Assembly (NCBI GenBank): GCA_025057405.1 | Contig: JANWXV010000001.1 | Coordinates: 1-24,153, forward strand | Length of the DNA stretch: 24,153 nt | Direction of reading: 5' to 3' | Source of the DNA: Candidatus Bipolaricaulota bacterium | GTDB lineage: Bacteria; Bipolaricaulota; Bipolaricaulia; RBG-16-55-9; DRXL01 | Shown here: one piece after another, positions 1 to 24,153 of the stretch | Position numbering within the stretch: position 1 is the stretch's first letter | How the letters are laid out: each line of letters starts with the position of its first letter | Made by a program: the position numbers and the translations under genes | The notes under the pieces: model-generated | Told to the model about the DNA's origin: nothing | The model's input: the letters and a program-made list of their open reading frames with translations, nothing else | Database searches by the model: none

Positions 1-636
1 GCGCAAGAGGGCCAGATCGGTATCGTCAATCTCGAATTTGCTCAGCGGCTTCTGCGCACGCAGGGGGTCGAGCGCGTCATCGTTCAGCTTCAAGAGATAG
101 ACCAAGCCGAAGCGTTCGCCCAAGAGCTGCGGGCGAAGCTGGCAGCAAGGGGGATCGCGCTGGACGCGCGCCCGTGGCAGAAGCTCACGACGTTCTACGA
201 TTCGATCCGGGCCTTCTGGGGCGTCTTCGCGGCGTTTACGACGATGGGGGTCTTCGTGCTCGTCCTCTTCAGCGTCTTAGAAGTTTTAACGATGTCGTTC
301 TTGGAGCGCACCCGCGAGGTGGGCACGATCCGGGCCATCGGCACCACCCGCGCTCAGGTCTTTCGGGTCTTCTTGACCGAGGGGCTGATCTTGGGACTGT
401 TGGGAGGAGCGCTGGGAGTAGCAGCGGGAGCGCTCTTGGGGACTTGGATCAACGGGGCCAACGTTCTCTGGCTGCCGCCGGGAGCCATTGATCCCGTGCC
501 CGTGCGAATCGCTGTCAATCTCTCTGTGGGCGTTGTGCCGTTCTTGACAGCGCTGATCTCGACGTTCTTGGGCACGCTCTATCCGGCGTGGAAGACCGCA
601 CGAGCTAATATTGTCGAGGCATTGAGCTACGTCTAA
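1..636 (+). CDS. ABC transporter permease, FtsX/LolE/MacB-like (5' truncated by window edge)
   Basis: Frame 1 is open from base 1 (AQEGQIGIVNLEFAQRLL...) to TAA 634-636. It carries the ERTREVGTIRAIG motif followed by TM helices typical of FtsX/LolE C-termini. Confidence 0.9.
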   Translation, partial: AQEGQIGIVNLEFAQRLLRTQGVERVIVQLQEIDQAEAFAQELRAKLAARGIALDARPWQKLTTFYDSIRAFWGVFAAFTTMGVFVLVLFSVLEVLTMSFLERTREVGTIRAIGTTRAQVFRVFLTEGLILGLLGGALGVAAGALLGTWINGANVLWLPPGAIDPVPVRIAVNLSVGVVPFLTALISTFLGTLYPAWKTARANIVEALSYV

Positions 637-654
637 ACAAAGGAGTGAAAGAGT

Positions 655-1413
655 ATGAAGAGACTTTGGAAGTCGGTCTTAGGCGTTGTCGCGGTGGCGT
701 TTCTGATCGGATTGGCTTCGGTGGGGCAGCAGGCGCCCACGGATGAACAGCTTCTCGAAGCGTTGGACAAAGCGCGCTTTGTCGAGGCCACGTCGTTTAC
801 GATGACGGTCGAAGTCGTGGCTGATAGACCCGATGGCACCAAGCAGGCGGTCGTGCAGCTCTATTTCAAAGAGATCAATAAGAAGCGCTACGCGCGCATC
901 GAGTTCTTAGCTCCCGAAGACCTCAAGGGGCAAGTCTATGTGAGCACTCCTGATGGGGTCTTCTTCTGGCAGCCGGGGCTGGCGACCCCCTTAAAAGTGA
1001 GCGGTCGGCAGCAAGTCTTTGGCGATTCGAGCGTTGCTGAAACCGTAGGCATCCAATTCAAGGGCGACTATAAGATAAGAACCCGAAAAGACGTAACGCT
1101 GCCGGGGAATAGGCCCGCTTGGGAACTCGACCTCGAAGCGACCGACAAGAGTGTAGCGTTTCAGCGGGCGACCGTGACGGCCGAGAGGGCCACGTTGCGC
1201 CCGGTCAGAGCACGACTCTTCGCCCTGAGCGGCGATCCCCTCAACGACGTGAGCTACCAAGAGTACGCTCTTTTAGAGAAAGACGAGTACGTCAAGAAAC
1301 AGCTGATCGAGAATCAGCTCATTAAGACGAACAAGACGCTCTTGACGATCACCAAGATCGAAGCGAAAGATCTCCCGAACGATCTGTTTGACCCCAGCAG
1401 ATTGGGGAAGTGA
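655..1413 (+). CDS. Outer-membrane lipoprotein-sorting (LolA-like) periplasmic protein
   Basis: AAGGAG SD upstream. The protein has an N-terminal signal peptide (MKRLWKSVLGVVAVAFLIGLASVG) and a beta-rich body with EFLAPEDLKG and RQQVFGDSS segments resembling LolA-like sorting proteins that follow LolE-type permeases. Confidence 0.75.
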   Translation: MKRLWKSVLGVVAVAFLIGLASVGQQAPTDEQLLEALDKARFVEATSFTMTVEVVADRPDGTKQAVVQLYFKEINKKRYARIEFLAPEDLKGQVYVSTPDGVFFWQPGLATPLKVSGRQQVFGDSSVAETVGIQFKGDYKIRTRKDVTLPGNRPAWELDLEATDKSVAFQRATVTAERATLRPVRARLFALSGDPLNDVSYQEYALLEKDEYVKKQLIENQLIKTNKTLLTITKIEAKDLPNDLFDPSRLGK

Positions 1414-3011
1414 GCGACGTGCGCGTGCGATGGGCGCTGGGAGCGTTGCTCTTGAGTGTAGCTGCGATGGGCCAGGAGGCCCCATCGCTCGATAGACTTG
1501 TAGAGCTGAAGCGCGAGGCGCTCGCGGTCTTCTCGCAGATACTCACAGAGGGGATCGCTGCGGAGCGCCTCAGCGCCGTGAACAGTTTGGTTCGCAACGG
1601 CGACGACTCGGTTGTTCTGTTGCTCGCGGAGCGTTTGCTTAACGATGAAGCCTCGTTTGTGCGGCGAGGGGCGGCTGTTGGGCTGGGGCGCTTTCGCTCA
1701 CAAGAGGCGCAAAGAGCCTTGCGTCGCGCTGCGCTCTCTGATGAGATCGCCAGCATTCGTTGGGACGCGGCGCTCTCGTTGAAAGATTCTGACGTCATTC
1801 TCGCGCTGCTGAGCCAGCGCGAGACGCTGGCAGCGGCGGCGCTCTCGCTGCAAGAGTCGGCAGCGCGTCTGCCGGGGGCGATCTGGCCCTCGGTGGAAGT
1901 CGCGTTGCTGCGTGCGTTTCCCGATGGCGAGAGCTTTAACGTCGTCGAGCGCGCCGCGATGCTGAAAGCGTTGGCACAGCTTGGCTCGCTCGGCGCTGTA
2001 GATCGTCTCCGTGCGACCCTCGCTGATAGCCAAGAAGACCCGTTTGTGCGCGGCGCCGCGGCGTTTGCGCTGGGAGTGCTGGGCGTGCGCAACGCCGTGC
2101 CGGAGCTGATTTCAGCATTGCGCACAGAGTCTGATTCGATACAAGTCGGAGCAGCGACGGCTTTGGGATATCTGCGCGAGCCAAGCGCCGTTGAGCCGCT
2201 AATCGCGCTTTTACAGACGGGGCGCTCGCCACAGGCGCGCGTGGCCGCGGCCGAAGCCCTCGGGGCCTTTGGCTCGCGAGCTGCTTCGGCTCTCGCGCAA
2301 GCGCTCTTGACCGATCCCGGCCCAACGGTGCGCCAAGCGGCTCTGCGCGGGCTTGCCCAGACCAGAAGCGCCGAGGCGACTCAAGCCGTGTTCGCGTTCT
2401 TACAGAGCGGGTATCTGCAAGGCTGCGATCCGAGCGCGTGCGGGAGCTTAGCGCTGGAGACGCTGCGCGCTCTCGCGACGCTCGGCCAAGCGCAGCTGGC
2501 CCTGCAAGTGGCGCAAGCGACGCTCAACGCCCTGCGCGAGGCGCTTCCGTTTCTCTTTGTCTTCGCCGAACTGGACTTGGTGAGAACCCTAAGCGCGGTG
2601 GGGCGGGTCGCGCCAGAGCTGTTTGACGCGCTGGTGCGCGACCAAAGTCCGTTTGTGCGTGCGCTGGGGGTTGCTGCTTATGCGAGCGTCTATCAAGCCG
2701 AAGCGCGAGCGACGCTTCTTCGATATGTCTCCGACGAGAATACGTTGGTGCGTCGGGCTGCGCTGGAAGGGCTGGCTCCGTGGGCCACCTCGGACGACAC
2801 CGAGCTGTTCGCTCGGTTTGTCACCAACAGCGATCCGCGCACTCGTGTCGCAGCGCTCTCGGCCCTGGCGCGCGCGGGCGATGCGCGGGCGCTCGTGCCG
2901 TTGCGTCAGGCCCTGAACGCTCAAAGCTCTTCGGTCCGTCTAGACGCTGCCGGTGCCGCCTTGGCCTTTGCGATCCGCTGGAGCAAAACCCCTTCGTCCT
3001 CTGTGCCTTAG
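1410..3011 (+). CDS. HEAT/PBS-lyase-like repeat protein with probable signal peptide
   Basis: GTGA overlap with the upstream stop. Multiple repeats such as VRRGAAVGLG, VRGAAAFALG, ARVAAAEALG, VRQAALRGLA, VRRAALEGLA and TRVAALSALA. Hydrophobic N-terminus ending AAMG-Q. Confidence 0.85.
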   Translation: MSDVRVRWALGALLLSVAAMGQEAPSLDRLVELKREALAVFSQILTEGIAAERLSAVNSLVRNGDDSVVLLLAERLLNDEASFVRRGAAVGLGRFRSQEAQRALRRAALSDEIASIRWDAALSLKDSDVILALLSQRETLAAAALSLQESAARLPGAIWPSVEVALLRAFPDGESFNVVERAAMLKALAQLGSLGAVDRLRATLADSQEDPFVRGAAAFALGVLGVRNAVPELISALRTESDSIQVGAATALGYLREPSAVEPLIALLQTGRSPQARVAAAEALGAFGSRAASALAQALLTDPGPTVRQAALRGLAQTRSAEATQAVFAFLQSGYLQGCDPSACGSLALETLRALATLGQAQLALQVAQATLNALREALPFLFVFAELDLVRTLSAVGRVAPELFDALVRDQSPFVRALGVAAYASVYQAEARATLLRYVSDENTLVRRAALEGLAPWATSDDTELFARFVTNSDPRTRVAALSALARAGDARALVPLRQALNAQSSSVRLDAAGAALAFAIRWSKTPSSSVP

Positions 3012-3012
3012 T

Positions 3013-3474
3013 ATGCCCAAGATTTATAAGCTTTCGCGCACCCAAGTCGTGCCCGCGGATCTCGATAGAGTCTGGGAGTTCTTCGCCACGCCGCGCAACT
3101 TGAACGAGCTGACCCCGCCAGAGATGCACTTTGCTATTCTCTCAGGAGCGCAGGAGCCGATGTACACGGGGCAGCTCATCGAGTATCGGATTCGGCTTGT
3201 GCCCGGCGTTGTCGTCTCGTGGCTGACGGAGATCGTTCACGTCGAGCCGAAACGTCGTTTCATTGACGAGCAACGCTTTGGCCCCTATCAATTTTGGTAC
3301 CACGAGCATCGCTTCGAGCCGACCCAAGACGGAACGCGCATCGAAGACCACGTCACGTACGCGTTGCCCCTTGGAATAATCGGCGAGATGATGCACGCGC
3401 TTTGGGTGCGCCCGCGCCTAGAAGCGATCTTTGACTTTCGCGCGCACGCGATAGCCAAGATCTTTCCCGCCTAA
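3013..3474 (+). CDS. SRPBCC (START-like/polyketide cyclase) family protein
   Basis: ATG 3013, 1 nt after the previous stop. [18 protein letters not shown] and [19 protein letters not shown] are typical of this SRPBCC subfamily. The ORF-track start at 2953 is rejected. Confidence 0.85.
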
Positions 3475-3914
3475 AGACGAATCGGGGTAGGGTTCTGAAT
3501 CTGATGGGGATGCTCCGGCCCCGGATAGATCTTCAGTTTCTTGAGCATCCGGCGCCCTAGGACAGTCTTAGGGAGCATATTGCGCACGGCTTCTTCTAAC
3601 GGCTTAGCGGGATGGCGCTCGATCATCTCCGAGAACGTCCACGAGCGTAGCCCCCCCGGATAACGCGAATAGTGATAATAGATCTTCTGTTCGGGCTTCT
3701 TCCCCGTCAGTTTGATCTCTTTGGCGTTGATGACCACGACGTAGTCGCCCACGTCTACGTGAGGAGTATAGCTGGGCTTGTGCTTGCCCATGAGAATCTT
3801 AGCGATCTGGGAGGCCAAGCGCCCCAGCGTCTTACCGCGGGCATCTACCACCACCCAGTTGCGCTGAAAGCGCTTATTTAAATCTTCTCTTTTCATCAAG
3901 GTCGTATGCTGCAT
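3471..3914 (-). CDS. rplM: 50S ribosomal protein uL13
   Basis: [40 protein letters not shown] and YPGG motifs. AAGGAG SD. Confidence 0.98.
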
Positions 3915-3983
3915 AAGAGTTCTCCTTCTCTATAATAAATTCTAAAGCAAAGCGACCGGTTGCATGGGCGCTGAGAATATGCT

Positions 3984-4012
3984 ATCATAGCACAACCGGG
4001 AACGTCTTGCAA
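3984..4012 (-). promoter_or_regulatory. sigma70-type promoter for rplM: TTGCAA-N17-TATGAT with extended -10 TG
   Basis: The minus strand reads TTGCAA(4012-4007) gacgttcccggttgtgc TATGAT(3989-3984). The spacer is 17 nt and the context is TGnTATGAT. Confidence 0.7.
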
Positions 4013-4023
4013 AGAAGATGCCC

Positions 4024-4052
4024 TTGACGATGCAGGGACGATGGTTTATAAT
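4024..4052 (+). promoter_or_regulatory. sigma70-type promoter for the rpsL...rplQ array: TTGACG-N17-TATAAT
   Basis: TTGACG at 4024-4029, a 17-nt spacer and a perfect TATAAT at 4047-4052. Predicted TSS is about 4059. Confidence 0.85.
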
Positions 4053-4058
4053 AACCCC

Positions 4059-4194
4059 TGCGTTTAGGGGATCGCTTTAACTCTTCGGCTGACGATCTCT
4101 CGCACAATCCATCTCGCCCGGTTGGGAGGTCTCTTCTAGAGAGACCGGACGCGGCGAGCAATGGAGATCAATCGGAATAAGAGGAGCATAGAGT
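4059..4194 (+). promoter_or_regulatory. Structured 5' leader of rpsL (candidate r-protein autoregulatory leader)
   Basis: Nested complementary segments: TCCAT 4108-12/ATGGA 4161-65, CTCGCC 4113-18/GGCGAG 4153-58 and GGTCTCT 4128-34/AGAGACC 4140-46. SD GAGGAG at 4181-86. Confidence 0.45.
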
Positions 4195-4587
4195 ATGCCG
4201 ACGATCAATCAATTGGTGCGCTACGGGCGCACCCAGATCAAGAAGATCAACCGTCGTTCGCTGGCGCTGGGACACTGCCCACAGAAGCGCGGCGTCTGTG
4301 TGCGCGTCTTCACCAAGACGCCGAAAAAGCCCAACTCGGCGCTGCGCAAAGTGGCCCGCGTCCGTTTGAGCAACAAGCAGATGGTCACGGCTTATATCGG
4401 CGGTGAGGGCCATAATCTCCAAGAGCACTCGATGGTCTTGGTGCGCGGCGGGCGCGTGAAAGACTTGCCCGGCGTCAACTATCACATTGTGCGCGGGGCG
4501 CTCGACTGCGCCGGCGTCGAAGGGCGCAAGCGCGGGCGCTCCAAGTACGGGGTGAAGAGTTCGGCCACGGCCGCGCCCGCAAAATAG
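4195..4587 (+). CDS. rpsL: 30S ribosomal protein uS12
   Basis: [30 protein letters not shown] and RVKDLPGV motifs. Confidence 0.99.
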
Positions 4588-4629
4588 TCTTATGAGAGCG
4601 AAAATCTGAACTCAAGGACGGAATCAGCG

Positions 4630-5109
4630 ATGAATCAGCATCCTATGGAACGCGTCATCCCGGGACGGTATCCGACGCCCGATGTCCGTTACAACAGCAG
4701 AATGGTAGAAAAGCTGATTAATTACGTTACAAAAGAGGGCAAGAAGTCTATAGCTCGCAAGATCGTCTATGAAGCGTTGGATATTCTTAAAGAGAAGACG
4801 GGGGAGCAGCCGTTAGAGGTCTTTTACAAAGCTCTGAACAATCTCATGCCCAAGCTGGAGACGCGCTCGCGCCGCGTCGGCGGTTCGTCGTATCAGATCC
4901 CCTATGAGGTCCCCGAGGAGCGCCAGCGTACGTTAGCGCTGCGGTGGCTCGTCGGGGCTGCGCGCAACCGACGCGAACACTCGATGGCGGCACGCTTGGC
5001 TGCCGAGATGCTCGACGCCCTCAAAAACCAGGGCGAGGCCATCAAAAAACGCGAAGAGACCCACCGCATGGCCGAATCCAACCGCGCCTTCGCCCACTAC
5101 CGTTGGTAG
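4630..5109 (+). CDS. rpsG: 30S ribosomal protein uS7 (alternative start ATG 4645)
   Basis: GKKSIARKIVY, SRRVGGSSYQIP and HRMAESNRAFAHYRW motifs. The start codon is ambiguous. Confidence 0.98.
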   Translation: MNQHPMERVIPGRYPTPDVRYNSRMVEKLINYVTKEGKKSIARKIVYEALDILKEKTGEQPLEVFYKALNNLMPKLETRSRRVGGSSYQIPYEVPEERQRTLALRWLVGAARNRREHSMAARLAAEMLDALKNQGEAIKKREETHRMAESNRAFAHYRW

Positions 5110-5121
5110 GTCGATCCCCCT

Positions 5122-7209
5122 ATGAAAGCCCTCGGATACAACCTCGACAAGATTCGCAACATCGGAGTCATCGCCCACATTGACGCGGGCAAGACGACTA
5201 CTACGGAGCGCTTGCTCTTCTACACCGGGCGGATTCACGATATTGGCGACGTGGACGAGGGCGACACCGAGATGGACTGGATGCCCCAGGAGCGCGAGCG
5301 CGGCATCACGATCACGTCTGCCGCGACAACTTGCTTCTGGCGCGACCATCAGATCAATATCATAGACACCCCCGGTCACGTGGACTTCACCGCCGAGGTC
5401 GAGCGCTCGCTCAGAGTCCTCGACGGGGCTGTGACCGTCTTCTCTGGCGTCGATGGCGTCGAGCCGCAATCCGAACAGGTCTGGCGCCAAGCCGATAAAT
5501 ACGGAACTCCCCGCATCGCGTATATCAATAAAATGGACCGAATCGGCGCTAACTTCAAAGCCGCCGTCGAGTCTATGGTGCAGAAGCTGGGGGTGCGCCC
5601 GCTGCCCTTGCAGTTGCCCTACGGCGAAGGCGACCAGTTCGGCGGCGTCCTAGATCTGATTAAACAGAAGCTTATTATCTGGGACCCAAACTCCAAGGGA
5701 GCCAAGTTCGAATATCGAGAGATCCCCAAGGAGTATCTGGACGACGTCCAAGCCTATCGCGAAAAGATTTTAGAGAGCATCTCCGAAGTGGACGAAGAGA
5801 TTTTAACGAAATTTTTAGAAGGGCAGCCGATCTCGGAGGCCGAGATCCATCGCGGCGTGCGCCAGGCTTGTATTCGCCGAGAGTTTGTGCCCGTCGTCTG
5901 TGGCTCCTCGCTCAACAATATCGGCATTCAGCCGCTCTTAGACGCGATTGTGGACTATCTGCCCAGCCCGCTTGACCGCAGCTTCATCGAGGGCTTAGCG
6001 CCCAACGGCACGGGTGAATCTGCGAAGCAGCAGCGCCGCCCCACCCCCGATGAACCCCTCGCGGCGCTCGCCTTTAAAGTCCAGACCGACGAATACACCG
6101 GGCGCTTGGTCTATGTGCGCGTCTATTCTGGAAAGCTAGAGAAAGGCTCGTATGTCTATAACAGCACCACGGGCAAGACCGAGCGCATCGCCCGCATCTT
6201 TCATATGCACGCCAACAAGCGCACCGAAGTAGACGCCGTCACCGCGGGCAACATCGCGGCGGTCGTCGGCCCTAAAGAGTTGGTCACCGGCGACACGATC
6301 TGTGATCCGGAGAACCCGATTGTGCTGGAGAAGATCGAGTTCCCCGAGCCGGTCGTCACCGCTGCGATTGAACCCAAATCCGACGCCGATGAAGATAGAC
6401 TGAGCGAAGCCCTCTACAAACTCACCCAAGAAGACCCGACCTTCCGATATAACGTAGACCCCGAAACGAATCAGATGGTCATCTCCGGCATGGGGGAGCT
6501 GCACTTAGAGATTATCTTTGACCGTCTGAAGCGGGAGTTCCGCGTCGAAGCGAATATGGGCAATCCCCAGGTGGCCTATCGCGAGACGCTGGCCGAGTCG
6601 GTCGAAGTCGAGGAGAAGTTCGTCAAGCAGACGGGCGGGCGCGGGCAATACGCCCATGTCTGTCTGCGCTTTGAGCCGCTGCCGCGCGGTCAGGGCTTTG
6701 AGTTCGTAGATGAGATCAAGGGGGGGATCATCCCCCGGGAGTTTATCCCCGCGGTGCAGAAGGGCATCGAAGAGTCTCTCTCGAGCGGCCCCTTGGGAGG
6801 ATTCCCGATTGTAGATATTCGCGCTACGCTCTTTTACGGGTCGTATCACGCTGTAGATTCCAGCGAGATCGCCTTCAAGACCGCCGCGGCGCGCGCGCTC
6901 ACCCAAGCCTTCGAGAGGGCGAAAACCCATCTGCTCGAACCCATTATGACCGTCGAGGTCGTCACCCCGGAAGAGTACGTCGGGGAGGTCATTACGGATT
7001 TGCAGTCGCGGCGCTCGCAGATTACTTCTATGGAAGTGCGCAACAACGCTCAGATTATCGAAGCCTTAGTGCCGTTGGCCGAGACGTTTGGCTATGCTAC
7101 GCAGTTGCGCTCGATCTCCCAAGGCCGCGCGTCTTATCACATGCAGTTCTCGCACTACGAGATCGTTCCGGCATCGATTAAAGAAGAAGTCCTGAAGGGG
7201 AGAACGTAA
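5122..7209 (+). CDS. fusA: Elongation factor G
   Basis: [22 protein letters not shown] and NKMD GTPase motifs, plus MGELHL and PQVAYRET. 695 aa. Confidence 0.99.
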
Positions 7210-7210
7210 G

Positions 7211-7519
7211 ATGGCACGAGAGAAGATTCGCATACGATTAAGAGGCTACGATCACGAGCTGGTGGACGATGCGACCCGTAAGATCGTCAAGACCGCCCAA
7301 GAGACACGAGCGAAAGTGATCGGGCCGATCCCGTTGCCCACGGAGATCCATCGCTACACGGTGTTGCGGTCTCCGCACGTCAACAAGAAATCAATGGAGC
7401 ACTTTGAGCGCCGGGTTCATAAGCGCTTGATTGACATCAAAGAGCCGACATCGGAGACGATCAACGCGCTGATGGATATTCAGTTGCCCGCGGGCATTGA
7501 CATCGAGGTGAAGCTGTGA
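7211..7519 (+). CDS. rpsJ: 30S ribosomal protein uS10
   Basis: [18 protein letters not shown] and [14 protein letters not shown] motifs. Confidence 0.99.
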
Positions 7520-8166
7520 TGGCTCTGGGGATTTTGGGCAAGAAGCTGGGCATGATGACCTGGTTCGATGCGCAAGGGCGCGCTCTAGCAGCCACGGTCG
7601 TGCACGCCGCGCCGTCGGTCATTACCCAAGTCAAGACCCCGGAGACCGACGGGTATAGCGCCATTCAGATAGGCTACGATACGATAAAAGAGAAGAACAT
7701 CACCAAGCCCCTGAAAGGGCACTTTAACAAAGCCGGCGTCCCCCCCAAGCGCATTCTGCGCGAGTTTCGCTTGACGGAGCAAGACGTTCAAGCGTTCAAA
7801 GTGGGGCAAGAGCTGAACCTGACGATCTTCCAAGAGGGGGAACAAGTTGACGTCAGTGGGATTTCCAAGGGCAAGGGGTTTGCCGGCGTGATGAAGCGTC
7901 ACGATTTCAAAGGCGGCCCCGACTCGCACGGCATGAGCGGCTGGCATCGGCGCCCCGGAACCATTGGGAGCATCCGCGCGACGGGGCGGACGTTCAAGGG
8001 CTGGCGCATGGCCGGGCATATGGGGCATGAACGGGTCACGGTGAAAAACTTAGTGATTCTGAAGATAGACCCGGAGAAGAACTTATTAGTCTTGCGCGGC
8101 GCGATCCCCGGCCCCCGTAAAGGGGTCGTGGAGATCCGCAAGCGCCCAGCGACTAAGAACGGGTGA
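7519..8166 (+). CDS. rplC: 50S ribosomal protein uL3
   Basis: TGATG overlap with the rpsJ stop and SD GAGGTG. GILGKKLGM, DGYSAIQIG and SKGKGFAGVMKRH motifs. Confidence 0.99.
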   Translation: MALGILGKKLGMMTWFDAQGRALAATVVHAAPSVITQVKTPETDGYSAIQIGYDTIKEKNITKPLKGHFNKAGVPPKRILREFRLTEQDVQAFKVGQELNLTIFQEGEQVDVSGISKGKGFAGVMKRHDFKGGPDSHGMSGWHRRPGTIGSIRATGRTFKGWRMAGHMGHERVTVKNLVILKIDPEKNLLVLRGAIPGPRKGVVEIRKRPATKNG

Positions 8167-8173
8167 AGCGACG

Positions 8174-8842
8174 ATGAATCTTGTAGCGCCGTATTATAAG
8201 TTCGAGAGCGGAGCCGCTGGGGAGATCCAGCTCAGCCCCAAGCTTTTTGGCTATCAGATTAATAAAGACTTGCTCTATCGCGCGGTGCGCACGTATCTAT
8301 TAAATCTGCGTCAAGGGACGCACGCGACGAAGACGCGAGGCGAAGTTGTGGGCACGGGGAAGAAGCCGTGGCCCCAAAAGCACACCGGGCGAGCGCGTCA
8401 CGGCATGAGGCGCTCTCCCCTCTGGAAGGGCGGCGGGATCGTCTTTGGCCCTCGGCCCAAAGAGTACGACTATCGGCTGCCCAAGAAGATGGTGCGCCGC
8501 GCCATGCAATCGGCGCTGATCGCCAAGCTGCAAGCCGCGCAACTGGGGGTGCTCGATAGGGTCAGCTTGGCCCAGCCCAAGACCAAAGAGGGCCTGCAAG
8601 CCCTCGGACGCCTTGGTTTTCCCAAGAACGACGAGAAGCTGCAAAACGAGCTGCTGTTGGTCGTGTCGCGCTCCGAATACGGCTTGGCGGTGAAGAAGAC
8701 GTTCGCCAATCTCCCGTGGGCCAAGTGCGTGGAGTCGAACTCTTTGACGGTTTACGATCTCCTAAAGTACGAGCATGTATTAATTACAGAAGCAGCGCTA
8801 GGCGAATTGGAAGCGAGGTGCGCGGTGGCGGCCGCGTCATAG
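8174..8842 (+). CDS. rplD: 50S ribosomal protein uL4
   Basis: RQGTHATKTRGEV, KKPWPQKHTGRARHG and GGGIVFGPRP motifs. Confidence 0.98.
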   Translation: MNLVAPYYKFESGAAGEIQLSPKLFGYQINKDLLYRAVRTYLLNLRQGTHATKTRGEVVGTGKKPWPQKHTGRARHGMRRSPLWKGGGIVFGPRPKEYDYRLPKKMVRRAMQSALIAKLQAAQLGVLDRVSLAQPKTKEGLQALGRLGFPKNDEKLQNELLLVVSRSEYGLAVKKTFANLPWAKCVESNSLTVYDLLKYEHVLITEAALGELEARCAVAAAS

Positions 8843-8845
8843 AAT

Positions 8846-9127
8846 ATGACCCTAGAAAATATCTTGCTGGCTCCGGTGGTGAGCGAGAAGGGCTGGAGAT
8901 TGCAAGAAGAGGGCAAGTATGTCTTTCGGGTCCACCCGGAGGCGAACAAGGTGCAAGTCAAGCGTGCGGTCGAGGGTGTGTTCAAAGTCAAAGTCTTGAA
9001 CGTTGCGATGATGCGGATGCCGGAGAAACCAAGACGCCGGAAGTTCTATCAGCGCGGCGCGATCCCCGGTTGGAAGAAGGCAATTGTGCAGTTAGCGCCG
9101 GGGCAGAAGATCGACGTTTACAGATAG
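8846..9127 (+). CDS. rplW: 50S ribosomal protein uL23
   Basis: PVVSEK, YVFRVHPEANKVQVKRAVE and WKKAIVQL motifs. Canonical position. Confidence 0.98.
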   Translation: MTLENILLAPVVSEKGWRLQEEGKYVFRVHPEANKVQVKRAVEGVFKVKVLNVAMMRMPEKPRRRKFYQRGAIPGWKKAIVQLAPGQKIDVYR

Positions 9128-9139
9128 GGAGCTTACAGT

Positions 9140-9979
9140 ATGCCGACACGAAAGTTTCGACCGACGACGCCGAGCCGGCGTCATATGGAACTGCCCGACT
9201 TCAGCGAGCTGACGACCGATCGTCCCGAAAAGAGCTTATTAGAGCCGTTGAAGAAGACGGGCGGGCGCAACAATACGGGCCGTGTCACCGTGCGCCATCG
9301 CGGCGGCGGCCACAAGCGGCGCTATCGCATTATAGATTTCTATCGGGATAAGATGGGCATCCCGGCGAAGGTCGTCTCGCGGGAGTACGATCCCAACCGC
9401 TCGGCGTGGATCTCGCTCTTGCAGTACGCCGACGGCGAGAAGCGCTATATTATCTCGCCGTTGCAGTTAGAAGTAGGCACGGTTATTGAAGCGGGCAAAG
9501 ATGTCGAGGCGCGTGTGGGGAACGCGCTGCCTCTGAAGAAGATCCCCGTGGGCACGCTGGTGCACGGGGTGGAGCTTGCGCCCGGGGGACGGGCCAAGGT
9601 CGCCCGGGCCGCGGGCACGAGCTGCCAATTGATGGCCGTCGAGGGCGGTTACGCGCGGCTGCGCCTGCCCTCGGGAGAGATTCGACTTTTCAAAGAAGAT
9701 TGTATGGCGACGGTTGGCCAAGTGGGCAATATAGATCATAAAAACATAGTGCACGGGAAGGCCGGACGAGTACGGCATTTGGGGATTCGTCCCACCGTGC
9801 GCGGCACGGCGATGAACCCGGTGGACCATCCGCACGGCGGCGGCGAGGGTCGTCACTATGTCGGAGGCCCGCCCAGAACGTTTTCGGGCAAGCCCGCCAA
9901 GGGTGTGCCCACGCGCAAGCCGGGCAAACCCAGCAGCCGATTGATCGTCACGCGACGCAACGGAAGGCCGGTGAGTTAA
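9140..9979 (+). CDS. rplB: 50S ribosomal protein uL2
   Basis: [28 protein letters not shown] and [13 protein letters not shown] motifs. Confidence 0.99.
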
Positions 9980-9983
9980 TCTT

Positions 9984-10268
9984 ATGGCACGATCGCTGAA
10001 GAAAGGGCCGTTCGTTCACCCCAAATTATTGAAGAAGGTCGAGAAGCTCAAGCGCGGCGAGATCTCCGAGATCAAGACGTGGTCGCGGGCTAGTATGATC
10101 GTCCCGCAGATGGTGGGACTGACCATCAAAGTCCACAACGGGCGGATGCACGTGCCCGTCTCCATTACCGAAGCGATGGTGGGGCATCGGTTGGGGGAGT
10201 TCGCCCTGACGCGGACTTTTAAAGCCCACGGCGGCGTGAAGAAGAAGCAAGCCCCGCCGCTCAAGTAG
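9984..10268 (+). CDS. rpsS: 30S ribosomal protein uS19
   Basis: [17 protein letters not shown] and [13 protein letters not shown] motifs. Confidence 0.99.
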
Positions 10269-10285
10269 AGAGAGCGTGTACTCTT

Positions 10286-10666
10286 ATGGAAGCCAAAGCG
10301 ATTGCGAAATGGGTACGGATATCGCCGCTGAAGGCGCGCCTGCTCACCAAGCAGCTGCGCGGCCTGAAAGTAGATGAGGCGTTGAAGCTGACGCGCTTCG
10401 GGCGCGTGAAGGCGTCGGAACCGGTGCGCAAGTGCTTAGAATCTGCGATTGCGAATGCCGAACACAATTATAATATGGACGTCGATGCGCTCTGGGTCAA
10501 AGAGGCACGAGTAGATCGCGGGCCGTTCTACACGCGCGTGCGCCCCGGCTCGCGGGGGAAAGTGGGCTACCGGCGCGTGCGCACCGCGCATATTACGATC
10601 GTCGTCTCGGATGGCCCCCGGCCCACTAAAAACACACAGCCAAGAGCCAAGGAGGCGAGCGCCTAA
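10286..10666 (+). CDS. rplV: 50S ribosomal protein uL22
   Basis: RISPLKARL, SAIANAEHN and RTAHITIVV motifs. Confidence 0.98.
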   Translation: MEAKAIAKWVRISPLKARLLTKQLRGLKVDEALKLTRFGRVKASEPVRKCLESAIANAEHNYNMDVDALWVKEARVDRGPFYTRVRPGSRGKVGYRRVRTAHITIVVSDGPRPTKNTQPRAKEASA

Positions 10667-10671
10667 ACGCT

Positions 10672-11352
10672 ATGGGACAGAAGATCCATCCGTACGGGCT
10701 TCGTCTGGGGATCACCAAGAAATGGAAGTCGGACTGGTTTTCTGAGAAAAAAGCCCCAGAGTACGTCAAAGAAGATTATGAGATTCGGCGCTTAATCAAA
10801 GAGCGCTATCGCGGCGCGGGGATCGCCAAGGTGAGCATCGAGCGTCCCACAGAGCAGTCGGTCTCTCTGGTGATTTATGCGGCGCGTCCGGGGATTATTA
10901 TCGGCAAGGGCGGGCAAGAGATTGATAGCTTTCAGAGGGAGTTAGAATCCAAGTTCAAGCGCAAGGTGAAGATCTCGATTAAAGAGATTGACAGTCCGGA
11001 TTTAGAGGCGGTCTTGGTTTCCGAAGACATCGCGGCGCGCTTGATGAATCGCATTCCGGCGGCCCGTGCCATGAAAGAAGTGATGCAACGGGTGATGACG
11101 CATGGGGCGCGCGGGGTCAAGATTCGCTGCAGCGGGCGCATTGGCGGCGCGGAGATCGCACGCTCGATGGAAGTGAAGACCGGGCGGGTGCCGTTGCAGA
11201 CGATCCGAGCCGATATTGACTACGGGCAGGCCGAGGCGCTGACGAAGTACGGTCTGATTGGGATCAAAGTCTGGCTCTATCGCGGCGATATCTATCGCAA
11301 GCGGGGAGGTGAGGCGCGTGGCGCTGTTAGCTCCCAAGCAGCGAAAGTTTAG
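10672..11352 (+). CDS. rpsC: 30S ribosomal protein uS3
   Basis: [33 protein letters not shown] and [14 protein letters not shown] motifs. Confidence 0.99.
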
Positions 11353-11749
11353 AAAAGACCATCGTGGGCGGCGCACGGGCAAGGCGCTGGCCGGCTCGGA
11401 GGTCGCGTTTGGGGACTTCGGCATCCAAGCCGTAGAACCCGCGTGGATCACGGCGCAGCAGATCGAAGCGTGCCGCACGGTGATGGTGCGCGAGATGGAG
11501 AAGAACTCTAAAGTTTGGGTGCGGATCTTCCCCGACAAACCCATCACCAAGAAGCCCGCGGAGACCCGCATGGGCAAGGGCAAGGGCGATCCCATCGGGT
11601 GGTGCGCCGTCGTGAGAACGGGGCGGATTCTGTTTGAATTTACGGGTGTAGATCGGGCGAAGGCCGAGGAGATCTGTCGGTTGGTGAGCTACAAGTTGCC
11701 CATCAGGACGCGGCTGCGCGAGCGGCTGCGCCTGGGCGGGGAGCGCTGA
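11318..11749 (+). CDS. rplP: 50S ribosomal protein uL16 (GTG start, overlaps rpsC by 35 nt)
   Basis: GGAGGT SD at 11305-10 lies 7 nt before GTG 11318. (M)[24 protein letters not shown] and ETRMGKGKG motifs. Confidence 0.97.
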
Positions 11750-11751
11750 TT

Positions 11752-11961
11752 ATGAGCAAACAGGCGGCGAAGTTGCGCGAACTGAGCGACGCGGAACTCG
11801 AAGCGAAGCTGCGCGAACTCCAGCGCCAGCTCTTCACGGTGCGGTTCGCGGTGGCGACCGGGCAGCAAGACAACACGGCGTTGTTGACGCAGACGAAGCG
11901 CGAGATCGCGCGGACCAAGACGATCTTACGCGAGCGTCGGTTGGGCATTCCGAGAAAGTAG
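11752..11961 (+). CDS. rpmC: 50S ribosomal protein uL29
   Basis: LRELSDAEL and KREIARTKTILRE motifs. Canonical position. Confidence 0.97.
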   Translation: MSKQAAKLRELSDAELEAKLRELQRQLFTVRFAVATGQQDNTALLTQTKREIARTKTILRERRLGIPRK

Positions 11962-11970
11962 GGACGCGTT

Positions 11971-12228
11971 ATGCCGAAGCGAGTCTTATTGGGACGGGTC
12001 GTGAGCGACAAGATGCAGAAGACGATCACGGTCTTAGTCGAGCGCAAAGTAGAACACCCGCTGTATAAGAAATATTATTTTCAGCGGGCGAAGTTCTACG
12101 CGCACGACGAGAAGGGCGAGGCAAAAGTGGGCGATCTCGTCAAGATTATTGAGAGCCGTCCGCTGTCGCGCCTCAAGCGGTGGCGCTTGGTGGAGGTTGT
12201 CGAACGCGCCCACCCCAGCCAGATCTAA
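11971..12228 (+). CDS. rpsQ: 30S ribosomal protein uS17
   Basis: [23 protein letters not shown] and [11 protein letters not shown] motifs. Confidence 0.99.
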
Positions 12229-12242
12229 CGGGAGCAAAGTTT

Positions 12243-12611
12243 ATGATTCAGATACGGAGTATTCTCAAAGTCGCGGACAACTCGGGCGTCAAAGAAGTTC
12301 GCGTGATCAACGTGATGGGGCAGCCCAGCGCGGCGTGGGGGAAGATCGGCGATATCGTCGTGGCGTCGGTGCGCAAGCGCATCCCCACCAGCGAGATCGA
12401 CAAAGGCGCTGTCGTGAAGGGCGTGATCGTGCGCACGCGCCAGCCCTATCGGCGCGAGGACGGCAGCTACATTCGCTTTGACGACAATGCCGTCGTCTTG
12501 GTGAACGCTTCGCTGGAGCCGTTGGGGACGCGCATCTTCGGGCCGGTGCCGCGCGAGCTGCGCCAGAAGAATATGCTCCGCATTCTCTCGCTCGCTCCAG
12601 AGGTGCTCTGA
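12243..12611 (+). CDS. rplN: 50S ribosomal protein uL14
   Basis: MIQ...VADNSG, DGSYIRFDDNA and GTRIFGPVPREL motifs. 122 aa from ATG 12243. Confidence 0.99.
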   Translation: MIQIRSILKVADNSGVKEVRVINVMGQPSAAWGKIGDIVVASVRKRIPTSEIDKGAVVKGVIVRTRQPYRREDGSYIRFDDNAVVLVNASLEPLGTRIFGPVPRELRQKNMLRILSLAPEVL

Positions 12612-12925
12612 TGAACAAGATTCGCAAAGGAGACACTGTCCGTGTGGTCGCGGGGAACGACAAGGGCAAAGAGGGCGAAGTGCTGCACGTCTTCCCCAAG
12701 GAGCAGCGCGTTATGATCAAGGGCGTCCAGATGATCACGCGCCATCTGCGCCCGTCGGCGAAGCACCGCGAGGGCGGCATCGTCCAACAAGAAGGGACGA
12801 TTCACATTTCGAACGTCTTGTTGATCTGCCCGGAGTGCGACCGCCCCACGCGCGTGGGCTTTCAGGTCACCGAGACAGGCGAGAAGCTGCGCCGCTGCAA
12901 ACAATGCGGCAAGACGTTTGACTGA
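12611..12925 (+). CDS. rplX: 50S ribosomal protein uL24 (CxxC...CxxC Zn-type)
   Basis: [22 protein letters not shown] motif and IHISNV. CPEC/CKQC pairs. Confidence 0.98.
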
Positions 12926-12936
12926 GGGAGTTTGCT

Positions 12937-13467
12937 ATGCTCTACGAGCGCTATAAGAAAGAGATCGTGCCCAAACTGATGAAAGAGCTGGGCTATAAGA
13001 ATATTATGCAGGTGCCCAAGATCGAGAAAGTCGTGATCAATATGGGCATCAAAGAGCACGATGATCCCAAGAAGATCGAAGGGTGCGCGCGCGATCTGGC
13101 GCTGATCTCGGGGCAGAAGCCCGTGATTACCAAAGCGAAGAAGAGCATCTCGGACTTTGGGCTGACCAAGGGGGACCCGGTGGGCTGCCGAGTGACGTTG
13201 CGCAAGGTGCGCGCTTATGCGTTTCTAGAAAAATTCTTCAATATAGTGCTACCCGCGATTCGTGATTTTCGCGGGTTATCGTCGGATTCGTTTGACGGTC
13301 GGGGCAACTTTTCGTTGGGCCTGACGGAGCAGCTCGTCTTTCCAGAGATCAAATACGATCAGATTGCCAAAGTACAGGGCATGGATATTACGATTGTGAC
13401 GACGGCGAAGAACGACCGAGAAGCACGGTATTTGCTGAAGGCGCTGGGAGCGCCCTTCAAAGACTAG
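12937..13467 (+). CDS. rplE: 50S ribosomal protein uL5
   Basis: [32 protein letters not shown] and GMDITIVT motifs. Confidence 0.99.
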
Positions 13468-13480
13468 GGAGGTTCTCTGT

Positions 13481-13666
13481 ATGGGTAAGACATCGTGGAT
13501 TCACAAGTCCATGAGCACACCGAAGTTCACGGCGCGCCGGGTACGCCGGTGTAGCCTGTGCGGGCGTCGTCGCGGGTATATTCGGGATTTTGGGATTTGC
13601 CGGCTCTGCTTTCGCGCCATGGCTCATCGCGGTGAGCTGCCCGGCGTGCGCAAAGCCTCGTGGTAA
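13481..13666 (+). CDS. rpsN: 30S ribosomal protein uS14, type Z (Zn-binding, 61 aa)
   Basis: CSLCGR...CRLCFR and [11 protein letters not shown] motifs. Confidence 0.97.
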
Positions 13667-13685
13667 ACTTCAGAGAAAGGCGATT

Positions 13686-14081
13686 ATGGATCCGATTGCA
13701 GATATGCTGGCTGCCATGCGCAACGCCAATGAGCGACGGCTGCGCGAGACGCGCGTGCCCTTTTCGACCGTGAAATTGGGTATTCTGCGGATTCTCAAAG
13801 ACGAGGGCTTCATTCAGGACTATCGTATTGAAGGCGACGAGAAGAAGCGCGATCTGGTTATCGTGCTCAAATACCAGGGCAAGCGCGGGAAGGACCCGGT
13901 GATTGAGAGATTGGAGCGGGTCTCTACGCCGGGGCGACGCGTCTATGTAGGGGTGGAGGAGATTCCGCGGGTGCGCAGCGGCCTCGGCGTGGCGATCTTG
14001 AGCACGCCGCGGGGCATATTGACCGGGAAGGCCGCGCGCAAAGAGCGCGTCGGCGGAGAACTGTTGTTGCGCGTTTGGTAG
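13686..14081 (+). CDS. rpsH: 30S ribosomal protein uS8
   Basis: MDPIADML, RVSTPGRRVY, ILSTPRG and VGGELL motifs. Start at ATG 13686 (the track start at 13590 is rejected). Confidence 0.99.
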   Translation: MDPIADMLAAMRNANERRLRETRVPFSTVKLGILRILKDEGFIQDYRIEGDEKKRDLVIVLKYQGKRGKDPVIERLERVSTPGRRVYVGVEEIPRVRSGLGVAILSTPRGILTGKAARKERVGGELLLRVW

Positions 14082-14101
14082 AGCACAAAGGGAGAGAGAG
14101 T

Positions 14102-14674
14102 ATGTCCCGAATTGGAAAGTTGCCCATACCGGTGCCCAAGGACGTCAAAGTGACGATCCAGCCCGATCGAGTCTTCGTCGAGGGCAAGGCGGGCAAGCTC
14201 ACCCAGCTCTATGAGCCTCAGTACGTGAGCGTGGAGATGAAGGACGGCACGATCGTCGTGACGCGCAAGGGCGACGAAAAAGAATTCAAAGCGCGGCACG
14301 GGCTGTATCGCTCGCTGATTGCTAATATGATTCGCGGGGTGCAGCAGCCCTATACGAAAGTTTTGCAGTTAGTTGGGCTGGGATATCGTGCCAAGCTGGA
14401 GGGCAAAGAGTTGGTCTTAGAGATCGGTTTTCACGATCCGGTGCGCTATAAGCTGCCCGAGAACGTCAAAGCAGAAGTCAAAGACCAGACGGAGATCACC
14501 CTGACCAGTCCCGATAAGCAGTTGGTCGGCGAAGTCGCAGCGGAGATCCGGGCGCTGCGCAAGCCGGAGCCGTACAAAGGCACCGGGATTCGCTATAAAG
14601 ACGAGCAGATCCGGCGCAAGGCGGGCAAGCTGGCGGCCGGGGCGGGGGCCAAGGGTGCGGCAGGAGGAGCATAG
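14102..14674 (+). CDS. rplF: 50S ribosomal protein uL6
   Basis: MSRIGKLPI, GLGYRA and RKPEPYKGTGIRY motifs. Confidence 0.99.
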   Translation: MSRIGKLPIPVPKDVKVTIQPDRVFVEGKAGKLTQLYEPQYVSVEMKDGTIVVTRKGDEKEFKARHGLYRSLIANMIRGVQQPYTKVLQLVGLGYRAKLEGKELVLEIGFHDPVRYKLPENVKAEVKDQTEITLTSPDKQLVGEVAAEIRALRKPEPYKGTGIRYKDEQIRRKAGKLAAGAGAKGAAGGA

Positions 14675-14677
14675 CGT

Positions 14678-15031
14678 ATGAGACTCAATCGCACGGAGCG
14701 ACGCCAGCGCCGCCATCGGCGGGTGCGCGTCAAGACGTTTGGCACCCCGGAGCGCCCGCGGCTCTCGGTGCACAAGAGCTTAAAGCACGTGCGCGTGCAG
14801 ATCATTGACGATACCGTGGGGCAGACGTTGGTGGCTGCCAGCACGCTGGAGCGCGAGTTGCAGCTCAAAGACAGCGCGGTCAAGAAGGCGCAGACGTTGG
14901 GGCGCGTGATCGCAGAGCGGGCGCTTCAGAAGGGCATTAAGAAAGTTGTCTTCGACCGCGGTGGGTATCGCTATCATGGGGTTGTGAAGGCCTTGGCAGA
15001 AGCCAGCCGCAAGGCGGGGCTGGAATTTTAG
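14678..15031 (+). CDS. rplR: 50S ribosomal protein uL18
   Basis: [17 protein letters not shown] and RKAGLEF motifs. Confidence 0.99.
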
Positions 15032-15049
15032 TTAGAAAGAAGGGGTTTT

Positions 15050-15622
15050 ATGGCGAAGAAGCAGAGTTCGAGTGCTGCAAGCTCCGGGGCCGGCACGGGG
15101 CAGCGCACGCGCGCCCGTGAGCGCGAGCGGCGTGCCCCTGTGGACGGCATGGAGAACGAAGTGATCGATCTGCGCCGTGTGGCTAAAGTGACTAAGGGCG
15201 GGAAGAATCTGAGTTTTCGCGCTACGGTGGTCGTGGGCAACGGTCAGGGGCGTGTGGGGATCGGCAAGGGCAATACGCGCGAGGTGCCCTCTGCGATTCA
15301 ACGCGCGATTCACGATGCCCGCCGACGGCTGATTCAAGTTCCGTTGATCGAAGAGCGCACGATCCCTCACGAAGTGTGGGGAAAATTTAAAGCATCGCGG
15401 GTCTTGCTCAAGCCGGCCTTCCCCGGCACGGGGATCATCGCGGGGGGCACGGTTGGGGCGATCTGTCGGCTCGCGGGGATTCGCGATATTCTCACGAAGG
15501 CCCGCGGCTCGACCAACCCGTTGACGCTGGCGCTGGCCACGCTCGACGGGCTGAGGCGATTGCGCACGCTTGAACAAGTAGCTCAAGTCCGGGGCAAGAA
15601 ACCCGAGGAGGTCTTGCAGTGA
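15050..15622 (+). CDS. rpsE: 30S ribosomal protein uS5 with N-terminal extension
   Basis: RVAKVTKGGK, VVGNGQG and PAFPGTGIIAGG motifs. Confidence 0.98.
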   Translation: MAKKQSSSAASSGAGTGQRTRARERERRAPVDGMENEVIDLRRVAKVTKGGKNLSFRATVVVGNGQGRVGIGKGNTREVPSAIQRAIHDARRRLIQVPLIEERTIPHEVWGKFKASRVLLKPAFPGTGIIAGGTVGAICRLAGIRDILTKARGSTNPLTLALATLDGLRRLRTLEQVAQVRGKKPEEVLQ

Positions 15623-16209
15623 AGTTGAGCGATTTGCGTCCGACACCCGGCAGCAAGAGGCGCCCCAAGCGAGTTGGGCGGGGCAATGCCTCTGGGCATG
15701 GCACGTACTCGACGCGCGGCGGCAAGGGCCAGACCGCTCGCACGGGGTATCGCATTCCTCCCGGCTTTGAAGGCGGCCAGACGCCCCTGTGGAAGCGCAT
15801 CCCCAAGCGCGGCTTCAAGAACGCCCTGCGCCGAAGTTATGTGCCTATTAATATAGGTCAGCTCGACGAGCGCTTTAGTGAGGGGGCTGAGGTGACCCTG
15901 CAAGCGCTTGTCGAACACGGGCTGATGAAAAAGTCGGAGTCTGTGAAAGTTCTAGGGGACGGTTCGCTCAAGAAGCGATTGATTGTGCACGCGCATCGGT
16001 TCAGCCAAAGCGCTAGAGAGAAGATTCTCGCGGCCGGCGGTCAGGTGATCGAATTGGAGCCGCGGCCTGCTCCCGCTCCTGTTGCTGAAGAGGGGAGCGC
16101 AGCGTCTGCCCCGCAGCCCAAAGCAGCACCGGAGCAGGCTTCCCAAGAAGCGCCCGCAAAATCCAAGAAGAAAAAAGCTGTTGAGAAGAAGCCCAAAACG
16201 GAGCAGTGA
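15619..16209 (+). CDS. rplO: 50S ribosomal protein uL15 with ~50-aa C-terminal extension
   Basis: GTGA overlap with rpsE. KRVGRG, GRGGKGQ-like RGGKGQTAR and FEGGQTPLWKRIPKRGF motifs. Confidence 0.98.
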   Translation: MKLSDLRPTPGSKRRPKRVGRGNASGHGTYSTRGGKGQTARTGYRIPPGFEGGQTPLWKRIPKRGFKNALRRSYVPINIGQLDERFSEGAEVTLQALVEHGLMKKSESVKVLGDGSLKKRLIVHAHRFSQSAREKILAAGGQVIELEPRPAPAPVAEEGSAASAPQPKAAPEQASQEAPAKSKKKKAVEKKPKTEQ

Positions 16210-16212
16210 CCT

Positions 16213-17574
16213 ATGATAGAAGGATTGTTAGAAGCATTTAAGATTCCAGAGCTGCGCAAGCGCATTCTGTTTACGATCTGGGCGATCTTGGTCTTTCGCT
16301 TGGGGGCGTGGATCCCCGTGCCGGGGGTCAACCCGCAAGCAGTTCAGGATGTCTTTGCTCAGCTAGGGCAGTTGGGCGCGTTTCTCAGCGCGTTTACCGG
16401 AGGGGCGCTGGAGCGCTTCTCGATCTTTGCTTTGGGAGTTATCCCGTATATTAACGCTTCGATTATTTTGAGTCTGTTGGTTCCCATCATCCCCAAGCTC
16501 AAAGAGATCCAAGACCGCGGGGAAGAGGGCCGGCGCGTCATCAACAAGATCACGCGCTACGGCACGGTCGGCCTAGCCATCTTGCAGAGCATTGGTACGA
16601 GCTACATTCTGCACAGTCAGGGGCTGACGCAACCGAACCAACCCTTGTGGAACTTCATGCTCATCTCGGTTGTCACGCTAACCACGGGGACGATGTTCTT
16701 GATGTGGCTAGGGGAGAGGATCACCGAGAACGGCATTGGGCGCGGGATCTCAATGCTGATCATGGCCGGAATTCTCGCCGATTACCCTCGGTATTTTGGC
16801 CAGATCTGGTTCGACGTCACAAACAATCCCGATCCAGCAAAGTTCTTATGGATCCCGGTGATTATCGCGATGTTTGTGATTGTCACCGCCGGCGTGGTGA
16901 TGGTGCAACTGGGCGCCAGACGCATAGATATTCAGTACGCCAAGCGCATTGTGCGCGGGCGCGTCTACGGCGGACACAATACGTTTCTGCCCCTGCAAGT
17001 CAATCAAGGGGGTGTCATCCCCATTATCTTTGCCAGCGCGCTCCTCGCGATCCCCGCGACCTTCTTCCAGATGGCCCAAAATGCTGAGTGGTGGCCGATC
17101 CCCAACGAAAACAACCCCGGCTGGATCAATGGGCTGATCGCGTTTCTCAACTGGATGGCCGATCATTTCAATCGCGGAGCTGAGCTGTATATGTTTCTCA
17201 GCGCGATTCTCATCTTCTTCTTCACGTATTTTTATAGCGCGATCGTCTTTAATCCCAGAGATTTGGCAGAAAATCTGCGCAAGTGGGGCGGTTTTATTCC
17301 GGGGATTCGTCCGGGCAAGCCCACGACCGATTTTATCGAGTCCGTGCAGGCGCGCCTGCTCTTCATCGGCGCGGTCTTCTTGGTCTTCATGGCGCTCTTG
17401 CCCATGATTATTACGAACGCAAGCGGCTTCACGGCGATCTTCTTAGGCGGCACCTCGCTCTTGATTGTGGTCGGCGTCGGTGTAGATACGATCAAGCAGA
17501 TCGAAGCCCACATGGTCGAGCGCCAGTACGAGAGCCTCATTGAGAAAGGGGCGGCCTTCGGGCGGCGGTCCTAA
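16213..17574 (+). CDS. secY: Preprotein translocase subunit SecY
   Basis: SIFALGVIPYINASII, WLGERITENGIG, GGVIPIIFAS, GGFIPGIRPG and GGTSLLIVVGV motifs. Confidence 0.99.
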   Translation: MIEGLLEAFKIPELRKRILFTIWAILVFRLGAWIPVPGVNPQAVQDVFAQLGQLGAFLSAFTGGALERFSIFALGVIPYINASIILSLLVPIIPKLKEIQDRGEEGRRVINKITRYGTVGLAILQSIGTSYILHSQGLTQPNQPLWNFMLISVVTLTTGTMFLMWLGERITENGIGRGISMLIMAGILADYPRYFGQIWFDVTNNPDPAKFLWIPVIIAMFVIVTAGVVMVQLGARRIDIQYAKRIVRGRVYGGHNTFLPLQVNQGGVIPIIFASALLAIPATFFQMAQNAEWWPIPNENNPGWINGLIAFLNWMADHFNRGAELYMFLSAILIFFFTYFYSAIVFNPRDLAENLRKWGGFIPGIRPGKPTTDFIESVQARLLFIGAVFLVFMALLPMIITNASGFTAIFLGGTSLLIVVGVGVDTIKQIEAHMVERQYESLIEKGAAFGRRS

Positions 17575-18197
17575 TGGTGCGCAAGATTGTCTTTCTGGGG
17601 CCTCCGGGGGCCGGCAAGGGCACGCAAGCGGTGCGCCTGGCGCACGAGCTGGGGGCTCCCCATATTGCGACAGGGGATCTCTTGCGCTCGGAAGTACAGA
17701 ATAAGACAGAACTTGGGATGAAAGCCAAAAGCTATATGGACCGCGGTGAACTAGTCCCTGATGAGCTGGTCGTGGCCATGATCCGCGGGCGGTTAGAAAA
17801 CGCTTCGGGATTTGTGCTTGACGGCTTCCCCAGAAACTTAAAGCAGGCGCAGTTGCTCAGCGGCGTGACGAGAGTCGAGAGGGCGGTGCACTTCGCGCTT
17901 TCGCGCGAAGAGATCGTCAAGAGATTGAGCGCGCGGCGGATCTGCACGCAGTGCGGACAGGTCTATAATCTGCTGGCGCGCCCGCCCAAGCACGATGAGA
18001 TCTGCGATGCGTGTCATACTCGGCTTGTGCAGCGCAGCGATGATCGTCCTGAGGTGATAGAAAATCGCGTGGAGGTTTACACGCGGGAGATCAAGCCCGT
18101 CTTGGAGTTCTATCAGAATCAGGGCGCGTTGCGCGAGGTGGATGCGCGCGGCAGCGTCGAAGATGTCTATCGCGCGGTGAAGAGAGCGGTGAGCTGA
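17574..18197 (+). CDS. adk: Adenylate kinase (Zn-lid type)
   Basis: GPPGAGKGTQA P-loop, LDGFPR, and lid CTQC...CDAC...QRSDD. Confidence 0.98.
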   Translation: MVRKIVFLGPPGAGKGTQAVRLAHELGAPHIATGDLLRSEVQNKTELGMKAKSYMDRGELVPDELVVAMIRGRLENASGFVLDGFPRNLKQAQLLSGVTRVERAVHFALSREEIVKRLSARRICTQCGQVYNLLARPPKHDEICDACHTRLVQRSDDRPEVIENRVEVYTREIKPVLEFYQNQGALREVDARGSVEDVYRAVKRAVS

Positions 18198-18200
18198 GAG

Positions 18201-18995
18201 ATGATTCGTCTGAAGTCCAAAGAAGAGATTGCGATCCTGCGCGAGAACGCCGAGCTGCTTCAGGCGATTCTCTTGCGCTTGACCGAGGAGGCCCGTCCCG
18301 GCGTAGCCACGCTGGAGCTGGATCGCAAGGCCGAGCGCTGGATCGCCGAGATCGGCGGGCGCCCGACGTTCAAGGGCTATCGGGGGTATCCCGCGACGAT
18401 CTGTACATCGCTGAACGCCGAGGTCGTCCACGGGATTCCCAGCGCGCAGCGCCTCTTGAAATCCGGCGATGTTCTCTCTATAGATATAGGAATGATGCGC
18501 AAAGGGTTCTGTGCTGATTTGGCGACTACTGTCTTGATCGGCGATAGCCCGGAGTATGTATATCAGCGTCGGGTGATGCAGCGAGCGGCCGAAGCGCTGC
18601 AGATCGGGATCGAGCAAGCGCGAGCGGGCCAGCGCGTGGGAGATATCTCCAGCGCCATTCAGAGATATATTAACAGTTACGGACTCTCGGTGGTCACGAA
18701 CTTTGTGGGGCACGGCATCGGGCGCGAGATGCACGAAGAACCCCAAGTGCCCAACTACGGGACGGCTGGACAAGGCCCGTTGCTCAAAGAGGGCATGGTG
18801 CTCTGTATCGAACCGATGGTCGCCGACGGCCCCAGCGATCTGTTAGAGATCGAGGTGCTCGAGGACGGCTGGACGGCTCTGGCACCGGGAGCGCGCGTTG
18901 CCGCGCATTATGAAGCGATGGTCTTGGTCACTGCCGAGCCTATCGTTTTGGGTATAGGACTGTTTGAGCCTCAGGCGGCTCTGGTAGCGAGGTGA
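18201..18995 (+). CDS. map: Methionine aminopeptidase type I
   Basis: [27 protein letters not shown] and AHYE metal-ligand motifs. Confidence 0.97.
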
Positions 18996-19002
18996 GGTCT
19001 CT

Positions 19003-19224
19003 ATCAGCAAGGGTGAATTCATTCGCCGGCGGGGGAAGGTACTCGAAGCGTACCCCAACTCGATGTTCAAAGTGAAGCTGGAGGACGGCGGCGAGACGCT
19101 CTGTCACATTTCGGGGCGGATTCGCAAGAATTATATTAAGATTCTGCCCGGCGACACCGTCACGGTGGAGTTTTCGCCCTACGATCTGGAGCACGGACGG
19201 ATTATCTACCGGGAGCGCGAGTAA
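19003..19224 (+). CDS. infA: Translation initiation factor IF-1 with apparent non-canonical ATC start (73 aa)
   Basis: Translation is (I/M)[72 protein letters not shown]. There is an in-frame TAG at 18985-87 and SD GAGGTGA at 18989-95. The gene is absent from the ORF track. Confidence 0.95.
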
Positions 19225-19239
19225 AAGAGGTGTCACGCT

Positions 19240-19356
19240 ATGAAAGTGCGTAGTTCTGTGAGAAAGATGTGCGAGTCGTGCAAGATCGTGCGTCGCCACG
19301 GTCGTATCTTGGTGATTTGCAAGAACCCTAAGCACAAACAGCGTCAGGGGACGTAA
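19240..19356 (+). CDS. rpmJ: 50S ribosomal protein bL36 (Zn-type)
   Basis: [38 protein letters not shown], 38 aa. Confidence 0.98.
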
Positions 19357-19372
19357 GGAGAAGTGAGAAGTT

Positions 19373-19750
19373 ATGGCTCGTATCGCTGGAGTGGATCTGC
19401 CCAGCAACAAGCGCGTGGAGATCGCGCTCACGTATATTTATGGGATTGGTCGCCCGCGGTCGCGCGAGATCCTACAACAGGCACAGATTGACTTCAACAA
19501 GAGAGTCAAAGAGCTGACCGAGCAAGAGATCACGGCGTTGCGCAAAGAGATCGAGGCGAAGTATCAAGTAGAAGGCGACTTGCGTCGCAAGATTCAGAAC
19601 GACATCGCCCGTCTCAAAACGATCAAGTGCTATCGCGGCGTGCGCCACACCGTCGGGCTGCCGGTGCGCGGCCAGAAGACGCGCAGCAACGCCCGAACGT
19701 GGAAAGGCCCGCGCCCGGCCAAGGCCGGCAAGCGCGACAAGGCCAAGTGA
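19373..19750 (+). CDS. rpsM: 30S ribosomal protein uS13
   Basis: [15 protein letters not shown] and [21 protein letters not shown] motifs. Confidence 0.99.
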
Positions 19751-19761
19751 GGAGTTTCGGT

Positions 19762-20100
19762 ATGAGAAAGATTGACCGCGCGAGATTGCACGTGCACTCG
19801 ACGTTCAACAACACGATCTTGACTTTAACGGATTTGGAAGGGCGCGTTTTGGCCTGGGCCAGTCCGGGCACCCGCGGCTTTAAGGGCAGCAAGAAGGGCA
19901 CGCCCTACGCGGCGCAGTTGGCGTGCGAGACGCTGCTGGCCAAGATGAAGGAGATGGGGATTCGCTCGTTGATCGTCACGGTGAACGGAGCCGGCCAAGG
20001 CCGAAACGCCATTGTGAACACGCTCCGAGGCGCGGGAATACGCGTGGAAGATGTCAAGAACGTTACTCCGGTGAGCCACAGCAGCAGCAAGCTGATCTGA
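19762..20100 (+). CDS. rpsK: 30S ribosomal protein uS11, short (112 aa) with divergent C-terminus
   Basis: AGGAG SD at 19750-54. HSTFNNTI and GFKGSKKGTPYAAQ motifs. The protein ends NVTPVSHSSSKLI. Confidence 0.97.
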   Translation: MRKIDRARLHVHSTFNNTILTLTDLEGRVLAWASPGTRGFKGSKKGTPYAAQLACETLLAKMKEMGIRSLIVTVNGAGQGRNAIVNTLRGAGIRVEDVKNVTPVSHSSSKLI

Positions 20101-20114
20101 AAGGGAGAAGAATT

Positions 20115-20735
20115 ATGGGACGCCACACCGAAGCGAAATGTCGGCTCTGTCGTCGTGAGGGCGAGAAACTCTTTCTCAAGGGGGAGAAGTGTTACACCGA
20201 GAAGTGCCCGGTGGAGCGGCGCCCCTACGCTCCCGGCATGCACGTCACCAAGTTCGGGCGGCTGAGCCAATACGGCATTCACTTGCGAGAGAAACAGAAG
20301 GCCAAGCGCATCTATGGGCTGCGCGAGGAGCAGTTCAGAAAGTATGTGGCCCGTGCCAAGCGCGTGAAGGGCGTCACGGGTGACTTTCTGTTGGAGCTGT
20401 TGGAGCGCCGCATGGACAATGTCGTCTATCGAGCCGGGCTTGCGGTCTCGCGCGACCAAGCACGTCAGCTCGTCACGCACGGGCACTTTCTGGTCAACCA
20501 GCGCAGTGTGAATATCCCGTCGTTTCTGGTGCGGCCGGGAGATATTATCGAGCTGAAGCCCAATGCGTATGCCAAGCCGGGCATCAAAAATCTGTTGGAA
20601 TCCAAGCCGCGCCACAGTCCCCCAGCCTGGCTGGAGCGCAGCGACGGGCGCGTCCAGGTCTTAGATCGCCCCAAAGTAGACGAATTGGAGCACAAGCTGC
20701 AGATGCATCTCATCGTTGAGTACTATTCACGATAG
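20115..20735 (+). CDS. rpsD: 30S ribosomal protein uS4 (Zn-type)
   Basis: CRLCRREGEKLFLKGEKC, LREKQK, LERRMDNV and IVEYYSR motifs. Confidence 0.99.
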   Translation: MGRHTEAKCRLCRREGEKLFLKGEKCYTEKCPVERRPYAPGMHVTKFGRLSQYGIHLREKQKAKRIYGLREEQFRKYVARAKRVKGVTGDFLLELLERRMDNVVYRAGLAVSRDQARQLVTHGHFLVNQRSVNIPSFLVRPGDIIELKPNAYAKPGIKNLLESKPRHSPPAWLERSDGRVQVLDRPKVDELEHKLQMHLIVEYYSR

Positions 20736-20761
20736 TGTTGCTAGAATTGGGGAGGAGGAGT

Positions 20762-21685
20762 ATGCGCGCGGAGTTGGAGAAGCCCAAGATCAAAGTTCAG
20801 GGGTTGACCCCCACCGACGGGGTCTTCATCGTGGAGCCACTGGAGCGCGGCTACGGCATGACACTGGGGAACTCCCTGCGCCGCGTGCTGTTGGCTTCCA
20901 TCCCCGGTGCAGCGGTCACCCGCGTGCGCTTTGAGAACAAATATCACGAGTACGACACCATCGAAGGCGTGAAAGAGACCGTTCTAGAGATCATTCTCAA
21001 TCTCAAGGAGATCGCGTTTCGCCTGACCGACGGAGAGCCGAAGCATCTCTATCTGCAGCACGAGGGTGCGGGGGTCGTGCGCGCCGGAGATATTGAGCTG
21101 CCGCGCGGTCTGGAGATCCTCAACCCGGATCACGTCATCGCCACCGTCAACGAGAAGGGCAAGCTGGCTCTGGACATGGAAGTCGAGCCGGGGATGGGGT
21201 ATCGTTCGGCGGAGCGCAACAAGCGCCGCGATATGCCCTTGGGGATTCTGGCGATTGACTCGGATTTTTCGCCGGTGAAGCGCGTCAATTATCGTGTCGA
21301 GCCGACGCGCGTGGGCGAGCGCACCGATTTTGATCGGTTGGTCTTAGAGATTCATACGAACGGGGGCATTCGCCCTGAGGAAGCGCTGCAGCGCGCGGCT
21401 CAGGTGCTGATCGAGCACTTTCAGTTGTTCACCCTGCCGGTGGGAGCGTCCGAACCCGTCGAAGTCGAACCCGAAGAACTCAGCAAATCCCTGGAAGAGC
21501 TGAATTTTGACAAACGGGCGTGCAATCTGCTCGCGGCCAAGAACGTCTTCACCCTCAAAGACTTATTGCAGAAGTCTCACGAAGAACTGAAAGACATTCA
21601 TGGTTTTGGGGAAAAGACCCTGCAAAAAGTGCTCGAACAAGTCGAAGAGCTGGGCTATAAACTGAAAGAGAGCAAACGGAGCTGA
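20762..21685 (+). CDS. rpoA: DNA-directed RNA polymerase subunit alpha
   Basis: GGAGGAGGAG SD. EPLERGYGMTLGNSLRR and FSPVKRVNY motifs. The C-terminal domain is present (KRACN, GFGEKT). Confidence 0.99.
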   Translation: MRAELEKPKIKVQGLTPTDGVFIVEPLERGYGMTLGNSLRRVLLASIPGAAVTRVRFENKYHEYDTIEGVKETVLEIILNLKEIAFRLTDGEPKHLYLQHEGAGVVRAGDIELPRGLEILNPDHVIATVNEKGKLALDMEVEPGMGYRSAERNKRRDMPLGILAIDSDFSPVKRVNYRVEPTRVGERTDFDRLVLEIHTNGGIRPEEALQRAAQVLIEHFQLFTLPVGASEPVEVEPEELSKSLEELNFDKRACNLLAAKNVFTLKDLLQKSHEELKDIHGFGEKTLQKVLEQVEELGYKLKESKRS

Positions 21686-21691
21686 TCTGGT

Positions 21692-22042
21692 ATGTGGCAT
21701 CGCAAGGGATTTCGCAAGCTCAATCGCGATCCGCAGCATCGCAAGATGATGCTGAAGAATCTCGCCAAGGAGCTGATTGATCACGGCAAGGTGGACACAA
21801 CCGTCGCGCGTGCTAAAGAGAGCGCCCGGCTGGTAGATCACTTGATCACGCTGGCGAAGCGAAACACCCCCTACGCTCGCCGTCAAGCGTTTGCGATTTT
21901 GCAAGACCCCAAACTTACCGATAAGCTTTTCGCCGAGCTTGGCCCCAAGTATATGGGGCGCAGCGGCGGCTACACGCGGGTTCTGAAGCTGCCGCCCCGC
22001 CCCGGCGACGGCGCGGAGTTGGCGCGCCTGACGTGGGTCTAG
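21692..22042 (+). CDS. rplQ: 50S ribosomal protein bL17
   Basis: [24 protein letters not shown] and RPGDGAE motifs. Confidence 0.99.
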
Positions 22043-23004
22043 TGCTTCACGATAAAATCCGAAAAACCCACCGACTTCGTTGGGGTAATTCGGAAGAACG
22101 GGGTCGTATAGCGAACGAGCGCTTGTTTTTGGGGAGTCTCCCCCGCCGTGAAGAACGCTTGCAGCACGAGTTCGTAGTCGGGCGCTAAGAACGTCCTGAA
22201 GAACGGGTCTTTGAAGGGCGCGAACTTAAAGACCGTTCGCACTCTATAGACTGTATATTCTCGTCGTCCGAGCCTGGTCTCCAGCGGGATGCGCTCGGTG
22301 CTGAGGACTTCGGAGCGCGCGCGCGCAAAGGGTTCCTCCCCCCAGCGGATCACTTCGGAGAAGAAGACGTTGTACTCATAAGTTTGTCCCACTTGCAGCG
22401 GCTTGCTGTAGAGATGATAGATCCAATCGTTGTAGGCCATCGCCCGCCCCGGCCAGGGGATCGTGGCTCGGAAGATCCCTTCGTACGTAGGCAAGAGAAT
22501 CTCCATCTGATTGGTATCTACGGGCTTATAATATCCCTCTCCTTGGTAATCAGGGCGGTTGGGGTCAAGAAAATCAAACTTGATGGTGAAGCGCACTTCG
22601 CGCATGGTGAAGTCTGGGTGGAGAAAGTTGTACCAGTCGGTCGTGATGACGTTACCGGCTCGCACTTCAACGACTTGATGGAGCCTGAGGCCCTGAGGCC
22701 CTTGTAGAATGCGATCCGTGCTGATAGCTACGCCGTTGAGGTCTTCGTAGCGTAGCCAGCGGGGATAGGGGTCTTGTTTATCGTTGAGGCCGTCCTCGTC
22801 GGTGTCGGCTTTGGTGGGAATAGTAAAATAGACGAAATACTCTTCGCCGTCGAGCAGGCCATCGCCGTCGGTATCGGGTTTGTTCGGGTCGGTGCCCAAG
22901 ATTCGCTCTTGGGCATCGGTTAGCCCGTCGTTGTCGGCGTCTTGGGCAACGGCATCTAGGGCCAGCAGCGCGGTGATGAGCGCTAGAGTTAAGAGAATGC
23001 GCAT
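22039..23004 (-). CDS. Secreted hypothetical protein with three thrombospondin type 3-like Ca-binding (DxDxDG) repeats and an unassigned beta-rich C-terminal region
   Basis: AGGAGG SD and a signal peptide ending AVA-Q. Repeats are [24 protein letters not shown] and [12 protein letters not shown]. Confidence 0.8.
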
Positions 23005-23025
23005 AGGTCTCTCCTCCTAGTTCAA

Positions 23026-23085
23026 GAATGTCATTCTGAGCGCAGCGAAGGGTCTCGATTCTTCGCTGCGCTCAGGGTGACATTC
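23026..23085. repeat. REP-like palindrome (TGTCATTCTGAGCGCAGCGAAG type): 25-bp arms, 10-nt loop
   Basis: GAATGTCATTCTGAGCGCAGCGAAG (23026-50) pairs with CTTCGCTGCGCTCAGGGTGACATTC (23061-85). The only two mismatches are T.G wobbles on the + strand. Confidence 0.8.
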
Positions 23086-24153
23086 GGTCCGGTCTTGGAG
23101 CAACTCTCGCCCGGCCTTCAGTCGACCTCTCCCTTGCAGGGAGAGGGCTGGGTGAGGGTGAAAAGTTCCCGTCTAACCCCACGTCAACGCTCTCCCATCG
23201 TGAGCGAACGCTCGCTAGAACAGAGATCAGCGCGGGGAAGAAGAGCACAGTGGCCACAAACGCATACGAGACGGCCAATCCGACCAAGAGTCCGAACGCG
23301 CGGTTCCAGGTGATCGTAGCGGCCAAGAGCACAAAGAAGGCCGAAGCCGTCGTGACGAACGACGCAAACAGCGCTTCGCCGGTGCGGGCCGTCGCTTTGA
23401 CCAGATCGCGCTCTTCGAGGAATCTCTGCAACAGATGCACGGCATAGTCCACCCCCAACCCGATGCTGATCGCCGCGACGATGGCCGTCGCGGCGTTCAG
23501 TTCTAAGCGCAGCAGCATGACCGTCCCCAAGAGCAACCCCGTCGTCAGCGTCATGGGGAAGAGCGTCGCTGCTCCCCAAAGCGCTGATCTCAAGATAAGC
23601 GCCATGACGACAAAACAAAGCCCGAACGCTACGATCAGCGATTGCACGAACGACTGACGGAGTGTCTCCAACCCCAGCTCTTCCAGATAGGGCACCCCGG
23701 TCAGTTCGACAGAGAGACCCAAGGCTTGGAGCTTGGCGATCACGGGTTCGAGACGTTCAGCTATATCTTGGGTGACGCGCGCGATCCCGGCTTGATCGGC
23801 AAAGCGCATCGTGTTGACGCGCACGACCGCAAGACCCTCTGAAATATACATTTCAGCTCGCCAGCGCAGCGACTCTTGCGCAAAGATCTCAGATATTATC
23901 CAGCGATAAGCCGCGTCGGGGTCTTCGACAAAGCGCTCTAGAAAGCCTTGCGACAGTGGGGGATGAGCCGCGCGCACGTCGTCAATATAGTGCGCGATGC
24001 TCGTCACCTTGTGCGCATAGGGCGAAGCGCCAAGGGCCTCGGGGATCTCTTTGAGCAAGAGCCTCATCACGCCGAAGCGCACGATATCGCCCTTCAGTAA
24101 GATCTGAACTTCGTCATACGTTCTGAACTCGTCGTTGATCTGGTCGTAGAGCC
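23072..24153 (-). CDS. MMPL/RND-family transporter permease (5' truncated by window edge)
   Basis: The frame stays open from the window end (..LYDQINDEFRTYDEVQILLKGDIV..), so the track start at 24082 is not the true start. SIGLGVDYAVH RND/MMPL motif and multiple TM helices. Confidence 0.88.
   Translation of the reverse strand, partial: LYDQINDEFRTYDEVQILLKGDIVRFGVMRLLLKEIPEALGASPYAHKVTSIAHYIDDVRAAHPPLSQGFLERFVEDPDAAYRWIISEIFAQESLRWRAEMYISEGLAVVRVNTMRFADQAGIARVTQDIAERLEPVIAKLQALGLSVELTGVPYLEELGLETLRQSFVQSLIVAFGLCFVVMALILRSALWGAATLFPMTLTTGLLLGTVMLLRLELNAATAIVAAISIGLGVDYAVHLLQRFLEERDLVKATARTGEALFASFVTTASAFFVLLAATITWNRAFGLLVGLAVSYAFVATVLFFPALISVLASVRSRWESVDVGLDGNFSPSPSPLPARERSTEGRARVAPRPDRMSP
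23104..23158. repeat. Second REP-like palindrome (CCCTCACCC/CCCTCTCCC-GGGAGAGG type) inside the 3' end of the MMPL CDS
   Basis: Inner stem CCTCTCCCT 23126-34/AGGGAGAGG 23138-46. Outer stem CTCTCGCCCGG 23104-14/CTGGGTGAGGG 23148-58, fully paired with three G.T wobbles on the + strand. Confidence 0.7.

Follow-up and report, generated by a model that had tools for sequence, protein, structure and literature searches.

The gene for initiation factor IF1 (infA) in the genome of an uncultured Bipolaricaulota bacterium studied here probably begins at an ATC codon, at position 19003 of the window. This start is strongly supported, namely by its conservation among relatives, by flanking stop codons, by the codon periodicity of the frame, by orthologous canonical starts and by the finding of no other IF1 gene in the genus. 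An ATY codon (ATC or ATT) occupies the aligned position in every one of the clade's 23 genomes, and conservation to this extent is far beyond chance. We give even chances to the joint proposal that ATC 19003 is the genuine start of the genome's only IF1 gene and that IF1 output would be lowered by it, coupled inversely to IF3/IF1 activity and adjusted together with infC, the gene for IF3.

The genome and its relatives

The window, by which we mean the whole stretch of 24,153 nucleotides that was analysed, is contig C111 of the metagenome-assembled genome G000 (Candidatus Bipolaricaulota/Acetothermia), a 924-kb assembly in 217 contigs that is 75% complete. Among named organisms the closest are 'Candidatus Acetothermia bacterium NSHQ14B.2017.Bin6', with 97% identity in IF1, and MAGs of Candidatus Bipolaricaulota; the sequencing runs that contain this stretch are hot-spring metagenomes. 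Genomes are labeled G###, loci L###, GTDB families f# and genera g#; genus g1 includes G000, G001 and G002, the latter two with a completeness of 93%. The 5' end of infA was read in the slot adk-map-infA-rpmJ-rpsM in 35 genomes of the order, of which 26 have the gene in that slot. Entropy was calculated by alignment column on an alignment of 22 genomes (A1).

Only one assembler contig, X1, crosses the infA start free of errors, and it probably derives from the same source sample as the window. An RNA-library contig (X3) belongs to a relative that is ~88% identical and is no proof of transcription. The 3' end of the 16S rRNA, with the anti-Shine-Dalgarno sequence, lies outside the G000 assembly.

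The infA locus and its predicted start

The features of the locus, in positions of the window, are as follows.

18201..18995, forward strand: map (methionine aminopeptidase), from the ORF list; its stop codon, TGA 18993-95, is part of the infA Shine-Dalgarno region.
18985..18987, forward strand: TAG in frame with infA, which bounds that frame on its upstream side, read from the sequence.
18989..18998, forward strand: Shine-Dalgarno (SD) region GAGGTGAGGT, with GAGGTGA at 18989-95, 7 nt before ATC, and a second GAGGT at 18994-98, 4 nt before.
19003..19005, forward strand: putative ATC start codon of infA, assigned from clade conservation, alignment to Met1 and the NCBI proteins of relatives, which begin there.
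19003..19224, forward strand: predicted coding sequence of infA, with 73 codons and the stop TAA (19222-24), from the TIGR00008 match; the ORF 19003-19221 encodes 73 aa.
19063..19065, forward strand: internal ATG (Met21, codon 21), judged not to be the start; it is substituted in seven relatives, and periodicity is already present at codons 2-7.
19240..19356, forward strand: rpmJ (L36), the next gene, with an ATG start and GAGGTG 7 nt upstream.

Between the in-frame TAG and ATC 19003 lie the codons CGA GGT GAG GTC TCT, none of the five a canonical start, and the first ATG, GTG or TTG in the frame is ATG 19063. A preliminary description of this DNA, made from its letters, had reported this TAG, this first canonical codon, a product of 73 aa and a T at position -1 of the ATC, and every one of these coordinates is correct. 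It had also placed the GAGGTGA motif with the map stop at normal spacing, which agrees with the 7 nt that separate it from ATC.

The predicted product matches the IF1 profile TIGR00008 with 102.3 bits (cut-off 61.15) over profile positions 2-68 of 69, and PF01176 is found on the database copy of the window's IF1. As aligned by phmmer, residues 3-72 correspond to residues 3-72 of E. coli IF1 (9fco_I) and residues 2-71 to residues 2-71 of 2n8n_A. Because this alignment with solved IF1 structures is collinear, ATC 19003 corresponds to the canonical Met1, as had been suggested. A 53-aa product begun at ATG 19063 would miss profile positions 1-18; the preliminary description had put the loss at 20 residues, the first OB-fold strand among them.

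Three further codons were considered as starts and rejected: GTC 18997 is not conserved, ATT 19021 (Ile7) lies 25 nt from the SD, and Val13 is encoded by GTA here and varies synonymously among relatives. No promoter or terminator of its own was found around infA, and RNA structure near the start showed nothing significant (z-score 0.2).

Conservation of the ATY codon

The gene order adk-map-infA-rpmJ-rpsM is present in 30 of 30 related loci (L001-L030), and the preliminary description's suggestion that related genomes might share a non-AUG start is borne out in this slot. The aligned start codon is ATT in 13 and ATC in 10 of the 23 clade genomes. These carriers make up 23 of the 26 genomes of the order that have the slot gene, and comprise all 17 of family f1 and all six of f3. 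In a five-protein tree they form one clade (SH-aLRT 98), sister to f4, so a single origin of the ATY start suffices.

Column entropies place the beginning of the reading frame at the same codon. Across codons 2-61 the entropies at the three codon positions are 0.33/0.22/1.12, and codons 2-7 are already periodic (0.35/0.23/1.03), whereas no periodicity is seen upstream of ATY (1.55/1.55/1.39). The SD block is conserved, with a mean entropy of 0.72 in the 22 aligned genomes, in contrast to the variable 7-nt spacer (1.43). In each of the 23 genomes GAGGTGA, GGAGGGG or GGAGGTG stands 5-7 nt before ATY. Stops in the infA frame fall one or two codons before ATY in three loci (TAG in L015, TGA in L006 and L017), and the internal ATG gives way to ACC or ACG in the six genomes of f3, and to TGC in G004. 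The third base of the start has changed between T and C several times within the clade and is never G or A in the 23 genomes, where synonymous sites are otherwise highly variable. ATY is found both with the map stop 7 nt upstream (g1, g2) and with that stop ~20 to >60 nt upstream (g3, f3).

infA starts outside the clade

In family f9 (L161-L173), TTG stands exactly at the codon aligned to ATC 19003 in 12 of 13 loci, across the sampled genera, and GTG in the remaining one. Of the two f11 loci, one has its GTG at the aligned position and the other an ATG or GTG a few codons upstream, which is also where f7, f8 and f10 have an ATG or GTG. An environmental relative of lower G+C and 79% IF1 identity (L184, position 1201 of a Logan contig from ERR14790956) carries ATG at the aligned codon and no SD, the reverse of the pairing of ATY with a strong SD.

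In the sister family f4, in-frame GTG codons lie five codons (L020) and one codon (L021) upstream of the aligned start. In L023 (G020), where the map ORF extends over the infA start, neither ATG, GTG, TTG nor ATY is present at the expected position, and no more than a GTC stands at SD spacing, 6 nt after GGAGG.

Loci from other phyla have canonical infA starts in 73 of 74 cases. At L045 (CAIXNQ010000085, ~1497), in an 'uncultured Bacteroidetes' MAG, a stop lies one codon upstream of a CTG that follows GGAGGT by 5 nt, and the conserved internal Met is not preceded by any canonical start; this may be a CTG start in another lineage.

Other initiation-factor genes

Within g1 (G000, G001 and G002), no sequence other than the slot infA reaches the cut-off of the IF1 profile. 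Elsewhere in the order there is a paralogue, here called type-B IF1, which is ~50% identical, scores 87 bits against TIGR00008 and lies outside the ribosomal-protein cluster. In the neighboring genus g2 the type-B gene starts with ATA in six of six loci (L141-L146, at ~1498 of each, from genomes G003, G005, G008, G011, G012 and G010). This ATA follows AAGGAGG or GGGAGGG by 6-7 nt, and the stretch from the SD to the conserved N-terminus contains no canonical start at any of the six loci. The orthologous codon is ATG in g3 (L147) and ATG, GTG or TTG in f3. The slot infA has been lost in f2, f5 and part of f3, where map abuts rpmJ (L188-L192, from G022, G021, G030, G024 and G018); the only IF1 of these genomes is a type-B-like gene elsewhere, with a canonical start.

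The gene for IF3 has a similar arrangement in the lineage. infC (L111-L140) starts with ATC in 29 of the 30 relatives read, which span the class, 5-7 nt after AGGAGG or GGAGG, and with ATA in L121; in the 75%-complete G000 infC was not found, and this result rests on the relatives. The ATC start of infC also occurs in families whose infA start is canonical. infB (IF2) of G000 (C158:3577) starts with TTG, 7 nt after GGAGGAG.

Start-codon use within the genome

In the long ORFs of G000, SD-preceded codons upstream of any canonical start amount to 10/992 for ATC and 1/621 for ATT, against 1.25% for all codons. No genome-wide enrichment of ATY starts was found in G000 by this test, which is low-powered for a handful of genes. 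In the window's ribosomal-protein cluster, an ATG or GTG follows the preceding in-frame stop by no more than a few codons in nearly all genes. The tRNAs of G000 include a single, normal initiator with the anticodon CAU and an ordinary tRNA(Ile) with GAU. No GAU tRNA resembling an initiator was found among them, and an unusual initiator tRNA that reads AUY was rejected on this basis.

Ribosomal protein uS11 (rpsK, window 19762-20100) ends in ...TPVSHSSSKLI, without the basic tail that usually forms its C-terminus. This truncated end (TPVSHS followed by 0-8 residues) is present in 29 of 29 relatives checked, from f1, f3, f4, f7, f8 and f10. Since it is also found in families with canonical infA, it is a lineage-wide trait that does not track the ATY start.

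A possible link between IF1 output and start-codon stringency

If infA is translated from AUC, its initiator tRNA(CAU) would read that codon with a third-position mismatch, by inference from work in E. coli, and IF3, helped by IF1, would destabilise the 30S complexes formed on AUY. IF1 synthesis would thereby be reduced and would depend inversely on free IF3/IF1 activity. The preliminary description had stated that IF3 rejects non-canonical starts and that IF1 supports it in this, and a published study says the same: discrimination of non-AUG starts is ascribed to IF3 'with the support of IF1', and the AUU or AUC start of infC is the target of IF3 autoregulation (PMC5499595). In the same study, a synthetic E. 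coli AUU-infA mRNA was translated less well, and excess IF3 cut its activity by about half to >60%. When all three initiation factors were added, non-AUG mRNAs were not repressed further, and no IF1-specific effect is documented there (PMC5499595).

Because the lineage's infC also has ATC behind a strong SD, both factors would be co-adjusted. infA and infC would then respond together through one sensor, with IF3 as its main component and IF1 as a contributor. Judged from E. coli, joint regulation of IF1 and IF3 fits better than IF1 autoregulation, and an IF1-specific autoregulatory effect is plausible. More tentatively, and with some doubt on our side, one could imagine an initiation-factor fidelity regulon in this clade. 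In it infA (AUY), type-B IF1 (AUA) in genomes that have it, and infC (AUC) would all be translated inversely to IF3/IF1 proofreading, IF1 would help to repress itself, and the IF1:IF3 stoichiometry would be set via the shared sensor.

The main rival of the feedback reading is a plain throttle, in which AUY is a real start that sets a low fixed rate, leaving IF1 under-produced relative to its ribosomal-protein neighbors and without meaningful feedback. IF1 is needed well below one per ribosome, and no promoter or terminator of its own was found for infA. Most infA starts in the phylum are weak (TTG in f9, GTG in f8 and f11), infB is also TTG-started, and the ATG without SD of L184, set against ATY with a strong SD, looks like level tuning. 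However, any AUY start is IF3-sensitive in E. coli (PMC5499595), so some IF3 dependence would be hard to avoid, and the finding of AUH starts on infC as well as on the two IF1 paralogues suggests more than level-setting. We consider a throttle without feedback rather unlikely, and yet, as far as sequence data can speak to the question, they fit feedback and fixed rate equally well.

Other accounts would leave the codon with little or no role. In g1 and g2, where the GAGGTGA that stands 7 nt before ATY contains the TGA of map, ribosomes that end at this stop might re-initiate 7 nt further on, the codon being near-neutral and ATY a tolerated drift. ATY is kept to the same degree, though, in g3 and f3, with a map stop ~20 to >60 nt away, which argues against tight termination-reinitiation as the cause of tolerance; the restriction of the third base to T or C among such variable synonymous sites also speaks against drift, and we think coupling of this kind improbable. 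It is more improbable still that start fidelity is relaxed throughout the lineage and AUY an ordinary start in the phylum. The phylum-wide absence of the uS11 tail suggests that the ribosomal platform near the IF3 site may differ, but uS11 is changed in families with canonical infA as well, ATC and ATT are not enriched as SD-preceded starts in G000, and in the ribosomal-protein cluster an ATG or GTG is close by for nearly every gene. Scarcely credible, finally, is an artefact, whether position 19005 was misread, ATG 19063 serves as the start or the copy is not translated, even though Prodigal-type callers give products of 51-61 aa or 80-90 aa in relatives. A misread base, which the preliminary description had itself raised, is excluded by the 22 other genomes with ATY; the internal ATG is missing from seven genomes, stops lie directly upstream in three, and purifying selection is evident from codon 2. 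Nor was an ATG-start infA paralogue, the other doubt raised at the outset, or any other IF1 gene found in the genus.

Comparison with known systems

No paper describing a natural AUY-start infA was found in the literature searches. The preliminary description's impression of novelty should nevertheless be toned down, since NCBI already calls ATY starts for MCS6936738.1 (73 aa, MGKGEF...), for MCX8103591.1 (71 aa) and for the 73-aa product of the window. Logan and JGI gene calls of infA are shortened or extended, and Prodigal-type mis-calls (51-61 or 80-90 aa) can skew work on Bipolaricaulota that relies on marker genes or estimates completeness.

Binns and Masters reportedly found, in 2002, that the output of E. 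coli pcnB is limited by its AUU start. Like the infA described here, pcnB is a non-IF3 gene with AUU; unlike it, pcnB does not encode a translation factor and has no feedback logic.

The nearest report concerns the same gene with a natural weak start. Chloroplast infA has a functional UUG start, and its change to AUG strongly raised translation (Hirose et al., 1999, FEBS Lett, as cited in PMC9845219). UUG is canonical for IF3, however, and the setting is an organelle, whereas the AUC and AUU starts here are of the kind that IF3 discriminates against and belong to a free-living bacterial lineage. In E. coli extracts, AUU-infA mRNA competes less well with AUG mRNA, and an AUA version performs about as well as AUG in rich-medium extracts (PMC5499595). 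Those mRNAs were engineered, in contrast to the Bipolaricaulota codon, which is natural and conserved.

To our knowledge, infC is the textbook case, and almost the only well-understood one, of a gene controlled via a non-canonical start codon. Its autoregulation through AUU or AUC is known from E. coli and many other bacteria (Butler et al., 1987 and Brombach & Pon, 1987, both as cited in PMC9845219; PMC5499595). The infA described here resembles it in being an initiation-factor gene with a conserved AUY behind a strong SD, a layout repeated in the lineage's own infC. The two differ in that IF1 only assists discrimination, so that the loop would consist chiefly of IF3 acting on the gene of another factor, and in that this infA lies inside a ribosomal-protein operon and is known from its sequence. 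The occurrence of AUY on infA across two families, with infC alike, would suggest that the principle extends from IF3 to IF1, as a way to balance both.

Follow-up and report, generated by a model that had tools for sequence, protein, structure and literature searches.

The window, a 24,153-nucleotide stretch of DNA, contains the S10-spc-alpha cluster of a Bipolaricaulota (Acetothermia) genome, with rplM on the minus strand together with rpsL to rplQ. It is one contig (C111) of a source assembly of 0.92 Mb that is 75% complete, and its closest uS11 relatives are Acetothermia, Bipolaricaulota and Fraserbacteria records with 83–96% identity. The original prediction had placed a series of oddities bearing on translation initiation at positions 18985–20100; infA and rpsK are indeed found there, and rpsG and rplM lie elsewhere in the window (Table 1). 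In-group genomes were split into families labelled f1–f11, where f1 is the family of the source genome and forms a clade nested among f2–f5 in a tree of 2333 columns. As no 16S rRNA gene or infC was found in the 75%-complete source assembly, both were read from relatives instead.

Table 1. Positions of the features discussed in the text
Feature	Position	Strand	Remarks
rplM (uL13)	3471..3914	−	Divergent from rpsL, without rpsI
rpsG (uS7)	4630..5109	+	N-terminal basic arm replaced (codons 1–12, 4630–4665)
In-frame TAG upstream of infA	18985..18987	+	Excludes any upstream canonical start
Shine-Dalgarno of infA	18989..18997	+	Strong; contains map TGA stop (18993–18995)
infA (IF1)	19003..19224	+	73 aa; ATC start codon; T at −1; Pfam eIF-1a
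IF1 residues 8–10	19024..19032	+	RRR; basic version of strand 1
rpmJ (bL36)	19240..19356	+	Context; T at −1
rpsM (uS13)	19373..19750	+	Context; basic C-tail retained; T at −1
rpsK (uS11)	19762..20100	+	112 aa; trimmed at both ends
C-terminus of uS11	20080..20100	+	Short non-conserved end in place of Asn119-Gly120 isoaspartate motif and basic tail

Several further features of the cluster were noted. The gene fusA abuts rpsJ with no tuf between them (7209–7211), rpsE abuts rplO with no rpmD between (15622–15619), and uL15, uL6 and uS5 carry low-complexity extensions. The flanks encode a HEAT-repeat protein downstream of a LolA-like gene (1410–3011), a TSP3-repeat protein (22039–23004, minus strand) and an MMPL-family fragment (23072–24151, minus strand). 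Metatranscriptome contigs from relatives with about 88% identity span the region; start sites and transcript levels cannot be read from contigs of this kind.

The start codon of infA

The infA product was identified as IF1 by its match to PF01176 (eIF-1a/IF1 OB domain; residues 10–70, E 1.2e-24). Its reading frame begins with ATC behind a strong Shine-Dalgarno (SD) sequence. There is an in-frame TAG six codons upstream of the ATC, no ATG, GTG or TTG occurs between this stop and Met21, and initiation at Met21, the next canonical start, would delete the first strand of the domain. The upstream stop, the placement of the SD and the extent of the domain thus bear out the ATC start that had been proposed for this gene. 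Operon-linked infA genes start with ATT or ATC in 15/15 cases in f1 and 6/6 in f2, always 5–8 bases after a strong SD, and in nine of these 21 genes an in-frame stop lies 2–8 codons upstream (two or three codons in genomes G030 and G147). The two codons interchange among the 21 genomes without reversion to a canonical start. From these sequences, we regard the ATT/ATC start of infA in the two families as a solid prediction.

Other families show different starts. In f6 the infA start is TTG in 18 of 19 genes, f7 and f9 have either a GTG at a long distance from the SD or a GTA or GTC closer to it, and in f3 the start appears to be GTC or GTA. ATG was found only in f8 and f10, with long spacing or a weak SD. 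Other genes of the operon start with ATG in 77–100% of cases. All 305 operon starts placed in f1 were ATG or GTG; the start caller allowed canonical codons only, yet it placed 30–31 of the 31 genes. A scan of the source genome for further ATT or ATC starts gave no other convincing case. Many f1 and f2 genomes also encode a second, divergent IF1 paralogue with an ATG or GTG start, and an operon-linked infA is missing in eight genomes, all of which have a truncated uS11. The lengths of related IF1 entries in public sets lie between 51 and 85 residues, a spread that fits miscalled starts.

In relatives, infC starts with ATC or ATA, which is normal for this gene. IF3, aided by IF1, rejects non-canonical starts, and infC is autoregulated in this way (PMC5499595). 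The presence of weak infA starts in almost all other relatives suggests a feedback like that of infC, and IF1 may accordingly be subject to a start-codon feedback loop of its own. The resemblance to infC lies in a strong SD followed by a conserved ATT/ATC start on the gene of an initiation factor, and in the role of IF1 as a helper of IF3 (PMC5499595); the difference is that here the codon is found on infA as well as on infC, and that regulation is putative. The sequence features expected of an infC-type gene, namely a conserved AUU or AUC start with a strong SD and rarity of such starts in other genes, were both found for infA. A literature search retrieved no earlier report of an ATT or ATC start on infA, and a conserved AUU/AUC start on IF1 is apparently unreported.

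IF1 had also been described as altered in charge. Residues 8–10 are RRR here and EMQ in E. coli, and in operon-linked IF1 proteins position 8 is Arg or Lys, as is position 10 in most of them, and this is balanced elsewhere in the protein. The net charge in f1 (+3.1) matches that of 39 outgroup IF1 proteins (+3.7). Strand 1 is basic, but by redistribution of charge and not by a change in its total. No literature on residues 8–10 was retrieved.

Changes in the 30S platform and neck

The uS11 encoded in the window ends with SSSKLI after the His equivalent to H118 of E. coli, in place of NGCRPPKKRRV, and its N-terminus is shorter by about 12 residues as well. The Asn-Gly motif was absent from uS11 in 86/86 in-group genomes, representing all 11 families, and was kept at 46/46 outgroup loci; some families have short new ends, such as KGRR in f7. 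YbeY was found in 0/99 in-group genomes. With no Asn119-Gly120 in uS11 and no YbeY in the genome (75% complete), the source organism belongs with the lineages lacking both YbeY and the uS11 isoaspartate. bS21 was likewise found above the Pfam cut-off in 0/99 in-group genomes; since it was also missing from 4 of 10 control bacteria, its absence may predate the phylum.

Truncation of uS11 and loss of YbeY in Bipolaricaulota have already been described by Xue et al. (bioRxiv 10.64898/2026.08.26.747336), and in the available part of that preprint the phylum, the truncation after H118 and the absence of YbeY are the same as those seen here. Relative to that part, our analysis adds the 16S 715/718 change, the absence of bS21 in the phylum, the uS7 arm and IF1. 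According to the published accounts, H118 is stacked on purine 718, while residue 119 packs against 716–718 and touches bS21 (bioRxiv 10.64898/2026.08.26.747336; PMC7550191). In a survey of the 675:715 pair, 2065 bacteria had A:A and a single one had A:U (PMC7550191 supplement). In the Bipolaricaulota, position 718 is C in 47/47 16S genes and position 715 is a base other than A, mostly U, in 41/47; all 30 outgroup genes have a purine at 718 and A at 715. These two positions fall exactly in the pocket of the lost motif, which indicates that the pocket changed together with the tail. The change may represent compensation or relaxed selection. No report of a matching rRNA change was found in our literature search, and this rRNA counterpart of the loss of the uS11 tail is apparently unreported. 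Diagnostic 16S changes at first seemed to cluster in h23 (p 0.004), but this was overstated, as 677, 684 and 707 also vary in Thermotogota, and only 715 and 718 were retained as diagnostic.

Other 16S changes were observed alongside these. All 47 Bipolaricaulota 16S genes, and none of the 30 outgroup genes, carry A1080G as well as U20C with A915G, two changes that compensate each other within the central pseudoknot (E. coli numbering). Three relatives (G023, G001 and G002) have C1192U opposite G1064, a base change known from E. coli as an allele for spectinomycin resistance. Helix 44 has a much shortened tip (about 1440–1460) in relatives, most strongly in f1, and bS20 is still encoded.

The N-terminus of uS7 has PMER where others carry PR[RK][GR]. 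Throughout the phylum the basic N-terminal arm is gone (70/70), with an IPGR-type N-terminus in 69 genomes and none at all in one. The 1380 region of 16S rRNA probably contacts this arm, and U1381A and C1383U are fixed in Bipolaricaulota (A1381 in 47/47, versus 0/30 outgroups). Given such a contact, a link between the two is plausible; the literature search retrieved nothing on a connection between uS7 and U1381. A1381 and U1383 are also shared by unrelated divergent 16S sequences, several of them Patescibacteria-like with an altered anti-SD, whose uS7 is not visible; those that cover h23 retain A715 and A718.

The gene for uS9, rpsI, is not beside rplM but on another contig (C201), behind an unrelated ORF of a 425-aa type. 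At 30/30 uS9 loci no uL13 was present within 1.5 kb upstream, a few of these regions stopping at a contig edge. The C-terminal SKR of uS9, its P-site tail, is kept, so that the unlinking of uS9 and uL13 reads as a change of gene order that leaves the P-site tail unaffected. Most families have an N-terminal extension of uS9 with a conserved RLPK motif, which is absent in several f6 genera, and among the regions fetched rplM is divergent from rpsL (3471–4195) only in f1. All three ribosomal protein anomalies of the original prediction, a tailless uS11, an altered uS7 N-terminus and a uS9 uncoupled from uL13, were therefore confirmed.

Start-site context and the initiation machinery

In the window, T precedes the start codon at 24 of 33 operon starts. 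Genome-wide, T was found at −1 of 91 of 169 unambiguous ATG starts (54%) chosen without regard to the −1 base, compared with 24% T at positions −3 to −6 (p 1.6e-16); of all genomic ATGs, 17% are preceded by T. The −1 T start rule that had been proposed is therefore a real bias, but not a rule. In f1 as a whole it reaches 59% (181/305 starts; 47–74% per genome) against a background of 26%. Elsewhere in the phylum, T at −1 amounts to 12–15% in f3 and f6–f9, 25% in f2, 30% in the single f10 genome (background 33%) and 17–32% in eight further genomes; f2, f4 and f5 may have a mild excess. Because the preference is restricted to the nested f1 while all families have a truncated uS11, its distribution marks it as a late, family-level addition confined to f1. 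The unrelated Brevinematales, whose uS11 tail and uS7 arm are normal, have T at −1 in 70% of starts.

Several candidate correlates of the −1 T were rejected. Compensation for weak SDs was ruled out, since in the source genome T at −1 precedes 47% of starts with a weak SD and 63% of those with a strong one. A special initiator tRNA was ruled out as well: the anticodon arm is uniform, base 1 does not track with −1 T, and Fmt is present. Ser83 in the uS7 hairpin is mixed in f1 and present in f4 and f5, and the only f1-specific candidate in IF3, Tyr70 to Phe, is shared by other families.

Pairing of U(−1) with A37 of tRNA-fMet has been demonstrated in E. coli by compensatory mutation (PMC10018350), and by analogy it is the likely basis of the −1 T; its action here is inferred. 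Common to both cases are U at −1 and A37 in the initiator tRNA; in E. coli the quadruplet pairing is an experimental effect (PMC10018350), whereas here there is a bias of 54–59% in one family with the tRNA unchanged. In addition, C is enriched at −2 (43% of ATG starts genome-wide, 50% in f1 operons), giving CT-ATG, and pairing with A38 of the tRNA does not explain this. Across unrelated lineages, Brevinematales among them, T at −1 was seen in 48–75% of ribosomal-operon starts, and T at −2 and −3 in Brevinematales is just 9–17%.

The remainder of the initiation machinery is canonical. All 47 16S genes read from relatives have an intact anti-SD, and in these genes G530, A790, G926, G966, G1338, A1339, C1400, A1492 and A1493 are invariant. 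The three G-C pairs of the initiator tRNA and an anticodon loop with an invariant A37 were present in every genome matched, and the anticodon arm of tRNA-fMet is identical across the phylum. Base 1 of this tRNA is T (U1-A72) in the source genome (contig C11, 8053–8128, minus strand), where C is usual; it is T or C in f1, and A opposite A72 at all 21 f6 loci. Fmt, IF2, RsmA, Era, bS18 and bS20 were present in 5/5 genomes tested and RbfA in 4/5, so that no loss of RsmA, Era, RbfA, bS18 or bS20 was seen, and IF3 was found in 148 of 151. A hairpin covering the anti-SD at the 16S 3′ end is not specific, as it is also found in Bacillota, Caldisericota and Petrotoga outgroups. Thus infB, infC, rpsI, rpsU, rpsR, the 16S 3′ end and tRNA-fMet, which the original prediction had singled out for inspection, are canonical or present, except that bS21 (rpsU) was not found.

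In each family, 80–99% of operon genes showed SD-like pairing, but the start caller scored SDs and so overstates this share. Among the 169 unbiased genome-wide starts, purines peak between −13 and −8, and pairing reaches −8 kcal/mol or better in only 74. Bipolaricaulota ribosomes thus appear to find their starts in the ordinary Shine-Dalgarno way.

Traits of different evolutionary depth

The oddities were originally proposed to form one integrated system, in which an extended interaction with fMet-tRNA, here read as pairing of U(−1) with its A37, substitutes for platform contacts in start selection. The remodelling of platform and neck does co-occur throughout the phylum (uS11, uS7, YbeY, bS21 and 16S); the proposed mechanism did not hold up. 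All the traits are found together in the source genome and its family, the −1 T bias is strong, the ATT/ATC starts of infA and most of those of infC in f1 have T at −1, and in E. coli bS21 is anchored near the SD helix by the uS11 isoaspartate. Phylogenetic co-distribution fails, however: T at −1 occurs at 59% in f1 and 12–32% elsewhere, although uS11 is truncated in all families. The bias also accompanies intact platforms in Brevinematales and is higher at strong than at weak SDs, five of the six ATC starts of f2 infA lack it, and ATT/ATC starts have not spread to other genes. Replacement of platform contacts by tRNA pairing is not supported, because the anti-SD, the P-site nucleotides and the anticodon arm of tRNA-fMet are canonical, as is the uS9 tail. 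We consider this mechanism very unlikely. The suggested likeness in kind to the Bacteroidetes system fails. Bacteroidetes sequester the anti-SD through bS21, bS18 and bS6, bS21 being required, and lack SDs in nearly all genes, most of those for ribosomal proteins included (PMC7797042). A lineage-specific platform change with a canonical anti-SD (47/47 here) is common to both, but SDs are common here, and bS21, a part of the Bacteroidetes pocket, is missing from all 99 genomes.

The changes could instead be independent idiosyncrasies fixed on a long stem branch, with the weak infA start only lowering IF1 relative to the co-transcribed ribosomal proteins. Such a history is compatible with the fixed 16S changes far from uS11 (U20C/A915G and A1080G), the lack of bS21 in some control bacteria, the several different weak-start forms of infA, and the eight genomes with truncated uS11 and no operon infA, but it is unlikely, given that the 715/718 changes, hardly ever seen elsewhere, fall exactly in the pocket that held the lost motif, and that ATT and ATC, codons policed by IF3, interchange in 21 genomes with no canonical reversion. 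It is also rather improbable that a lineage-specific protein or extension, for instance the uS9 N-terminal RLPK or the new uS7 N-terminus, fills the groove of the uS11 tail. The basic tail is near-universal, yet 16S positions 795–797, 1506 and 1523 stay conserved, most families have the conserved basic uS9 extension, and the f7 uS11 regained its short KGRR end; against this, a search for a relocated tail peptide found no tail-like motif elsewhere in six frames of the source genome (75% complete), the operon has no room for a small ORF, and several f6 genera lack the uS9 motif.

By their distribution, the oddities are all real but of different evolutionary depth, and do not make up one start-selection system. 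The explanation we favour, and consider probable as a whole, has three layers. At the phylum stem, the 30S platform would have been simplified: a lineage lacking bS21 presumably lost YbeY along with its substrate, the Asn-Gly tail of uS11, and the h23 pocket in which this tail sits was altered (A718C, mostly A715U). In parallel, the basic arm of uS7 would have been lost and 16S 1381/1383 changed. These changes are expected to bear on structure and assembly, while starts would still be selected as before, through SD–anti-SD pairing. In a second layer, infA would have come under a weak start almost throughout the phylum (ATT/ATC, TTG, or a GTG or ATG far from the SD). In the order of the source genome, ATT/ATC may tie IF1 synthesis to the strictness of IF3 (with IF1) against non-canonical starts, the feedback known for infC, itself ATC/ATA-started here. 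In a third and later layer, f1 alone would have acquired a preference for U at −1, pairing with A37 of an unchanged initiator tRNA serving as an added boost. The infA start appears independent of the other two layers, because −1 T is missing from most f2 ATC starts and the operon contains no infA in eight genomes with truncated uS11. From the observed sequences and their distribution we infer causal co-evolution in the first layer, feedback in the second and pairing in the third. One phylum stem counts as one evolutionary event, so co-occurrence by itself cannot prove the coupling of the first-layer traits, and the weak infA starts could be mere dosage control.

The phylum-wide remodelling of the platform is real and partly published. 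All three domains of life conserve the uS11 tail with its isoaspartate, and a phylum without the motif, the enzyme and the rRNA pocket, yet with SD-led initiation, represents a natural deletion experiment, with A718C, A715U and the absence of bS21 as candidate compensating changes. It is quite possible, if somewhat short of probable, that this is the only known ribosome to have abandoned the uS11 isoaspartate tail, its rRNA pocket (purine 718 and A675:A715) and the basic arm of uS7 together, with a start-codon stringency loop on IF1 added in the order of the source genome. IF1 entries in public sets possibly have miscalled starts, which is of relevance to annotation. The conserved AUU/AUC start of infA would bring IF1, alongside IF3, under start-codon feedback and, if the loop operates, would make it the second initiation factor with feedback of the infC type.

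What the first reader, a model, noticed from the sequence alone, without database searches (positions are those of the whole stretch)
19762..20100. uS11 has lost its near-universal C-terminal tail and most of its basic N-tail
Bacterial uS11 ends DVTPIPHNGCRPPKxRRV, and archaeal/eukaryotic orthologues keep a related basic RR(V/L) tail. Here it ends NVTPVSHSSSKLI-stop (20059-20100). The N-terminus is about 12 residues shorter than in E. coli, and GPGPGRES is GAGQGRNA. The tail threads into the 30S platform rRNA near the 16S 3' end/anti-SD region and the IF3 site. No alternative frame restores the motif.
Basis: partly seen in the sequence, partly recalled or inferred. Interest (0 to 1): 0.7.

Follow-up and report, generated by a model that had tools for sequence, protein, structure and literature searches.

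The report
Phylum-wide clipped ribosomal protein uS11 tail
A whole phylum of uncultured bacteria (Bipolaricaulota) has lost the near-universal tail of ribosomal protein uS11 and the enzyme that modifies it, which a 2026 preprint already reported; new here is that the ribosomal RNA pocket that holds the tail has changed too and that no full-length partner protein bS21 is found.

Summary
The only rpsK found (19762-20100) ends NVTPVSHSSSKLI-stop, and contigs from two studies match it exactly. The genome is a Bipolaricaulota member. All 56 distinct phylum uS11 sequences lack N119-G120 and the RPPKxRRV tail; 42/42 outgroup sequences keep xHNG and a full-length tail. YbeY, which makes isoAsp119, is found in 0/184 genomes. 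This truncation with YbeY loss is already published (bioRxiv 10.64898/2026.08.26.747336), and this scan noted it earlier in another genome (e1-4439005). Not found in the papers read: (1) the 16S h23 pocket is altered: C718 in 48/48 and U715 in 42/48, where A675-U715 occurs in 1 of about 2,077 bacteria in a published table; (2) full-length bS21 is found in 0/184; (3) a conserved 34-41-aa basic protein, seen so far only in this order, weakly resembles the C-terminal half of bS21 (not significant). The anti-SD, h24, h45, bS6, bS18, IF3, Era and KsgA are present, so this looks like a changed platform-assembly route, not lost SD initiation. The short N-tail is not phylum-wide. Whether the rRNA changes compensate or merely drifted is untested.

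The parts
19762..20100 (+). rpsK, uS11, 112 aa, globular core intact, both tails short
20059..20100 (+). C-terminal end NVTPVSHSSSKLI-stop; N100 = E. coli D112, H106 = H118 (20077-20079), S107 = N119 (20080-20082); no Asn-Gly isoAsp site, no basic RPPKxRRV
19987..20010 (+). GAGQGRNA loop (E. coli G88-S95); E94 is N or Q in 56/56 phylum sequences and E in 42/42 outgroups
19762..19806 (+). short N-terminus, 15 residues to the conserved Phe against 27 in E. coli
19749..19754 (+). SD GAGGAG of rpsK overlapping the rpsM stop (19748-19750); supports the ATG at 19762 as the start
19373..19750 (+). rpsM (uS13), upstream neighbour, ordinary
20115..20735 (+). rpsD (uS4), starts 14 nt after the rpsK stop; ordinary alpha-operon order

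Best explanation
This is the normal, sole uS11 of a Bipolaricaulota bacterium. An ancestor of the phylum truncated uS11 at about position 119 and lost YbeY, the enzyme that converts N119 to isoaspartate (shown: distribution; inferred: one ancestral event). In other bacteria the kinked isoAsp tail fits a groove of three purine-purine pairs in 16S h23, with H118 stacked on A718; it reaches on to h45 and anchors bS21 (published). With no tail to modify, YbeY is dispensable. The pocket has changed where the tail sat: A718 to C throughout, and A715 to U in most, making 675-715 Watson-Crick compatible as in archaea (shown). Full-length bS21 is not found (shown). The globular core still binds h23/h24 (inferred from fold and conserved residues), and initiation still uses SD pairing (shown at sequence level). 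The most likely mechanism is that the platform closes through RNA and the uS11 core, without the tail staple and without the isoAsp checkpoint. The rRNA changes are best read as local co-evolution that followed the loss, a mix of relaxed constraint and stabilisation. The 2-11 extra residues in about half the lineages, including this one, are secondary, unconserved ends.
For: 56/56 distinct phylum sequences from all 11 sampled families lack N119-G120; 26 stop right after 119; 42/42 outgroups keep xHNG. YbeY: 0/184 genomes, 0/71 of the at least 90% complete ones, with 10/10 bacterial controls and 5/5 outgroup genomes positive; Era as completeness control 73/75. Same result in bioRxiv 10.64898/2026.08.26.747336. 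Role of the tail. 16S: C718 48/48 vs purine in 85/85 outgroups; U715 42/48 vs A in 85/85; A675-U715 in 1 of about 2,077 bacteria in the PMC7550191 supplement; 117 of 120 metagenomic 16S with U715 are Bipolaricaulota-like. Two of 16 phylum-signature positions fall in the 7-nt groove, hypergeometric P = 0.005, post hoc. bS21: 0/184 with PF01165 and none over cut-off in 75 with TIGR00030. KsgA, IF3, bS18 5/5.
Against: No structure or biochemistry exists for these ribosomes. The window's own genome has no assembled 16S; the same-genus G001 copy stands in. Five genomes keep A715, and three of those checked (G020, G024, G027) have truncated uS11, so U715 is not required. A pyrimidine at 718 also occurs in Bacteroides, Prevotella and Parabacteroides (about 38 of about 1,400 rows), and Prevotellaceae sampled here keep the canonical tail. 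bS21 is also missing from Thermus, Deinococcus, Thermotoga and Corynebacterium, which keep YbeY, so its absence may predate the truncation and be unrelated. One phylum is one evolutionary event; the order of events was not tested.
Confidence: 0.72

Rival explanations
1. The tail's job is taken over in trans by a small basic protein. The 34-41-aa family found here (G000:C8:1108-1212 = L433:1108-1212:+) is the C-terminal half of bS21, starting at about residue 31. It lost the N-terminal part that docks on the uS11 body, and it now binds the h24/h45/3'-end cleft vacated by the tail.
For: It is a real gene: at least 13 homologues, SD in 8 of 9 starts inspected, 9 synonymous vs 2 non-synonymous codon differences to a close homologue. 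It is divergently adjacent to infB-DUF503-rbfA in family f3. Its best match in the PDB is bS21B residues 35-63 (E 0.05-0.34) and in NCBIfam is TIGR00030 (3/10 members, best E 0.08). uS11 E94 and D112 changed in 56/56; that these face the bS21 N-terminal part is from memory.
Against: No match is significant. Shuffle p is 0.03-0.06 against three related bS21 and 0.09 against bL34; eL39 is the second PDB hit (E about 6); the sequence is low-complexity and the register is ambiguous by 1-2 residues. The genome-anchored copies are all from the window's own order (families f1, f3; P0007, P0011 and P0012 were not placed), whereas the truncation is phylum-wide. Its neighbours differ between families (osmC/uvrB in f1).
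Confidence: 0.25
2. Pure relaxation. Loss of bS21 in a shared ancestor with Thermotogota and Deinococcota made the tail weakly selected; YbeY and the tail then decayed, and 715/718 drifted with no functional gain.
For: Patchy U715; variable junk ends after position 119; bS21 not found in Thermotoga, Thermus, Deinococcus or Petrotoga; unmodified N119 barely perturbs the rRNA in assembled E. coli 70S; the phylum was noted as poor in biogenesis factors.
Against: Those bS21-less lineages keep YbeY, and Petrotoga keeps the tail. C718 is fixed in 48/48, and A675-U715 is a specific Watson-Crick pair rather than scattered change. ybeY loss is costly or lethal elsewhere.
Confidence: 0.35
3. The lineage has a remodelled initiation system that does not use the anti-SD.
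For: The tail lies near the 16S 3' end and bS21 is not found.
Against: The anti-SD and h45 are canonical, SD-like motifs are enriched 7-fold upstream of starts, IF3 is present 5/5.
Confidence: 0.05
4. Assembly error, pseudogene, recoding, or a split gene with the tail encoded elsewhere.
For: The genome is a 75% complete MAG.
Against: Identical contigs in two studies; the same end in 56 sequences with all three stop codons; no tail remnant after the stop in any frame; no tail-like peptide in six frames of the genome.
Confidence: 0.01

Closest known systems
Bipolaricaulota truncated uS11 with loss of YbeY (Xue et al., bioRxiv 10.64898/2026.08.26.747336, Fig. 4d, S13)
   Same: Same phylum, same truncation after H118, same absence of YbeY, frameshift excluded.
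   Different: The paper describes a stop at 120; here 30 of 56 sequences, including this one, carry 2-11 further unconserved residues. Its main text does not mention 16S 715, the 718 change in this phylum, or this phylum's bS21 status.
Canonical bacterial uS11-YbeY-isoAsp119 module (PMC7550191; bioRxiv 10.64898/2026.08.26.747345)
   Same: Globular uS11 core, H118 (53/56), operon position, Era and KsgA retained.
   Different: No Asn-Gly, no basic tail, no YbeY, A718 to C, A715 mostly U.
YbeY-less lineages with G119-G120 (Dojkabacteria, Gracilibacteria, UBP14; same preprint)
   Same: Loss of YbeY with loss of N119.
   Different: They are described as substituting residue 119, not as truncating the chain; their 16S groove was not examined here.
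bS21-less bacteria (Thermus, Deinococcus, Thermotoga, Corynebacterium)
   Same: No full-length bS21 found.
   Different: They keep YbeY; Thermotogota keep a purine at 718 and A715.
Archaeal h23 (U675-A715, C716) with Fap7-made isoAsp
   Same: Watson-Crick-type 675-715 pair.
   Different: Reversed polarity (A675-U715), and archaea keep the tail and isoAsp.

Membership tests
uS11 (PF00411) | Profile match over the globular domain | tested here: met
   PF00411 E 1.3e-30; PRK05309 above cut-off; PDB uS11 hits E 1e-30
uS11 (PF00411) | Single copy in rpsM-rpsK-rpsD-rpoA-rplQ order | tested here: met
Canonical isoAsp-type bacterial uS11 | N119-G120 motif | tested here: not met
   S-S here; 0/56 in the phylum
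Canonical isoAsp-type bacterial uS11 | Basic C-tail RPPKxRRV, ten residues after 119 | tested here: not met
   TIGR03632 below cut-off
Canonical isoAsp-type bacterial uS11 | YbeY encoded in the genome | tested here: not met
   0/184
Canonical isoAsp-type bacterial uS11 | 16S A675-A715 pair and purine 718 | tested here: not met
   Same-genus 16S has U715, C718; own 16S not assembled
Bipolaricaulota truncated uS11 (published) | Keeps H118, lacks N119-G120, genome lacks YbeY, belongs to the phylum | tested here: met
Bipolaricaulota truncated uS11 (published) | Incorporated into active 30S | not testable with these tools
   Needs proteomics or cryo-EM
bS21 (PF01165), for the 34-aa protein L433:1108-1209 | Match above the family cut-off | tested here: not met
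   No Pfam hit; TIGR00030 best E 0.08, below cut-off
bS21 (PF01165), for the 34-aa protein L433:1108-1209 | N-terminal strand and helix (residues 1-30) | tested here: not met
   Protein starts at about bS21 residue 31; a stop lies 8 codons upstream of the ATG
bS21 (PF01165), for the 34-aa protein L433:1108-1209 | C-terminal helix motif (Y-x-K-P...K-R-H) | tested here: inconclusive
   Best hit in two libraries but E 0.05-0.3; shuffle p 0.03-0.06
bS21 (PF01165), for the 34-aa protein L433:1108-1209 | Binds the 30S platform | not testable with these tools
   Needs ribosome mass spectrometry or cryo-EM
bS22/mS38 (PF08213) as replacement | Present across the phylum | tested here: not met
   1/75 genomes
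Anti-SD-less or anti-SD-sequestering initiation | Loss of CCUCC or of SD use | tested here: not met

The most novel reading that the evidence does not exclude
Bipolaricaulota ribosomes are a natural alternative design of the 30S platform: the uS11 tail staple and its isoAsp checkpoint are replaced by a rewired h23 pocket (A675-U715, C718), and in this order by a previously unannotated 34-41-aa ribosomal protein, a half-bS21 reduced to its RNA-binding helix, that occupies the vacated cleft.
Probability: 0.25. Interest if true: 0.72.

Novelty: already known. Interest (0 to 1): 0.45.

Why it matters
Two 2026 preprints present uS11 isoaspartylation as a near-universal step of small-subunit assembly, and ybeY is essential in several bacteria. 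A phylum of free-living bacteria without the tail, the enzyme or a full-length bS21 is a natural bypass. The truncation itself is known, but the two rRNA changes give a concrete, cheap test: do A715U and A718C suppress the defects of a tail-less or ybeY-less E. coli ribosome? That would separate the tail's structural role from its bS21-anchoring role. The small basic protein is a candidate unannotated ribosomal protein.

Tried and rejected
Second rpsK, frameshift or read-through, separately encoded tail peptide: none found. 16S in the own genome: not assembled. L137 (G013 16S, canonical-looking 715/718) is a chimera, 63-83% identical to family members over the first 750 nt and 93-99% after, so it was excluded; L156 was excluded for a misjoined 3' end. 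bS18 and bS6 show no extension resembling the lost tail. bS22 as general compensator: 1/75. RbfA loss: not phylum-wide, 23/31 over cut-off. ybeY's usual neighbourhood next to era is not conserved in three genomes, so synteny could not show the deletion. Complex prediction of uS11 with the small protein gave no verdict (score 0.00, partner fold uncertain) and is not counted either way. ESM Atlas gave only unnamed clusters with low recognition. The 34- and 37-aa queries were below the 40-aa limit of the homologue search, so their open frames (41 and 40 aa) were sent. The outgroup sample drawn from the phylum of G229 was taxonomically mixed and biased to top-scoring 16S; it missed the pyrimidine-718 Bacteroidales, so the published table was used for that. 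RNA run X4 holds only a relative about 90% identical, so it shows nothing about expression. One search was a mistaken alignment, timed out, searches were input errors. No paper linking Acetothermia to S21 absence was found.

Full report
Observation. The window is the str-S10-spc-alpha ribosomal cluster. rpsK lies at 19762-20100 behind an SD that overlaps the rpsM stop, and encodes 112 aa ending NVTPVSHSSSKLI. Aligned to E. coli K-12 uS11 it has no internal gap, starts 12 residues later, reads GAGQGRNA for GPGPGRES, and has S-H-S-S at 117-120 followed by four residues and a stop. It is the only PF00411 match in the 75% complete genome. No frame restores the motif and no tail-like peptide is encoded elsewhere in the assembly. 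Contigs from two studies cover 19881-20313 with no difference; one may be the source sample.

Distribution. The nearest relatives are labelled Bipolaricaulota, Acetothermia or Fraserbacteria. Among 56 distinct uS11 sequences covering all 11 sampled families, none has N119-G120 or a terminal RR(V/I/L); position 118 is H in 53, position 119 is S in 53; 26 stop right after 119 and 30 add 2-11 unconserved residues; D112 is N and E94 is N or Q in all. All 42 outgroup sequences keep xHNG, E94 and a 9-10 residue tail. The N-tail behaves differently: 15-19 residues to the conserved Phe in the window's order and some others, but 23-33 in several lineages. It is ordinary variation, not part of the phylum trait.

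What the lost segment is. N119 is the isoaspartate site. It fits a groove of three purine-purine pairs, with H118 stacked on A718 (PMC7550191). YbeY makes the modification, and isoAsp119 contacts bS21 R35 (bioRxiv 10.64898/2026.08.26.747336). The tail bridges h23 and h45 during platform closure (bioRxiv 10.64898/2026.08.26.747345). YbeY was found in 0 of 184 phylum genomes, against 10/10 bacterial controls and 5/5 outgroups; Era, as a completeness control, was found in 73/75. The first preprint states this outright for Bipolaricaulota, including the three-frame check. The core of the finding is therefore already known.

The rRNA side. The own genome has no 16S, so 48 phylum copies, including the same-genus G001, were aligned with 85 outgroup copies on K-12 numbering. 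The anti-SD, h24 and h45 are canonical. Of 995 positions conserved in the outgroups, 16 differ in the phylum; two are 715 and 718, inside the published 7-nt pocket (P = 0.005, post hoc, one lineage; Thermotogota carry 16 signature positions on the stricter identity criterion, so the phylum's 16S is not unusually divergent overall). C718 is in 48/48 and U715 in 42/48, with A675 kept in 47/48. In the published table A675-A715 occurs in 2,065 bacteria and A-U in one; archaea have U-A. A metagenome scan that fixed U715 in an otherwise general pattern returned 120 sequences, 117 of them 83-100% identical to Bipolaricaulota references, all with a pyrimidine at 718; the three others had A718. Limits: genomes that keep A715 still have short uS11, and pyrimidine 718 also occurs in Bacteroidales. 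So U715 is near-diagnostic but not required, and C718 is fixed but not exclusive. Neither change appears in the preprint's main text.

Partners. Full-length bS21 was found in 0/184, and nothing passed the cut-off of a second model in 75. It is also missing from Thermus, Deinococcus, Thermotoga and Corynebacterium, which keep YbeY, so it may be an older loss. bS18, bS6, IF3 and KsgA are present. SD-like motifs stand upstream of 116 of 317 long ORFs against 16 in a control window. Initiation looks conventional.

A lead. Sub-threshold bS21 hits and a scan for small basic ORFs exposed a 34-aa gene in the own genome (G000:C8:1108-1212, L433) and a 37-aa homologue in G019. The family has at least 13 members of 34-41 aa with invariant K3, P10-K11-W12, R14-K15, K19, A22 and R24-R25, SD motifs and a synonymous bias. 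In family f3 it sits divergently beside infB-DUF503-rbfA. Its top PDB match is bS21B residues 35-63 and its top NCBIfam match is S21p, but at E 0.05-0.3; eL39 comes second; shuffle p is 0.03-0.06. It begins where the bS21 segment that meets the uS11 tail begins. It is not filed as bS21, since it fails the cut-off and lacks residues 1-30, and its genome-anchored copies are all from the window's order.

Mechanism. Shown: truncation, absence of YbeY and full bS21, altered 715/718, intact anti-SD. Inferred: the uS11 core still binds h23/h24 and the platform closes without the tail staple or isoAsp checkpoint, with the pocket co-evolving afterwards (0.72). How much of the rRNA change is functional is open; pure drift remains plausible (0.35), and replacement in trans by the small protein is less likely (0.25). 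These readings overlap in part.

Verdict. Real and unusual, but the central fact was published in August 2026 and was noted earlier by this scan on another genome. The added rRNA and bS21 observations make it directly testable. Interest 0.45; novelty: already known.

Noticed in passing
G000:C8:1108-1212 (L433:1108-1212:+); L428:1468-1581:-; L436:4544-4666:+; L441:3861-3968:-; L443:794-901:-: Unannotated conserved 34-41-aa K/R-rich protein with SD and synonymous bias; weak resemblance to the C-terminal half of bS21 (second: eL39); candidate small ribosomal protein.
   Followed up: partly
window 4630-5109 (rpsG); L331-L335: uS7 lacks the usual N-terminal Pro-Arg-Arg start here and in 5/5 phylum genomes (begins ...V/M/K-I/F-P-G-R); 16S U1381A and C1383U are fixed in 48/48. 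A possible second protein-tail/rRNA co-change (proximity of the two is from memory).
   Followed up: partly
16S loci L111-L160: U20C, A915G and A1080G are fixed across the phylum at positions nearly invariant elsewhere; C20-G915 looks compensatory near the central pseudoknot. U20C lies in the 27F primer site.
   Followed up: no
16S loci L111-L160, position 1516: The h45 loop is AGAA instead of GGAA in 26/48 copies although KsgA is present.
   Followed up: no
L425:1304-1590 (G023): A true bS22/COX24-type gene (PF08213) directly upstream of rpmH, found in only 1 of 75 phylum genomes.
   Followed up: partly
G000, G001, G002: RbfA not found in any of the three genomes of the window's genus (75, 93, 93% complete) but found over cut-off in 23 of 31 genomes searched.
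   Followed up: partly
window 3471-3914, 7209-7211, 15619-15622: rplM stands alone on the minus strand without rpsI; no tuf between fusA and rpsJ; no rpmD between rpsE and rplO.
   Followed up: no
window 19373-19750 (rpsM): uS13 reads NAR(T/S)WKG in the phylum sequences examined, where outgroups have NARTRKG.
   Followed up: no
L137 (G013:C55): The 16S of this MAG is chimeric: the first 750 nt come from another organism.
   Followed up: yes
L033, L034, L042, L047, L048, L050, L052, L055: Several public MAGs titled Thermotogae or Thermotoga carry the Bipolaricaulota-type uS11 and are probably mislabelled; L033 and L034 are the same-family genomes G008 and G014.
   Followed up: partly
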